Shown in pieces: positions 1-64,000 of a stretch of 64,000 nucleotides of DNA. The position numbers and the translations under genes are program-made. A model generated the notes under the pieces. That model was not told the DNA's origin. It was given only the letters and a program-made list of their open reading frames with translations, and ran no database searches. Source of the stretch: Rhodothermales bacterium (GTDB lineage: Bacteria > Bacteroidota > Rhodothermia > Rhodothermales > VXPQ01). The DNA is taken from contig JAJECT010000024.1 of the NCBI GenBank assembly GCA_022821845.1, positions 2,393 through 66,392 on the forward strand, written 5' to 3'. Numbering within the stretch: position 1 is the stretch's first letter; each line of letters opens with the position of its first letter.

Positions 1-1
1 C

Positions 2-136
2 CAGGAAGAAATCGCCGCGCAATGGCAGGCAGATCAGCGATTCGAACCCGCCATGGACCGAAATATCGCCGAAAACATGCTCCGGCAATGGCGCCGCGCG
101 CTCGAACGCGCCAAAGACTGGGAAACCCCCTCCTGA
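2..136 (+). CDS. glpK: glycerol kinase, C-terminal fragment (gene starts upstream of the window)
   Basis: Open frame from the window edge translates to QEEIAAQWQADQRFEPAMDRNIAENMLRQWRRALERAKDWETPS*. This is the typical GlpK C-terminal pattern, and it lies directly upstream of glpF. Confidence 0.6.
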   Translation, partial: QEEIAAQWQADQRFEPAMDRNIAENMLRQWRRALERAKDWETPS

Positions 137-194
137 GCAACGTACGACCCGCACTCCTTCCACACACTGTCCTCCCACTCCTCCTCCCTGCGCC

Positions 195-917
195 ATGACC
201 CCCTTTTTGGCTGAATTCATCGGAACCGCCCTGCTCATTTTGCTGGGCGACGGCGTCGTAGCAAATGTCTTGCTCAAAGGCACCAAAGGCGAGAACGCCG
301 GCTGGATCGTCGTCACGTTCGGGTGGGGCATGGCCGTGTTCGCGGCCGTATTCTGCGTCGCCTCCTTTTCGGGCGCGCATATCAATCCGGCCGTAACCCT
401 TGGACTGGCCGTCGCAGGCAAATTCGCCTGGGCGCAGGTCCCCGCCTATCTGATCGCGCAATTTCTCGGCGCCGCGCTGGGCGCTTTCCTGACCTATGTG
501 CACTATCGCCCGCATTTCCTCCATACCGAGGACGGAGATCGCAAACTGGGCGTTTTTTGCACCGCCCCGGAGATCCGAAGCGGGGGAGCGAATTTTCTTT
601 CAGAGGTCATCGGCACATTCGTGCTCGTCTTCGGCGTGCTGTACATGGCGACCCCCGACACCGGTCTGGGCGCCCTGGACGCCTTGCCGGTGGGGCTACT
701 GGTGCTGGCCATCGGCCTGTGCCTTGGCGGCACGACGGGATACGCCATCAATCCGGCCCGCGACCTGAGTCCGCGCATCATGCACGCCCTCCTTCCCCTC
801 GGAAAAGGGAAGCGAGACAGCGACTGGGAATACGCATGGGTTCCCGTCGTCGGTCCGTTCGCCGGGGGCGCGCTCGCCGGGCTGGCTTATAGTATATTGG
901 GCGCGGCGGGCGCGTAA
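195..917 (+). CDS. glpF: aquaglyceroporin / glycerol uptake facilitator (MIP family)
   Basis: 240 aa with multiple TM segments and two NPA boxes (HINPAVT, AINPARD). ATG start. Follows glpK. Confidence 0.9.
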   Translation: MTPFLAEFIGTALLILLGDGVVANVLLKGTKGENAGWIVVTFGWGMAVFAAVFCVASFSGAHINPAVTLGLAVAGKFAWAQVPAYLIAQFLGAALGAFLTYVHYRPHFLHTEDGDRKLGVFCTAPEIRSGGANFLSEVIGTFVLVFGVLYMATPDTGLGALDALPVGLLVLAIGLCLGGTTGYAINPARDLSPRIMHALLPLGKGKRDSDWEYAWVPVVGPFAGGALAGLAYSILGAAGA

Positions 918-1015
918 AACCCTTCGCCGTCACAGGCATGCCCGTTGCCCTTGAGGAACCAGAGGGAACGGCAACTTGTACAGTGCCTGCGCCAAACAAT
1001 GATCGAACGGCTCCC

Positions 1016-1102
1016 GGAGGGGTGGCAGAGCGGACGAATGCACCGGTCTTGAAAACCGGCGTACCCTCGCGGGTACCGGGGGTTCGAATCCCTCCCCCTC
1101 CG
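1016..1102 (+). tRNA. tRNA-Ser (anticodon UGA)
   Basis: Hand-folded cloverleaf. Acceptor stem GGAGGGG/CCCCTCC; anticodon stem CCGGT/ACCGG with loop CTTGAAA (anticodon TGA). Long variable arm GTACCCTCGCGGGTAC. T-arm GGGGG-TTCGAAT-CCCTC. Discriminator G; CCA is not encoded. Confidence 0.9.
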
Positions 1103-1278
1103 CGCTCCCTCCCCCGCCGATTTTCGGGAATGCAAATTTTTCTGCGGCGGAAAGCGCAACACCGGGGCTTTATTTTCGTAACGGCACGTTAGGCCCGACA
1201 TTTTGCCTTGCGCTTCCGCCCCGGAGCACAGAGACATTCCTGTACGGAACACCCCGAAATTCAGTCCAGACCGAAATC

Positions 1279-2670
1279 ATGTATATGGCGAACCATGCCG
1301 GTCGTTTCCGCCGGACGCCGCTTTTTGCGCTTCTTCTTGCGGCAGGTATGTTTCTGTTTGCAGCAGGCGGAGCGCCTGTCGCGCAGGCGCAAGAGTCCCG
1401 CGTCATCACCTTCGACGAAGCCCTCAGGATTGCGCTCGACCGGAACATCCAGGTTAAGCAGTCCGGAAACAACATCGAACTGAACGCGCGGGATGTGTTT
1501 CAGCGGCGGATGGATTTTCTGCCCTCTTTCTCGATGTCCACCAGCGGATCGCGGGGATCGGGTTTCGCGCAGGACCAGGCGGGGCGCAATATCCAGTTCA
1601 CGAACCAGAATCTGAGCGGATCGCTTTCGGGGCAAATCAACCTGTTCGACGGATTTGCGAATATAGCGTCGCTCCGGCAATCGCAACACGTCCTGCAAGC
1701 CAGCGAACTCGAGTACGATCAAACCCGGCAAACCGTGGCGTTCGACGTGGCGAACAATTTTCTCCTGTACGTAAATGGGGAGCAACTGGTGGTCATCCAG
1801 CAGGAGAATCTGGAATCCCAGCGTCAACTCCTGGCGCAGATCGAGGAATTCGTCAACGTCGGATCGCGGCCCATCTCGGATCTGTACCAGCAACAGGCGG
1901 AAACGGCGCAAGCCGAATTGAACGTACTTACCTCCGAGCGGGATGCGGAACTCAGCAAGGCCCGGCTTATTCAGGTCCTGCAACTGGACCCGAGGGACGA
2001 GTACGAATTCGTTGCCCCGCGGTACGAAGACATACCTGTCGTTCCGCAGGATTACGACCTGCAGGAACTCTTCGATATCGCGTTCGCATCGCGCGACGAC
2101 CTCGCGGCGCAGGAAGCGCGCATCCGCGCCGCGCAGCAGGGCATACGCATGGCAAAGTCGGCGTACTGGCCGAGCGTGGGCCTTGGCGGCAGTTTCCGTT
2201 CAAATTACACGCCGAACGACCCCATGAACAGGTCTTTCGCAGATCAGCTCGAAGGCAACCGGGGCAACTCGCTCGGTTTCACCATCAGCTACCCCATTTT
2301 CAACAATTTTTCCCGGAGAACACAGGTTCAGCAAGCCGAAGTGCAATACCGGAACGCCATGCTGGAAATGGAAAGCCTGAGGCAAAACGCAGCCTTGCAG
2401 GTGCGGCAGGGGTACCTCGAGTACGAAGCGGCGCGGAAGAGCCTCGAAGTATCCGAAACGCAGGTGCTTGCCGCCGAACGCGCGCTTGAAGCCTCGCAGA
2501 ACCGGTACAACGTAGGAGCCAGTACGCTTGTAGAACTCTCGCAGGCGCAAGCCCAGTATGTCGCCGCCGTAAGCAACCGGGTGCAAGCCCAGTACAATTT
2601 CCTGTTCCAGAGCAAACTGGTCGACTTTTTTGTGGGCCGTCTGGACCTTTCGACGCCGCTGTTCGACTGA
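1279..2670 (+). CDS. TolC-family outer membrane efflux protein
   Basis: 463 aa with a signal peptide ending AQAQE. Two-repeat coiled-coil/beta-barrel pattern typical of OEP/TolC proteins. First gene of the efflux set. Confidence 0.85.
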   Translation: MYMANHAGRFRRTPLFALLLAAGMFLFAAGGAPVAQAQESRVITFDEALRIALDRNIQVKQSGNNIELNARDVFQRRMDFLPSFSMSTSGSRGSGFAQDQAGRNIQFTNQNLSGSLSGQINLFDGFANIASLRQSQHVLQASELEYDQTRQTVAFDVANNFLLYVNGEQLVVIQQENLESQRQLLAQIEEFVNVGSRPISDLYQQQAETAQAELNVLTSERDAELSKARLIQVLQLDPRDEYEFVAPRYEDIPVVPQDYDLQELFDIAFASRDDLAAQEARIRAAQQGIRMAKSAYWPSVGLGGSFRSNYTPNDPMNRSFADQLEGNRGNSLGFTISYPIFNNFSRRTQVQQAEVQYRNAMLEMESLRQNAALQVRQGYLEYEAARKSLEVSETQVLAAERALEASQNRYNVGASTLVELSQAQAQYVAAVSNRVQAQYNFLFQSKLVDFFVGRLDLSTPLFD

Positions 2671-2728
2671 CTTCGCAACAAGGCGACGGGAACAAGAACT
2701 TTTTCAAAACCTTCCGCTATTCAGGAAC

Positions 2729-4138
2729 ATGTCGAAAAAATCCAGCGCTACGAAACGCCTGCTGTGGATATTGGGCGGATTGATCCTCTTTCTTGCGGCC
2801 GTCGCTGTCACAGGGCGCGTCACGGGAATATTCGGGGACGGAAATAACGCCACGCAGGTGGAAACGGCCCAAGCCGAAGCCCGCAACATTACGCAGATCG
2901 TGACGGCTTCGGGGAGAGTGCAGCCCGAAACAGAAGTCGCGATCAGCCCGGACGTGTCCGGCGAGATCATCCAGCTGCCCATCAAGGAAGGCGACACTGT
3001 GCAACGCGGCATGCTCCTGGCCCGGATCAAGCCCGACTTCTACGCTACGCAGGTAGAACAGGCGCGCGCAGGCGTGTTGCAAGCGAAGGCCTCCATGGCG
3101 CAACGCGAAGCCGATTTGCTGGAAGCCGAATCGGAACGTACGCGCCAGCGGGATTTGTTCGAACGCGAGGCCATTGCGCGAAGCGTGCTGGAACAGGCGG
3201 AAACGCGCTACGAAGTAGCGAGGGCCGGCCTGGAGGGCGCGGAATATGCGGTGGAAAGCGCCGAGGCGCGCCTGCGCGAAGCCGAAGAGCAGGTGCGTAA
3301 GACTGCCATCTACAGTCCCATGTCGGGCACCATCAGCGTACTGCACGTGGAACTGGGCGAACGCGTGGTTGGAACCAGCCAGATGGCCGGCACGGAAATG
3401 ATGCGCGTGGCCCGCCTCGACCATATGGAGGTGGAAATCGAGGTGAACGAGAACGAGATCGTCAATGTGGCGCTGGGCGACACCGCGTCCATCGAAGTCG
3501 ATGCGTATCCCGAACGCAATTTCCGGGGCGTGGTGACCGAGATCGCCAACTCCGCCCGCACGACCGCCGCCGGAACGCAGGAGCAGGTCACCGAATTCCC
3601 CGTCAAGGTGCGCATTCTGGACGCCCACAACATCCAGGAAGGCTATTCGGAGCAGCGGGGCACGATCACCCAGGCCGAAGTGTCCGCCCCCCTTGACGAC
3701 GCGCCGCTTTTCCGGCCCGGCATGAGCGCAACCGTGGACGTCTATACGGAAACCGTCACGGATGCGGTAGCCATTCCGATTCAGGCCGTTACGGTGCGCG
3801 ACGTATCCCGCATGCGCGACGAGGACGAAAAGGATGCAGCCCCTGCGGAAACGGAGGAGAACGCCGCGGACGCAATGGCTTCGGATTCGTCCGGGGCCGC
3901 CCCGGCGCAGGAGGCGCTAAGCAAGGTGGTGTTCCTCGCGGCGGACGGCAAGGTCCGCGTCGTTAAGGTGGAAACGGGGATATCCGACGACACGCACATC
4001 GAGGTCAAGGCGGGGCTTGCCGTCGGCGATCAGGTTGTTACAGGACCGTACAGCGCCGTCAGCCGCTCGCTGAACCACAACGCCTCGATACGCGTCGAGG
4101 AAAACAATGCGCCCGACGTATCCCAGGCCGGTTCGTAA
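2729..4138 (+). CDS. efflux RND-type periplasmic adaptor (HlyD/MacA family)
   Basis: Start refined to the internal ATG (MSKKSSATKRLLWILGG, TM anchor). The track ORF 2630.. overlaps the tolC end. Lipoyl/barrel-sandwich motifs are present (VSGEIIQLPIKEGDTVQRGMLLARI) with a long coiled-coil insert. Confidence 0.85.
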   Translation: MSKKSSATKRLLWILGGLILFLAAVAVTGRVTGIFGDGNNATQVETAQAEARNITQIVTASGRVQPETEVAISPDVSGEIIQLPIKEGDTVQRGMLLARIKPDFYATQVEQARAGVLQAKASMAQREADLLEAESERTRQRDLFEREAIARSVLEQAETRYEVARAGLEGAEYAVESAEARLREAEEQVRKTAIYSPMSGTISVLHVELGERVVGTSQMAGTEMMRVARLDHMEVEIEVNENEIVNVALGDTASIEVDAYPERNFRGVVTEIANSARTTAAGTQEQVTEFPVKVRILDAHNIQEGYSEQRGTITQAEVSAPLDDAPLFRPGMSATVDVYTETVTDAVAIPIQAVTVRDVSRMRDEDEKDAAPAETEENAADAMASDSSGAAPAQEALSKVVFLAADGKVRVVKVETGISDDTHIEVKAGLAVGDQVVTGPYSAVSRSLNHNASIRVEENNAPDVSQAGS

Positions 4139-4192
4139 CCCCGCCCGCTCGGCCCTCCGCAGGTCCTATCACGCACAGCGACAATCCCTCCC

Positions 4193-4915
4193 ATGGAAGA
4201 ACGACAAGCGCTTATAGCATTGCGCGACATCGCCCGGGTTTATTACATGGGCGAACATGAAGTGCATGCCCTCGCCGGGGTATCGGTGGACGTATTCGAG
4301 AACGAATACGTAGCGATTATGGGGGCTTCCGGTTCCGGAAAATCCACGTTGATGAATATCGTGGGCTGCCTGGATTCGCCGACAGGAGGCGCCTACTACC
4401 TCAATGGACAGCGCGTCAGCGAAATGACCGACAACGAACTGGCCAACGTACGCAATCGCGAAATAGGGTTCGTCTTCCAGACATTCAACCTCCTGGCCCG
4501 GGCCGATTGCCTGCACAACGTGGAATTGCCGCTGGTGTACAGCGGAATCCGGCGGAGAGAACGCCGCGAGATGGCGGAAGACGCCCTGGAGCGCGTAGGC
4601 CTGGCCGACAGGATATCGCACAAACCAAACGAATTGTCCGGGGGGCAGCGGCAGCGCGTCGCCGTGGCCCGGGCGCTGGTCAACAAGCCCTCGATTATTC
4701 TGGCCGACGAGCCCACGGGCAACCTGGACACGAAAACAGGCAAGGAAATCATGCACCTGTTCGAACAACTCTATCGACAGGGGAACACCTTGCTAGTCGT
4801 TACGCACGAAAACGAGGTGGCGCAACATGCGCGCCGGATCATTCGCCTGGTAGACGGCAACATAGACAGCGACGTGTCTGTGGAAAATCCCGTGCTGGCT
4901 TCCGTCGCCGCCTGA
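4193..4915 (+). CDS. ABC transporter ATP-binding protein (MacB/LolD type)
   Basis: Walker [10 protein letters not shown], signature [15 protein letters not shown], Walker [13 protein letters not shown]-loop VVTHE. Confidence 0.9.
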
Positions 4916-4949
4916 CGTTCGGGTCGGAAACTGCCTCGGTGGGAATACG

Positions 4950-5477
4950 CTACGAACTGCCGCGGCGGCGAGGTCCGAACGTACAGCGATATTCTTCTTC
5001 CAGCCGCTTGAAGCGGATCGGCAAATCCGTCGCAGGGGTAAGCACGGCCTGAAACGGCACGGTCTCGGCAGCCGCCGTCAGGCAATCGTCCGAAGGAATT
5101 TCCACAAGGTATTCGGCGACAAGGACCGTATCCATCCGGTCAAGGGACAGAAACGAGACGGCGTAGCCGCTGGTGGTTTGCGGCAGCGCGGCAAGCAGGA
5201 CAACAGCCTGGGAAAAATCCACAGGCAGGAAAGGCGCCACCGGACGCAGCGAATCTTGCCAGGCCGCCCAGGTTTCGGGGTCCCGAATAACGATTTCCAG
5301 CGTGTCCCTCAGCGTACCGTACTGCCCGTACCCGATGGCCGAAAAAAGGACGGGCTCCGGGAGCGGCTCTTCGACCGCCTCCGGCGCGGCGTTGCAGCCG
5401 CCGAACAAAAGACTCGCCGTCAGCAACAACGGAATGGCAGCGATACGGGCGCGGCGCGCGGCGCAGGACAGCGTCAT
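4950..5477 (-). CDS. lipoprotein, possibly PrcB-C-domain-like
   Basis: Lipobox LLFGGC. Start overlaps the stop of the upstream permease by 1 nt (TAATG). Pattern VDFSQAVVLLAALPQTTSGYAVSF resembles the PrcB C-terminal domain, but this is recognised from memory only. Confidence 0.5.
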   Translation of the reverse strand: MTLSCAARRARIAAIPLLLTASLLFGGCNAAPEAVEEPLPEPVLFSAIGYGQYGTLRDTLEIVIRDPETWAAWQDSLRPVAPFLPVDFSQAVVLLAALPQTTSGYAVSFLSLDRMDTVLVAEYLVEIPSDDCLTAAAETVPFQAVLTPATDLPIRFKRLEEEYRCTFGPRRRGSS

Positions 5478-6700
5478 TATTCGTAGCGAAGGGAGTCGAT
5501 GGGATTCAGGCGGGCCGCCTTGAGCGCCGGATAGCCGCCGAAAACCAGCGCCACCGTCGTCACAATGACTATGGTGACGCCCGCCCAGACCCAGGGGATG
5601 GTGCCGGAGATGTTAAAATACAGCGCCGTGCCGTTCCCGGCCAGCGCGCCCAAAAGAAAGCCTGCGCCGCCCCCGATCTGGCACAGAAAGATGGCTTCCA
5701 GAATGAATTGCCGCATAATATCCCGGCGGCGGGCGCCCAGCGCCTTGCGAATGCCGATCTCGCGGGTGCGTTCCGTAACCGAAACAAGCATAATGTTCAT
5801 GATCCCGATGCCCGCCGCAAGAAGAGAAATAAACCCGATGGCGGCGCCGGCCTGGGTAAGCACGGCGGTAAACTGATCGAAAATGGCGCGCATGGAATCA
5901 TTCGTTTCCACGACGAAATCGTTCTCCTCGCCAGGAGGAACCTTGCGAATGGCCCGCAACCGCCCGATCACCTCTTCCATCCCGGCGGCGACGAACTGCG
6001 GGCCCGGCGTACGTACGCTGGTCGAAGCAATGTTTCGCCGGGCGCCGCCATACCGGAGAAAAAGCGTACCCATGGGGACAAACACCCGGTTGTCCATATT
6101 GAAACCCAGGAAATTCCCCTTGGCCTCCAGTACGCCGATCACCTGATAGCGCGCGCCGCCGAACTCCGCCACCTTGCCAATGGGGTTTTCGGTGGCGAAC
6201 AATTCTTCGGACACCGCCGAGCCCAGAATCACCACCTTTCTTGCGTACTGTATGTCTTCGGGCGTAAAGGAGCGTCCGAATTCGATCTCGTAGCTGAAAT
6301 TACCCGTAAAATTCTCGTCGGTGCCCAGAATCGCTACGTTGGGATCTGTTTCCCGGGCGGCGTACCGAATGGAGGTCACGTCGAAATCCTCTATGGCGCT
6401 GACCTGGTACCGATCATCCAGCACCCGCTTCAGGCGATCAACCTGATCCATCGTAATACGCTGGCGATACTTGAACTCGCGCTCCCCGACCTGAAAATTT
6501 TCGTAGCGGGAAATGGTGAAGGTGGAGGTGCCAAGGAAAGACATCTTTTCCTCGAAATACACGTCGATCACCTTCACGGCCGTAATCGACACGATAATGG
6601 CGAATACGCCGATGACCATGCCGAGCAAGGTCAGCATGGTGCGCATCTTGTTGGCGCGCAATGAATTCCAGGCAGAGGCTATAATGTCCCGCAGTTCCAT
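5477..6700 (-). CDS. ABC transporter permease (MacB_PCD + FtsX domains)
   Basis: 407 aa. N-terminal TM helix, large periplasmic domain and a C-terminal FtsX 3-TM bundle (TERTREIGIRKALGARRRDI). Confidence 0.85.
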   Translation of the reverse strand: MELRDIIASAWNSLRANKMRTMLTLLGMVIGVFAIIVSITAVKVIDVYFEEKMSFLGTSTFTISRYENFQVGEREFKYRQRITMDQVDRLKRVLDDRYQVSAIEDFDVTSIRYAARETDPNVAILGTDENFTGNFSYEIEFGRSFTPEDIQYARKVVILGSAVSEELFATENPIGKVAEFGGARYQVIGVLEAKGNFLGFNMDNRVFVPMGTLFLRYGGARRNIASTSVRTPGPQFVAAGMEEVIGRLRAIRKVPPGEENDFVVETNDSMRAIFDQFTAVLTQAGAAIGFISLLAAGIGIMNIMLVSVTERTREIGIRKALGARRRDIMRQFILEAIFLCQIGGGAGFLLGALAGNGTALYFNISGTIPWVWAGVTIVIVTTVALVFGGYPALKAARLNPIDSLRYE

Positions 6701-6721
6701 GAACGGACGTACAGCGTTGGG

Positions 6722-7978
6722 TTATTCGTAGCGAAGCGATTCGATGGGGTCCGATTTGGCGCCTGCCCAGGCCGGCGCCAGGCCGAAAACGAGCCCTACG
6801 AAGGTGCAGATTGCAAAAGCAAGGAAAATCGTTCCGATGGGCAGCAAGGTCGGCAGCGACAACGCCATACTGAGCAGCTGGGCGCAAATGGTGGCGAATC
6901 CGACGCCGATCAGGCCGCCTGCAAGGCATATCGCCACGGCCTCGATCAGAAACTGGATGAGAATCGTACGCTGCTTCGCGCCGACGGCCTTGCGGATTCC
7001 GATTTCCCGCGTACGCTCCTTCACCGAAACGAACATGATGTTCATCACGCCGATGCCGCCCACCAGAAGCGCCAGCGCCGTCAGGAAGATGCCGACGCCG
7101 TAGATCATACGTTTGACCGGCGCCAACTCGGCGCGCAGTTCTTCCAGGTCGTTGATCTCGAAATTGTCGTCCTCGCCGGCGGGGACCGCGCGCGCGACGC
7201 GCACGATGCCCGTCAATTCATCCTTGGCCGCATCCGGATCGACGCCCGGCGCAATCCTGGCCTGCACGGAAACGCCCCGGTAGCGCAAGCCGAAAATATT
7301 GGCGAACGTTTCCAGCGGAATGCGCGCGCGCTGATCTATGGAACCCGGCCCCTCGGCGCCCTGCCCCTTTTTCTCCATCACGCCAATCACCTGAAACCGG
7401 TGTCCGGCGATGCGAACGGATTTGCCGAGCGGATTTTCGGCGGGAAACAGGGTCTCCGCCACATTGGCGCCAATGACGGCGACGCGGCGGGCCGTCCGGT
7501 TATCCAGTTCCGAATAGAACCGGCCCGAGGCCAGTTCCACCACATGCACGCGTTCGTATGCGCTGGTGGACGCTTCGATCATGACCGGGGCTATGGAATA
7601 CGACCCGTGCGTGACCGGCCTGGACGTGGAGACAACCGGCGCGGCGGCCGCCACGAGCCGGGCGCGATCCGAAATGGTTTCCGCAAGCTCCGGCTTGATC
7701 TCCGGACGGTTGATGTATTCCCACCATTTGGTGTTGGGACCGCCGGTCCAGGGCCATTTTTCGACGTACGCGACGTCCGTGCCCAGCTCGGAAAGCGTAT
7801 TCTCGAAAAATTGCTCGATGCCGTTGATCACAGTGACCATGGCGGTAACCGAAGTAATGCCGATCACGATGCCGACCATCGTCAGGGCGGACCGCATTTT
7901 ATGCGCAGCGATCGCGCGCAACCCGGTCCGGATTGCCTCAAGCAATTCGTACAGTAGAAAATTCAGTTTCTTGACCAC
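6722..7978 (-). CDS. ABC transporter permease (MacB_PCD + FtsX domains), paralog of 5477..6700
   Basis: The track ORF (574 aa, TTG start at 8446) has an implausible low-complexity N-terminus. The homologous region starts near VVKKLNFLLYELLEAIRTGLRAIAAHKMRS, so I call the GTG at 7978. FtsX motif KERTREIGIRKAVGAKQRTI. Confidence 0.8.
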   Translation of the reverse strand: MVKKLNFLLYELLEAIRTGLRAIAAHKMRSALTMVGIVIGITSVTAMVTVINGIEQFFENTLSELGTDVAYVEKWPWTGGPNTKWWEYINRPEIKPELAETISDRARLVAAAAPVVSTSRPVTHGSYSIAPVMIEASTSAYERVHVVELASGRFYSELDNRTARRVAVIGANVAETLFPAENPLGKSVRIAGHRFQVIGVMEKKGQGAEGPGSIDQRARIPLETFANIFGLRYRGVSVQARIAPGVDPDAAKDELTGIVRVARAVPAGEDDNFEINDLEELRAELAPVKRMIYGVGIFLTALALLVGGIGVMNIMFVSVKERTREIGIRKAVGAKQRTILIQFLIEAVAICLAGGLIGVGFATICAQLLSMALSLPTLLPIGTIFLAFAICTFVGLVFGLAPAWAGAKSDPIESLRYE

Positions 7979-8201
7979 GGGGACGGCGCAGGAGCAAGCA
8001 TGGAAAGACGACGAACGAAAAATGCGCGAAAAGCGCCCACATCGTATACGTACGAGGGGGCGAAAAGATACGTTGCCCGCCTTGTTGCGCATCCGGGCGA
8101 AAAAATCCTTTACGGCGGGAACGGTTGTACTGTTTTGCCTTATATAATTCTGGCTCTCCCATTTCTGTAAAATATCATCGGCGCCGCGCAGGCATAATGC
8201 A

Positions 8202-9518
8202 ATGAACCGACGGAAATTCCTCAAAGCGACCGCGCTGGGAAGCGCAAGCCTTGGCTTCGCCCCGGCGACGATACGCGCATTCGCGTCCAGCCCGCCCAGC
8301 GATACGATCCGGGCCGCCGTAATGGGCGTAAACAGCCGGGGCGGCGGTTTGGCCGAGTCGTTTCTCAAGCAACATAACGTAAGCGTACGATACATTTGCG
8401 ACGTCGATTCCCGGGCAGTCCGGCAAGTGTCGCGGAACGTAGGCAAAATGCAGGACGAAAAGGTAGAGGGCCTGGTCGATTTCCGCCGCGCCCTGGAAGA
8501 CCCGGACGTCGATGCGCTCGTCGTCGCCGCCCCGGATCACTGGCATGCGCCCGCCACGATCCTTGCTCTGGAGGCAGGCAAACATGTATATGTCGAAAAA
8601 CCCTGCGGGCACAATCCGCGCGAAGGAGAATTGCTTGTGGCCGCGCAAGCGCGGTACGGCGGCGTCGTGCAGATGGGTACGCAGCAACGCTCCGGCCCCG
8701 CAACCATCGAAGCGATCCAACGCATCCACGAGGGCGCGATAGGGCGGGCGTACTTTGCGCGCACCTGGTACGCCAATACGCGGAAGTCCATCGGGCGGGG
8801 CAAGACAGCGGATATTCCCCGGTGGCTGGATTACGAATTATGGCAAGGCCCGGCGCCGCGGACGCCGTACCGCAACAATGTGGTGCATTATAACTGGCAC
8901 TGGTTCTGGCGATGGGGCACTGGCGAGGTGTGCAACAACGGTACGCACGAAATCGATGTGGCCCGGTGGGCGCTGGGCGTGGATTTTCCCACCCGCGTCA
9001 ATTCGAGCGGCGGACGGTATCACTACGACGACGACTGGGAGTTTTACGATACGCAGGACGTGTCCTACGATTTCGAGGAGGGCAAAACGATCACCTGGGA
9101 AGGCAGAAGTTGCAACGGCTTTCCTGTGCACGACCGGGGACGCGGCGCGCTGGTGCACGGCACCGACGGAACGATATTGATTGACAGGAACGGGTACGTA
9201 ATGTACGACCAGGAAAACGCCGTCGTGAAGGAGGTGAAGGAAAAGAATCTGGAGGCCACCATGGACACGACCGGCGGCGGAGGCCAGACAGACCGCCACA
9301 TGGCCAATTTCCTCGATGCGATTCGGGACGGACGTCCGCTGCATTCCCCCATTGACGAGGGGCACAAAAGCGTACTCTTGTGCCACCTTGCGAACATCGC
9401 GCAGGACATCGGGCAAGCGCTGCATTGCAATCCGGAAAACGGACGCATCGACGGCAATCCCGAAGCCATGCAACGCTGGTCGCGGGAATACGAACCCGGC
9501 TGGGAACCCTCGGTTTAA
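8202..9518 (+). CDS. Gfo/Idh/MocA family oxidoreductase with TAT signal
   Basis: N-terminal twin-arginine signal MNRRKFLKATALG. Rossmann N-domain (IRAAVMGVNSRG) and the typical C-terminal dimerisation domain. Confidence 0.85.
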   Translation: MNRRKFLKATALGSASLGFAPATIRAFASSPPSDTIRAAVMGVNSRGGGLAESFLKQHNVSVRYICDVDSRAVRQVSRNVGKMQDEKVEGLVDFRRALEDPDVDALVVAAPDHWHAPATILALEAGKHVYVEKPCGHNPREGELLVAAQARYGGVVQMGTQQRSGPATIEAIQRIHEGAIGRAYFARTWYANTRKSIGRGKTADIPRWLDYELWQGPAPRTPYRNNVVHYNWHWFWRWGTGEVCNNGTHEIDVARWALGVDFPTRVNSSGGRYHYDDDWEFYDTQDVSYDFEEGKTITWEGRSCNGFPVHDRGRGALVHGTDGTILIDRNGYVMYDQENAVVKEVKEKNLEATMDTTGGGGQTDRHMANFLDAIRDGRPLHSPIDEGHKSVLLCHLANIAQDIGQALHCNPENGRIDGNPEAMQRWSREYEPGWEPSV

Positions 9519-9588
9519 GCGCGGCGGGAACCCTTTGTTTGAGCGCGGAACGCGGAAAAGCGCAGCGGCTTCTGGCCCGGAACGCGCC

Positions 9589-11253
9589 CTATGGCCGCGC
9601 CGTAACGGTGGCGGTGGCTTCGGGGCTTTCGGCGTATCCGTAGCGAATGGCCTTGGCCCGGATGGTGGCGGTCGTTCCCGGTTCGAGGCGAATCGGACGG
9701 GCATAGAGTTTCCAGTGCGGCTCCTCGCCCTCGTCGGTAGTCCAGGCAATGGAGGCGCCGTCCGTACCAGCCTCCATAATGATCTCGACCGGACCGTCCT
9801 GCTCCGCTTCCAGTTCCCTGTCCGTATCGTTGCGCCTCAGGATGAGCGGCGTGGCCGTAACAGGCTGCTTTTCGCCCATCCACATCTCGCGGACCATCTG
9901 ATCTTCGGACATGTGCCCCTTCTCGTCGATGTCGCGCATCCAGGCGTCCAGTTCGGCGCGCATCCGGCTGAGCGCATCGCCAAACGCGGGATCGTCCGCC
10001 AGATTGCGAACCTCATGCGGATCGGCCTCGACATCGTACAGTTCTTCCGGAGGGCGGCTGTCGCGTAGCCACAATTGCTGGACGTCGTCAAGTTCGCCGT
10101 CGATATGCAGGCGGAATATCTCCTGAATGATGGACGAGCGGTTGCGGTACGGAACGAACTGTACGTACGGCTTTTCCGGGTGAAAATTGCGAATGTACTT
10201 GTACCGTTTGTCGCGGGCGGCGCGGACCATGTCGTACGCCATGTCGATGCGGTCCCGGGCGGCGTAGATATATTCGCGCGGCGGGGCCTCCGCATCTCCG
10301 AGAAAAGCCATGCCGTCCATGTGCGCGGGAACGGGTACGCCGGCAAGGGACAAGACGGTGGGCCCCAGATCGACCAGGCTGACAAGCCGCTCGCTGGCCG
10401 AACCGGCCCCTTGCTGTCCGGGCGTCCGCACGATGAGCGGGACATGGATGCCGGAATCGTAGAGCCAGCGTTTGGCGCGGGGCAAGCCGTCGCCGTGATC
10501 GCCCCAGAAAAAGACGACGGTGTTGTCGGCCAGGCCGTCCTCTTCCAGCTGGCGCAGAATTTCTCCGGCCTGCGCGTCGAGGCGGGCAATGTTGTCGTAG
10601 TGTTTGGCCAGTTGGCGGCGTACGTCCGGCGTATCCGGGTAGTAGGGGGGCAATGCGAGCGTAGCGGGGTCTGTCGTCGTCTCCTCGCCCGGCTCGACCC
10701 AGCTTTGACTCTCATGGGTGACCCCGAAGTTGAATACGGAAAAGAACGGCTGGCCCTCCTTCCGAAGCGGGCTGCGCCAGTGCGCTCCGCGCTTGTGCTC
10801 GTCCCAGATGGTGACGGGGTTGCCGATCTGGTAGTCGGTCTTGACGTCGTTCGTCGCGAAATACCCGGCGGCCCGGAGATATTCCGTGAAGGCCTTTACG
10901 TAGGGAGGCGGCGTGGCATGGTATGGCGTGGGAATGCCGGGCGCATCGTGCGTGGTGCGCATATGATGCCCTCCCCAACCGTTCTGGTGCATGCCTGTGA
11001 TGATGGCCGCCCGGCTCGGCGCGCACACGCCGGCGGTCGTAAACGCTTGCAGGTAGCGGGTCCCCTCGGCGGCGAGGCGGTCCAGGTTCGGCGTGTTCGC
11101 CGCGGCGTCGCCGTAGGCGCCGAACCGCAGGCTGACGTCTTCGGCGGAAATCCAGACGATATTGGGCCGCTCCTGCGCAAGGGCGGGCGCGGCGGCGAAC
11201 GCAACCAGCAAAGACCAGAAGCAAAAGCGCAGGACGGAAAGCGATATTTTCAT
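9589..11253 (-). CDS. sulfatase (formylglycine-dependent arylsulfatase family)
   Basis: Signal peptide. CxPxR motif CAPSRAAIITG with GMHQ downstream. Typical sulfatase N-domain (PNIVWISAED). Confidence 0.9.
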   Translation of the reverse strand: MKISLSVLRFCFWSLLVAFAAAPALAQERPNIVWISAEDVSLRFGAYGDAAANTPNLDRLAAEGTRYLQAFTTAGVCAPSRAAIITGMHQNGWGGHHMRTTHDAPGIPTPYHATPPPYVKAFTEYLRAAGYFATNDVKTDYQIGNPVTIWDEHKRGAHWRSPLRKEGQPFFSVFNFGVTHESQSWVEPGEETTTDPATLALPPYYPDTPDVRRQLAKHYDNIARLDAQAGEILRQLEEDGLADNTVVFFWGDHGDGLPRAKRWLYDSGIHVPLIVRTPGQQGAGSASERLVSLVDLGPTVLSLAGVPVPAHMDGMAFLGDAEAPPREYIYAARDRIDMAYDMVRAARDKRYKYIRNFHPEKPYVQFVPYRNRSSIIQEIFRLHIDGELDDVQQLWLRDSRPPEELYDVEADPHEVRNLADDPAFGDALSRMRAELDAWMRDIDEKGHMSEDQMVREMWMGEKQPVTATPLILRRNDTDRELEAEQDGPVEIIMEAGTDGASIAWTTDEGEEPHWKLYARPIRLEPGTTATIRAKAIRYGYAESPEATATVTARP

Positions 11254-11404
11254 GAAAACGTTCGGGTTGCGGAAACGAGGGCGATCACGACGGAATAAGC
11301 AATATAGGCAAAGATACCCGTTCGCGCCGGGCTGCCGCTCTGGTTCGCCGCGGATATTTGCATGCGTTTTTTACGGCAGAGGTCTTCAGGATTCGTTTTA
11401 TTTT

Positions 11405-11666
11405 AAGGATACTCTGATCAAAGCCACTTCGCTCAGCGCGTCACTATTGCCCGCAAAGACCGTCATGCCCGGATCATTGAAATCAGCAGAAAACACCGTA
11501 GGTTTGGTACGTTGCGGACGTGACGCGCCCTTCGGGAGACTGCGAGGAGCACGCTGGCTGTGTCATTCCTCATTATGCGGGGCCGCCACACTACTCGCTT
11601 CGTCATTCCTTGCCAGCGCACCCCTCGCATGCCTCTGAGCTTCGCGGATTTAATCAGAGTATCCTT
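11405..11666 (+). mobile_element. MITE-like non-autonomous element, full copy 1
   Basis: Terminal inverted repeats AAGGATACTCTGATCAAAG ... TTAATCAGAGTATCCTT. About 80-85% identical (by eye) to the reverse complement of 40385..40643. No credible ORF. Lies about 80 bp upstream of uvrA. Confidence 0.6.
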
Positions 11667-11745
11667 CCTGCTGCGGACGTTGCGGTTTGCAGCGTTCAGA
11701 TAACGCAACGCAGCGCAGGGACGACCTGTCGATTTTGTCACTTCC

Positions 11746-14685
11746 ATGGATGATCGGATCACGATTCGGGGGGCGCGCGCCCACAACCTCCGGAATATCG
11801 ACATAGATATTCCGAGAGAGCAGCTGGTGGTCATCACGGGACTGTCCGGTTCGGGCAAATCGAGCCTGGCCTTCGACACGATTTACGCCGAAGGCCGCCG
11901 ACGCTACATGGAAAGCTTGAGCGCCTACGCCCGGCAATTCCTGGGCATGATGGAACGGCCCGACGTGGATTTCATCGACGGGCTCTCCCCCGTGATCGCT
12001 ATCGATCAGAAAACGGTTAGCCGCAATCCCCGCTCTACGGTAGGCACGGTCACGGAAATCTACGACTTCATCCGACTGCTTTTTGCGCGGGCGGGAACGC
12101 CCTACTCGTATATCTCCGGCGCCCCCATGCGAAAGCAGTCCGACGACGAAATTATCGACGAGATTGCGGCCTTTCCCGAAGGCGCTCGGCTGATGCTGCT
12201 TGCCCCCGTCGTGCGCGCCCGCAAGGGACACTACCGGGAATTGTTCGAACAGATGCGCAAACAGGGCTTTCAGCGGGTACGAATCGACGGGGAAACGCAG
12301 GAAATCGAGCCGGGCATGCGCGTGGATCGGTACAAGACGCACGACATCGAGGTCGTGGTGGACCGGATCGTGATCAAGGAGGGCATTCGCTCTCGCATCG
12401 CCCGGTCGGCGGAAAGCGCGCTCGGCCTGGGCGGCGGCACGCTGATCGCGCATGCGACGAACGGCCCGAAGCAAGGCGACCACCTGATGAGCCGACATCT
12501 GTTCAGCCCGGAAGACGGCCTGTACTACGAGGACCCCTCGCCCAGCATGTTCTCCTTCAATACGCCCTATGGCGCCTGCCCCGAATGCAACGGCCTTGGC
12601 TATCGGCGGGAAATCGATCCGGCGCTGATCATTCCGGACCCGTCCCTGACCATTGCCGAAGGCGGACTGGCGCCGCTGGGCAAGCCGCGCGATATCTGGA
12701 TATTCAATCAGGTGCGGGCCGTAGCCGCCGCGCGCGGGTTCGGGTTCGATACCCCGCTGGGCGCTCTGACGGAAGCGCAGCGGGAAACCCTGCTCTTCGG
12801 CGCCGACGAAGAAAAGTTCAACATCGTGTATACCTGGAAAGAGCGAGAGGTATGCTATGAGCACCGTTTCAACGGCGTCTACGGATACATCCGGCACACG
12901 TACGACACCACGTCCTCGAACGGGCAACGCCAATGGGCCGAATCGTTCATGCGGCAAATGTCGTGCCCGGAATGCAAGGGCGGGCGACTGAAGAAGGAGA
13001 GCCTGGCGTACAAGATCGGTCCCTGCACCATTGCCGACCTGGTGAACATGGACCTGATCGGGCTTCGCGCATTTTTCGACGAGGCGTCGTTTTCAGAAAG
13101 GCAGCGAATCATTGCGCGCCCCATCGTCAAGGAAATCGGGGAACGGCTGGACTTTCTGATCGATGTGGGGGTCGGCTATCTGAACCTGAATCGCACCGCG
13201 CGTACGCTGTCCGGCGGAGAAAGCCAGCGTATTCGCCTGGCCACCCAGATCGGTACGCGGCTGACGGGGGTATTGTACGTGCTGGACGAGCCTTCCATTG
13301 GCCTGCACCCCAGCGACCATTCCCGGCTGATCGATTCCTTGCAGCAGCTGCGCGACCTCGGCAATTCGGTGCTGGTCGTCGAACACGACCGGGAGATGAT
13401 CGAGGCGGCCGATTTCGTGGTAGACCTTGGGCCGGGGGCGGGGGAGCGCGGCGGGCGCGTATTGGGCGCCACCGCCCCCGACGCGCTGCCGGTCGCCACG
13501 AATGGCCACGTCAGCCTTACGGCAGCCTATCTCCAGGGCAAACGACGCATCCAGATACCGAAACGCCGTCGGGACAACACAGAAAAGCGCATTGTGCTCC
13601 ACGGCGCTACGGGCCACAACCTGAAAGGCGACGCCTTTGCCCTTCCGCTGGGGGCCCTTGTATGCGTTACGGGCGTCTCGGGGTCCGGGAAATCCACCCT
13701 GGTCAACCAGACGCTGTTTCCGATCCTGTCGAAACGGTTGCACGGCGTCCGGGCGTTGCCGTTGCCGTACGCATCGATAGAAGGCGTAGAACACATAGAC
13801 AAGATCATCGACATAGACCAGAGCCCGATCGGCAGAACGCCCCGCTCGAACCCCGCGACGTACACCAATCTGTTTACCTTGATCCGGGATTTGTACGCCC
13901 AACTCCCCGAAGCGAAAATCCGGGGATACAAAAAGGGGAGATTTTCCTTCAATACGAAGGGCGGGCGATGCGAAACGTGCAAAGGAGCGGGCATCGTCAA
14001 GCTGGAGATGAATTTCCTGCCGGACGTATATGTGGTATGCGACACCTGCAAGGGCCGTCGCTACAATACGGAAACGCTGGAAGTGCGCTACAAGGGAAAA
14101 AATATCGCGGACGCGCTGGACCTGACGGTATCCGAGGCGCTGGCGTTCTTCGAGCATGTTCCGCGCATCGAACGGAAACTGCGCACGCTGGATTCGGTGG
14201 GACTGGGCTATATCCGGCTGGGACAACCCTCCACCACCTTGTCCGGCGGCGAAGCGCAACGCGTCAAACTGGCGCGGGAGCTTTCGAGGCCGGGAACCGG
14301 GCGTACCCTGTACATTCTCGACGAGCCTACTACGGGGCTTCATTTCGAGGATATTCGGCACTTGCTGGCGGTGCTTGAGGCGCTGGTGCAAAAGGGCAAC
14401 ACCGTGCTGGTGATCGAGCACAATATGGATGTGGTGAAGGTGGCGGACTGGATCGTGGACATGGGGCCCGGCGGCGGCGCGGAAGGCGGGCGCATTCTGT
14501 TTTCGGGCGCGCCGGAAGACCTTGTCCGCACGGACACCCGCACCGCCGCCTTTTTGCGGAAAGAACTGGAACGCTTCAACGGAGCCGCCGACGAAGAAGA
14601 AAGCCAGGTCCTGGACCTGGACGCCCTTGTCTCCGAATCGGAGTACGAGAAAGGCGCAACGGTCTCCGCTGCTTCGCCTGCCTGA
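11746..14685 (+). CDS. uvrA: excinuclease ABC subunit A
   Basis: 979 aa. N-terminus [44 protein letters not shown]. Two ABC modules and zinc-finger Cys clusters. Confidence 0.97.
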
Positions 14686-14709
14686 GCGCCATACCCGTTT
14701 TTCGCGGCC

Positions 14710-15102
14710 ATGTCGGAACCTCCTTTTATCCCCGCCTACAGCAAGCCGGACGACGACGGCGTCTGGATGCAGTTCGACAATACGGTCGCCATCCGCCATA
14801 CGGTGCGCGCGGAGGACGCATTCGAGCAGGCGGCCGCCACCGTTTTCCAGTACCTGAAAAAAGCGCAGGAAGATTTTCCCGATTGGCCGCGCGTACTTTA
14901 CCTGGACGTAGAAGGGCACACGGGAGAATACGCCGGATTCGACGCAGATTTTTACGAGTTCCAGCAGGAATTCTTCTTTTCGACGATGGCGCCCTTCCTC
15001 GCAGGGTTCCATATGCCGCTGACCGGCCCGCTCGTCAACCCGGAAGCGCAACGCAACGATTTGCCGGACGAACTCGTCGTGAGGATGCCGGACGCCTCCT
15101 GA
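14710..15102 (+). CDS. hypothetical protein
   Basis: 130-aa ORF with an ATG start, 24 nt after uvrA. Codon usage looks host-like. No recognisable motif. Confidence 0.5.
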   Translation: MSEPPFIPAYSKPDDDGVWMQFDNTVAIRHTVRAEDAFEQAAATVFQYLKKAQEDFPDWPRVLYLDVEGHTGEYAGFDADFYEFQQEFFFSTMAPFLAGFHMPLTGPLVNPEAQRNDLPDELVVRMPDAS

Positions 15103-15165
15103 TTCGCGTAGCGCTCAGGGGCGAAAGCAACGCGCCGGACGCAGTGGTTTCGCCCAGCGTACCCC

Positions 15166-16200
15166 TCAAGCGTCGCCGGACCGCATCGCCACGCTGTTGA
15201 GGAAATTAGCGGTCCGCCCCCCGCCTGTTTTGTCATTCCCGTTCCGGGAACGCATATCCAGCGCCTGAATACAGATGGCGCCCAGGACGATAAACAACCC
15301 GGACAGAATTTCCAGCGGGGACGGTTGCGTTCGGATGGTTGCCCAGGCAAGCGCCAGGGCGGCAAGCGGAACCAGGTTGCCGTAGAGCACCACGCGGGTC
15401 GGTCCCAACTTTCTCAGGGCGCGCACCTTGGCCCACTGGCCGATGCCCACGCCTACCGCTCCCCCGAAAACAATGGCTATCCAGGTCCAGGCGCCCAAAT
15501 CCAGCCAGGATTCGCGCACAAGCGCAGGCAAGGCGATAAGCAGATAGAACATGCCCCCGATAGCAGTGCGGGCCGTCACCATGGCCGTGGCTCCGTATCG
15601 GGCCGCAAGGGGTTTGATGAAATGCAACTCGGCGACCGCCATAAGCAACGCCAGCGCCAGCAGCAGGTCGCCAAGCCAATAGCCCGTGCCGGGCCGGAAA
15701 CCGTCGAAAGCAAGGATAAATGTGCCCAGCGCCGCCAATACGACGCCAACGTATCCAAAACGACCGATGCGTTCCGTGCCCAGCATATACCCCAGCGCCC
15801 AGCTGAGCACCGGCCCCAGCGCCAGCCACAAGGAAGCCCGGGCCCCATGGGTAAGCCCCAGCCCCTCGATACCCAGCCAGGGAGCAAGCGTGGCGCCCAG
15901 CACGGCCACGAGAAGCAAGCGCGGCCAGTCTTTTTTATCGACCCGGGGAAAGAGGCGGGCGCCCGCCGCCCTGCCGCTCCCGAAAAAGAGCTGGCAATAC
16001 AACATGGCGATCATGGCCATGCCCCCAAGCAGAAATCGGGAAACCGAAAATCCGATGGGGGACATTTCGCGCAAGGCTACCTCGGCAAGCACGAAATTCC
16101 CGCCCCACAGCGCAACGAAAATCAGCAACAGGACATGATGCGGCCATGCGGCCTCCTCGCTTCCGTCGAGGTCAGGTTGCCTGTGTGCGTCCGGATTCAT
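15166..16200 (-). CDS. EamA/DMT-family transporter
   Basis: Ten predicted TM helices in two EamA-like halves. Start moved from the TTG at 16218 to the ATG at 16200. Confidence 0.8.
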   Translation of the reverse strand: MNPDAHRQPDLDGSEEAAWPHHVLLLIFVALWGGNFVLAEVALREMSPIGFSVSRFLLGGMAMIAMLYCQLFFGSGRAAGARLFPRVDKKDWPRLLLVAVLGATLAPWLGIEGLGLTHGARASLWLALGPVLSWALGYMLGTERIGRFGYVGVVLAALGTFILAFDGFRPGTGYWLGDLLLALALLMAVAELHFIKPLAARYGATAMVTARTAIGGMFYLLIALPALVRESWLDLGAWTWIAIVFGGAVGVGIGQWAKVRALRKLGPTRVVLYGNLVPLAALALAWATIRTQPSPLEILSGLFIVLGAICIQALDMRSRNGNDKTGGGRTANFLNSVAMRSGDA

Positions 16201-16290
16201 GGGAAATGCCGCTTGCAAATCGCTCCGCCAAATGAAACAGCGGCCCGAATGGCGAAAGCGGCCCGCCGGCGCACCGCGTCGTCGGAATCG

Positions 16291-19200
16291 CTACGCCGCC
16301 CGGGACGCGCGTTCGACGATCTGAACCGCTTCGTCGAATTGTACGCCTACGATACGGGAAACGCCGGGTTCTTGCATGGTGACGCCATACAACCGGTCCG
16401 CCGCTTCCATCGTCAACTTGTTGTGTGTAACGAGAAGGAATTGCGTGTGTTCTGCAAATCGGCGGATCATGCGCATGAAGCGGCGCACGTTCTTGTCGTC
16501 AAGCGGAGCGTCTACCTCGTCGAGAATACAGAAGGGGCTCGGCTTCACCAGATAGATGCCAAACAATAGCGCAATGGCCGTAAGCGCTTTCTCGCCTCCG
16601 GAAAGCAGCGACGTGTTCGACGAGGTCTTGCCGCCAGGGCGGGCTTTGATGCGGATGGCCGTTTCGAGCGGCTGCGACGGGTCTTCCAGCGCCAGATCGG
16701 CCACCGATTCTTCTCCGAACAAATCCTGGAACGTTTCCCGGAAATGCCGCCGAATCTCCTCGAACGTTTCCATGAACCGGGCCGAAGCCGTCGCATTGAT
16801 TTCGTTGATCGTTTCGAGCAGCGTTTTTTCGGCGGTTTCGAGGTCTTGCTGTTGCTGCATCAGGAATTCGAGCCGCTTCGTTTCTTCCTCCCAGTGCTCC
16901 AACGCCAACTCGTTGACGCTCCCCATGGCGCGCAAACGCTGACGCAGCGCGCCTGCTTCCTCGCGGGCCGCAGCCTCCTCAAAGTCTTCCGGCGACGGAA
17001 TGGACGCTTCCGCCACGGCTTCGGGAAGCGAAACGGAAAAATCTTCGGCGACCTGCTCGACCAGCGCCTCCATACGGGTTCGGATTTCGGTGAGCCGCAG
17101 CGCGCGCGTATGCTCCTGTTGCACCAGTTGCTCGCGGCGATCCCGCAGTCCACGCAAGGCGTTTTCAAGGACCGATGCCTCCTTCCGGAAAGACTGCAAC
17201 GCCTCTTCCAGGCGGTTCGCCGCTTCTTGCAGGTCCGCCTGCCTTGCTTGCAGGGCGGGCCAATCGGCAGCCAGGTTGTCCAACCGATCCCGGGCTTGCT
17301 GTATCTTCCGGTCGAGTTCGGCGATGCGGCGTTCGCACGCTTCCGCGCGGGCGTCCAGATCCTGCAGCCGCCCGCGCGCGCGATCCAGGTCCCGCTGCAA
17401 ATTCTCGCAGCGGTTGCGCGCCTTGAGCGCCTCAAGCCCGGCCTCGCTGCATACCCCCGCCGCCACGCGGCTTTCGGCTTCGGCGGCCTGAAAGGCTGTT
17501 TCTGCTTCGGCGAGGCGGATCCGTACGCCCTCCAAAGCCTCGGCGGACCCGGAAATCTCCTGGTTCAGGCGCTGGCGCTCGGAATCGGTCCTTTCGAGGA
17601 AAACCTGCGCCTCTTCGCGTTTTTTCGAAAGCGCTTCCAGGCGGCGTTCGGCTGCTTCCAGATTGAACGCAACCTGAGCGGCTTCCTGCGCTACGTTGGC
17701 AAGGTTTCGTTCGGCTTCGCCAAACCGTTCGCGCAAGGATTCGGCGCGGGCAGCAGCCATTTCGGCGCGGTGCGCGGCGACGGTCGCTTCCGCGGCGTCG
17801 ATATCGCTTTCGATAGCCTCCAAGCGGCGATGCGCGGTTTCCAACTGGTTTCGTCGCTCAAGCCGTCCGAGCGCCGCCGTATCTCCTTCCTCTTCGCTGC
17901 CCGCATGCAAAACCCCTTGCGCATCGACCCATTCGCCGGTGCGCGCAAAAAATCGCGCGCCCGGGGCCGCTTGCGCTGCCTGTCGCTCCGCTTCGTCAAG
18001 CGTATCGACCACGTACGCATCGCGCAGCAGCAACCGGGCCAGGCGGGCGCATTGGTCCGCATCCATATTCTGGTCCGCAATGCGCACGACCGCCGCAAGC
18101 GACGAAGGCGCTTCGGAGCGGACGCTGCCAGGCGCTATCGTGTCCGGTATCCGATCCAGTACGACGAAAGTGGCTCGCCCCTGCCCGCTCTGGCGCAATT
18201 GTTCGATGGCCGCCCGGGCCTCGCGGTCGGAAGGAACCACAATGCAGTCCGCAAACGCCCCCAGCGCAGCAGCCAGCGCCACGCGATCTGCACCCTCGCA
18301 GGCAAAAAGATCGGCCACTGTGACCAGGCCCCCGCGAGACCATTCCGAGGCAGCCAGATACTGCACGGCCCCGGCGCAATCTTCGCAGGACGCAAGGAGG
18401 CTCTCCAGCAACCGGGCCGACGCGACCAGCGCTTCCTGCTCCCGTTCCAGTTGGTGCAATCGGTCAAGCGCCTCGTCAAGACGCGCCTGGATGCGGACCT
18501 CTTCCTGCGCGGCCTGTTCAAAAGCAAGGCGAGCCTCTTCGACAGCGGTCGCAGCGGCGGCCTTCAGGGTTTCTTTATCCGCCGCAAGCGTACGCAGGTC
18601 GGCAAGCAATGTCGCTACCTCGCGACGTTCCGTTTCCATATCCGCCGCGTTCTTCTGCACAAGGTCGCGCTGACCAACGATCTTGTCGAGTTGACGGCGT
18701 TGCACGGCATGTTTCTCTTCGCATGCGCGTTCCTCTTCCCGCAGATGCAGCGCAACCTGTTGCTTTTCCTCGCGGGCGGCGCGGCGGACATCCCGTTCGC
18801 GCTCCGCGACAGCCAGCCGCGTTTCCGCCTCGTACATAGCGGGTTCGGCTTCCTTCAAGGCCTTTTCCACCTCGGCGATTTCCTGCGTCATGTCGGTGCG
18901 GCGCAGCGCAGCGGTTTCCCGCTCTTCCTGCATGCGTCGCCGTTCGCCGCGGGCAGACTCCAGTTGTCCTTCCGAAAGCCGTTGCTGGGTTTCCAGTTCG
19001 CGCCGCTTGTCGATATGCGCGTACAGATCGGCGCGGGCGGCCTCCAGGCGCTTCTCGCAATCAAGCGCTTGCTCCCGAAGCGCAGTCAACGCCTCGGCTT
19101 GCTCGGTTTCCTGTTGCGTCGCCTGCGTCGTTTCCTCGCTCAGGCCGGACGTTTCATTGGCAAGCAGGTCCTGGTCTGCTGCCAGGCGAATATATTCGGC

Positions 19201-19893
19201 GGCGGCGATCGCCAGTTCAAGCGTACGCAGGCGACTCCGGGCCTGCTTGTAGCGTTCGGCTTGCCCGGCTTGCCGCTTCAGGCTGCGAACCTGTTTGGCG
19301 ATTTCGTCCGTAAGGTCCCGGATACGTTCCAGATCGACCCGGGTCGCCTTCAGTCTTCCAAGCGTTTGCCGCCGACGCACCTTGTATTTCGTAACGCCCG
19401 CCGCTTCCTCGAACAACCGTCGCCGGTCGTCGGTGTTTTCGGACAGAATCTCGTCGATCATCTTGAGCTCGATGACCGAATACGCCCCGGCGCCCATCCC
19501 GGTATCCATGAACAGGTCCATAATGTCGCGCAGGCGACACGTTACGCCATTCATGGCATACTCGGAATCGCCAGACCGGTAGAGGCGGCGCCCCAATTGC
19601 ACTTCGTCGTACCGGGAAGGAAGGATATTCCGGTTGTTCTCGATGGTCAGGAGCACTTCGGACATGCCCAGCGGCTTGCGCTTCGCTGCGCCGCTGAAAA
19701 TGACATTCTCCATCTTTTCGGAGCGGAGGACGCGGGTGCGTTGCTCGCCGATCGCCCAGCGCACGGCGTCCACAATATTCGACTTGCCGCATCCGTTAGG
19801 ACCTACGATAGCCGTAATGCCCGCATCGAATCGCAGCGTCGTGCGATCCGCAAAACTTTTGAAGCCATGCAATTCGAGTTTGCTCAGATACAT
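16291..19893 (-). CDS. smc: chromosome segregation protein SMC
   Basis: Start refined to MYLSKLELHGFKSFADRTTLRFDAGITAIVGPNGCGKSNIVDA. Long coiled coils and a hinge. C-terminal LSGGEKALTAIALLF and ILDEVDAPLD. Confidence 0.95.
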   Translation of the reverse strand: MYLSKLELHGFKSFADRTTLRFDAGITAIVGPNGCGKSNIVDAVRWAIGEQRTRVLRSEKMENVIFSGAAKRKPLGMSEVLLTIENNRNILPSRYDEVQLGRRLYRSGDSEYAMNGVTCRLRDIMDLFMDTGMGAGAYSVIELKMIDEILSENTDDRRRLFEEAAGVTKYKVRRRQTLGRLKATRVDLERIRDLTDEIAKQVRSLKRQAGQAERYKQARSRLRTLELAIAAAEYIRLAADQDLLANETSGLSEETTQATQQETEQAEALTALREQALDCEKRLEAARADLYAHIDKRRELETQQRLSEGQLESARGERRRMQEERETAALRRTDMTQEIAEVEKALKEAEPAMYEAETRLAVAERERDVRRAAREEKQQVALHLREEERACEEKHAVQRRQLDKIVGQRDLVQKNAADMETERREVATLLADLRTLAADKETLKAAAATAVEEARLAFEQAAQEEVRIQARLDEALDRLHQLEREQEALVASARLLESLLASCEDCAGAVQYLAASEWSRGGLVTVADLFACEGADRVALAAALGAFADCIVVPSDREARAAIEQLRQSGQGRATFVVLDRIPDTIAPGSVRSEAPSSLAAVVRIADQNMDADQCARLARLLLRDAYVVDTLDEAERQAAQAAPGARFFARTGEWVDAQGVLHAGSEEEGDTAALGRLERRNQLETAHRRLEAIESDIDAAEATVAAHRAEMAAARAESLRERFGEAERNLANVAQEAAQVAFNLEAAERRLEALSKKREEAQVFLERTDSERQRLNQEISGSAEALEGVRIRLAEAETAFQAAEAESRVAAGVCSEAGLEALKARNRCENLQRDLDRARGRLQDLDARAEACERRIAELDRKIQQARDRLDNLAADWPALQARQADLQEAANRLEEALQSFRKEASVLENALRGLRDRREQLVQQEHTRALRLTEIRTRMEALVEQVAEDFSVSLPEAVAEASIPSPEDFEEAAAREEAGALRQRLRAMGSVNELALEHWEEETKRLEFLMQQQQDLETAEKTLLETINEINATASARFMETFEEIRRHFRETFQDLFGEESVADLALEDPSQPLETAIRIKARPGGKTSSNTSLLSGGEKALTAIALLFGIYLVKPSPFCILDEVDAPLDDKNVRRFMRMIRRFAEHTQFLLVTHNKLTMEAADRLYGVTMQEPGVSRIVGVQFDEAVQIVERASRAA

Positions 19894-20505
19894 AGCGGCA
19901 ACGCCATCTGCAAGGACGAATCGGAAAAAGCGCGGACAAGAACGAGCGTACGCGGCGAGCGGCTGTCGGCGCAAGGCTGCGCCCGTCCGACGCCTGCGCA
20001 CGCCTGTGAAGGCAATAATATAATAAAAATCATATAAAGCCGTTATGCAAGCCCTATTTGCCCTTTCTGCCGAATTGTGGAAAAATATGTTGCGCTTCCC
20101 GGACAAGGAGGAAAAAATGTGCGGCGTACGCCCGCATAATCCGTTATTGCATATCGGGGCCAGCGCGCGCCGCGGAGCCGCTGCGCCTTGCGGACCGGAT
20201 CAGCGCATGCTTACTCAGCGAATCCTGTCGAATTTTTCTGCAACAGAATATGCGCCGCGCGTAACCTGCGCAATAAATTTCCGTAAACCACTGCGTAAGC
20301 GGCTCGCAGGCCCGTACGGAAACGGCAGGAAATTTGCTTGATGAAATGACGCGCGACCCGCCTGCGCAATGCAGCGGGAAGCGCAAAAACACGCCCTTCG
20401 GTTCTACCTCCGCCGACGGTGTGTGCCACAGAGGAGGGCCTTGCATACGGACTGGAGCCCCGACGTGCCTGGCCCTCCTCTATATTTATTGGCTACGTGG
20501 GCGCG

Positions 20506-21855
20506 TCAGAGCGACCAGGGCTCCCGCATGGGCCGCCCCAGCATCTCGTTGGCCGAAGCGTCGTCAAGGACCATTTCCCGATCCGGATCCCACCTCAGGT
20601 CGCGGCCCAACTGCATGGCGATGTTGCCAAGGTGCGCCACGGTGATAGAACGATGCGCTTCCTCGACCGGCGCAACCGGCTCCGTGCCGGCGACGACGCT
20701 ATCGAGAAAGTCCTGGCGATGATCGTCGCTGCGATACAGGCGGGTATCCTGATCGCTCAGGACGGTGCTCCAGATAGCGGGATCGGACGTCTCGTGACCG
20801 CCGCGAGAGACGAATATCCATCCGTCGTCGCCTTCGAAGCGGACGCCTCGCTGTTCGTCGCTGGTGACGACCATGGTCACGCCGTTGGCGTATTCCGCTT
20901 CGAAATAAAAATCCGTAGCCGCATTCCACAAATCGTTCTCCGGGAAGGTGCCCCGCGCGTTGCGAATGGCTATCGGGCCGGTCCGGGCCGTGCCCATGCC
21001 CCACTGCGCAATATCGGGATGGTGCCCACCCCAATCCGTCACCTGCCCGCCCGAGTAATCGAGAATCCAGCGGAAATTGACGTGACACCGGGCCGGGCTG
21101 TATTCCGCTTCGGGCGCGGGACCCAGCCAGAAATCGTAGTTGAAGCCTTCGGGCACGGGTTCGGGTTCTTTTCGGTCGGCGGTTTCGCCAAAATCCGGAT
21201 GGCCCGACGGAAGGCCGCATCGCACGGTGCGCAGCGTACCGATCCGCCCGTTCAAAACCAGTTCGCAGGCATGGCGAAACCCTTCGCCGGAGCGCTGCTG
21301 GCTCCCGGTCTGGAAAACCACGCCCGCCTCCTTGACCGCATCGCTCATGGCCCGTCCTTCCCGGACGGTAAGCGAAAGCGGTTTCTCGCAGTAAATATGT
21401 TTCCCGGCGTGCGCAGCGGCAATCACCGGAATGGCGTGCCAGTGATCCGGCGTCGAAATCACGACCGCATCGATATCGTCGCGGGCCAGCAACTCCCGAA
21501 AGTCTTCGTACCCCTCGCAGGGAGAAGCTTTCCCGGAGCGCATCTCCTTGCCGCGGCGGAAATTCACCAGGTGCCGGGCGGGCTCCCTGCCCGCGTAGGC
21601 GCCGTTCCAATAACCGTAACTCGCCCGGTTTACGTCGCAGACGCCTGCAATATGCACCTGCTCTTTCTCCAGAAATTGCCGCAGGTGGCCCGTCCCCATA
21701 TTGCCCGTGCCGATGAACCCAAGCGTAATGCGGTCGCTGGGCGCCGTGCGGCCGCCGCGCCCAAGCGCAGACGCCGGAACAATGGCTGGCAAGGCAAGCC
21801 CGCCGGCAAGGAGCGCGCTGGTTTTCAAAAAATCGCGTCTGTTTCTGGACGTCAT
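20506..21855 (-). CDS. Gfo/Idh/MocA family oxidoreductase with TAT signal
   Basis: Start refined to MTSRNRRDFLKTSALLAGG (twin-arginine signal). Rossmann domain ITLGFIGTGNMG. Paralog-like to 8202..9518. Confidence 0.85.
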   Translation of the reverse strand: MTSRNRRDFLKTSALLAGGLALPAIVPASALGRGGRTAPSDRITLGFIGTGNMGTGHLRQFLEKEQVHIAGVCDVNRASYGYWNGAYAGREPARHLVNFRRGKEMRSGKASPCEGYEDFRELLARDDIDAVVISTPDHWHAIPVIAAAHAGKHIYCEKPLSLTVREGRAMSDAVKEAGVVFQTGSQQRSGEGFRHACELVLNGRIGTLRTVRCGLPSGHPDFGETADRKEPEPVPEGFNYDFWLGPAPEAEYSPARCHVNFRWILDYSGGQVTDWGGHHPDIAQWGMGTARTGPIAIRNARGTFPENDLWNAATDFYFEAEYANGVTMVVTSDEQRGVRFEGDDGWIFVSRGGHETSDPAIWSTVLSDQDTRLYRSDDHRQDFLDSVVAGTEPVAPVEEAHRSITVAHLGNIAMQLGRDLRWDPDREMVLDDASANEMLGRPMREPWSL

Positions 21856-22002
21856 GGCTCTTTTGAGGTCTGTGGGCAGGACAAGGGCTACGCTACCCGG
21901 AAAGGTAACGCTTATGAATTTATTTTGCAGAAAAAGTACGGGCAAGAACGCGCAGGGAAACGCAGGCGGCGTACTCCCTTTGCAGAATTAATCAGCGTAG
22001 CC

Positions 22003-22521
22003 TCAAACGTCCGAACCGCTGGCCAGCGCGGCGAGCGCTTCTCCCGTCACGCGCATGGTCGTCCATTCGGCCATGGGCTTCGCGCCAAGCCGTTCGTAAA
22101 GCCGGATCGCGTTTTCGTTCCAGTCCAGTACGGACCACTCCAGGCGCCCGCACCCCCGCGCCGCCGCAAGTTCGGCCACCCGCGTCAGAAACGCCGTGCC
22201 AAAGCCCCGTCCGCGCCAGGCGGGTTCCACATAAATATCTTCGAGATACACGCCAGGCTGGGCCAGGAAGGTGGAATAGTTATGAAAGAAAAGCGCAAAC
22301 CCCACCGGAGCGCCCTCGAATTCCCCGATAAGCGCTTCCGCATAAGCGCGGGCGCCGAACAGGGTGTTCTCCAGCGCTTCTTCCGTCGCCACGCATTCGT
22401 GCTCAAGCCGTTCGAACCGGGCCAGGCCCCGAATGAAGGCGTGAAGGAGCGGAACATCGTCCCGGACGGCAAGCCGGATGGTAAAACCCGGCAACGAGGT
22501 CCGGGAAGCAGGCGCTTTCAT
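22003..22521 (-). CDS. GNAT family N-acetyltransferase (diamine acetyltransferase-like)
   Basis: 172 aa. Acetyl-CoA binding motif VEPAWRGRGFGTAFL. Starts 12 nt downstream of the clpB stop. Confidence 0.85.
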   Translation of the reverse strand: MKAPASRTSLPGFTIRLAVRDDVPLLHAFIRGLARFERLEHECVATEEALENTLFGARAYAEALIGEFEGAPVGFALFFHNYSTFLAQPGVYLEDIYVEPAWRGRGFGTAFLTRVAELAAARGCGRLEWSVLDWNENAIRLYERLGAKPMAEWTTMRVTGEALAALASGSDV

Positions 22522-22533
22522 AAGAATTATGTT

Positions 22534-24723
<2,190 letters not shown>

Positions 24724-24956
24724 GCGGATACCTTTTGCTGCTGCGTATTCCTGTCTCGATGCGCATTTCGCCCGGCAGCCCGATACTATATTGCGAATGA
24801 ACGGGCTGCCTTGCGCATCGTTGCAGGATCAGCCTCTGCGAAAAGCGTACCGGAAGCCGACTACTGACAGTCTGGCAGAACACGGACAGGAACGAGCGGG
24901 CGTTTCCCCTCGTTTGAACGGGCGGTACAACCTCAGGGATCGCTGGATATCGAACA

Positions 24957-25241
24957 ATGATGAAGAACGCGCCGTCGGAAAAAGACGCATGGTGGGAGGG
25001 TTTTCAGCGCCTCCTGGACGAACAGATTGATTTTCCCGACGAATATCTGTTCAAATTCATTGTGCCCGCCGACGGCTTGCCCGCGCTCAAAAAGATATTC
25101 GGACGCCACCCGGTTACGGTGCGGGCGTCGTCCAAAGGGCGGTATCTCAGCGTCACGGCGAAAATGCAAATGCATTCCAGCGACGAAATCATTGCCTTGT
25201 ACCAGGCGGCGGCGAAGGTGGACAAGGTCATGATGCTGTGA
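24957..25241 (+). CDS. small conserved protein, DUF493/YbeD-like (tentative)
   Basis: 94 aa. Pattern [11 protein letters not shown]...[18 protein letters not shown] resembles YbeD-family proteins. Recognised by pattern only. Confidence 0.5.
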
Positions 25242-25249
25242 CCCGACGG

Positions 25250-25310
25250 CCCCTCGCATGCCTCTGATCTTCGCAGCTTTGATCAGCGTATCCTTAATCA
25301 GCGTATTTCC
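25250..25310 (+). repeat. solo right-end fragment of the MITE-like element, abutting the uxuA start codon
   Basis: CCCCTCGCATGCCTCTGATCTTCGCAGCTTTGATCAGCGTATCCTT matches the right arm of 11405..11666. It is followed by a partial re-duplication, AATCAGCGTATTTCC, and then the ATG at 25311. Confidence 0.5.
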
Positions 25311-26351
25311 ATGCAACTCGCATTCAGGTGGTACGGCCCCGACGACCCGGTGTCGCTCGCGTACATCCGGCAAATTCCCCGGATGACGGGCGTCGTGAGC
25401 GCCTTGCAGGATTGTCAACCGGGCGCCGCGTGGCCAAGGGACAACGTGCGCGCGCTGCGGCAAACCATCGAAGCGGCGGGGTTGCGTTTTTCCGTGGTGG
25501 AATCCATTGCAGTGCACGAGCACATCAAACTGGGCCTGCCGGACCGGGACGCCCTGATTGCCCGATACGCGCAAAGCATGGAGGCCGTAGCGGCAGAAGG
25601 CGTACCGGTCGTCTGCTATAACTTTATGCCGGTTTTCGACTGGCTGCGCACCAACCTGGCCATGCCGCAACCGGATGGATCGACGGCGCTCCAATTCGAC
25701 CAGAAGGCAATGGAAAACATCGATTTTTCCGAAGGAACGCAGGATTTGCCGGGGTGGCATGCCGCCTACGCGGGAGAAGAAATAGCCGCCTTGCGGGCCG
25801 CCTACGCCGAACGCTCGGAAGAAGACTTATGGGAGAACCTGAAGTATTTTCTGGAGCGGATCGTGCCTGCGGCCGAGCGGACGGGCGTCCGCCTCGCCAT
25901 CCATCCCGACGACCCGCCCTGGTCCGTGGCGGGCTTTCCGCGCATTATCACAAGCGGGGCGGCGCTGAAACGGGTTACGCAACTGGTGGACAGCGAGGCG
26001 AACGGCGTGACCCTGTGCACCGGTTCCCTGGGCGCGAACCCCGCCGAAGCCGTGCGGCTGCCCGAGACGATTCGTTCGCTGGCGGGACGCATCCATTTTG
26101 CGCATATGCGCAACGTTCGGCGTCTCGGCGAGCGATCTTTTCAGGAGAGTACGCACCCCGACGGAGACGTGGATATGGCGGCGGTCATGGAGGCCCTGCT
26201 GGAAACCGGTTTCGACGGCCCGGCCCGGCCCGACCACGGACGCATGATCTGGGGAGAAGAAGGACTGGCGGGATACGGCCTGTATGACCGCGCGCTGGGG
26301 GCCGCCTACATGAATGGCCTCAGGGACGCCGCAATACGAAAAGCAACCTGA
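25311..26351 (+). CDS. uxuA: mannonate dehydratase
   Basis: N-terminus [23 protein letters not shown] matches the UxuA signature (WRWYGP.DPV.L..IRQ). TIM-barrel length is slightly short at 346 aa. Confidence 0.85.
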
Positions 26352-26424
26352 CGCAAGCGACGCTCCTTCCGGGAAGCGCATATCGCGTATCTTACTGGCG
26401 CGCAGGACTCGATTACGCAGGTCC

Positions 26425-28485
26425 ATGAAACGTCCCTTTCACTCGATTTATTCGCACGGCTTCGTCCGGACCGCTGTATGCGTGCCTCGCGTACGCATGG
26501 CGGACCCGGCGTATAACGCCGAACAAACGATTCGTCTTGCCGAGCAGGCTTCCGCCGCGTCGGCGGCGCTGGCTGTGTTCCCGGAACTGGGCCTGTCGGC
26601 GTATGCGAACGACGACCTGTTCCATCAGGATGCGTTGCTCGAAAGCGTGGCGGACGCCGTATCCCGCGTGGCGGACGCTTCGCAAGATTTGACGCCGGCG
26701 CTGGCGGTCGGCGCGCCCCTTCGCGTTGGCGCCGCGCTATTCAACTGCGCCGTGGTGATATACCGGGGCCGCATCCTGGGCATTGTCCCGAAAAGTTATC
26801 TGCCGAACTACGCCGAATTCTACGAAAAGCGGCAATTTACGCGGGCCGCCGCCGCGTTGCGCAAGGAGGCGCGCTTCCGAAACGCCACGGTCCCCTTCGG
26901 AAACGATCTCATCTTCGAGACGCCTTCCCTGAAGCATTTCGCGCTCCATGTGGAGTTGTGCGAAGACCTCTGGGTGCCTGTTCCTCCGAGTACGTACGCC
27001 GCGCTGGGCGGCGCGTACATACTGGCCAACTTGTCGGCCAGCAACAGCACGATCGGCAAGGCGGCGTACCGACGCGGGCTGTGCGCGATGCAATCGGGGA
27101 AATGCGTGGCGGCGTACCTCTATGCGGGCGCCGGCGCAGGCGAATCCACCACGGACCTGGCCTGGGACGGGCACGGCATGATCTGGGAAAACGGGCGGCT
27201 TCTCGGCGAAACAGAGCGGTTTTCGACGGAAGAACAGATGGCGCTCGCGGATGTGGACCTGGAATTGCTGGCGCAAAACCGGATGCGCCTGACCAGTTTT
27301 CACGATGCGGCAAGCGATCACGGGGACCGGGTGCGGGCGCTGCGGCGCATCCCCTTCGATTTCGATATTCCGAAGGGAAATATCCCGCTGCGGCGCGTGG
27401 TGGAGCGGTTTCCGTATGTGCCGAGCGATCCGGCCACGCTGGACGCGCGCTGCCGGGAAGCCTGCGACATTCAGGTGCATGGCCTGATGCAGCGACTGCG
27501 AAGCACGGGGATCGACCGCATTGTCATCGGCGTGTCGGGCGGGCTGGATTCGACGCAGGCGCTGCTCGTGGCGGCCCGGGCCATGGACAAACTGGGGCGC
27601 CCCAGAAAACACATTCTGGCCTGGACGATGCCCGGCTTCGCCACAAGCGACCGGACGCTGGAGAATGCGCGGACGCTCATGGACGCGCTGGGGGTTACCG
27701 CCGGGGAGATCGACATTCGGCCCGCCGCCATGCAAACCTTTCGGGACATCGGCCATCCGTTTGCAAACGACGAACCGACGTACGACGTATCATTCGAGAA
27801 CGTACAGGCGGGCGCGCGGACGTCCCATCTCTTCCGGCTGGCCAATCTGCACGGCGGGCTGGTCCTGGGCACCGGAGACCTGAGCGAACTGGCGCTGGGA
27901 TGGACCACGTACGGCGTCGGCGATCATATGTCGCACTATAACGTCAATGCGTCCGTCCCGAAAACCCTGATCCGGCATCTCATCCGGTGGGCCATGGCGT
28001 CCGGCGCATTCGACGAGCCGGTCGCCGGCGTGCTGCAATCCGTGCTGGAAACGGAAATTTCCCCGGAACTCGTTCCGCCGGCAAGCGGCGACGCCGACGA
28101 GCCGCATCAACGCACGGAAGAGGTCGTCGGACCGTTCGACTTGCAGGATTTTAATCTGTATTACGTTACGCGATACGGGTTTCGGCCTGCAAAGGTTGCG
28201 TTCCTGAGCCATCATGCCTGGGGCAGCGCGCCAGAACACCGGGAGGAAGCAGAGACCGACGGATTGTCGTCGCGTGCGTACGACCTGGCCGAAATCAAGC
28301 GCTGGCTGGGCGTATTCCTGTACCGGTTTTTCAAAATCAGCCAGTTCAAGCGTTCGGCCATGCCCAACGGCCCCAAGGTGGGGTCCGGCGGCTCGCTTTC
28401 GCCGCGCGGCGACTGGCGGGCCCCCAGCGACGCCGAAGCCGAAGCCTGGATGGAGGCGCTCCGGCGAGACGTGCCGGACGCGTAG
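26425..28485 (+). CDS. nadE: NAD+ synthase, glutamine-dependent (long form)
   Basis: Start refined to [22 protein letters not shown]-terminal CN-hydrolase domain. Synthetase P-loop [14 protein letters not shown]. Confidence 0.9.
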
Positions 28486-28497
28486 GCGCCCGCCGCG

Positions 28498-29916
28498 CTA
28501 TTGCGGCGCGGAATGCGGCCCCTGCGACCCGGGAGCGTACGGATGCACGGGCAGCCCGGCTTCCAGAATCGGCGTGTAGAGCCGCCACGAGTTGATCACT
28601 TCGTCGGCATGCACAAACAGGGTCTGGTCCCCCTGGATCACATCCCCAAGCAAGGTTTCGTAGGCTTGCGGGAGGTCGCCGAACACCTCGTCGTAGCGGA
28701 AACGGAGCCTTCGGGGCGTGAGCCTGAGCGGCATGCGCGGCTGCTTGACCTCAAAATGCAGGTTAAATCCTTCGTCCGGTTGCAATGTGATTTCGAGGAT
28801 GTTGGGGCGAACGTCGCAGGTATCCTCGTAAGGGCGGAAAAGCGAGACCGGCGCCGGCTGAAACCGGATCGCGATGCGGGTGCGCTTTTCGGGCATGCGC
28901 TTGCCGGTTTCGAGGAGGAACGGAACGCCTCGCCACCGCCAGTTGGCGATCTCCATGCGCAGGCGGACGAACGTTTCGGTGACGGATCCTTCCGAAACCC
29001 CTTTTTCTTCGCGATACGCCCTTGCGGGCCGGCCATCCACTTCGCCAGCGGCGTACTGGCCCAGCAGCACATCCTCGGGCCGGAGCGGCACAACCGATTC
29101 CAGGACCTTTATTTTTTCCTGTCGGATGGAGGCGGCGTCGAACCGGGCGGGGGCCTCCATGGCGACCAGCGAAAGCAACTGCGTAAGATGATTCTGCACC
29201 ATGTCCCGCAACGCCCCCGACTGGTCGTAATACCCTGCCCGCGTTTCCACGCCGAGGGCTTCGTGCACCTGAATATCGACCCGCTCTATTTGTCCCCGAT
29301 GCCATACGCTTTCGAAAAGCGCGTTGCCGAACCGAAAGACCAGCAGATTCTGGACGGTTTCTTTCCCGAGGTAATGATCGATGCGAAATATCCGGGACTC
29401 GTCGAAATAGCGGTGCACCAGGTCGTTCAGGGCCTGGGCAGACGCCAGATCGCGTCCGAACGGCTTTTCGACGACGAGCCGCGACCATCCCGCCGACTCG
29501 TGGAGATGGGCCTGGCCAAGGGCTTCGATGGTTCCGGGAAAGGTCTTTGGAGGCAAGGCAAGATAAAAAACCCGGTTGCCGGGCAGGCCGCAGGCCTTTT
29601 CGATGGCGGCAACCCGATGGGCAAGGCGTTCATAGCCATTGCTTCCCCCTCCCAGCGACTGATAGAACACATGCTCGTCGCACCAGGCGGAAAGATCGGC
29701 GTCCGCGGCATGCGGCTCGTCGCGCAGCGCTTCGCGGATACGGTCCCGGAACGCGGCGTCGGACAGGTCGGAGCGGGCCACGCCAAGAATATGGCAACAA
29801 CGCAGTTCGTCATGCCGCTCCATGAGACGAAACAGGGCGGGCGCCAGTTTGCGCGTCGTCAGGTCGCCGCTGGCGCCTAGGATAACGAAAAGATGAGGCT
29901 GGAAGGAGCGGGACAT
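28498..29916 (-). CDS. zwf: glucose-6-phosphate dehydrogenase
   Basis: Start refined to MSRSFQPHLFVILGASGDLTTRKLAPALF (NADP-binding GASGDL). Active-site motif RIDHYLGKE. Confidence 0.92.
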   Translation of the reverse strand: MSRSFQPHLFVILGASGDLTTRKLAPALFRLMERHDELRCCHILGVARSDLSDAAFRDRIREALRDEPHAADADLSAWCDEHVFYQSLGGGSNGYERLAHRVAAIEKACGLPGNRVFYLALPPKTFPGTIEALGQAHLHESAGWSRLVVEKPFGRDLASAQALNDLVHRYFDESRIFRIDHYLGKETVQNLLVFRFGNALFESVWHRGQIERVDIQVHEALGVETRAGYYDQSGALRDMVQNHLTQLLSLVAMEAPARFDAASIRQEKIKVLESVVPLRPEDVLLGQYAAGEVDGRPARAYREEKGVSEGSVTETFVRLRMEIANWRWRGVPFLLETGKRMPEKRTRIAIRFQPAPVSLFRPYEDTCDVRPNILEITLQPDEGFNLHFEVKQPRMPLRLTPRRLRFRYDEVFGDLPQAYETLLGDVIQGDQTLFVHADEVINSWRLYTPILEAGLPVHPYAPGSQGPHSAPQ

Positions 29917-30065
29917 GGGAGCAACCTGTTGCGCCGCGACAGGCGATTCTCCATGGTAAGGAATTTCGGGGTCAACGTTCCTGGGTTGCAGATTCGGTCG
30001 CGCATCCGTTCGGAAACGAGGCAAGCAGGCGCTCCGCATCGTCCGATTGTACAGTCCGACGCGAA

Positions 30066-30112
30066 CGAGGGGGCGCGCATCCTCGTTGATTTTGCGCCCC
30101 CTCGAATTTTTT
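30066..30112 (+). terminator. intrinsic-terminator-like hairpin with a competing upstream helix
   Basis: CGAGGGGGCGC (30066-30076) pairs with GCGCCCCCTCG (30094-30104) and is followed by AATTTTTT. The alternative helix AACGAGG (30064-30070) / CCTCGTT (30081-30087) uses the same 5' strand. Lies about 100 nt upstream of the 30216 ATG. Confidence 0.45.
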
Positions 30113-30215
30113 CGCAACATTTACCTTCTTATTCAATTTATTAATGTATCGGGTCGGGCAAAAGTACCCAAGCCGATGCGTCTCCAAGCCAATTTGTCTA
30201 ACCGGAGAGAACCTC

Positions 30216-31022
30216 ATGAAGCCCCGACCCGTCATCGCCTCCGCCATCGCAATCATCGTCCTGGGTTTCGGCGCATCCGCGAGCCAGGCCCAGACCGCCT
30301 CCGTTCCGGATCCGGTTCCGCCGAGGATGTTTTCCACGACTGGTTTCACAGGTTCTAACGCATACACGCTCCCGACCGGGAGGGGCTTCCTGGCCGCGGG
30401 ATACGCCGGCGCCGACTGGTGGGCGCAATTCTCCGACGACGAATTAACGTCCCTGACGTTTATCGTGCACGCCGCCTACGGCATTCAGGATTATTTGACC
30501 GTGGAGCTTGGTTCTGGCCACTGGAGATACGAGTATGAGTGGTATGATGACACTATCATATCGGAAGCCGAATCTTATCCGTACCTGGCGCCCAAGTTGC
30601 GCATATACAACAGGGGGCAATTGACCACCAGCATAAGAGGCATTATAATTCTTCCGACAGACGCCGCGGGTTTTTTGTACGGGGCTTCTTTGGGGCTCTC
30701 TTCGAAAATAAGGGAAGGGGTCAGTGGACACCTTTCTGTCGGATTCGCCGGGTATTCCGTAGACAGGTTCGATGAAGACAAGTATGAAACGGAACCAGTA
30801 CTGGCTTTTGGCGGGGATGTCCTGGCGTTCACGCCCGGCCAGGGCCAAATCAAGATATTCGGTGAATTTCGACGAGTCGTTTGGGTGAATGAAAGTTTTG
30901 CGATTCTCACTGCGGGCGCACGATTCCTGACCAACTCATTAGGAGCCGAGCTGGGATTTTCCAGGTGGCTTGAGGAGGACTTTGACGTCCGGCCTATTCT
31001 GAGCGTCTCATACCGGTTCTGA
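30216..31022 (+). CDS. putative outer-membrane beta-barrel protein
   Basis: Start refined to MKPRPVIASAIAIIVLGFGASASQAQ (signal peptide, GGAGAG upstream). Alternating beta-strand pattern. C-terminal ...SYRF aromatic terminus. Confidence 0.55.
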   Translation: MKPRPVIASAIAIIVLGFGASASQAQTASVPDPVPPRMFSTTGFTGSNAYTLPTGRGFLAAGYAGADWWAQFSDDELTSLTFIVHAAYGIQDYLTVELGSGHWRYEYEWYDDTIISEAESYPYLAPKLRIYNRGQLTTSIRGIIILPTDAAGFLYGASLGLSSKIREGVSGHLSVGFAGYSVDRFDEDKYETEPVLAFGGDVLAFTPGQGQIKIFGEFRRVVWVNESFAILTAGARFLTNSLGAELGFSRWLEEDFDVRPILSVSYRF

Positions 31023-31069
31023 ACCAGCGGGCCAAGGGGGTCGCCGAGAACAAACGTGCGAGCGGCCCG

Positions 31070-31720
31070 TCACCCCATGTACCGAACCACGGTATCGAAG
31101 GGCAGTTTTTCGATGTCGGGGGCTTCGGCGTCCTGGCGGGGATAGCCCGCGACGAGCAGCAGAAACGGGGTTTCGTTGCGGGGCCTTTCCAGGATTTCGT
31201 TCAGGAAGCGCATTGGGCTGGGCGTGTGCGTAAGGGTGGCGACGCCGGCGTGATGCAGCGCCGCGATCAGAAAGCCTGCGGCAATGCCCACCGATTCCGA
31301 CGCGTAGTAGTTCTTGATGCGCTTGCCGTCCGGGTCCAGCCCATAGCGTTCGAGAAAAATGGCGATAAGCGCCGGGGCTTCTTCAAGGAACGGTTTGTTT
31401 TCGTCCGTACCTAATGGGGCCAATGCGTCCAGCCATTCGCGGGTAGCCCGGCGGCGGTAGAATGCGCGCTCCTCGGCCTCCGCCGCTATGCGGATGCGGG
31501 CCTTGATCTCCGGGTCGCGCACCACCACGAAACGCCACGGCTGCCGGTTCGCCCCACTCGGCGCCGACGCAGCAACCCGCAACGCAGCGGCAATCACTTC
31601 GTCCGGGATGGGCCGGGAATCGAAATCCCGCACGGTGCGGCGGCGCGCCATGTCGTCCGCAAAGCGCTGCGCGCGCCGAACCGCTTCCTCTGGGGAATAG
31701 ACAACGGGCTGGAGTTTCAT
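31070..31720 (-). CDS. nitroreductase-family flavoprotein, iodotyrosine-deiodinase-like
   Basis: RRTVRDF...APSGANRQPWRFVVV...YYASESVGIAAGFLIAALHHAGVATLTHTP follows the IYD/BluB-subgroup pattern of the nitroreductase fold. Confidence 0.8.
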   Translation of the reverse strand: MKLQPVVYSPEEAVRRAQRFADDMARRRTVRDFDSRPIPDEVIAAALRVAASAPSGANRQPWRFVVVRDPEIKARIRIAAEAEERAFYRRRATREWLDALAPLGTDENKPFLEEAPALIAIFLERYGLDPDGKRIKNYYASESVGIAAGFLIAALHHAGVATLTHTPSPMRFLNEILERPRNETPFLLLVAGYPRQDAEAPDIEKLPFDTVVRYMG

Positions 31721-31729
31721 GCAGACTTA

Positions 31730-31765
31730 GTGGTCATATATTTATTAACGTGGCCAGAAAAATCT
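31730..31765 (+). repeat. phased GGTCA/GGCCA motif block R0
   Basis: GGTCA at 31732 and GGCCAGAAAAA at 31752, exactly 20 bp apart, between the nitroreductase start and the esterase stop. Confidence 0.4.
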
Positions 31766-31784
31766 GCCCATGAGGCCCATTGCC

Positions 31785-32699
31785 TTACGAGGCCTCTGTC
31801 CGGGATTCGTTCAGCAACCAGTCGATGAGACGCTCCGCATAGTTCGATTTGAGCCAGGGGCTGTGCGAACCCTCGTTGATCTTCCAGAGTTCGACCGTAA
31901 TGCCATCCCGGCAACCCTTGCGATAGCGAATGCGGTCGGTTTCCGCGCCCTCGTTGGCATGGTCGATATCGATGGGAGACAGTTCTTCGGCCATGGAAAG
32001 ATCGCATTCCGCGCGTTCGGCCCAGCGCGCTACCACATCCTCGGCGCCAGCGTACCCGACGCCGACGGGAATTCCTGCATAGCGAATGATGGCGTCTTCC
32101 GTGCCATGAACCTGCAATACGGCGACCGGCGGCGCGGACGCGCAACGGGTTGAATCCAGAAAGGAGGTCCCTGCAAGCGACGCGATCGCGCTCAAACCCG
32201 GAAGACCTTCGCAGGCAAGGCGATAGGACATGAAACCGCCGTTGGAATGTCCGACCGAAAATACGCGGCCCACCGAAATATACTTGCCCGCCTCGTCGAT
32301 CAGGCTGGAAAGATACGCAACGTCGTCCACCTCGAACTTGAAGAAGTCGCAACAGAAATCCGTGGCGTTCCAGAAGCGATTGTCGACGGAATCGCGGGTG
32401 CCGCCAGGCAGAATCAGCGCGAAATTATCGGAGTCCACCCGCCCGGAAAGATCCCAGTACGCATCATGACCCGCAGGATTGCCCGAATAGCCATGCAAAC
32501 TGATTACAACGGGAAGGGGACCCATGGCGTCGTATCCCATAGGAAGTTGCAGGCTGGCGGGACGGTCGCCGCCTATGATATACGCCGTTTGCCGCATGTC
32601 CGGCTCGGTCGGAAGTTCCTCCTGCATCGTCTCGCCGCAAGCAGTCAGCAGAAAAACCAGAAGAATACAGGCTAAAAGCGAACGGAGCATAGAGGGCAT
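31785..32699 (-). CDS. secreted alpha/beta-hydrolase esterase (PHB-depolymerase/LpqC-like lipoprotein)
   Basis: Lipobox LLTACGE. HG oxyanion motif VVISLHGYSG. Nucleophile elbow GHSNGG. Start moved from the TTG at 32714 to the ATG at 32699 (the ATG at 32690 is also possible). Confidence 0.75.
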   Translation of the reverse strand: MPSMLRSLLACILLVFLLTACGETMQEELPTEPDMRQTAYIIGGDRPASLQLPMGYDAMGPLPVVISLHGYSGNPAGHDAYWDLSGRVDSDNFALILPGGTRDSVDNRFWNATDFCCDFFKFEVDDVAYLSSLIDEAGKYISVGRVFSVGHSNGGFMSYRLACEGLPGLSAIASLAGTSFLDSTRCASAPPVAVLQVHGTEDAIIRYAGIPVGVGYAGAEDVVARWAERAECDLSMAEELSPIDIDHANEGAETDRIRYRKGCRDGITVELWKINEGSHSPWLKSNYAERLIDWLLNESRTEAS

Positions 32700-32909
32700 C
32701 GTGGCAAAAGACAAATTCGGCGGGGTCCGGGGCGCGTTTTCAGCAGAAGCAATCCGGTTGCGGGCGTTTGGGCCTTATAATACGGATAAGGGGTTTGCGC
32801 GCTGGAATTTTTTGGGGGACGTCAGGGTTTTGGGGCAAATAATCGGCCCCCCCATGACGGGGACGAGATTTTGTGGACAGATATGGGTTAAAATGACCGG
32901 GAACGTCGT

Positions 32910-32958
32910 TTGGCGGTCATCTGTGGCCAGCAAATCGACTTGACAGTCAAAAATGACG
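32910..32958 (+). repeat. phased GGCCA-type motif block R1
   Basis: TTGGCGGTCATCTGTGGCCAGCAAA (32910-32934) is 23/25 identical to 35473-35497. Cores sit at 32915, 32925 and 32945, spaced 10 and 20 bp. Confidence 0.55.
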
Positions 32959-32987
32959 TGTTGCACAGATAGCACTGAGGGTACTCA

Positions 32988-34103
32988 TCAGAAGGAGTCA
33001 ACGCCTTCAATGAGATGCAGCAGAGGACGAAACAGGAAAAAACGTTGCCGCCGCCCGCCACCCGCATCAAGCAACTCCAGCACCTCGCCTTCATGCAGTA
33101 CATCCAGAATACGTCTTGCCGTCCGCCCCGGAATCCCGGCGGTTTTGGCGAAACCCGTACTGCCGAAAACGGGCTGCCGGAAAATTGCATCGAGGGCGTG
33201 GGCGACATGAGGGGATCGGGTCATCGCTGCTACCCGACGCTTCATGTCCTCGTAGAGATCAAGCATCTCCCGCACTTTGCGGGCGTTTTCTTCGGCCTGC
33301 GCCTGCACCGCCTCCAGAAAAAACCGACACCAGCCGGTCCAGTCATCGTCGCGGGAAACCGAGAGCAGCCCGGCGAAATAGCATTCCCGTCGCGCCTCCA
33401 GATAAGCGCTGATACAAAACACAGGCTGCCTGATAAAACCGCGTTTCCATAAAAACAGGGGAATCAACATACGCCCTATGCGCCCGTTGCCGTCCAGAAA
33501 GGGGTGCAACGCCTCAAACTCGGCATGGAGAATGGCGAGTTGAACGAGGCGGTCAGGCGCATCTTCGCGCATGTAGCGTTCCCATTTGGACATGCCCCTG
33601 GAGAGTCTGTCGGCGCCAACAGGAACATAGGTGGCATTCTCTATCGTGGACCCGGGCCGACCGATCCAGTTAGGAATGCGCCGCAGTTCGCCGGGCATTT
33701 TGTTGCGACCGCGAACCCCGTCCAGCAACGCCCGATGTGCTTCGAACACAACCCGCATCGAGAGCGGCGCATCCTGCAACAGCGTTACGGCGTCGCGCAT
33801 AGCCATACGACAGTTAAGAATCTCTTCGATGTCGTTGCGGAATTCCGGCGAACCAACCTTCTGCCCCGCCTCGAACCCCAGGATTTCGCCAAGAGTAGCC
33901 CGTATCCCTTCGATTTTCGACGAGAGCACGGCCTCTTGCACGGTCAGCGGCGACAGTAACACATCGGGGTTCGGGATCGCCGCAAGCGTCTCGTCATAGC
34001 GCGCGACGGCAGCGGCAGCCGGCCCAAGCAATGGGATCAGTTGCGACCATTCCAGCCGGTCTTCCGGCGGAAACCGACCTGTACAATAATGCACTGGGGC
34101 CAT
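32988..34103 (-). CDS. Fic family protein (AMPylase-type Fido domain with intramolecular inhibitory helix and C-terminal wHTH)
   Basis: Fic motif HPFLDGNGRIGRML. N-terminal inhibitory motif SSKIEG (S/TxxxEG/N). Start refined to MAPVHYCTGRF at 34103. Confidence 0.9.
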   Translation of the reverse strand: MAPVHYCTGRFPPEDRLEWSQLIPLLGPAAAAVARYDETLAAIPNPDVLLSPLTVQEAVLSSKIEGIRATLGEILGFEAGQKVGSPEFRNDIEEILNCRMAMRDAVTLLQDAPLSMRVVFEAHRALLDGVRGRNKMPGELRRIPNWIGRPGSTIENATYVPVGADRLSRGMSKWERYMREDAPDRLVQLAILHAEFEALHPFLDGNGRIGRMLIPLFLWKRGFIRQPVFCISAYLEARRECYFAGLLSVSRDDDWTGWCRFFLEAVQAQAEENARKVREMLDLYEDMKRRVAAMTRSPHVAHALDAIFRQPVFGSTGFAKTAGIPGRTARRILDVLHEGEVLELLDAGGGRRQRFFLFRPLLHLIEGVDSF

Positions 34104-34200
34104 TGGTCTTTCTCCATGTTGGATAATGCCTGTTCCGTCCCGGTAAACAATGCGACAGAAGGGTTGCGAAACAGATTCGATACTTGACCGCAAACACACT

Positions 34201-34318
34201 TTCCGGCCAAATGTTTCCTAAAGTGGCCAAATAAATCATTTGATGATCATTTGTGGCCATCAAAAGCAGGTTGTCAGTCAAAAACAGGAGAAATCAGCCA
34301 TCTAATGGAGCGTTGGGC
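34201..34318 (+). repeat. phased GGCCA-type motif block R2
   Basis: GGCCA at 34205, 34225 and 34255; AGTCA at 34276; AGCCA at 34296 (spacings 20/30/21/20). Shares AAGTGGCCAAATAAAT and ATGGAGCGTTGGG with R3. Confidence 0.55.
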
Positions 34319-34470
34319 TTACTGTGGCGCACAGAGGCCGCCAGAAACAGAACGACAAAAGCAGGGCCCCGAACGAATCGCAGAAAGATTTTGGGATTGC
34401 ACGGGAACCGGACATCGACCGAAGGCATTCCTCTAACAAGGAAAGCACCAACGAACCCGGGAAAGAAGCC

Positions 34471-34605
34471 ATGTCGAAAAAAATCAATGCAACTGCGAGG
34501 CAGCAGCGTACGCTATCCTACAAAGGTCGAAACGGGCCGCCGCCACGATCCTCTGGGGCTACCAAGCCGCCGCCGCCACCACCGCCGCCGCCAAAAAAGA
34601 AATAA
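34471..34605 (+). CDS. candidate leader mini-ORF with a 9-proline run (MSKKINATARQQRTLSYKGRNGPPPRSSGATKPPPPPPPPPKKK*)
   Basis: ATG at 34471 preceded by GGGAAAGAAG. Ends 33 nt before the ATG of the AT-rich gene. (CCG)3(CCA)2(CCG)3CCA followed by AAAAAGAAATAA. No support beyond ORF and context. Confidence 0.3.
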   Translation: MSKKINATARQQRTLSYKGRNGPPPRSSGATKPPPPPPPPPKKK

Positions 34606-34638
34606 TGTCATTTCACCTTTTAAACCTAATCAAGAAAC

Positions 34639-35259
34639 ATGCCAAACATATCTGTTGAAATAATAGAAGTGCTCAAATTTTTATTACCAGGGTTTATAAC
34701 AACTACCGTTTTTTATTCATTTACTTCATTTCCAAAACCCAACACATTTGAGCAAATTGTATATGCCTTGATTTCGACTACTATCATTCAATCTATTATA
34801 TCATTAATATATTTAATAGAAATTGATCTTTTAAATGACGACAATTTAGAATTATTATTCTCAACCATTATCGCTATTTTATTAGGAATAATATCTTCGT
34901 ATTTGATGAATAATGATATTATACATCAAATTTTTCGTTCATCCAAATTAAAAATCACGAGAGAAAGCTCATATCCATCAGAATGGTATTTCGCTTTTGC
35001 GCGATATTCAAAATGTTATATCGTATTACATATGCATGGAGAAAGACGTCTCTATGGATGGGCTACAGAATGGCCAAGCAGGCCGGATAAAGGACATTTT
35101 CTCATTGAAGAGGGCGAATGGTTATCCTTACCAAAGGAAGCAAACGATAGTGCGAAAAACGATACAATCGAAAAAAATGCTATTCTCGTCCCCGTTGTGG
35201 AGGTCGAAATGGTAGAATTTCTTCCTCAAATTCCAGCAAAAGGTCAGCGGAACGATTGA
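34639..35259 (+). CDS. hypothetical membrane protein (3 N-terminal TM helices + about 100-aa soluble C-domain; DUF6338-like by memory)
   Basis: 206 aa. Very AT-rich coding sequence with AT-biased codons, unlike the host genes. TM segments FLLPGFITTTVFYSF, IVYALISTTIIQSIISLIYLI and LLFSTIIAILLGIISSYL. Confidence 0.65.
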   Translation: MPNISVEIIEVLKFLLPGFITTTVFYSFTSFPKPNTFEQIVYALISTTIIQSIISLIYLIEIDLLNDDNLELLFSTIIAILLGIISSYLMNNDIIHQIFRSSKLKITRESSYPSEWYFAFARYSKCYIVLHMHGERRLYGWATEWPSRPDKGHFLIEEGEWLSLPKEANDSAKNDTIEKNAILVPVVEVEMVEFLPQIPAKGQRND

Positions 35260-35472
35260 AGATGCCCCGTCTGTTATACATAAGGGCAAATACCGGATGG
35301 CGGGCGATATTGGCGATTTGCCCAGCGAGAGGAATTGACCGAATGCGAATCCCAAAAAACTGGAAACAGCCCTTGGCCGAAGGACGCTTGCTGATTTTGT
35401 CCTTTTTCGACGACGGCATCCATCGCCCTGCAGCGGCCATTGCGGCAGAGGGAAAGTAGCCAGAAAACGATC

Positions 35473-35550
35473 TTGGCGGTCACTTGTGGCCAGCAAACAG
35501 GCTTTACGGCCAAAAGCGGATCAAAGTGGCCAATAAATGGAGCGTTGGGG
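35473..35550 (+). repeat. phased GGCCA-type motif block R3
   Basis: GGCCA at 35488, 35508 and 35528, exactly 20 bp apart. The 5' 25 nt nearly match R1 and the 3' part matches R2. Confidence 0.55.
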
Positions 35551-35738
35551 TCACGAGCCATAGCCTTCAGGGCACGGCTTGCCGCCGAATTGACTTTATC
35601 GTCACAAAACCGTAATATTTCCCGTGATTTTCGCCAGAATCTTGCCATACGCATCGACCCGCCTCGCTGAATTAGCGCCAGAATCACGACATACGAATCC
35701 CTGAATCAGGCCCTGTCACCAGCAATTAAGCATAGCCC

Positions 35739-36875
35739 ATGTCCGAAAAACTCGCTTCAACGATCCAAGATATTGCCAAAGGCATCGCCGCCGGAAGATT
35801 CCAAAGCGAGGCGGCAATCAGCCAAGGCGTCGTGACGCGCATTCTGGCTACGCTGGGCTGGGATGTATACGACACGCAGGTCGTTACCCCGCAATTCCCC
35901 ATTCGTAATAGCGCAAGAAAAGTAGACTACGCACTCTGCCACCCACCAAGAGAAGCAGCTATTCTCATAGAAGTCAAGGATATAGGTAAAGCGGATGGGA
36001 AAGGCGAGACACAACTTTTCGAATACTGCTTTCACGAGGGCGTAAACATTGCAATTCTAACCGATGGGCGCCTTTGGAGCTTCTTTTATCCGGCGGGAGG
36101 GGGAAGCAATTACAAAGACAGGCTATTTGCCCAAATCGACCTGCTTATCCACGACCATCGTGCTGTTGCCAATACACTCACCCGATATCTGAATATGGAG
36201 GACATCAGGTCGCGTGCGACATGGGACCGGGCAAGACAGGACCACAAGCAAGCACAACTTGAGAGAAAGGCGGCTTCTCAATTTGTACCCGTTTGGAATA
36301 AACTCCTTTCGGAACCAGCTAAATCATCGCTATTGACCTTATTCCTGAAAGAAGTCGAAAAAGAAGCCCAAGTCAAACCAAATTCGGACCAAGCGGTGGA
36401 ATTTATCCGCAGCCAAGCCAAGGACGAGAGTGCAAGGCCGACAAGGCCACCGGGAAAATCAGGAGAAACCGGAAAACGGCGGCGAACACAACCCGTGACC
36501 CACTATTCGCCGCCGCCAACCGTTAGGAATACCTCAAGACAGGGATCATTCACATTCAGGGGACAGACGCAGGAGTTCCGCTCTGGCAACGAATTACTCG
36601 GCGCGCTATTCACTATGTTTGCCAAAATGGATTCTTATTTCTGTAGAACGTACTCAGAAACATACCTGGGCCGCTCGAAAAAGTACGTGGCCCAAACCCG
36701 GGAAGAGCTTCACCCGACAAATCCAAATCTGAGACAGGCGCTTCCTCTGCCTGGTGGGTGGTGGATATCCACTCATTGCAGCAATGCGCAGAAAATGCAA
36801 CGGATCCGGGAAGCCTGTGTTCTGCTTAACCTGGAATTTGGGCGGGATCTGGTGGTTAACCTTCCGAACGCGTAA
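35739..36875 (+). CDS. HsdR_N-like PD-(D/E)xK nuclease-fold protein with an uncharacterised C-terminal region
   Basis: The N-terminal 130 aa follow the type I restriction R-subunit N-terminal pattern (SEAAISQGVVTRILATLGWDV...RKVDYAL...AILIEVKD...ILTDGRLWSFF). The remaining about 250 aa are not recognised. Confidence 0.7.
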   Translation: MSEKLASTIQDIAKGIAAGRFQSEAAISQGVVTRILATLGWDVYDTQVVTPQFPIRNSARKVDYALCHPPREAAILIEVKDIGKADGKGETQLFEYCFHEGVNIAILTDGRLWSFFYPAGGGSNYKDRLFAQIDLLIHDHRAVANTLTRYLNMEDIRSRATWDRARQDHKQAQLERKAASQFVPVWNKLLSEPAKSSLLTLFLKEVEKEAQVKPNSDQAVEFIRSQAKDESARPTRPPGKSGETGKRRRTQPVTHYSPPPTVRNTSRQGSFTFRGQTQEFRSGNELLGALFTMFAKMDSYFCRTYSETYLGRSKKYVAQTREELHPTNPNLRQALPLPGGWWISTHCSNAQKMQRIREACVLLNLEFGRDLVVNLPNA

Positions 36876-36959
36876 AAGGGAATATAGTCGGAATTGCAGT
36901 AGCCACACCCTCGCGGCCCCCTCCCTTCCCCCAGCAAACCCGCAAGTACCCCTTGCAGG

Positions 36960-37562
36960 TTAATACTCCGCCGCCCCACCCGCCTCCGGGTAACGAAAGA
37001 CAGCATGATTCGCCGACGGTTCCCGACTGGCCCTTTCGCGTTCCGGCTGTCCCAGGTAGCGAGTCCGCAGCATCCGCATATGATGCTGCATGTGGCCGGC
37101 GGTGATCCAGGCCATGCTTCGGACGGTAAACTCGAAGCCGCTGGCGCGACCGCGGCGATTCCAGGCGGCGTCCGGCAAGCCCTTGAATAACAACAGCGTG
37201 GCATAGCGCGCCGCGTCCCACTCTTCGACCAGCGCGGCAAGGGTTCTGTCGTCCGCCCCCGACGCAGCAACATACTCGTTCTCGTCGAATCCCGGGTAAT
37301 GGGCGCGGTCGCCGCGGGCAAAAGCCATTGCCCGCATCGCAAACATCCGCTCGCTGTCCGTCAGGTGCCCGACGAGTTCGCGCACGGACCACTTGCCCGG
37401 CGCGTACCGATACTGCTCCATATCGGCGGGGACATCCGCCGCCAGACGGAGAAAATCATACCGCTGCTCCCGGAGCGTATCCAGTATGGAGCCATCCGGG
37501 GCGGCGGCTACGTACGGCCGATAGAATTCGCCGTATTCGTTGGGTTCAGGTCTGCGTTCCAT
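36960..37562 (-). CDS. DinB family protein (DinB_2-type four-helix bundle)
   Basis: Start refined to MERRPEPNEY. Metal-ligand His pattern: ELVGHLTDSERMF early and TAGHMQHHMRML late. Host-like GC. Starts 26 nt after the stop of the Toprim-like gene. Confidence 0.85.
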   Translation of the reverse strand: MERRPEPNEYGEFYRPYVAAAPDGSILDTLREQRYDFLRLAADVPADMEQYRYAPGKWSVRELVGHLTDSERMFAMRAMAFARGDRAHYPGFDENEYVAASGADDRTLAALVEEWDAARYATLLLFKGLPDAAWNRRGRASGFEFTVRSMAWITAGHMQHHMRMLRTRYLGQPERERASREPSANHAVFRYPEAGGAAEY

Positions 37563-37588
37563 GGGACTGGCTGATGTTGAACAAGGAA

Positions 37589-38206
37589 TTACGCCGCGCA
37601 AAGGGCCTGCAGGAAATCCCGGATCGGGCGAAAGGCCTCGTGATCCAGATTCCAATACTTTTTCTTTGCTGCGACACCAACGGAAACATGGGGTTCCGGC
37701 ATCGTCGCAAGATACGCATGGGCGCGCGCCTTCTCTGGATGACGAGTCTCAACGCCAACCTCGGATTTGACGCACCGGAAAAATTCGTCGATGCACGAAT
37801 CGACGGGCGTACCCGCAAAAGATTGCGACAACACGGTTTCCAGCATACCGGGACCGTCCTGGGGCAATATCAATACGCCCGTTTGGGGATTTCCTTCCGT
37901 AAAAAGACTGCTTTTCGACGGCGCCGGAAGATGGGCTTTACGCAATGCGGACTGGACGCTTTGGAATGCGCTGTCGGCAGATTTTTCGGCGTCCCGGACA
38001 ATTCCGATACGTCGAACCTGGCTAAAATTGGATGTCCCCGGAAAACCACGCAGGAATTTCGGCAAATCATGGACGCCTTCGTAGTTATGAATCTGCACCC
38101 CCGAAAGATCAAGGTGCTTCCGGAATGCTTCAAAAAAATTTCGCCCATCGTTGCCTTCGACAAGAAGCTGGATGGGATCGCGTATTTTTACAGACTTCCC
38201 CTCCAC
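37589..38206 (-). CDS. Toprim-like small protein (DUF3226/DUF4276/DUF4435-type), partner of the upstream ATPase
   Basis: 205 aa. GTG start 3 nt after the ATPase stop (TGAGCCGTG). Acidic motifs LLVEGNDGRNFF and IGIVRDAEKS match the Toprim E...DxD/E layout. Family assignment is by pattern memory only. Confidence 0.7.
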   Translation of the reverse strand: MEGKSVKIRDPIQLLVEGNDGRNFFEAFRKHLDLSGVQIHNYEGVHDLPKFLRGFPGTSNFSQVRRIGIVRDAEKSADSAFQSVQSALRKAHLPAPSKSSLFTEGNPQTGVLILPQDGPGMLETVLSQSFAGTPVDSCIDEFFRCVKSEVGVETRHPEKARAHAYLATMPEPHVSVGVAAKKKYWNLDHEAFRPIRDFLQALCAA

Positions 38207-38209
38207 GGC

Positions 38210-39256
38210 TCAGCGCACCTCCATACGATATTCTACGACACTGTCGATTTGGGAGCGGTCAAGGGTCACGCATCGGCTCGCGTCCTCGTCTATCTCCAGC
38301 CGATGGATTGAAAGATCGTCTCCTTCAATAGCGGAAGCCGCCGCTTGCAGGCATTCGTAGCTATGCGTGGTGGCGAACACCTGCGTACCCAGTTTTCTGG
38401 AGGTATCGTCAATCACGCGCCAAACATCCGCGAGCGCGGAATGGTGTATGCCGTTTTCGATTTCATCCACAAGCAAGACGCCGCCTTCGACCGCAGCCAT
38501 AGCCAACGCAAGCCTTACTATGCGCACCATGCCCCCTCCCATAACCGACAAAGGCACAAGTTCAGGAAGGCCAAGGTCTCCCCATATCATCGGGGAACCA
38601 CTTGACGAATTCTCTTCGATACTCTGGAGTCGGGGCTCGATCGCTTGCAATGCCCCGAGCACCAGATCGCCTTGCTTGCGTTGTCGCAAAACACCGAGGA
38701 GTCTGGCTGGTTCGCTGCTGGTGGTATCCATATCCAGATAGGGCGGCAGAATCTTCGCGCTGAACGGAATTTCTGTGTCCCTTGCCATACTTCCCGGTGT
38801 AAACCGGACATCCGTACCGTCTGGGAGGTGGAAACTCTTTCCAACTTCCTCGTTACCTCGCCAAAAAGTGCAGACCAGACACTGTTTTCCAGGAGTGCCT
38901 TCCTTGCGCTGTCCCTCGTCAGGATCCCCAAAATATATCTTCACCGATATCGCGCCAATTGCGGCATGATCGGCGGCGATTTCAATGGAAGCGCCGGTAT
39001 CCAATGCCGAAAACATCGGCTTCCACAGAATTCTCTGAACCGCTGCGGGCGACCGTGTATCTTCAGTAAGCCCCTGTAAATACCGCCCTATATTCACACC
39101 CGATAGATTCCCCCCGCTGGACAAGAGAAAAATGGCTTCCAGCAAACTGGTTTTGCCCGCATTGTTGCTGCCCGTAATCACATTGATACGGGTCGCAGGC
39201 GAGACTTCCAGTTCGCGAAACCGGCGGAAATTTGTGATTTTAACCCATTCCAGCAT
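38210..39256 (-). CDS. ABC-type AAA ATPase (AAA_15/AAA_21-like)
   Basis: Walker A ITGSNNAGKTSLLEAI, signature-like MGGGMVRIVRLALAMA, Walker B GVLLVDEIENGIHHSAL, H-loop VFATTHS. GC is lower than the flanks. Confidence 0.85.
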   Translation of the reverse strand: MLEWVKITNFRRFRELEVSPATRINVITGSNNAGKTSLLEAIFLLSSGGNLSGVNIGRYLQGLTEDTRSPAAVQRILWKPMFSALDTGASIEIAADHAAIGAISVKIYFGDPDEGQRKEGTPGKQCLVCTFWRGNEEVGKSFHLPDGTDVRFTPGSMARDTEIPFSAKILPPYLDMDTTSSEPARLLGVLRQRKQGDLVLGALQAIEPRLQSIEENSSSGSPMIWGDLGLPELVPLSVMGGGMVRIVRLALAMAAVEGGVLLVDEIENGIHHSALADVWRVIDDTSRKLGTQVFATTHSYECLQAAASAIEGDDLSIHRLEIDEDASRCVTLDRSQIDSVVEYRMEVR

Positions 39257-39332
39257 GGCTTTTTCGGATTTCCGTTGCTACGGCGGCAAGGGCGATAAAA
39301 AGGAAATTTGATACAGGAATACCCCCGCAACC

Positions 39333-39361
39333 AGAATACGCCCCCGCGCCACCCCTGTCAA
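39333..39361 (-). promoter_or_regulatory. sigma70-like promoter candidate for the ATPase/Toprim operon
   Basis: On the minus strand: TTGACA (39361-39356), a 17-nt spacer, then TATTCT (39338-39333), about 75 nt upstream of the ATG at 39256. Confidence 0.35.
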
Positions 39362-39385
39362 GCCCGCAAACGCCCTGCGGGTTCC

Positions 39386-40279
39386 CTACCACACTTCTCC
39401 CGGCGCGTACAAATCCTGCGCCCGCCCGATCAATTTTCCGTCCGGCTTCGTCACCCGCTTCTGAGCGCTTTCCTGATAGGGCAGGTGCTTCAGCACGTAG
39501 CGCATGCAGTTCAGGCGCGCCCGCTTCTTGTCGTCCGACTTGATCACCACCCAGGGAGCCGTTTTGGTGTCGGTGGCGGCGAACATCGTTTTCTTCGCCT
39601 CGGTGTACGCATCCCAAAGCGCAAGCGACTGAACGTCCACATCGCTGATTTTCCACTGCTTGAGCGGATTCCGGGCGCGCGACAGGAACCGCCGCAACTG
39701 TTCCTCGCGGCTCACCGAAAACCAGAACTTGAACAAGTGGAATCCGTCGTTGACCAGCATCTCTTCGAACGTCGCCGCATCCCGCAAAAAACGGAGCCGT
39801 TCGGCAGGCGTGCAGAACCCCATGACCGGCTCGACCACGGCCCGATTGTACCAGGAGCGATCAAAGAACACCACCTCTCCCCTCGACGGCAAACACCGTA
39901 CGTAGCGTTGAAAATACCATTGTCCGCGCTCCCGCTCGGACGGCGCAGGCAGCGCCACCACCAGTGCGCTACGCGGGTTCAGGTGCTCCATGAAGCGCTT
40001 GATCGTTCCGCCCTTGCCCGCAGCGTCCCGCCCTTCGAAAAGCAGAACCACCCGCTGCCCCGTCTCGTGCACCCATCGCTGCATCCGCAACAATTCGACC
40101 TGCAAATTCGCCTTCTGGCGCTCGTATTCGGCGCGTCCAAGTTTGGTCTTGTAGGGATACGAAGCGCTGATAATCTCTCGCTTGCCCGCCTCTTCGACCT
40201 TCCTGAGGAGCCCGGACGGCACCTTGGTGGTTGGCAAAAGAACCTCCAGGCCATCGCGTTCCATCGTGGCGACAGTCAT
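39386..40279 (-). CDS. ppk2: polyphosphate kinase 2 (single-domain)
   Basis: Start refined to MTVATMERDG. The track ORF continues upstream into the MITE copy. Walker A FEGRDAAGKGGTIK and the PPK2 lid motifs are present. Confidence 0.9.
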   Translation of the reverse strand: MTVATMERDGLEVLLPTTKVPSGLLRKVEEAGKREIISASYPYKTKLGRAEYERQKANLQVELLRMQRWVHETGQRVVLLFEGRDAAGKGGTIKRFMEHLNPRSALVVALPAPSERERGQWYFQRYVRCLPSRGEVVFFDRSWYNRAVVEPVMGFCTPAERLRFLRDAATFEEMLVNDGFHLFKFWFSVSREEQLRRFLSRARNPLKQWKISDVDVQSLALWDAYTEAKKTMFAATDTKTAPWVVIKSDDKKRARLNCMRYVLKHLPYQESAQKRVTKPDGKLIGRAQDLYAPGEVW

Positions 40280-40384
40280 GAGAAAACCCTTCCTTGTATC
40301 AGATTCGTCGAAATAGCGATCAATTGCTCCTCTCGCGATACGCTGAATATACGCGAAAAGCACGGCAATGCCATACGGCGCTGA

Positions 40385-40643
40385 AAGGATACTCTGATTA
40401 AGTCCACGAAGCTCAGAGGCTTGCGAGGGGTGCGCTGGCAAGGAATGACGAAGCAGCGTGGCAGGCCCCACGTAATGAGGAATGACGCAGCCAGCGTGCC
40501 CCTCGCAACCTCCCGAAGGGCGCGGCACGTCCCTGATGACAGGAATCCACAGCAATTTCTGCTAATTTCAAAGATACAAGCATGACGGCTTTTATGGGCA
40601 ATAGTGACGCGCTGAGCGAAGTGGTTTTAATCAGAGTATCCTT
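40385..40643 (-). mobile_element. MITE-like non-autonomous element, full copy 2 (inverted relative to copy 1)
   Basis: Same TIRs (AAGGATACTCTGATTAAG ... TTAATCAGAGTATCCTT). Collinear with the reverse complement of 11405..11666. Sits between the divergent ppk2 and xylanase starts. Confidence 0.6.
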
Positions 40644-40687
40644 AAGTCCGGCGGAACGAAAACGACGCGCAGGCAATAGGATAAACC

Positions 40688-41809
40688 ATGCCCCGCCCTG
40701 TCCCCGCATCCCCGCCCGACCCCATGCGCCCCGCACTCTCCCCCTCCGCCACGCTCCTGTGCCTCCTTGCACTCTGGATGTACGGATGCAGCGCCGATTC
40801 CGGCATGGACGAAACCGAACCAGACACGAACCGCGATTACCCGGCGCTCAAAACCCTCGCCGTACACCCGGTCGGCGTAGCCATTCAGGCAAGGCATTTG
40901 TCCGAAACGGAACGCACCGCCGTAATCAAAAAGGTCTTCAACAGCATCACGGCGGAGTGGGAAATGAAAATGAACCCCATATCCACCGGGCCGGGCGCGT
41001 ACAACTGGACCGGCGCCGATGCGCTGGTGGATTTCGCCGAGGAAAACGGCATGCAGGTGCACGGGCATACGCTCGTGTGGCATCAAACGGCGCCCTCCTG
41101 GCTGGAAAACTTCAGCGGAGACGACGAAGCCTTCGAGCAGGCCGTCAAGGAATACATTACGACCGTCATACAGCGCTACAAGGGACGCATCGTAAGCTGG
41201 GACGTGATCAACGAAGCATTCGACGATGCGGAGGGCGTCTTGCGCAACAGCGTGTTTCGACAGCGAATGGGCGACGATTACATTGCCCGACTGTTCCAGT
41301 ACGCCCGGGAAGCCGATCCGGACCTGCTGCTTTTCTACAACGATTACGGACTCACCTGGAGCCTGCCCAAGCGGAACGCCGTGATGCGCATGCTTGACGA
41401 TTTTCAGGAACGCGGCATTCCCATAGACGGCGTGGGCTTGCAAATGCACATGGCCTGGGACGGCCCGCCGCTCGAAGAAATTACGGCCACCATAAACGAA
41501 GTAAGGAAGCGCGGCCTCAAACTGCACCTTTCCGAACTGGACGTGCGCATCAACACGGACGGCAGCCTGCGATCCTGGAGCCAAGAGCGAGGCGCCATTC
41601 AGAAACAGCGCGTCAAGGAGGTGGTAGCCGCCTTCAACCGGATTCCCGAAGAACAGCGCTTCGCCATCACCCTGTGGGGACTGCGCGACCCGGACACCTG
41701 GCTCATCGATTTTTACGACCGCCCGGAATGGCCGCTCCTGTTCGATGCGCGACTGCTTCCCAAACCCGCCTACTACGGATTCGCGGAAGCGTTGCAGGAG
41801 GCGCAGTAA
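40688..41809 (+). CDS. endo-1,4-beta-xylanase, glycoside hydrolase family 10 (lipoprotein)
   Basis: Lipobox LWMYGCS. GH10 motifs GHTLVWH, WDVINEA (acid/base Glu) and LHLSELDV (nucleophile Glu). The alternative ATG at 40724 is possible. Confidence 0.9.
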   Translation: MPRPVPASPPDPMRPALSPSATLLCLLALWMYGCSADSGMDETEPDTNRDYPALKTLAVHPVGVAIQARHLSETERTAVIKKVFNSITAEWEMKMNPISTGPGAYNWTGADALVDFAEENGMQVHGHTLVWHQTAPSWLENFSGDDEAFEQAVKEYITTVIQRYKGRIVSWDVINEAFDDAEGVLRNSVFRQRMGDDYIARLFQYAREADPDLLLFYNDYGLTWSLPKRNAVMRMLDDFQERGIPIDGVGLQMHMAWDGPPLEEITATINEVRKRGLKLHLSELDVRINTDGSLRSWSQERGAIQKQRVKEVVAAFNRIPEEQRFAITLWGLRDPDTWLIDFYDRPEWPLLFDARLLPKPAYYGFAEALQEAQ

Positions 41810-41842
41810 AGCCTGCGCCCCCTGCTTTTCAACGCTTTTCGG

Positions 41843-44131
41843 CTATTTCACCAGCAACATGCGGCGGGTCTGCACGAAGGAGGCCCCCGCTTCGATACGG
41901 TACAAGTACACCCCGGACGTAAGCCCGGAAGCGTCGAACCGGACGGTATGCTCGCCCGCCGTCATCGACGCATCGTCCAGCAGCGCAGCCACTTCGCGGC
42001 CCAGCACATCGAATACGCGCAGCGTCACCTGCTCGGCCTGCGGCAACTGAAAACGAATGGTCGTAGCCGGATTGAACGGATTCGGGTAGTTCTGTTCGAG
42101 GGCATGCGTCGTCGGCAGTTCCGAATCCCCTTCCGACGAAGTGACGCCCCCGGGACCGACCATCCCCACGACTTGCCACTGGCTCGGCGTATTCCACCAA
42201 GTATTGTCCACCGTGGGATTGTTGCTCCAGGTGATCTGGTGTACGCGCGGCGGATCGTTCCCCTCCCCGTCTGCGTCGTTCAAGGTGATCGTAAACGGCA
42301 TGAAACGGACTTCGCCCTCGCCCGGGAACGGTTTGGGCGAATCCTCGGGTTTCTGCATAATGGTCGTATCGAAGAAACCCAGGATATTGTACCCTGTCGC
42401 CGTAGAGGCGTACGCCGCGCCGCCGGCCTTCGGCGTGTCGACATCGCTGAACGCGAATGTCCTTGCTTCCGCGTTGGCCTTGGCTCCGTGCGGAGACAGG
42501 CGGAGCTGGTAATCGGGGAAGTTTCCGCGCATAAAGTCTTCGTGCGGAGAGCCGCTCAGAATCGATCCGCCGGCGTCGCGCACATCGTAGCTGCCCCAGC
42601 CGATTTCAATGGAATCGTATTTCCAGGCTTCGTTCTCTCCAATGTTGTCTGGAGCGTAATCCGCCACGTCGTCGATGACCTCCGCGTACACCCATATGTT
42701 TGGAGACAGACCCAGATCGTCGTCCCCTGCGAAATACGCTACCCATACGGAGGCGGAAAGGTCGTCGTTGCTTGCAGGCAAGGTGACGCCGTTCTCGGAA
42801 AGCTGCGAATGCATGTCGTCAACCACGAACGGCATGGACTCCTCGGGAAAACCTTCCTTCGACACCATCCCCGCATTGACCGCATCGAACAACATTTCGT
42901 CCTGGGCAGACGTCAACGACAGGATCGCGGGCGAAACGGCAAGGTTCTGGTTGTCTACCGCCACCGCGCTGCCCGACACGTCCCGATTCTCCACGCCAAA
43001 CTGGCTCAGACTGGTTACCGCATAGTAAAGCGTCGAGCCTTCCACAGAAAACGAATGAGGAATCTCAATTTCGTGCCGCGCCTCGTAAGGAGCCTCGGAC
43101 ACCTTCGCGAGAAAATATACCTCGTCAGCAGTCACATCCGTGATCGGGGCTGCGCTCCAATACACATTGTACCCCCCGAAATCGGGATTGTGGGTCCAGG
43201 AAACCACATTGACGGGGCCGTCGCCGTCGCCCATTATATTGGACATGGCCGCAGGCTCTCCTTTCGCGTCAGAAAGATCCAAGCCCGCCGGGCCGATATA
43301 CACATCGTCCAGATAAATCGGGGCGCCCTCGTCACCAGCCCCTTGCCAGTCCCACTGAATGCCCAGGGCCCGGACGCTGTTCCATTCGAATTCGGTCCAC
43401 AGATCGGGCCGTTGCGCGGTATCCGGCCCCAACAGATCGAGCCCGATCGGGAATCCTCCATTGTTTACCCAGGAACCGGCGTATAGCCACTGGGATTCAT
43501 GTCCCGACAGGGAGCCGTCCTTCTTGCCGGCCTCGAGGTCCGCCCATGTGGCGGGCGGCAGTTGCACCGACACCTTGTGCCATTCCCCGTCGCGCAGGCT
43601 GTCCGCTATGGCCCAGCGCAGGCGGAACTGGTTATTTCCGCCGTCGCCGATATTCTCCCCGTAATCCTCGAGCTGGATCGCAAGGCGGTACTGCTGCACG
43701 ATGTTGCCGCTTGCGTCTGCCTGCGGATTGGCCGGGTCCACCATAATGCGAAAATGGAGGACGTTTCCGGCGTCCCGGTTGGCCGTCAGGTCGTGCGGGC
43801 TGCCTGTGCCTGTGGTGGTGGTATCGTCCGTGACAAAATAAAACCCGTGATACGAGTATTCTCCATGGTTGAGCTTCATCACCTTGGTGCCGCCGCCTTT
43901 CGGATCGTCGACGACCTCGCCGCCAAAGACCGCTTCAATATCGACATTCACCCCATCCACGAAAAAGATGAAGTGATCGTCATCTCTATCGCCCCGCGCC
44001 TGGGCCTGCACCTCGGCGGTATGCGCGACGATGCCCGCGCAAAGCAGAAGCGCGAAAGCGCCTCCGGCATAGCGGGTTAGGGCGTGGCGAAAGGAATGCG
44101 TAGCGCGGCTGATACGGTAACGCAAAGTCAT
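41843..44131 (-). CDS. secreted carbohydrate-binding-type protein with a T9SS C-terminal sorting domain
   Basis: Start refined to MTLRYRISRAT... with a signal peptide ending VQAQA. C-terminus EQNYPNPFNPATTIRFQLP...GVYLYRIEAG...MLLVK is a type-A T9SS CTD. Confidence 0.75.
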   Translation of the reverse strand: MTLRYRISRATHSFRHALTRYAGGAFALLLCAGIVAHTAEVQAQARGDRDDDHFIFFVDGVNVDIEAVFGGEVVDDPKGGGTKVMKLNHGEYSYHGFYFVTDDTTTTGTGSPHDLTANRDAGNVLHFRIMVDPANPQADASGNIVQQYRLAIQLEDYGENIGDGGNNQFRLRWAIADSLRDGEWHKVSVQLPPATWADLEAGKKDGSLSGHESQWLYAGSWVNNGGFPIGLDLLGPDTAQRPDLWTEFEWNSVRALGIQWDWQGAGDEGAPIYLDDVYIGPAGLDLSDAKGEPAAMSNIMGDGDGPVNVVSWTHNPDFGGYNVYWSAAPITDVTADEVYFLAKVSEAPYEARHEIEIPHSFSVEGSTLYYAVTSLSQFGVENRDVSGSAVAVDNQNLAVSPAILSLTSAQDEMLFDAVNAGMVSKEGFPEESMPFVVDDMHSQLSENGVTLPASNDDLSASVWVAYFAGDDDLGLSPNIWVYAEVIDDVADYAPDNIGENEAWKYDSIEIGWGSYDVRDAGGSILSGSPHEDFMRGNFPDYQLRLSPHGAKANAEARTFAFSDVDTPKAGGAAYASTATGYNILGFFDTTIMQKPEDSPKPFPGEGEVRFMPFTITLNDADGEGNDPPRVHQITWSNNPTVDNTWWNTPSQWQVVGMVGPGGVTSSEGDSELPTTHALEQNYPNPFNPATTIRFQLPQAEQVTLRVFDVLGREVAALLDDASMTAGEHTVRFDASGLTSGVYLYRIEAGASFVQTRRMLLVK

Positions 44132-44269
44132 AAGGTCCTCTTGAGGATTATTGTGGAAGGAAAATGCGTAGTGCATGGCTATTTACAATAAATTTACATA
44201 ACATGCAAGATAAATTCATTAAACAGGATTTTTTTTGCGCCCTCCCCCTCGCCACGCCTGGACGAAACC

Positions 44270-46330
44270 ATGAAAAGCCGCCGCGAACGCACACACATCC
44301 AACTGAACCTCCTCCGAATTGCAGGCGCCTTGGCGGCGCTCCTCCTGATCCTTCCGGCGCAGGCGCAAACGCAAGGTTTCTTCCGGGCCGAAGGCACGCA
44401 GATCCTCAACAGGGAGGGCGATCCGGTGGTCATACGCGGCCTCGGACTGGGCGGCTGGCTCGTGCCGGAGGGCTACATGGTGCATATGACCGCCATCGAC
44501 GGCGGCTCTCCCCGTACCATCCGGGCGCAAATCGAAGACCTGATCGGAAAGGCGGGTGCAGACCGTTTCTTCGAGCTATACCGGGCCAACTACGTCGACG
44601 AAAAGGATATTGCGGCCATCGCCGACTGGGGATTCGACCATCTCCGCCTCCCCATGCATTACAATCTGCTCTTCGACCCCGATACGGAAGCGTTCGTCGA
44701 AAGCGGGTTCGAACTCATCGACACGTTCATCGAGTGGTGCCGAAAATACGAAATCGACGTCATTCTGGACATGCACGCCGCGCCTGGCGGACAGAACGAC
44801 GGCCCCATCAGCGACAGCGACGGCACGGCCCGCCTGTGGACGGAACCCGACCCCTACCAGGACCAGCTGGTTACTATATGGACCGAAATCGCCCGGCGCT
44901 ACGCAGACGAGCCGCTCATCATCGGGTACGACCTGATCAACGAACCCGTAACGCCCGACGCCATCGGCGACGGCGTGGCGCAATCGGAAGCCCTGCGCGC
45001 CTTGTACGTGCGCCTCATCGAAGCCATCCGCCAGATCGACAAGAACCATATCCTCTTCATAGAAGGGAATTACTACGCCACCACGTTCCCCCCGCAACTG
45101 GAAAATTTCGCGGACGACAATATCGTCTACGCCTTCCACAAGTACTGGAACGCGACGGACGTGGGCACCATCAACTATCTTCTGGATTTTAGCAAAAAAA
45201 CCGATGTGCCGCTGTGGCTGGGCGAGTCGGGGGAGAACTCCAATCCGTGGTTCTTCGAAGTGACCCGGCTTGCGGAAACGCACGGCATCGGGTGGAACTG
45301 GTGGACGCACAAGAAAATAGCCACGATCACGAGTCCGCTTTCCGCGCCGTTTACGCCGGGATACGTAAACGTGATCAATTACCTGAACAATCCCGAGAAC
45401 AACCCCCGACCGAACAGTCGGGCGGCTGCCGAGGGACTCTTTTCCATGGCCATGGGGCTGGACCTTGATTCCTGCGACGTGCGGCCGGGCGTTCTGGCGT
45501 CGCTGCTGGACCCGAATTACGCCAGGCTCCGCAAACCCTTCAAGGAACATCGCATTCCGGGCGTTATCAATGCCGCGGATTACGACGTCGGACATGCGGG
45601 GACCACCTACCAGGACCGCGATCTCATGCGCGTGGACGGACGAGACGGCGTTGGCAATCAGGGGTACGAATACCGCAACGACGGCGTAGACATCCAGAAA
45701 TCGGAGGACCCGGAAGGATTCGAATATAACGTGGGGTGGATCGAAACGGCCGAATGGCTAACCTGGACGGTGCACGTCGATACGGAAGGAATCTATGACG
45801 TGGAGATTCGCGTGGCTTCGGGAGGCAGCGGCGGCCTTCTGAGCCTGGCGATGGACGGCGAGCGCATCGGCCCGTTTGTCCGGGCGCCCGGCACCGGCGG
45901 ATGGCAAAAATGGACCTCGATATGGCTGCGCGACGTGACGCTGACCGCCGGGGAGCATATCCTGAGGATGAATGTGCGCACCGGGGGCTTCAACGTAAAC
46001 CGGATGCGCTTTACGCTCAAGCAGGCCACTTCCGCCGAGCAAGCCGAGGAAATACCGGAGGGGATGCATCTGGAAGGCGCCTGGCCCAATCCGTTTTCCG
46101 GAGAAGTCCAGCTGGCGTTCCAAACCGACCGGCCCGTACGCGCCCGCCTCGAAATCGTGGACGTACTGGGCCGCACCGTATATGCCCGGGCCCCGGAAGC
46201 GTTCGCAACGGGAACGCACGCCATGGCCCTACGCCCGACGCTGCCCCCCGGCATGTATTTCTCGCGCCTCTTCCTCGATGACGGCAAGCGAACCCACCTC
46301 CTGACGACGCCCCTGACAGCGATTCGGTAA
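44270..46330 (+). CDS. glycoside hydrolase family 5 enzyme with CBM6-like module and T9SS C-terminal sorting domain
   Basis: Signal peptide. GH5 motifs IIGYDLINEP (acid/base) and WLGESGEN (nucleophile). CBM-like segment INAADYDVGHAGTTYQD. CTD WPNPFSGEVQLAF...GMYFSRL. Confidence 0.85.
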   Translation: MKSRRERTHIQLNLLRIAGALAALLLILPAQAQTQGFFRAEGTQILNREGDPVVIRGLGLGGWLVPEGYMVHMTAIDGGSPRTIRAQIEDLIGKAGADRFFELYRANYVDEKDIAAIADWGFDHLRLPMHYNLLFDPDTEAFVESGFELIDTFIEWCRKYEIDVILDMHAAPGGQNDGPISDSDGTARLWTEPDPYQDQLVTIWTEIARRYADEPLIIGYDLINEPVTPDAIGDGVAQSEALRALYVRLIEAIRQIDKNHILFIEGNYYATTFPPQLENFADDNIVYAFHKYWNATDVGTINYLLDFSKKTDVPLWLGESGENSNPWFFEVTRLAETHGIGWNWWTHKKIATITSPLSAPFTPGYVNVINYLNNPENNPRPNSRAAAEGLFSMAMGLDLDSCDVRPGVLASLLDPNYARLRKPFKEHRIPGVINAADYDVGHAGTTYQDRDLMRVDGRDGVGNQGYEYRNDGVDIQKSEDPEGFEYNVGWIETAEWLTWTVHVDTEGIYDVEIRVASGGSGGLLSLAMDGERIGPFVRAPGTGGWQKWTSIWLRDVTLTAGEHILRMNVRTGGFNVNRMRFTLKQATSAEQAEEIPEGMHLEGAWPNPFSGEVQLAFQTDRPVRARLEIVDVLGRTVYARAPEAFATGTHAMALRPTLPPGMYFSRLFLDDGKRTHLLTTPLTAIR

Positions 46331-46374
46331 AGTCTGAGCCGGATCCAATTTGTGACCGCGAATGGTCCAATGGG

Positions 46375-46403
46375 CTTGACAATGTTCGGGAGCAGGTTTA
46401 TAT
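46375..46403 (+). promoter_or_regulatory. sigma70-like promoter candidate for the low-GC two-gene insert
   Basis: TTGACA (46375-46380), a 17-nt spacer, then TATATT (46398-46403), about 50 nt upstream of the ATG at 46452. Confidence 0.35.
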
Positions 46404-46451
46404 TATAAACTCGTTTGAAGGATTTGGGCGGCTTTTCGGATCGTATCTGCT

Positions 46452-48152
46452 ATGAAAAATCTGTTTTTCTTGCTGTCTTCGCTGTTTCTTGTGCTATCCG
46501 TTTCGGACGCCGAAGCTCTGGCCCAAGGCGACGTTACGTTCAAAGGCTCTTTTAATGGCGGTTATTTTCTCCTTGAAATAGCGGGGGGCAAAGCAAAGAT
46601 TAGCAAGTATCCAGGCGTTTATCATAATAATTGCGAAATATGCAATCCCAATGTGTATCCGTGTTCGACTGGCTACGATGGAAAGCGTCGATTAGGCATC
46701 GCAGGCAGCCAATGCAGCCCCTTAACACGCCCTGCATTGTCTGCCGTACAGAAATATTGCACCCAATCCTGCTCTGTTAATTTGGGCGATCCTGCGCCGC
46801 CACTCCCTCCGCCTCCTGCGCCACCCGCTCCACCTGCTCCACCCGCGCCCACTTCTACGCCTAAGCCTACTCCCAAAACGCCCTCCAATGCTTATGTCAC
46901 CTTCTCAGGTTCTTTCGGCGGCGGTTACATTAAAATAAAAATAGCCGCCGGAAAGGCTAATGTCGTTATGTATCCCGGTCGTACGTACACCGATTGCAAA
47001 ATCTGCGAACCGAGCATCTGGGGCTGTTCGGCTGGCACAGACGGCAAGAAAAGATTGGGCACCGGAGGAAGCAAGTGCACCAGTGTCCCGTCTTCCGCAA
47101 TGAATTCTATACGAGCCTACTGCGCTCAATCCTGTTCCATTAGTTCGCAACCACCTATGCCTCCGGAAGAAGTAGTAATTGTTAATAACAATCCTGAAAA
47201 CACATGTGGGGCAACACAAATACCAAATGATTCTGCATCTTCGGGAACAGATTCTGCATCTTCAGGAACGTGTTCTTTTTGTCACGAATGTAGTAAATTT
47301 CGTCAATGCCGAAGGAGAGGCGACGGACCGTTTTACGGCTGTACACATATTGATGCAGCTAAATTGAGAGCTTTAGGCTATGTTTGTTCGGATTTCTGTC
47401 CTTCCGATGATTCTGGCGGAAGTAAACCTGTAGGACATCCCGGAACTGACCCTCTGCCTACCAATCCTCCTTCCCCGCCTGATTCTATTCCTAATTCTGG
47501 TGGTTCCGGTACTCCTTCGGATAGTACTGGCACAGATACTTCAGAAAATAAACCTTGCATGTGCAATGGCCAGGAAGTTGATGAGGCTATTTGCGATCTT
47601 GTCGATGAGCATAAGGAACATACATTTCCTTTCAAGTGCGATCAATTCAGAAATGATCATGGGATGTTCGTACCAAGTGGACCAAAGATTAAAGGTACTG
47701 AGAAAGGAAAACATAAAGGATATGGGCATATTAATTCATCTCTTAAAGTATTATTTGCTAATGTTCAGAATTATTTGGTTAAAAATCATGGTAACATTCC
47801 GCTCAGGGTAACCTCTGGATATCGATGCCCTAAAGGTAATCATGACGTGTACATTAGTCTTAATAATGGTAAAGGAACTGATAAGTATCCTGCCGATACT
47901 CCGTATGATGTCAAGAACCAAGTAAGCCGTCATGTTATTGGTAAGGCTGCAGATATTAGTTCTGCCACTGTCAACGATTCCCGTTGGACTTCCGAAGTAA
48001 AAAATGATATTGTAAAGTATAATCTTCAATTATTTCTTGATCCCAATGATTCTACGGGACAACGAAGCCTTTCTCAATCTCAAATATATTCTAGTACCTC
48101 GCACGTGCATATTGACCTTCCTCGCGGTTCGTACGACCGCACCGCTCGTTAA
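46452..48152 (+). CDS. secreted multidomain protein: two Cys-rich 82-aa repeats + Pro-rich linkers + Cys-rich middle + C-terminal Peptidase_M15A-like (LAS-fold) domain
   Basis: Signal peptide MKNLFFLLSSLFLVLSVSDAEALAQ. C-terminal motifs LRVTSGYRCPKGNHDV, SRHVIGKAADIS and SHVHIDL (H-x6-D ... H-x-H zinc ligands of M15A/VanY-like peptidases). Low-GC codon usage. Confidence 0.8.
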   Translation: MKNLFFLLSSLFLVLSVSDAEALAQGDVTFKGSFNGGYFLLEIAGGKAKISKYPGVYHNNCEICNPNVYPCSTGYDGKRRLGIAGSQCSPLTRPALSAVQKYCTQSCSVNLGDPAPPLPPPPAPPAPPAPPAPTSTPKPTPKTPSNAYVTFSGSFGGGYIKIKIAAGKANVVMYPGRTYTDCKICEPSIWGCSAGTDGKKRLGTGGSKCTSVPSSAMNSIRAYCAQSCSISSQPPMPPEEVVIVNNNPENTCGATQIPNDSASSGTDSASSGTCSFCHECSKFRQCRRRGDGPFYGCTHIDAAKLRALGYVCSDFCPSDDSGGSKPVGHPGTDPLPTNPPSPPDSIPNSGGSGTPSDSTGTDTSENKPCMCNGQEVDEAICDLVDEHKEHTFPFKCDQFRNDHGMFVPSGPKIKGTEKGKHKGYGHINSSLKVLFANVQNYLVKNHGNIPLRVTSGYRCPKGNHDVYISLNNGKGTDKYPADTPYDVKNQVSRHVIGKAADISSATVNDSRWTSEVKNDIVKYNLQLFLDPNDSTGQRSLSQSQIYSSTSHVHIDLPRGSYDRTAR

Positions 48153-48173
48153 CCTCTAACCTTGCTTTGCGCT

Positions 48174-48995
48174 ATGACGACTTTCCTTCGCCTTTTTCGC
48201 TCAGTGATTTTACTGGCTCCGTTACTTCTTTTTGCATCTTCTGCCTTGGCCCAAGAATACAAAATCGGCTCTCCCGACGCTGAAGCGCTCGCGGCAGAAC
48301 TTCATAGCGGCGATACGTATCGTATCGGACAAGCGCTTGATCGTTTTCCGTATTATGAGGATGTTTATGAGAACAATTCAGTGCTTGTCGACATACATCC
48401 TTCCGTTGCAAAAGGTCTTATTTCCGCACTTGATACGCAATTGGATTATCTTTTTTCCGAAGACATAGGCGAAGGAGGTGAAGTTCTCTTTGAATACGTA
48501 ATTACGCCTCTTACTGTGTTTCTTACGCGAGTAGACGACCACGAGGCCATGCCCGTGCTTCTTCGCGCTTCGCAATTTGGCGGCGCCGCTCCACTTGCCC
48601 TTGCAGAATTTGGACCTGATATTGTGCCTATCGTTATTGATTATATCAATTCTCCTGAACGTAATATACCGGAAATTGGAGGTGGTTTTCTTGTTTGCGT
48701 GTCTATTGTTCGTTTCTGGCGCCCTCTGGACGTCAGGACGCACGATACGCTTAAGCAACTTGCGATTAATTATATGCAAGGATACGTTCCAGAACATCTT
48801 GTCGATGATCCTCTGTATTCTTCATTGAAAAGGGACGGCGCTTATCTTGCTTCGGCCCTTGGAGACGCTGATCTTAAAGAGATGGTTATCGGCATGATGG
48901 ACGATCTTAAGGGGTTTGGCGAACTTTATCTCGAACAATGGTACGAAGAGGAAATCGATGCGATCGACAGCGATCGTCTGGAGCAAAACGACTGA
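48174..48995 (+). CDS. secreted helical-repeat (HEAT/ARM-like) protein, candidate cognate partner of the M15A protein
   Basis: ATG at 48174 gives MTTFLRLFRSVILLAPLLLFASSALAQ (signal peptide); the track starts at the TTG at 48162. Alpha-helical repeat-like composition. Same low GC. Starts 22 nt after the upstream stop. Confidence 0.65.
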   Translation: MTTFLRLFRSVILLAPLLLFASSALAQEYKIGSPDAEALAAELHSGDTYRIGQALDRFPYYEDVYENNSVLVDIHPSVAKGLISALDTQLDYLFSEDIGEGGEVLFEYVITPLTVFLTRVDDHEAMPVLLRASQFGGAAPLALAEFGPDIVPIVIDYINSPERNIPEIGGGFLVCVSIVRFWRPLDVRTHDTLKQLAINYMQGYVPEHLVDDPLYSSLKRDGAYLASALGDADLKEMVIGMMDDLKGFGELYLEQWYEEEIDAIDSDRLEQND

Positions 48996-49145
48996 TTTGC
49001 GCCCCCCGGCGTAACCATCTCCCTTTTCTTGCGTATCGCGCAAGAAGGGTCGTGGGCCGGATGGGCTTGCCGTCGAGGAGGCGGCGCCCGTCTCGCCCTT
49101 TTTGGCCCTTCCCAAGGCTTCGAGTAACCCATCTGAACCCCCTTC

Positions 49146-51851
49146 ATGCTTGCGACCGCGCGTATTCTGCTTTTTTCCATACTGATCTTTTCGGCTCCCG
49201 CAAGCCGGGGTCAGACATACGCCCAGCCAGATCGTTCAGAGGACGCCTCCTCGGAAGATGCGGAGGCCCCGCGCAACCTTCTGCAAACCGTCACCGCCTC
49301 GGCGGCGACGGAGACCATACGGATCGACGGGCGGCTGGACGAGCCTGCATGGGAACGGGGCGCGCCCGCCGACCGGTTTTTCCAATCGGACCCCGACGAG
49401 GGAGCGCCCGCGACCGAACGCACCGAAGCCATCGTCCTGTACGATAGCGAAGCAATCTATGTCGGGGCCCGCCTCTTCGATAGCGCGCCGGACTCCATCG
49501 TCGCCCGCCTGGGCCGCCGCGACGCGGACCTGGAATCCGACTTTTTCGCGGTCGCCCTGGACCCGTACCGGGACCGCCGAAGCGGGTACTACTTTGGCCT
49601 GAACGCCGCCGGTACGCTGCACGACGGCGTATTCATGAACGACAACCACGACGATTCCGACTGGGATGGCGTATGGCAGGGGCGCGTACAGCGCACGTCG
49701 TACGGATGGACGGCCGAAATGCGCATCCCGTATTCGCAGCTGCGGTTCTACCAGCAGGACCAGTATGTATGGGGGATCAACTTCATGCGCGGCATTTCCC
49801 GTAAACAGGAACGCGCCTACCTCGCGTACACCCCCAGCGACGAAAGCGGGTTCGTAAGCCGGTTCCCGGAACTGGAAGGCATTCGGGATATTCGCCCGCG
49901 CCGCCAGTTGGAACTGATCCCGTACGTTACGTCCCGAGGCGACTACGATCAGGCGGTCGGCGAGGACGACCCGTTCAACGACGGCTCCGCGTACGCTCTG
50001 GACGGAGGCCTGGACATACGATACGCCCTGAACTCCAACCTGACGATGAACGCCACGGTAAATCCTGATTTCGGGCAGGTGGAAGTAGACCCCGCCGTTG
50101 TCAACCTGGGGGATTACGAAACGTACTTCTCGGAAAAACGTCCGTTCTTCGTGGAAGGCGCGTCCGTATTCGGCGATTTCGGACGGGGCGGCCCCAGTTT
50201 CAATGTGAATTTCCACAACGGCCCCTCCTTTTTCTACAGCCGCCGCATCGGGCGAGCGCCCACAGGCAGTTTGCCCGGCCATGCGTTTGCAGACGTCCCG
50301 GACGGTACGCGCATACTTGGCGCCGCCAAAATCGTGGGCAAACTGGCGGGCGACTGGAACGTAGGCGCCATGCAAGCGCTGACGGCTCGGGAACATGCCC
50401 GACTGCAAAGCGAATCCGGCGCGCAATCCGAAGCAGAAATAGAGCCGACCGCCTGGTACGGCGCATACCGCGCCCAGAAAGAATTCGCGGAGGGGCGCCA
50501 TGGCCTGGGCTTTTTGTCCACCGTCAACCAGCGGTTCTTTTCGGACGAGCGCCTCATGGACCAGATGAACAAACAGTCGCTGGTCTTCGGCATGGACGGG
50601 TGGACCTTCCTCGACGAGGAAAAAACCTGGGTGCTGAACGGTTCTGCGGGATGGTCCCGCGTGACAGGAACCGAAGCGCGGCTCCTGGACATTCAGCGAA
50701 GTTCGGTGCATTACTTCCAGCGCCCGGACAGAAAACATGTCCGCATCGACAGCGCGGCCACCTCCCTGAGCGGATGGACCGGGCGCATGGGCCTGACCAG
50801 GGAGCGCGGACGGTTGAGCGTCAATACGGCGGTCGAAGCCGTATCCCCTTCCTTTGACGTAAACGACGCGGGGTTCCAGTACAGTTCGGGGAACGTGAAT
50901 GGGCATGTCGCTACGGGATACAGCTGGAACGATCCCACCCGATTTACGCGAGACGCCTTTGTAATGGCTGCCCTCTTTCGCGGCGTCGACTACGACGGCA
51001 ACGTGTTCTCGTCGGGCGCGTTCTTTTTCGGCCGCGCGCTGTTTCCGAATTACTATTCGATGTTCGGACGCTTCTTCGCAAACCCGGAAACCGTAAATAC
51101 GCGGCGGACGCGGGGCGGCCCGCTGACGCTGCAACCAGGGGGATGGGGCATGGGCCTGAACGCGTACTCCGACCGGCGCAAGGCGTTCGTGTTCGGGCTT
51201 GAGGCAGACCTGGAGCGCAGGGGGTCCGGAAAGGAAACGGAACTGGGCGTAGACATCGAGTGGCAAGCCGCCTCGAACGTGGCCCTGTCCCTGAACCCGT
51301 CCGTCGAATGGACAACCAGCAAATCCCAATGGGTCGACGCGTTCGACGATCCGCTGGCCGACCGAACCTTCGGAAAACGCTACGTATTCGCCAATCTCGA
51401 CCAGATCACGCTGTCGTCCGCCGTACGGCTCAACTGGACATTCACCCCGGAACTGAGTTTCCAGCTGTACGCGCAGCCGCTCGTTTCCGTGGGCGACTAT
51501 TCAGAATACAAGGAACTGGCGCGCGCCCGGTCCTACGATTTCATACGCTACGGCGAAGAAGGCTCGACGTTCGACGAGGAAACGCGAACGGCAGACCCGG
51601 ACGGGCCCGGCGGACCCGCCCAAGCGTTCGAACTCCCCAATCGGGATTTCAACTTCGCCTCGCTCCGGGGAACGGCGGTGGCGCGCTGGGAATACCGGCC
51701 CGGCTCCACGCTGTATCTGGTCTGGACGCAGCAACGGTCCGACGCTACGGACGACCCGTACTTCGCATTCGGCTCGTCCTTCGACCAGTTGGCCGACGCG
51801 CCCACGAGAAACGTATTCGTGCTGAAAATGAACTGGTGGTTCAGTTCGTAA
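49146..51851 (+). CDS. CBM9-like/DUF5916-type outer-membrane protein
   Basis: Signal peptide. N-terminal IRIDGRLDEPAWERGAPADRFFQSDPDEGAPATERTEAIVLYDSEAIYVGARL is the pattern of the CBM9/DOMON-like domain fused to a large beta-barrel region (DUF5916 by memory). Confidence 0.8.
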   Translation: MLATARILLFSILIFSAPASRGQTYAQPDRSEDASSEDAEAPRNLLQTVTASAATETIRIDGRLDEPAWERGAPADRFFQSDPDEGAPATERTEAIVLYDSEAIYVGARLFDSAPDSIVARLGRRDADLESDFFAVALDPYRDRRSGYYFGLNAAGTLHDGVFMNDNHDDSDWDGVWQGRVQRTSYGWTAEMRIPYSQLRFYQQDQYVWGINFMRGISRKQERAYLAYTPSDESGFVSRFPELEGIRDIRPRRQLELIPYVTSRGDYDQAVGEDDPFNDGSAYALDGGLDIRYALNSNLTMNATVNPDFGQVEVDPAVVNLGDYETYFSEKRPFFVEGASVFGDFGRGGPSFNVNFHNGPSFFYSRRIGRAPTGSLPGHAFADVPDGTRILGAAKIVGKLAGDWNVGAMQALTAREHARLQSESGAQSEAEIEPTAWYGAYRAQKEFAEGRHGLGFLSTVNQRFFSDERLMDQMNKQSLVFGMDGWTFLDEEKTWVLNGSAGWSRVTGTEARLLDIQRSSVHYFQRPDRKHVRIDSAATSLSGWTGRMGLTRERGRLSVNTAVEAVSPSFDVNDAGFQYSSGNVNGHVATGYSWNDPTRFTRDAFVMAALFRGVDYDGNVFSSGAFFFGRALFPNYYSMFGRFFANPETVNTRRTRGGPLTLQPGGWGMGLNAYSDRRKAFVFGLEADLERRGSGKETELGVDIEWQAASNVALSLNPSVEWTTSKSQWVDAFDDPLADRTFGKRYVFANLDQITLSSAVRLNWTFTPELSFQLYAQPLVSVGDYSEYKELARARSYDFIRYGEEGSTFDEETRTADPDGPGGPAQAFELPNRDFNFASLRGTAVARWEYRPGSTLYLVWTQQRSDATDDPYFAFGSSFDQLADAPTRNVFVLKMNWWFSS

Positions 51852-51860
51852 GTATCTATC

Positions 51861-51908
51861 TATACATTTTTTGCATAATAAAGGGGTATTTTATGCAATT
51901 ACTGCATA
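51861..51908 (+). promoter_or_regulatory. two copies of the TATRC-N7-GCATA palindrome, 31 bp apart, upstream of the TPR gene
   Basis: TATACATTTTTTGCATA at 51861-51877 and TATGCAATTACTGCATA at 51892-51908. Same motif and same 31-bp period as the array at 62641..62790. Confidence 0.4.
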
Positions 51909-51936
51909 GATCCATCGTTTCCTCTGGAAATTCGGC

Positions 51937-53208
51937 ATGCGCCCGGCCCGGTTTCTTCGCCATATCTCCTGTTTTGCGCTCCTCGTCGCCACGGCGTGCA
52001 TCATTGCGGGCGGGTGCCGCTCTGGCGCAAACGAGGGCGACAAGCGAGCCGAGGCGCCCGCATCGGTCCCGGCGGTCATTCCCTTGTCCCCCGACGCAGA
52101 ACGCTTCGTGCGGGAGGCGCGGCGGGCGCTGGGCCGGCGGAATTACGCGCAGGGGCTTGCGTGGGCCGACAGCGCGATAACCCATGCGCCCTTTGCCCCC
52201 GACGGGCACTTCGTGCAGGGCCTGATCCGGTTCGAATTGGGACGCATGGACGAAGCCGAGGCATCGTATCGCGAGGCCCAGCGCATACAGGCCGATTACC
52301 CCGGCCTGGCCCACAACCTCGGCAATGTGGCGTTCGAACAGAAGCGGTACCGCGATGCCTTGGCTTACTACGTACGCGAAACAGAACGCAACCGCGACCC
52401 CAATCCATGGCACGGACTGGGCGCTACGTACGAAACGCTGGGCGACCCCGCCGAAGCGCGGGAAGCCTACGAACAGGCCCTTGTCGTCGATCCGAACTAC
52501 GCGCCCGCCCATGCCGCGCTGGCCGACTGGCACGAACGCGAGGGCGATTTCCCGACCGCGCTGGCCCACGCCGAAGCGGCGCTGGCGCTCGACAACAACC
52601 ACCTCGACTGGCGCTACAAGACAGGCGCCCTGCTGCGACGAACCGGACAACCCGCGGCGGCCCTGCCGCACTTGCGCGCCGTGCTGGACGCGCAGCCCTG
52701 GAATTACCAGGCCGCCTTCTCCCTGGGGCAGTCTCTGCGGGATCTGGGGCGCCTGGGCGAAGCAACCCGCGTGCTGGACCAGGGCAACCGGTTGCGCGCC
52801 GAGCAGCAGGACGTAGAACGCTACGGTCGCGAGGCCCGCCTTGCGCCGGAAAGTTTTCAGGGGTGGTTGACGTACGCCGACGCCCTGCGGCGTTCGGGGC
52901 GGCTTGCGGAAGCGCTGAACGCCTATCATGTCGCCCTCAGCCTGCGACCGAATAACCTGGCGCTGCAAGCCAACATCGCCACGCTCTATGCGCAAACAAA
53001 CCGGCCGGGCGAAGCCGAAGCGTTGTTTCGTCAGGTCCTGCGCGCGGATTCGACCCATGCCGAGGCGTGGGTAAACCTTGGCTTGCTGTATCTGCGGGCG
53101 GGAGACAGGGCCCAGGCGGACGCTGCGCTGCATCGCGCCTTTCGGTACGGCGAAGGGAATCCGGCGGTAGAGGGGGTTCGGGAGCGGCTCCAGCGGCCGC
53201 CGCAATAA
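51937..53208 (+). CDS. tetratricopeptide-repeat lipoprotein
   Basis: Lipobox IIAGGC. About ten TPR units (repeated A..Y..AL..DP....A pattern). Confidence 0.85.
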   Translation: MRPARFLRHISCFALLVATACIIAGGCRSGANEGDKRAEAPASVPAVIPLSPDAERFVREARRALGRRNYAQGLAWADSAITHAPFAPDGHFVQGLIRFELGRMDEAEASYREAQRIQADYPGLAHNLGNVAFEQKRYRDALAYYVRETERNRDPNPWHGLGATYETLGDPAEAREAYEQALVVDPNYAPAHAALADWHEREGDFPTALAHAEAALALDNNHLDWRYKTGALLRRTGQPAAALPHLRAVLDAQPWNYQAAFSLGQSLRDLGRLGEATRVLDQGNRLRAEQQDVERYGREARLAPESFQGWLTYADALRRSGRLAEALNAYHVALSLRPNNLALQANIATLYAQTNRPGEAEALFRQVLRADSTHAEAWVNLGLLYLRAGDRAQADAALHRAFRYGEGNPAVEGVRERLQRPPQ

Positions 53209-53220
53209 GGCCTCGGGACA

Positions 53221-53263
53221 ACAGGATACTCTGATCAAAGCCGCTTCGCTCAGCGTATCCTGT
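53221..53263. repeat. mini-derivative of the MITE (two termini only) forming a 13/14-bp hairpin between convergent genes
   Basis: ACAGGATACTCTGA...TCAGCGTATCCTGT. The sequence AGGATACTCTGATCAAAGCCGCTTCGCTCAGCG matches the left end of 11405..11666. Located between the stops at 53208 (+) and 53345 (-). Confidence 0.5.
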
Positions 53264-53344
53264 TGTATATAACCCCCATGCGGAAATCCGATCCGGCGCA
53301 GAGCGGTCGCAAGCCGGCGCGTCGTTTGCGGAAAGCCCGCCGCG

Positions 53345-55045
53345 TCATTCCCGGCCCAGCTGCATCATCTGCCGGAACAGCGTGCTGTCCGTGCGCACCG
53401 TAGCCCGCTCGTGCAAACGCTGAAGGAGGCGATATTCGTTGTAGCGCGGCGCCACGGCCCGCAGGAGCGAATCCCGTACGGCGTCGTCGTACACAGCGGC
53501 CGGCTCCGAGCGGCGGCGCTCCACGCGAACCAGCGCCCAGGCGCCGGAAGCCTGGCGGGCAAGCAGCGTCTGCGCAAGGGGCGCCTGCCGCACGGTCGCG
53601 GCCCATGCCGGCAAGTCGTCCAGGTTCGCTTCCGTATGCCGGACGTACCCTGCGTAGCGCGCCGCCCCGGACGGATCGGACGCGAGCAGGGCCTGCGCCG
53701 CTTCCGCCTCGGCCTGCGAGGCGAAGGGAACGATCCAGAAATCGGCGATCCAGCGGCGGCGGCGGGCGGCGGGGCTGCGATCGAAGGCAGCGCGGAGCTC
53801 CGTTTCGGGGAGGGCGACAGGCGGGTTGGCGCGCAGCGTATCGCGGATACGGCGCGTACGTTCGCGGCGGCCTTCGCGCGCCATTTCGTCGGCCACGGCG
53901 GGGTCGTTATCCAGCCCCCGCTCCAGACCCGCGCGAAAAAGCGCGTCGTTGCGCAAGGCGCGTCCCACAGAGGCGGCCGTCCGGGCGCTCGCTTCGGAAA
54001 ACGGCAGTTCGGGCAGCCAGAAATAATAATCGCCCGCCGTAAAAACCACGGTTTCGCCTTCGAAAAGGTAGGTGGCCAACGGCGTGTCCGGCGTAAGTTC
54101 GCTGCGTAGCGCCCGCAGGTCGGGGCGAGCCGTCTCCGGTTCGACGTCCAGCGCCACGGGGGCCGAGGCGGCGCGGTTTTCGAGGCGGCGCACGGCCTGC
54201 GCAAGGCTGCGGACGGCGGGCGCGTCCACCTGTACGTCCAGCCCCTCCATAAACGAGCGGACGAAGCGATCCCCTTCCAGCCGCCGCGTCCGAAGCGCCA
54301 CCTGCGACGCGAGGCCCTCCTTGCGATACTGGTATTCGGATTCCGTAACGATGGGCGTACTGGTCTTTTCTTCCGCCCGGACGATATGGTAGCCGTAGCG
54401 CGACCGAACCGGCGGCGATATTTCGCCGACGTCCAGCGCGAAGGCCGCTTCGGCAAAGGCGTCGTCCACCTGAAAATACCGGATGGGGCCCAGCATGCCC
54501 GCCGACGAATCGACGGCGGGGAGGTCGTAGCACCGGACGGCTTCTTCCAGAAAATCGCTGCCGACCAACAGGCGCGCATGGGCGGCTTCCGCCTCGGCCT
54601 GGTCGCGGTAAAAAAGATGCCGCGCCACCACATGCTGCTTCGACCGGACGAACGCCCGCCGCACCTCGGCGTCGTCCAGGGGGGGCAGGGTTTCGAGGAA
54701 GGCGGTTTCGAAGAAGCGCCCGCCGATGGCTTGCCGCCGCGTCCGCTCCATCAGGACTTGAAATGCGCTGTCGGCTCCGTAGTCGCGGCGGGCCGCTTCG
54801 TCCGCAAGGAGCGATGCGTCTACCCGCTGCGCAAGATGCAGGTAGCGGTTCTCGGGGGTGTCGTTTTGCCCCGTGGCCATGAGAAAAGCCACATAGGACG
54901 TCTCGAAATCCGCTACGGTAATCGGCGTTCCGTCCGCATTCGTCACCACGCGGTCGCGCTCGTCCGGCGGGACGTCGCCCCCGCAGGCCGCCAGACCCAA
55001 CGCGAGCAACGTCAAAAACGCCCGGCAAAACCCCCTGCACCGCAT
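53345..55045 (-). CDS. peptidyl-prolyl isomerase, SurA/PpiD-like lipoprotein (parvulin domain)
   Basis: Lipobox LGLAACGG. PPIC-type rotamase motif GEISPPVRSRYGYHIVRAEE. Flanking SurA_N-like helical regions. Confidence 0.8.
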   Translation of the reverse strand: MRCRGFCRAFLTLLALGLAACGGDVPPDERDRVVTNADGTPITVADFETSYVAFLMATGQNDTPENRYLHLAQRVDASLLADEAARRDYGADSAFQVLMERTRRQAIGGRFFETAFLETLPPLDDAEVRRAFVRSKQHVVARHLFYRDQAEAEAAHARLLVGSDFLEEAVRCYDLPAVDSSAGMLGPIRYFQVDDAFAEAAFALDVGEISPPVRSRYGYHIVRAEEKTSTPIVTESEYQYRKEGLASQVALRTRRLEGDRFVRSFMEGLDVQVDAPAVRSLAQAVRRLENRAASAPVALDVEPETARPDLRALRSELTPDTPLATYLFEGETVVFTAGDYYFWLPELPFSEASARTAASVGRALRNDALFRAGLERGLDNDPAVADEMAREGRRERTRRIRDTLRANPPVALPETELRAAFDRSPAARRRRWIADFWIVPFASQAEAEAAQALLASDPSGAARYAGYVRHTEANLDDLPAWAATVRQAPLAQTLLARQASGAWALVRVERRRSEPAAVYDDAVRDSLLRAVAPRYNEYRLLQRLHERATVRTDSTLFRQMMQLGRE

Positions 55046-55051
55046 GCGGCC

Positions 55052-56089
55052 CTAATAATAGATGCGCAGGTCGACCATCTGCGTGTCGCCCAGCATATCG
55101 AACGGAATATAGGCGAAATCGAACCCGAGCCGCACCGCGCTCACGCGCACGTCCAGCCCCAGGCCAAAGGTCAAGTGGCTGTCCACATTGTCGATGAACG
55201 CATCCTTGTATCCTGCGCGCAGGTCCAGATTGAACGTATTGGAGCCGTAATGAAGTTGCGCCCCCAGGTCGCCGTTGAGGCTGTTGTCGTTCCCCTGATT
55301 CGCGTCGGCGAGCAGTTGAAGTTCCGTATTGAACGCAAGGGGGATGGGCACCATGACGCCAAACTTGAACGCCAGCGGCAAGTCCCATCGGTCCATGTCG
55401 ATGCGCGCCGGAATATCGGGATTGTTGCCCGCCGTCGTCTCATCGATATCCACGAACACCTGCCCGTTGATCCCCTGCATCTGCATCTTGCTCCCGAAAT
55501 TCCGAATCGACGCGGCGATGTTCATGCCGTTCAGGTAGCGCGTTTCCAGAATGAAGCCGAAATCGAACGCCACGGCACTCGCGTCCATGTCGCGTATCTG
55601 CTGCCGGACGTACTTGACCGTGCCCCCGAAATAAAACGCCTGCGTAAGCGGCTGGGCATACGTCAGGCCCATGCTCATGTCGTTCGACGAAAACGTTTCG
55701 CCGGTCCCCTCCGGGAAAGCAACGGTGCGCACCTCCATGTCTCCGTAGTTGACCATGGCCATGCTGAGCCCGATGGCGCCGGTCCCAAGCACGGGGACGA
55801 CGACGCCCGCCGCGTTGTAGCGGATGTCGGCGAACCATTCGTAGTGCGTCAGAAACACGTTGCCCCGGTGGCTGCCCGCGTACGGACGCGCCGCGCCCGC
55901 CGGATTCCAGAATAGCGCGTCGCCGCCCGTGGCCATTGTGGTGTAGGCGTGGCCCAGCGCCTGGCCCCGCGCGCCCGCGCCCAGCGTCAAAAAGGGCGCC
56001 GCGGTGGTGCCGGACCGGCTTTGCGCAACAACGCTCGGCGCCGTGAGCAACAGCGCCAGCATGAGAGGCAAGATTCGTCGCATAAGCAT
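55052..56089 (-). CDS. PorV/PorQ-family outer-membrane beta-barrel (T9SS-associated)
   Basis: Start refined to MLMRRILPLMLALLLTAPSVVAQ (56089, or 56083). Signature TTAAPFLTLGAGARGQALGHAYTTMATGGDALFWNPAG. C-terminal ...DLRIYY. Confidence 0.8.
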   Translation of the reverse strand: MLMRRILPLMLALLLTAPSVVAQSRSGTTAAPFLTLGAGARGQALGHAYTTMATGGDALFWNPAGAARPYAGSHRGNVFLTHYEWFADIRYNAAGVVVPVLGTGAIGLSMAMVNYGDMEVRTVAFPEGTGETFSSNDMSMGLTYAQPLTQAFYFGGTVKYVRQQIRDMDASAVAFDFGFILETRYLNGMNIAASIRNFGSKMQMQGINGQVFVDIDETTAGNNPDIPARIDMDRWDLPLAFKFGVMVPIPLAFNTELQLLADANQGNDNSLNGDLGAQLHYGSNTFNLDLRAGYKDAFIDNVDSHLTFGLGLDVRVSAVRLGFDFAYIPFDMLGDTQMVDLRIYY

Positions 56090-56108
56090 TGGCGGGGCGC
56101 AAGGTCCC

Positions 56109-59100
56109 CTATTTAATGAGCGCAAACTTGCCCACGTGTTCCCCGATGCCGGGAGCCTCCACGTGAAATACGTACACGCCAAAGGCTACGTCCTGCTGGT
56201 CTTCCGTACGGAGGTCCCAGAACATGGCTCCGTCCGCAAGGAATCCGTCGTGCTCCAGCGTTTTTATGAGCTCGCCCCGGATGTTGAATATCCTGATGGT
56301 GCATTGCTGGGGCAGGTTGATGAACTGCACCCGGCGCTCGCCGCGGCCTTCGATCTGGGAGCGCGGCTCGTAGGCCGAGGCGCCCACGTACGGATTCGGG
56401 ACCACGGCGATATCCTCCAGTTCGTTCCGCGCCGCGTCGGCGTCGATGACGGACGGCTTGAGCGAGAACTGGAAAAAGTCGCCCGTGGCGAAGGGTCGGG
56501 TGACAGAGATGCGGAGCACGTCGCCCGGGCTGGGCGGCGTGGCGTTGGCCCCTGCGGAAAAGGAGACCCGGTAGCGGTAAAGCCGCGGACTTCTGCTATC
56601 CACGCGCTCGAATATGATCAGATCGTCCCCGGGATCGAACATCCTGTTTTCGTTCCGGTCCTCGATCAGCATGTCTGCAAGCCGCTTTTTGGTTGCATTG
56701 ACGGGAAAGATCGGGACCTCCTCGCGGAGGAAGCCGAACGCCCGCGGCGGACGATACAGCGAATCCGCGGGGTCTACCCAATGCAGTTCGTAGGTCCATG
56801 CCGAGGGCCTGTACGCCGCCGTGGTGTCTTCGCGGATATGGGCCACCCAGTCGGTCGAGAAACCGTCCAGCGTAGTGGGGTCCGGGTCAAGCAATTCGTT
56901 TGGCGATCCGGGGTTGGACACGTACCCCGTGCGTTCTTCGTCCAGCACCACGAGCGTGTCGTTGGCGAACGACACCGTGAATCCTTCGATGGGCGGCGAT
57001 ACGTCGCTAAATCGGGCCGGGCCGAAAACGACCTTCCCGTCCGAAAGACGCATAACCTGGTATCCCGTCGTATTGTACAGGTCCGGATTGTCCGGATCGG
57101 GGGAGTCGAAGAATTCAAGACGGTAGAAGGTGTCGAAATCGACCACTTCTTCCTGAAAAAGGCTGACCGAAATAGCGCCGGTGCCAATGCCGCCGTTCAC
57201 TTGCTCCAGCGTTTCGTTGGCTCCGCCGCCGACGTAGCCCGCCGGCAGGCTGCGCGGGATCACCACGGCGGCGTTTTTCGTGACGCCCGTAATGTTTCCG
57301 GCCTGCGTCGCGCTGATCCGGAACGTGTTTTCCTGCGGATCGATGCTGCCCACCCCCCGGTCGTACGCCACCAGCGCATAATAATACGTAAGTCCGTTCG
57401 TCACCTCTTCGTCCACATAGAAGAATTGCAAGCCGGTGTCGTCGCCCATGTAGTACACCGCATCGCCTTCCAGCACGGTCCTGGAGCCGGTGATGCCGTT
57501 TTTCAGGTCGAACTGGGCGATGGGTTCGAAGAAGGTGCCCTCGCCCGTAACGTCGGTGATGTTCCGGGCGTCGCTAAGCAACAGGTCCGTTCCCTTGTAG
57601 AGTTTGAAGCCCTCGAAGTCGAACTCCTGGGAAAACCGGTCGAAACTGGCTATGGCGAGCGTATCCCAGCTAAGCACCACGCGCCCGTCGCCCGGAACCG
57701 CCGTGAGCGTCGGGGTAAACGGCGGCTGCGCGAACGTGTAGTCGGCGTTGAAAATACTCTGCACCGTGCGGCGGTTCTTGAAAAAGTCGCGCTCGTCGGA
57801 GCCGAATATCCAGGCGGTGGAGAAAAAATCGGTGCGCTTCGGCGGAAGGTTGACCGGACCGGAGGAAAACATGAGAAACGGCTCGATATCCGCTTCGATC
57901 ACGTCCGGCGTGGTCCCGAGGGGGAACTGCGCCACGTTGAAGAGCCGATCCCACATCCATTCGTCGTCGCGCAGGTTGTCGCCGGATTCGTAGAAGGGGC
58001 GCGTTTGCAAGTCGAAGCCGGTGAGGCCCACCTGATCGGATTCGTCCACGTCCAGCTCGTCGAAATTGGGTTCCCCAAGGTTCGGGACGCCGTCCGCTTC
58101 GCCGGTGTCGGGGCCGGGATAGCCCAGATCGAACGGCCCCAGACCGTCGCGGCCTACGTCGTTGTTTATCTGTTCGCCCGTGTCCCACTGCCCGTTTTCG
58201 TTCGTATCCGAATAGCCCACCCAGTCCATGTTTTCGTCGCCCGTCCACCAGCGGCCCGCCCGGTACGCCGGGCGCATTTCGATAGGGCCGTTGGCGCGCA
58301 CGAAGTTGGCCACGTCCAGCGTCGCCGTGGCCGCGGCCAGGATTTCAGCCGATCCTTCGATAAGCATGCCCGCGCCGCCGAAACGCGACTCGTCGGTCAT
58401 GCCGTCCTCGTCGTTGTCCATGCCGTCGAAGGCGCGCGCCGGACTTTCCAGAAAGGCGAACCCCGTGTAGCCCAGGTCGTACGTCCCGCCCGACGCCCGC
58501 GTCCCGATGCCGTCCTGATCCCAACCGTACGCCACGTCCTGAATCGGATCGTACGCGCCGACTTCGTCCCCTTCCTCGTTGCCAAGGCCAAAGTCCATGA
58601 TCTGGGCGAAATACAGGCGGTCGTGCTCCGTCTCTCCCCGGTTGAAGAAACGGTACAGGATGAACATGATGTCTTCCGCAAGGATGTTCGCCCACTGGAA
58701 AATGCGCACCTGATTCAGCATGCCAAGGCCGCCTATCGTAGAATCGGACGGGCTTGGGTAATACACGCCGAACTCGCTGTTGGGATTTTTCGTGACGGGA
58801 TCGATGGCGTACTCCATGTCGGAGTGGTCGTCCATCACGTAATAACTTTCCAGGTCGGCGTTGAACACGCCCTTCCCGAAAAAGCCGTTCCACGCCGCCA
58901 CAGAGGGATCCTGGTCGATCTCGTCGTTGCGCCAGCCGGAATCGTCGGGACTATCGAGGCGGTCGGGCCAGAATACAGGCCACGACCCGGGATCGGAGCT
59001 GATGGCCGGCGTCGGGGTCCGGTTCATCGTAATGGGATCGAGGCGGTTGGGGTTGTTGAAACCCTCCAGCGGGAGCCAGCCCCAGAGTTCGCCCGTAGGC

Positions 59101-59522
59101 CCGGTCCGTTTGCCAAAGTCCCGGTAGGTGAGAATAAACGGATTCAGCGTGGTGTCGCCCCGCGCGCCCGCATAGAAGCCGCGGCTTTGCCATTTGAGCC
59201 GTTCGCCGGGCACCTGTCCAGCCACAATGGCGCCGATGCCGTCGATGTGCCGCCCCCCGATGCCCCTTGGCCAGACCCCCCACGGCAGGTCGTTCCATCG
59301 GGAAAGTTCGCCGTGGTTGCGAAAATTGGTTTCGATCAGGTTTCCGTCCAGGATGCCGCGCGCGATAAAGGTTTCGTTGCCGCGCAAATCGGCGGGGATG
59401 GCCTCGGCGTTCTGCGCCCGCGCCGCGTCCGCGCCAGCGAACCCGACCGCAACGAACGCCGCGGCGGCCAGGGCAAGCAGCCGCACAGGAGGCGTCGGAA
59501 ACAGGAAACGGAAAGCGTGCAT
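56109..59522 (-). CDS. very large secreted protein with Asp-rich Ca-binding (TSP3-like) repeats and a T9SS/FlgD-Ig-like C-terminal domain
   Basis: 1137 aa with a signal peptide ending ARAQN. DNDEDGMTDE and DTNENGQWDTGEQINNDVGRDG stretches. C-terminus IRIFNIRGELIKTLE...GVYVFHVEAPGIGEHVGKFALIK. Confidence 0.8.
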   Translation of the reverse strand: MHAFRFLFPTPPVRLLALAAAAFVAVGFAGADAARAQNAEAIPADLRGNETFIARGILDGNLIETNFRNHGELSRWNDLPWGVWPRGIGGRHIDGIGAIVAGQVPGERLKWQSRGFYAGARGDTTLNPFILTYRDFGKRTGPTGELWGWLPLEGFNNPNRLDPITMNRTPTPAISSDPGSWPVFWPDRLDSPDDSGWRNDEIDQDPSVAAWNGFFGKGVFNADLESYYVMDDHSDMEYAIDPVTKNPNSEFGVYYPSPSDSTIGGLGMLNQVRIFQWANILAEDIMFILYRFFNRGETEHDRLYFAQIMDFGLGNEEGDEVGAYDPIQDVAYGWDQDGIGTRASGGTYDLGYTGFAFLESPARAFDGMDNDEDGMTDESRFGGAGMLIEGSAEILAAATATLDVANFVRANGPIEMRPAYRAGRWWTGDENMDWVGYSDTNENGQWDTGEQINNDVGRDGLGPFDLGYPGPDTGEADGVPNLGEPNFDELDVDESDQVGLTGFDLQTRPFYESGDNLRDDEWMWDRLFNVAQFPLGTTPDVIEADIEPFLMFSSGPVNLPPKRTDFFSTAWIFGSDERDFFKNRRTVQSIFNADYTFAQPPFTPTLTAVPGDGRVVLSWDTLAIASFDRFSQEFDFEGFKLYKGTDLLLSDARNITDVTGEGTFFEPIAQFDLKNGITGSRTVLEGDAVYYMGDDTGLQFFYVDEEVTNGLTYYYALVAYDRGVGSIDPQENTFRISATQAGNITGVTKNAAVVIPRSLPAGYVGGGANETLEQVNGGIGTGAISVSLFQEEVVDFDTFYRLEFFDSPDPDNPDLYNTTGYQVMRLSDGKVVFGPARFSDVSPPIEGFTVSFANDTLVVLDEERTGYVSNPGSPNELLDPDPTTLDGFSTDWVAHIREDTTAAYRPSAWTYELHWVDPADSLYRPPRAFGFLREEVPIFPVNATKKRLADMLIEDRNENRMFDPGDDLIIFERVDSRSPRLYRYRVSFSAGANATPPSPGDVLRISVTRPFATGDFFQFSLKPSVIDADAARNELEDIAVVPNPYVGASAYEPRSQIEGRGERRVQFINLPQQCTIRIFNIRGELIKTLEHDGFLADGAMFWDLRTEDQQDVAFGVYVFHVEAPGIGEHVGKFALIK

Positions 59523-59558
59523 GATGGCGCAGGGCTCCGGCAGGCGTAGCGATTAGGC

Positions 59559-62333
59559 TTAAAAGCGGTAGTTGAGTCCCAGGCTGATTCTTCGCGGGGC
59601 GCCGAAAAATTCCTGTCGGTAGAACCACTCGTCGATGGTGTTCAGGCCGCCCACTTCGCCGCCCGTGCGGCGCAGCCGCTCCAGTTCCACGGACTCGTCG
59701 GCGCGGCCCGTGTCGGAATACACGTTGACTTCCTGCTCGATGTCGAACAGATTCTGCACTTGCAAGAAGAGCTGGACGTTCGGGCCAAGGAACGGCGGCT
59801 TGTAGTACGCGCGCACGTCCGTGCCGTACGTAATCGGCCGCGCAGCGTTGTTTTTAAGGGTGGACACGACGTTGTCGCGAATCGTGGTGTACGGGGTGCC
59901 GCTCTGGAAACGGTTGATGAGCGTGAGGTTCAGCCCGCTGACCGGATTGATTGTGACCGTGTTGTTGAGCACGTGGCGGCGATCCCAATCGAGCCGAACG
60001 AGGGAAAGAATGGCCTCCAGACCCGATTGCTGCCGCCCGAACGCCTCCCCGGGACTCGACGAGGTGCCCTCGGCGAATTGCAACGTGTAGTCCAGGGTCC
60101 AGCTCAGCCGGCCGCCGGGACGCTGAAAAAGCGAGAAGGTCATGCCGCGAATGGTGCCGAAGTCCCGATTGATCCAGCGAATGGCGAAGTCGCCGTTGGG
60201 ATTGCGCAAAATGTCCTGTCCGGTGAGGTTGCGCACGTCTTTCGAAAAGATCGTCAGTTCCAGTCCGACATCGTCCGTCAACCCCTGTTGCAGCCCCACT
60301 TCGAAGGAAAGCGTGCGTTCCGGTTTGAGATTCGGGTTGCCGAAACTGTTCACGCTGGACGTCGGGTTGATTTCGTATTCGGGATTGGAATACAAAATGC
60401 TGAACGCCGGCACCTGAAAGAACAGCCCCGCCGAGAACCGCATCACGCCCGTCGCCGAAATGGGAAAGGCGATGCCTACGCGGGGGCTGAACTGGTATTG
60501 CACAGGCGCCTTTTCCCGATTCGAAATCGAGGCGGACGGATTGGACGGATCGGGAATATCCGTCAGGTTCGCCTGCTGCCAATCCAGGGGAATCAGGTAG
60601 TCCGGGTCGAAATAATCGAAGCGCAGGCCCACATTCGCAATCAGGCCCGTGAATTCCATTTTGTCCTGGACGTAGGCCGAAAATTCCTTCGGAGACGTAT
60701 TGAGGCTGTTGTCGCCCCACATGTCCGGCGAAGGCTGGGGAAGATTGCCGGTCCGGAAGGACTTTTCAATGCCGAAATCCCGATTGTCGAGGTTGTGCAG
60801 CCGGAGCAGAAAACCCGTTTTCACCAGGTGCACCCGCGTCGCCTGGCGGGTGTAGTCGCCGACGATGCTATGGGTGGCGGTAAGCTGGTCGCTGGTGTTC
60901 AAATCGTTGCCGCCCACCGCAAAGGCGAACTGGCCTTGCAGGGAACCCAGCTGGCTCGACTGGTAGCGCGAATCGGTAGGATCCTCGTAGAGGCGCACGT
61001 CGGTTTTGTCGTGCAGGTAGCTATAGGACAGGTTGGCGAAAGACCGGTTGTCTACGGTCCAGCGCAGCCCGGCGATGTGCGTCTGGTTCAGAAATTCGAC
61101 CTGGTTGATGCCGTCCGGAACGTATTTGCGGAAATGACTGAACGGATCGAAGGTGCCGCCCTGGAAAAAGAAGTTGTAATCGACCTTGAATTTCGGGGTA
61201 ATCCGAAACCCGACCGTGCCGTTCACCGACAGGCGTTCCGTACGGTTGCGGGAGGTGAAATCGCCGTCGCCCGTGGATTCCACAAGCCATGCTTCGGGCG
61301 GCAGCCCGGTATTCAGGTTGGCCGACGAGTCGGAGGGCGAAAAAAGGTCGCGCCCGATGAAATGGGAATGATCCCGCAGATACCGCACCGAAGCTTGCAG
61401 CCCAAGCCGGTCCCGAAGCAACGGGCCGCCCAGCGACGCCTGCGCGTCGACGATGTTGGGGAATGCGGCGGCCTCGGTGTAGCTATAGCGCTCGGACACG
61501 AAATCGGAGGGCGCGAGAAAAGTCCCCGGCTCCACGGTGCGGTTCAGAAACTCCAACTCGCGGTTGCTCACGATAGCCCCCGCGTAACTCAGGAACGAGC
61601 CGGACCAGCGGTCGGGCAAGTCTTTCGTTACAATATTCACCACGCCCGACAGCGCCTGCCCGTACTCTGCGTTGAACACGCCGCTAATGACCTCCAGGCT
61701 CGACACCATGTTTTGTTCTACGTCGAACGAGGCCGTCTGGCTGAAGGCGTTGTTGATGGGCACCCCGTTCACGAGATACGCCACTTCGCCGATGCGCCCG
61801 CCCCGGAAATGGCCGTCCACCACCCCGGCTTGCAAGTTGATGACGTCCCCGATGTTCGTGATGGGCAAGGCTTCGAGCTGCTCGCTATCGACCACCGCCT
61901 TGGTGGTCGTGCGGTCCATCTCGACGATGGGGCGCTCTGCGATCACGACCACTTCCTCGCCCTCGATAATTTCCTCGCGCAGCGCAAAGTCCACGGTGGT
62001 GGTATTGTCCTGCACGACCTTGACGTTCTCCACCGTAACCGTCGCGAATCCGATGAACGAGGCCTGCACGGCGTACGCGCCGGGCGGCACGTTCAGGATA
62101 AAGTAATAGCCGTCCGCATCCGTAGTCCCGCCTTGCACGGTGCCCGCGATCACCACATTCACGCCCGGAAGCGGGTCTCCCGTGGCGGCCTCCGTGACGC
62201 GGCCCGATATTTTTCCGGTGGGCCCGGACGGCGCCGCGAACGCCGCTGCGGACAGCGAAGCCATCGCGCAAACAACCAGCGGCAGAACGGCCAGCCACAG
62301 ACGATTATATGTAAATCGCGCGCAAGGGATCAT
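59559..62333 (-). CDS. TonB-dependent receptor with N-terminal CarboxypepD_reg domain
   Basis: Start refined to MIPCARFTYNRLWLAVLPLVV. GKISGRVTEAATGDPLPGVNVVIAGT...DADGYYFILNVPPGAY (CarboxypepD_reg), then plug and 22-strand barrel. C-terminal ...LGLNYRF. Confidence 0.9.
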   Translation of the reverse strand: MIPCARFTYNRLWLAVLPLVVCAMASLSAAAFAAPSGPTGKISGRVTEAATGDPLPGVNVVIAGTVQGGTTDADGYYFILNVPPGAYAVQASFIGFATVTVENVKVVQDNTTTVDFALREEIIEGEEVVVIAERPIVEMDRTTTKAVVDSEQLEALPITNIGDVINLQAGVVDGHFRGGRIGEVAYLVNGVPINNAFSQTASFDVEQNMVSSLEVISGVFNAEYGQALSGVVNIVTKDLPDRWSGSFLSYAGAIVSNRELEFLNRTVEPGTFLAPSDFVSERYSYTEAAAFPNIVDAQASLGGPLLRDRLGLQASVRYLRDHSHFIGRDLFSPSDSSANLNTGLPPEAWLVESTGDGDFTSRNRTERLSVNGTVGFRITPKFKVDYNFFFQGGTFDPFSHFRKYVPDGINQVEFLNQTHIAGLRWTVDNRSFANLSYSYLHDKTDVRLYEDPTDSRYQSSQLGSLQGQFAFAVGGNDLNTSDQLTATHSIVGDYTRQATRVHLVKTGFLLRLHNLDNRDFGIEKSFRTGNLPQPSPDMWGDNSLNTSPKEFSAYVQDKMEFTGLIANVGLRFDYFDPDYLIPLDWQQANLTDIPDPSNPSASISNREKAPVQYQFSPRVGIAFPISATGVMRFSAGLFFQVPAFSILYSNPEYEINPTSSVNSFGNPNLKPERTLSFEVGLQQGLTDDVGLELTIFSKDVRNLTGQDILRNPNGDFAIRWINRDFGTIRGMTFSLFQRPGGRLSWTLDYTLQFAEGTSSSPGEAFGRQQSGLEAILSLVRLDWDRRHVLNNTVTINPVSGLNLTLINRFQSGTPYTTIRDNVVSTLKNNAARPITYGTDVRAYYKPPFLGPNVQLFLQVQNLFDIEQEVNVYSDTGRADESVELERLRRTGGEVGGLNTIDEWFYRQEFFGAPRRISLGLNYRF

Positions 62334-62640
62334 GGCGACAGGATAGCGGCTACGCAATGGGCGGGCATGGGAATGCGAAGGATTGGGCGGCGCCTCGCGA
62401 TGCGCGCGGCGGGCGTTCCCGGCCTCAGGGCGTTGGGGGGCAGGGGATACGGTTGCTTGCATGGCGCCTGAATCCCGAACGGAATCTGATTCCAGAAGCA
62501 ACACAATAAGATAATTATGGATTACTTGCAAAAATAATATTTGAAATGGTTCGGATTTCCCGGATTAGCCAGGGAAGGGAGCGGGCGAATGTACGCAAAT
62601 CAGGGCGCGTTTGGGTATTTTCAGGGCGCTGCAAGGCAAC

Positions 62641-62790
62641 TATGCGTTTTTTGCATGAAAAGGCCCTTGTCTATGCGTTTTTTGCATAGAGAAGCGTTTG
62701 CCTATGTGCTTTTTGCATAGAAGACGTGTTTGTCTATGCGTTTTTTGCATAAAAATACTTGTGTCTATGCAATTTTTGCATAATAGAGCC
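62641..62790 (+). repeat. five tandem 31/32-bp units, each carrying a TATGC-N7-GCATA palindrome
   Basis: Units start at 62641, 62672, 62703, 62735 and 62766, for example TATGCGTTTTTTGCATAGAGAAGCGTTTGCC. Lies in the divergent intergenic region between the TonB receptor (start 62333) and the methyltransferase (start 62943). Confidence 0.7.
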
Positions 62791-62942
62791 TGGCCAAGTC
62801 CGCGTTGTATGCCGCAAGGCGCTGGCGCGCCGGACGAAAGGTTTTGATCGGCGCGGCCTTGACAATCTCGTGGCGGACGGCGTATACTACAGGCCGAAAA
62901 CGACGCGCCCGCCGCTATCCTGCATTTATGCCCGCTTGATTT

Positions 62943-63962
62943 ATGGCCCTTTCGTCCGCAAAACGATCCGCCGCTCGTTCTATCGCTGCGAACGGCGTAC
63001 AATCCGTTGTAAACGAGTACGACGAGATCTACGCCGAAGGATTGGAGACCAGGAAAAAACGTTATCAGTCCTTCGTCAACAACTACTACGACCTCGTAAC
63101 CGATTTTTACGAATTCGGCTGGGGGCAATCCTTTCACTTCGCCCCCCGGCGCCGGGGCGAACGGTTCAAGGCGTCGCTGCTCAGGCACCAGCGTTACCTT
63201 GCGGATACGCTGTCCCTGAAACCGGAGATGCAGGTGCTGGACGCAGGATGCGGCGTCGGAGGCCCCATGGGCAATATGGCTCGCTGGACCGGCGCCCGCT
63301 TCGTCGGCGTCAACAACAACGCGTATCAGATCGAGCGCGCCAGGAAGCATACCGGGGACGTCCGCTCGCTATGCCGATTCCTGCACGCCGACTACATGAA
63401 TATCCCCGAGGGCGACCATGCCTACGACGCGGCCTTCGCGATCGAATCCATGCCGCACGCGCCCGACAAAACAGCGGCGTTTCGGGAAATTTTTCGCGTA
63501 CTGCGGCCAGGAGCCCGGTTTGCGGGCTACGAGTGGTGTCTTACCGAGCGTTTCGACCCCGAGGACCCGGAGCATTTGCGCATCAAACACGATATCATGG
63601 TAGGAGACGCGCTCCCGGACATTTCCAGTCCGTCTGACATTTGCAGCGCGTTGCGCGACGCCGGTTTCGAACTGCTCGAAGCCCGCGACCTCGCCCCCGA
63701 ATCGGATCCGGAAACGCCGTGGTACCGCGCCCTGCAAGGCCGCGACTTCTCCCTTGCGAGCATTCCGCGTACGCCTGCCGGCCGCGCCCTGACGAATCTG
63801 ACCTTGCGGGTTGGCGAACGGCTGCGTCTGGTCCCGCAGGGATCGAGGGCTGTCAGCACATTGCTCAATGCAGCAGCCGACGCGCTGGTCAAAGGGGGCG
63901 AACACGGTGTTTTTACGCCCATGTTTCTGTTTGTGGCGCGTAAACCCGGAAAGGCGGAATGA
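62943..63962 (+). CDS. sterol 24-C-methyltransferase (Erg6/SMT) family SAM-dependent methyltransferase
   Basis: Collinear over its full length with eukaryotic SMT1/Erg6 as I recall them: YYDLVTDFYEFGWGQSFHF, VLDAGCGVGGP, NNNAYQIERA, YEWCLTERFDPEDPEH, and C-terminal FTPMFLFVARKP (Sterol_MT_C signature). Confidence 0.85.
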   Translation: MALSSAKRSAARSIAANGVQSVVNEYDEIYAEGLETRKKRYQSFVNNYYDLVTDFYEFGWGQSFHFAPRRRGERFKASLLRHQRYLADTLSLKPEMQVLDAGCGVGGPMGNMARWTGARFVGVNNNAYQIERARKHTGDVRSLCRFLHADYMNIPEGDHAYDAAFAIESMPHAPDKTAAFREIFRVLRPGARFAGYEWCLTERFDPEDPEHLRIKHDIMVGDALPDISSPSDICSALRDAGFELLEARDLAPESDPETPWYRALQGRDFSLASIPRTPAGRALTNLTLRVGERLRLVPQGSRAVSTLLNAAADALVKGGEHGVFTPMFLFVARKPGKAE

Positions 63963-64000
63963 AGTACGTTTTCGACCCGGAAATCCTCCACGAGGCGGCC
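63959..64000 (+). CDS. 5' end of an unidentified gene translationally coupled to the methyltransferase
   Basis: The ATG overlaps the upstream stop (GAATGA). It reads MKYVFDPEILHEAA... and then runs off the window. Confidence 0.3.
   Translation, partial: MKYVFDPEILHEAA

Follow-up and report, generated by a model that had tools for sequence, protein, structure and literature searches.

A gene of the sterol C-24 methyltransferase (SMT/Erg6) family lies at the end of the window, the 64,000-nucleotide stretch of Rhodothermales DNA analysed here, and it is a genuine bacterial C-24 SMT gene at the edge of a complete sterol cluster. Very probably, its product is a functional SAM-dependent C-24 SMT, encoded in an SMT-ERG2 operon, working in a de novo sterol pathway and belonging to a horizontally spread cluster. 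The assignment is correct but ordinary and already known: the enzyme class, the cluster layout, the spread among sponge symbionts and the activity in vitro have all been published, so that the locus opens no new question. The first-pass annotation had described bacterial side-chain methylation as only recently reported, which is accurate, and the studies concerned (Hoshino & Gaucher 2021; Kelly et al. 2022; Brown et al. 2023) already cover the same cluster type.

The sterol C-24 methyltransferase

The SMT gene (62943-63962, + strand) is an intact ORF with an ATG start, and it encodes a soluble protein of 339 aa, the length read in the first pass; the protein is also collinear with the SMT family from end to end, as claimed there, with 39-46% identity over the full length to named SMTs of plants, fungi and algae. 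The five motif blocks listed from the sequence were all found, and they fall on invariant columns in an alignment with SMTs named as such by their sources (rice cycloartenol-C-24-methyltransferase 1-like, Cladosporium Erg6, Spizellomyces, Zancudomyces and Mesostigma). These blocks are YYDLVTDFYEFGWGQSFHF, with T53, Y56, E57, G59, W60, G61, F64, H65 and F66 invariant; the SAM-binding VLDAGCGVGGP, with D100, G102, C103, G104, G106, G107 and P108 invariant across eight SMTs; NNNAYQIERA (Y128, Q129); YEWCLTERFDPEDPEH (E197, W198, T201, D205); and, at the C-terminus, FTPMFLFVARKP (F324, T325, P326, R333, K334). The signature FYEFGWGQSFHF keeps Y56, E57, G59, W60, G61, F64, H65 and F66 invariant with respect to the named eukaryotic SMTs; its consensus, YE(Y/F/W)GWGxSFHF, is what we take to be the sterol-binding Region I, in the name and role given by the Nes laboratory.

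As for the domains, the protein carries Pfam Sterol_MT_C (PF08498) at residues 276-335, with an E value of 2.8e-22 and a score of 79 bits, where the cut-off is 21.7. It also carries Methyltransf_11 (E 1.3e-17), a Rossmann-type methyltransferase domain that contains the class I SAM-binding motif LDxGCGxGGP. The score for Pfam CMAS is no more than 41 bits, and the non-SMT NCBIfam models are all far below their cut-offs. This agreement of motifs and domains with the SMT family is well beyond chance. In a tree of 126 sequences, built with SH-aLRT support and without an explicit outgroup, the protein groups with sequences annotated as SMTs at their source (rice SMT1-like, Cladosporium Erg6, chytrid, Mesostigma, and Polyangiaceae and Acidimicrobiia "sterol methyltransferase"), and, in line with the Pfam and NCBIfam scores, not with cyclopropane-fatty-acid or other methyltransferases. 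It falls, with strong support (99), in a multi-phylum symbiont SMT clade, on the same side of the tree as the named bacterial SMTs; the separation of this side from the named eukaryotic SMTs is only weakly supported (SH-aLRT 83). Its domains, its motifs, its collinearity over the full length and its position in the tree all place the protein in the SMT/Erg6 family; this reading is supported, and those tests proposed for refuting it that were run fail to do so.

The gene is the sole SMT of the genome, a divergent second paralogue type (about 42% identical) being absent. It has 92% amino acid identity, a dS of 0.21 and a dN/dS of 0.19 with respect to its orthologue in the closest relative found, the Rhodothermales MAG jk18x25bins.61 (L005), and is the most diverged gene of the cluster. 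A recent swap of the SMT allele was considered and is not supported: the gene is the strongly supported sister of the L005 copy and has an ordinary dN/dS.

The coupled ERG2-like gene

The stop codon of the SMT gene had been described as overlapping the ATG of a gene that leaves the window, and both points are confirmed: in GAATGA (63957-63962), the SMT TGA (63960-63962) overlaps the next ATG (63959-63961) within a 4-nt ATGA, and the downstream gene is an ERG2/sigma-1-receptor homologue, of the sterol delta8-to-delta7 isomerase family, with its 5' end at 63959-64000 (+ strand) in the window. The full gene encodes 191 aa and ends at the window-equivalent position 64534 (G000:C36:66351-66926; L004 2351-2926). 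A translationally coupled two-gene operon, with SMT first, is the best explanation of this arrangement.

The ERG2 protein carries Pfam ERG2_Sigma1R (PF04622) with an E value of 1.9e-66, covering profile positions 21-205 of 210 and with them the cupin-like body that binds the ligand; among PDB entries, it matches the sigma-1 receptor 7w2b best (E 1.1e-37, 180 residues aligned). In the alignment with 7w2b, the Glu of the W-x-x-E-Y-x-R-G motif is kept, and Ala stands where the receptor has the Asp of "AEISDTI". The match begins at receptor residue 35, where the bacterial protein itself starts, so that the N-terminal transmembrane anchor, which fungal ERG2 also has, is missing; no hydrophobic segment is predicted in the protein, where no 19-residue window reaches 1.6. 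Judged by its domain, the predicted protein is thus a family member in an anchor-less form. Its dN/dS with respect to L005 is 0.03. Of 50 symbiont genomes with an SMT, only 5 have ERG2, which in each of them lies directly 3' of the SMT gene.

The convergent operon and the rest of the genome

No cyclase or other sterol gene had been seen in the window, which holds only because the window ends 38 bases after the SMT stop; the cyclase operon lies directly beyond its edge. Inspection of the downstream region, suggested in the first pass, revealed that SMT-ERG2 (+ strand) faces a convergent operon of five genes, sdmB, sdmA, ERG24, CYP51 and a squalene epoxidase/oxidosqualene cyclase (SE-OSC) fusion; the genome search likewise suggested found one cyclase, the SE-OSC, with CYP51, ERG24, SdmA, SdmB and ERG2 at the same locus.

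The SE-OSC fusion (G000:C36 66819-70427, - strand; Pfam, NCBIfam and PDB matches) is a single ORF of about 1201-1202 aa, with the SE part at residues 31-332 and the N and C SQHop_cyclase domains at 507-1135; it is the only triterpene cyclase of the genome, about 500 bp 3' of the SMT gene, and in about 55 loci the fusion is kept as a single HSP. It matches human lanosterol synthase 1w6k with an E value of 2e-131, against 1e-41 for squalene-hopene cyclase, and the NCBIfam model osq_cycl is its best match, with 702 bits, below the strict equivalog cut-off. The catalytic Asp455 is kept, and Val occupies human position 453, the residue that gives the lanosterol rule for bacterial cyclases (PMC4919349). 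The tail of the protein is longer than in L005 (1202 aa versus about 1157 aa); a functional extension was rejected as the cause, the difference being due to a change of frame past the cyclase domain, by which the ORF continues into the 3' end of ERG2 in antisense.

Regarding the other four genes, the P450 (G000:C36 70355-71767, - strand) is assigned to CYP51 by its best PDB matches, 7jj1, 6mi0 and 6mcw (E 5e-107 to 6.4e-107), the further matches being essentially all CYP51 or sterol 14-alpha-demethylases; ERG24 (71777-72877, - strand) matches the delta14-sterol reductase 4quv with an E value of 2e-69. The C-4 demethylase pair consists of the Rieske protein SdmA (72864-74147, - strand; NF052579, E 2.1e-123) and the SDR SdmB (74014-75093, - strand; NF052578, E 1.4e-87), both models being clear best matches that score below their strict equivalog cut-offs. 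The seven cluster genes are all full length when compared with their homologues in 80 loci, and with dN/dS values of 0.03-0.22 with respect to L005 they are under purifying selection. Elsewhere in the genome (C25:97937-98809) there is a squalene-synthase-like gene, whose best model, the squalene synthase TIGR01559, gives 114 bits against a cut-off of 287; a search of the genome for ERG3/ERG25-type hydroxylases and for a second ERG4/ERG24 reductase found neither.

The region upstream of the SMT gene

A candidate sigma-70-like promoter of the SMT-ERG2 operon, proposed from its match to the consensus, is at 62859-62888 (+ strand; L004 1251-1280), about 55 nt 5' of the SMT ATG; it reads TTGACA, 18 nt, TATACT, with 11 matches out of 12, and it stays a candidate, one such promoter-like site being the chance expectation for the region.

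Between the SMT gene and a divergent TonB-receptor gene there is an array of five TATGC-N7-GCATA palindromes with a 31-bp period (62641-62790, no strand assigned), the stretch least conserved with respect to L005 (62% identity). The 17-bp palindrome TATGCAAnnnTTGCATA recurs in 31-bp-spaced arrays at about ten further loci of the genome, and the sdmB end of the cluster has no such array. The ORFs beside other arrays resemble RuvA, exonuclease I and a sugar nucleotidyltransferase, as judged by eye from their N-terminal residues only. A sterol-specific operator was considered for the array and rejected, the roughly ten other copies adjoining ORFs that look, by the same criterion, unrelated to sterols; the array is probably not specific to sterol genes.

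Host and spread of the cluster

The host is an uncultured Rhodothermales bacterium, putatively of the sponge-symbiont type. Among the 80 related loci, many belong to MAGs named in a way typical of sponges or corals (SB06xx_bin, Spongia_Bin9, RHO, APA, Plut, Poriferihabitaceae, Porisulfidus). Much the same cluster, its proteins 63-88% identical, is shared by MAGs from about ten phyla with record names of this kind, whereas RpoB identity from one of these phyla to another is just 50-57%; this difference indicates horizontal spread of the sterol gene set.

Proposed pathway and product

The route that we infer for the Rhodothermales host, in its substrates, step order, number of methyl additions and final product, would be a de novo one that combines the cluster with the squalene-synthase-like gene. 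Squalene would be epoxidised to oxidosqualene, which the cyclase with Val at human position 453 would convert into lanosterol; CYP51 and then ERG24 would carry out the C-14 demethylation and the reduction, SdmA and SdmB together the C-4 demethylation, the SMT would add a methyl group at C-24 of the delta24 side chain, and ERG2 would isomerise delta8 to delta7. That the SMT uses SAM to methylate a delta24 sterol side chain is suggested by an orthologue with 73% identity, which is active on desmosterol (PMC10070321).

The end product is likely a C28 delta7 sterol of the episterol or 24-methylenelophenol type, a conversion from zymosterol via SMT and ERG2 having been proposed (PMC8237579). The product of the tested orthologue is the delta25(27) sterol (epi)codisterol and not a 24-methylene sterol, which makes the position of the side-chain double bond uncertain; the SMTs of related clusters add one, two or three methyl groups (PMC10070321), so that the number of methylations here is not readable from sequence.

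A more far-reaching reading, which we put forward tentatively and rate somewhat below an even chance, is that the compact locus of about 9.8 kb (G000:C36:65335-75093) yields 24-alkylated delta7 sterols fully de novo, that SMT-ERG2 is a mobile module for two steps, and that the anchor-less ERG2 is an active monotopic isomerase; such a protein would resemble the ancestral form of the fungal ERG2/animal sigma-1 receptor family. Bolder still, and by analogy with some cluster-encoded symbiont SMTs, the single SMT might methylate repeatedly until it reaches the 24-isopropyl side chain, the "sponge biomarker".

Alternative explanations

The SMT might mainly alkylate sterols taken from a host or from food rather than self-made ones; Brown et al. 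discuss the modification of host sterols and propose such a role for a Chlamydiae SMT (PMC10070321). Five of the 12 related genomes checked (G022, G023, G026, G031 and G034), three of which are Rhodothermales (L035, L044 and L050), have a close SMT orthologue and no cyclase in the assembly, so the gene can evidently be retained without the pathway; however, these are draft MAGs, whose lack of a cyclase may reflect incompleteness, and in the genome studied here the SMT gene is about 500 bp from an intact SE-OSC and a full demethylation set, all under purifying selection. We consider this explanation improbable as the main role of the enzyme, and the two roles can coexist. Less probable again, and very unlikely in our judgement, is a non-sterol isoprenoid as the substrate, for instance squalene or another triterpenoid. 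The SMT-like triterpene methyltransferases of some algae do act on non-sterol substrates, and neither of the two sterols tested was methylated by 2 of 10 SMT homologues from sponge symbionts and 2 of 14 from the environment; against this, Region I and Sterol_MT_C are fully conserved, the orthologue active on desmosterol is a positional one, and the gene coupled to that of the SMT encodes a sterol isomerase homologue.

As the family is predominantly eukaryotic, sponge, algal or fungal DNA mis-binned in a bacterial MAG has also to be weighed, but its probability is next to nil: the gene has no introns and lies on a 166-kb contig with overlapping gene junctions of the bacterial style, flanked by a CarboxypepD_reg TonB receptor and ThuA/GSDH genes, and orthologues are found on closed bacterial chromosomes of 2-6 Mb. 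Eukaryotic contamination is ruled out by synteny with the second Rhodothermales MAG, L005, in which 21 kb, flanks included, are collinear at 95% nucleotide identity, with an RpoB 98% identical to that of the host.

Significance

24-Alkyl steranes in Neoproterozoic rocks are read as biomarkers of eukaryotes (algae or sponges), and bacterial SMTs within complete sterol pathways weaken this reading. The Rhodothermales locus is one more intact example, in which the uncommon ERG2 would extend the pathway by one step, to delta7 sterols. We know of no bacterium in which the de novo synthesis of side-chain-alkylated sterols has been demonstrated; the practical value of the locus is that of a compact, apparently complete candidate for the heterologous reconstitution of bacterial 24-methyl sterol synthesis, which is still missing from the literature surveyed.

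Comparison with known systems

[quoted passage not shown] It corresponds to L025:10001-11026, on a 70,077-bp contig of the Nitrospirales MAG Plut_88904; its 73% identity to the window SMT extends over the full length, and both fall in the same strongly supported clade, although the hosts belong to different phyla and their RpoB proteins are 56% identical. The two clusters have in common the fused SMO/OSC, already noted in PMC10070321, with CYP51, ERG24, sdmA and sdmB. In the Nitrospira locus, the SMT gene is co-directional with the adjoining sdmB, ERG2 is absent, and there is, 4.5 kb off, a second SMT paralogue, which is divergent; in the Rhodothermales cluster, instead, the SMT gene is convergent with the cyclase, coupled to ERG2, and the sole SMT of the genome.

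Kelly et al. 2022 (Microbiome, PMC9531527) described an ERG24-CYP51-LSS core operon preceded by a "DFR" and a hypothetical protein, here taken to be SdmB and SdmA, respectively; their clusters have an opposite-strand SMT at the 3' end, several have ERG2, and they were found in 10 phyla, including Rhodothermia, with horizontal transfer. The Rhodothermales cluster matches this layout, with an opposite-strand SMT gene at the end where the cyclase lies, and there is no substantive difference between the Rhodothermales locus and those clusters; what is added here is the SdmA/SdmB assignment, the squalene-synthase-like gene, cyclase residue 453 and the RpoB baseline for the lineage.

With respect to the eukaryotic enzymes, S. 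cerevisiae Erg6 and plant SMT1 have the same architecture (Methyltransf_11 plus Sterol_MT_C) and share all the signature motifs, and the yeast order of steps, Erg6 and then Erg2, is mirrored by the bacterial gene order, SMT and then ERG2. The bacterial SMT is shorter at the N-terminus (339 aa versus about 350-390), its gene is in an operon, unlike those of eukaryotes, and its pathway uses SdmA/SdmB and not ERG25-27. Finally, the "extended gene set" of early sterol synthesis of Hoshino & Gaucher 2021 (PNAS, PMC8237579), made of SQMO, OSC, CYP51, ERG24, C-4 demethylation, SMT and ERG2, is predicted to give episterol or 24-methylenelophenol from zymosterol or 4-methylzymosterol; the Rhodothermales locus is exactly this functional set, with the differences that C-4 demethylation relies on SdmA/SdmB in place of ERG25-27 and that the host is a member of the Rhodothermales and not of the Myxococcota.

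Sterol C-24 methyltransferase gene and protein

As for the sterol C-24 methyltransferase (SMT), the ORF listing places a 339-aa frame at 62943..63962 of the window (+), and the GAATGA at its end makes the TGA stop (63960-63962) overlap the ATG of the next ORF (63959-63961). Pfam finds the SMT-specific domain Sterol_MT_C (E 2.8e-22, 79 bits, cut-off 21.7), preceded by Methyltransf_11 (E 1.3e-17); CMAS, the model for cyclopropane synthases, scores no more than 41 bits, and no NCBIfam model of other methyltransferases comes near its cut-off. In an alignment with database proteins named SMT by their sources, and with a pair of bacterial SMTs from Polyangiaceae and Acidimicrobiia, collinearity with every sequence extends from about residue 40 of the protein down to its final residues; identity is 46% to the rice cycloartenol-C-24-methyltransferase 1-like protein, 42% to the SMT of Spizellomyces, 40% to Cladosporium Erg6 and to the Mesostigma protein, and 39% to the SMT of Zancudomyces. 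The ORF, the ATGA overlap and the motif blocks described in the first-pass annotation are confirmed by the ORF listing, the sequence and the alignment, where each block falls on invariant columns; its SMT-family interpretation is supported by Sterol_MT_C, the alignment with named SMTs and the weak CMAS score. The PDB sequence search returned generic class I methyltransferases as top matches, and no solved structure for an SMT of this type.

Upstream of the gene, a sigma-70-like site lies at 55 nt (11 of 12 positions, a consensus match only). Farther upstream, at window 62641-62790, is an array of an AT-rich 17-bp palindrome, TATGCAAnnnTTGCATA. In this genome, of 61% G+C, the palindrome is present in about ten intergenic places as arrays of two to five copies with 31-bp spacing; on the other contigs they lie at C6:62336-62477, C21:58661-58802, C28:102288-102397, C29:14283-14361, C34:158934-159065, C40:24511-24652 and C43:12554-12601, and on the window's own contig at C36:125083-125234. 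The array upstream of SMT is the stretch that differs most from the sister MAG L005 (62% identity). Judged from N-terminal residues only, neighbours of the arrays resemble RuvA, exonuclease I and a sugar nucleotidyltransferase; with such neighbours and about ten sites genome-wide, a sterol operator was rejected, and the arrays look like either a dispersed repeat or the sites where a global DNA-binding protein would bind.

Sterol gene cluster and proposed pathway

The window is G000:C36:2393-66392; contig C36 extends another 100 kb past its end, and the stretch C36:64001-84000 (L004), which spans that end, holds SMT and the rest of a sterol gene cluster. SMT (L004 1335-2354, +) is followed by the gene it overlaps, which encodes a 191-aa ERG2_Sigma1R protein (2351-2926, +; Pfam E 1.9e-66). 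Convergent with these two, on the minus strand, are a 1201-aa ORF fusing squalene epoxidase (residues 31-332) with an oxidosqualene-type cyclase (507-1135), here SE-OSC (2819-6427), a P450 (6355-7767), an ERG4/ERG24 reductase (7777-8877), a Rieske/VanA_C oxygenase (8864-10147) and an SDR/3-beta-HSD protein (10014-11093), with junctions ranging from 9-nt gaps to overlaps. The nearest solved relatives of the P450 are the CYP51 entries 7jj1, 6mi0 and 6mcw (E 5e-107 to 6.4e-107), with dozens more CYP51 or sterol 14-alpha-demethylase entries behind them; the reductase hits 4quv, a delta14-sterol reductase (E 2e-69), and the top NCBIfam matches of the last two proteins are the C-4 demethylation pair SdmA (4-beta-methylsterol monooxygenase, E 2e-123) and SdmB (E 1e-87). 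ERG24 is the sole polytopic membrane protein of the cluster; no transmembrane segment is predicted in SMT, ERG2 or CYP51. The first-pass annotation saw no cyclase or other sterol gene; this holds inside the window, and the caveat is resolved because the full pathway (SE-OSC, CYP51, ERG24, SdmA and SdmB) adjoins SMT just past its end. All seven cluster genes are intact and under purifying selection, with dN/dS against L005 from 0.03 (ERG2, the most constrained gene of the locus) to 0.22.

Regarding the cyclase, it matches human lanosterol synthase at E 2e-131 and squalene-hopene cyclase at 1e-41, and the catalytic Asp455-Cys456 is conserved; the residues at human positions 381/449/453 are Ala/His/Val, and among bacterial cyclases a full correlation ties Val453 to the making of lanosterol and Ile453 to that of cycloartenol (PMC4919349). 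Judged from coordinates and sequence, SE-OSC probably starts at Met24 of its longest ORF, where its ATG and the stop of CYP51 overlap in a further ATGA. Here the ORF has ~1201-1202 aa, as against ~1157 aa in L005 (95% identical): past the cyclase domain its frame changes, and it continues antisense over the final ~108 nt of ERG2 (L004 2819-2950, G000:C36:66819-66950). The extended tail is probably harmless; in the related locus L048 it likewise runs antisense over ERG2. Directly past the cluster, a 1223-aa protein with ThuA, glucose/sorbosone dehydrogenase, PKD and cytochrome c domains (L004 11638-15309, G000:C36:75638-79309), common to L005, marks the boundary.

The genome encodes one triterpene cyclase (SE-OSC), one ERG4/ERG24-family protein and one SMT, and a squalene-synthase-like gene lies on contig C25 (top model TIGR01559, score below cut-off). 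No FA_hydroxylase-family gene occurs in the genome, hence no ERG3- or ERG25-type enzyme. In the proposed pathway, SE-OSC would epoxidise squalene and cyclise it to lanosterol, CYP51 and ERG24 would remove the C-14 methyl group and reduce the delta14 bond, SdmA and SdmB would remove one or both C-4 methyl groups, SMT would methylate C-24 of the delta24 side chain, and ERG2 would shift delta8 to delta7. Because an ERG3-type desaturase and a second sterol reductase are lacking, the pathway should end with a C28 sterol that resembles episterol or 24-methylenelophenol; the substrates, step order, number of methylations and position of the side-chain double bond are those that we infer.

Phylogeny and horizontal spread

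Of the 394 proteins that passed E <= 1e-30 when HMMER was run exhaustively against 1.84 billion cluster representatives, 93 near-full-length ones were combined with the window's SMT and 32 SMTs from related loci, and a quick IQ-TREE analysis was run on these 126 sequences. The window's SMT is sister to that of L005 (SH-aLRT 99) and falls within a 27-sequence clade that spans eight phyla with very short internal branches (support 99). The half of the tree holding this clade contains the named bacterial SMTs, from a Polyangiaceae MAG and from Acidimicrobiia, including 'Candidatus Poriferisocius' (NCBI name 'sterol methyltransferase'); all named eukaryotic SMTs (rice, Cladosporium, chytrid, Zancudomyces, Mesostigma and EukProt transcriptomes) are in the other. 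The split has moderate support only (83) in a tree without outgroup, and agrees with the separate bacterial clades, weakly supported at depth, of Brown et al. (PMC10070321).

Relatives were scanned in one genome per GTDB species, giving 211, of which the best 80 were kept. The nearest among these, L005 (Rhodothermales MAG jk18x25bins.61), has an SMT 92% identical and other cluster proteins 95-99% identical; its RpoB is 98% identical, and the whole 21-kb locus, TonB-receptor and ThuA flanks included, is collinear at 95% nucleotide identity. Accordingly, the window's genome is that of a Rhodothermales bacterium. In the other loci, whose isolate names are frequently of sponge or coral type, SMT identity is 68-77%; their hosts are Nitrospirales, Alpha- and Gammaproteobacteria, Binatia, Gemmatimonadota, Opitutales, Vicinamibacteraceae, Nitrospinaceae and others. 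By tblastn with the seven cluster proteins, the gene set with the fusion is present in ~55 of the 80 loci at 63-88% identity. RpoB is only 50-57% identical between the window's genome and those phyla; since these metabolic enzymes are more alike across phyla than RpoB, the sequences indicate horizontal spread of the cluster between phyla. Likewise, despite an RpoB 71% identical, another Rhodothermales MAG (L055) has cluster proteins (64-70%, SdmA and SdmB near 80%) no nearer to the window's than those of Nitrospirales (73-79%, SdmB 83%, SdmA only 68%).

Five of 12 checked genomes (L035, L044, L050, L036 and L054) carry a close SMT orthologue (72-73%) and no triterpene cyclase in the assembly; the first three are Rhodothermales, one of these three on a 3.6-Mb contig. 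Such MAGs may alkylate sterols obtained from a host, or may be incomplete. The Alphaproteobacteria MAG p16x44bins.53 has three tandem SMT genes adjoining a cyclase (L030:1162-4336), one of the window's type (73%) and two divergent (49-50%) that cluster with the 'Poriferisocius' SMTs, an arrangement that is interesting with regard to side-chain alkylation in several steps. A second clade of SMT paralogues, on a long branch and with 41-43% identity to the window's SMT, is absent from the window's genome; it accompanies the cluster in Nitrospirales and Binatia MAGs (L006:4875-5759, L025:4642-5526, L042:13288-14199 and L053:11266-12282).

Comparison with known systems

The locus is an ordinary representative of a system that has been published and from which members have been sampled by experiment. 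Bacterial SMT and ERG2 were catalogued by Hoshino and Gaucher in 2021 (PMC8237579). Among 537 MAGs of Ircinia symbionts, Kelly et al. (2022) reported 'clusters of steroid genes' in 115, which belong to 10 phyla, including Rhodothermia, with 'DFR' and a hypothetical protein at the 5' flank, an opposite-strand SMT at the 3' flank, and ERG2 in several clusters (PMC9531527). Brown et al. (2023) described the same clusters (fused SMO/OSC, ERG11, ERG24, sdmA, sdmB and SMT) in sponge metagenomes and MAGs; 20 of 24 metagenomic SMTs methylated C-24 in vitro, and three build the 24-isopropyl side chain (PMC10070321). Their 'Nitrospira sp., coral reef' scaffold has one SMT (...274) beside sdmB (...275) and a second (...270) four genes off (PMC10070321). 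The gene order of the Nitrospirales locus L025 matches the IMG order of this scaffold, and therefore 'coral reef 1 of 2', the enzyme that converts desmosterol into (epi)codisterol (PMC10070321), is L025:10001-11026, which shares 73% identity with the window's SMT.

Finally, ERG2 is an uncommon accessory of the cluster: five of 50 SMT-bearing genomes have an ERG2_Sigma1R gene, in all five directly after SMT. Its alignment with the sigma-1 receptor starts at residue 35 of the receptor, and thus the protein is without the N-terminal anchor; the Glu of the WxxEYxRG motif is conserved, and an Ala is aligned to the Asp of the receptor's 'AEISDTI'. In yeast, Erg6 and then Erg2 catalyze consecutive steps, and the order of the SMT and ERG2 genes here mirrors the order of those steps.
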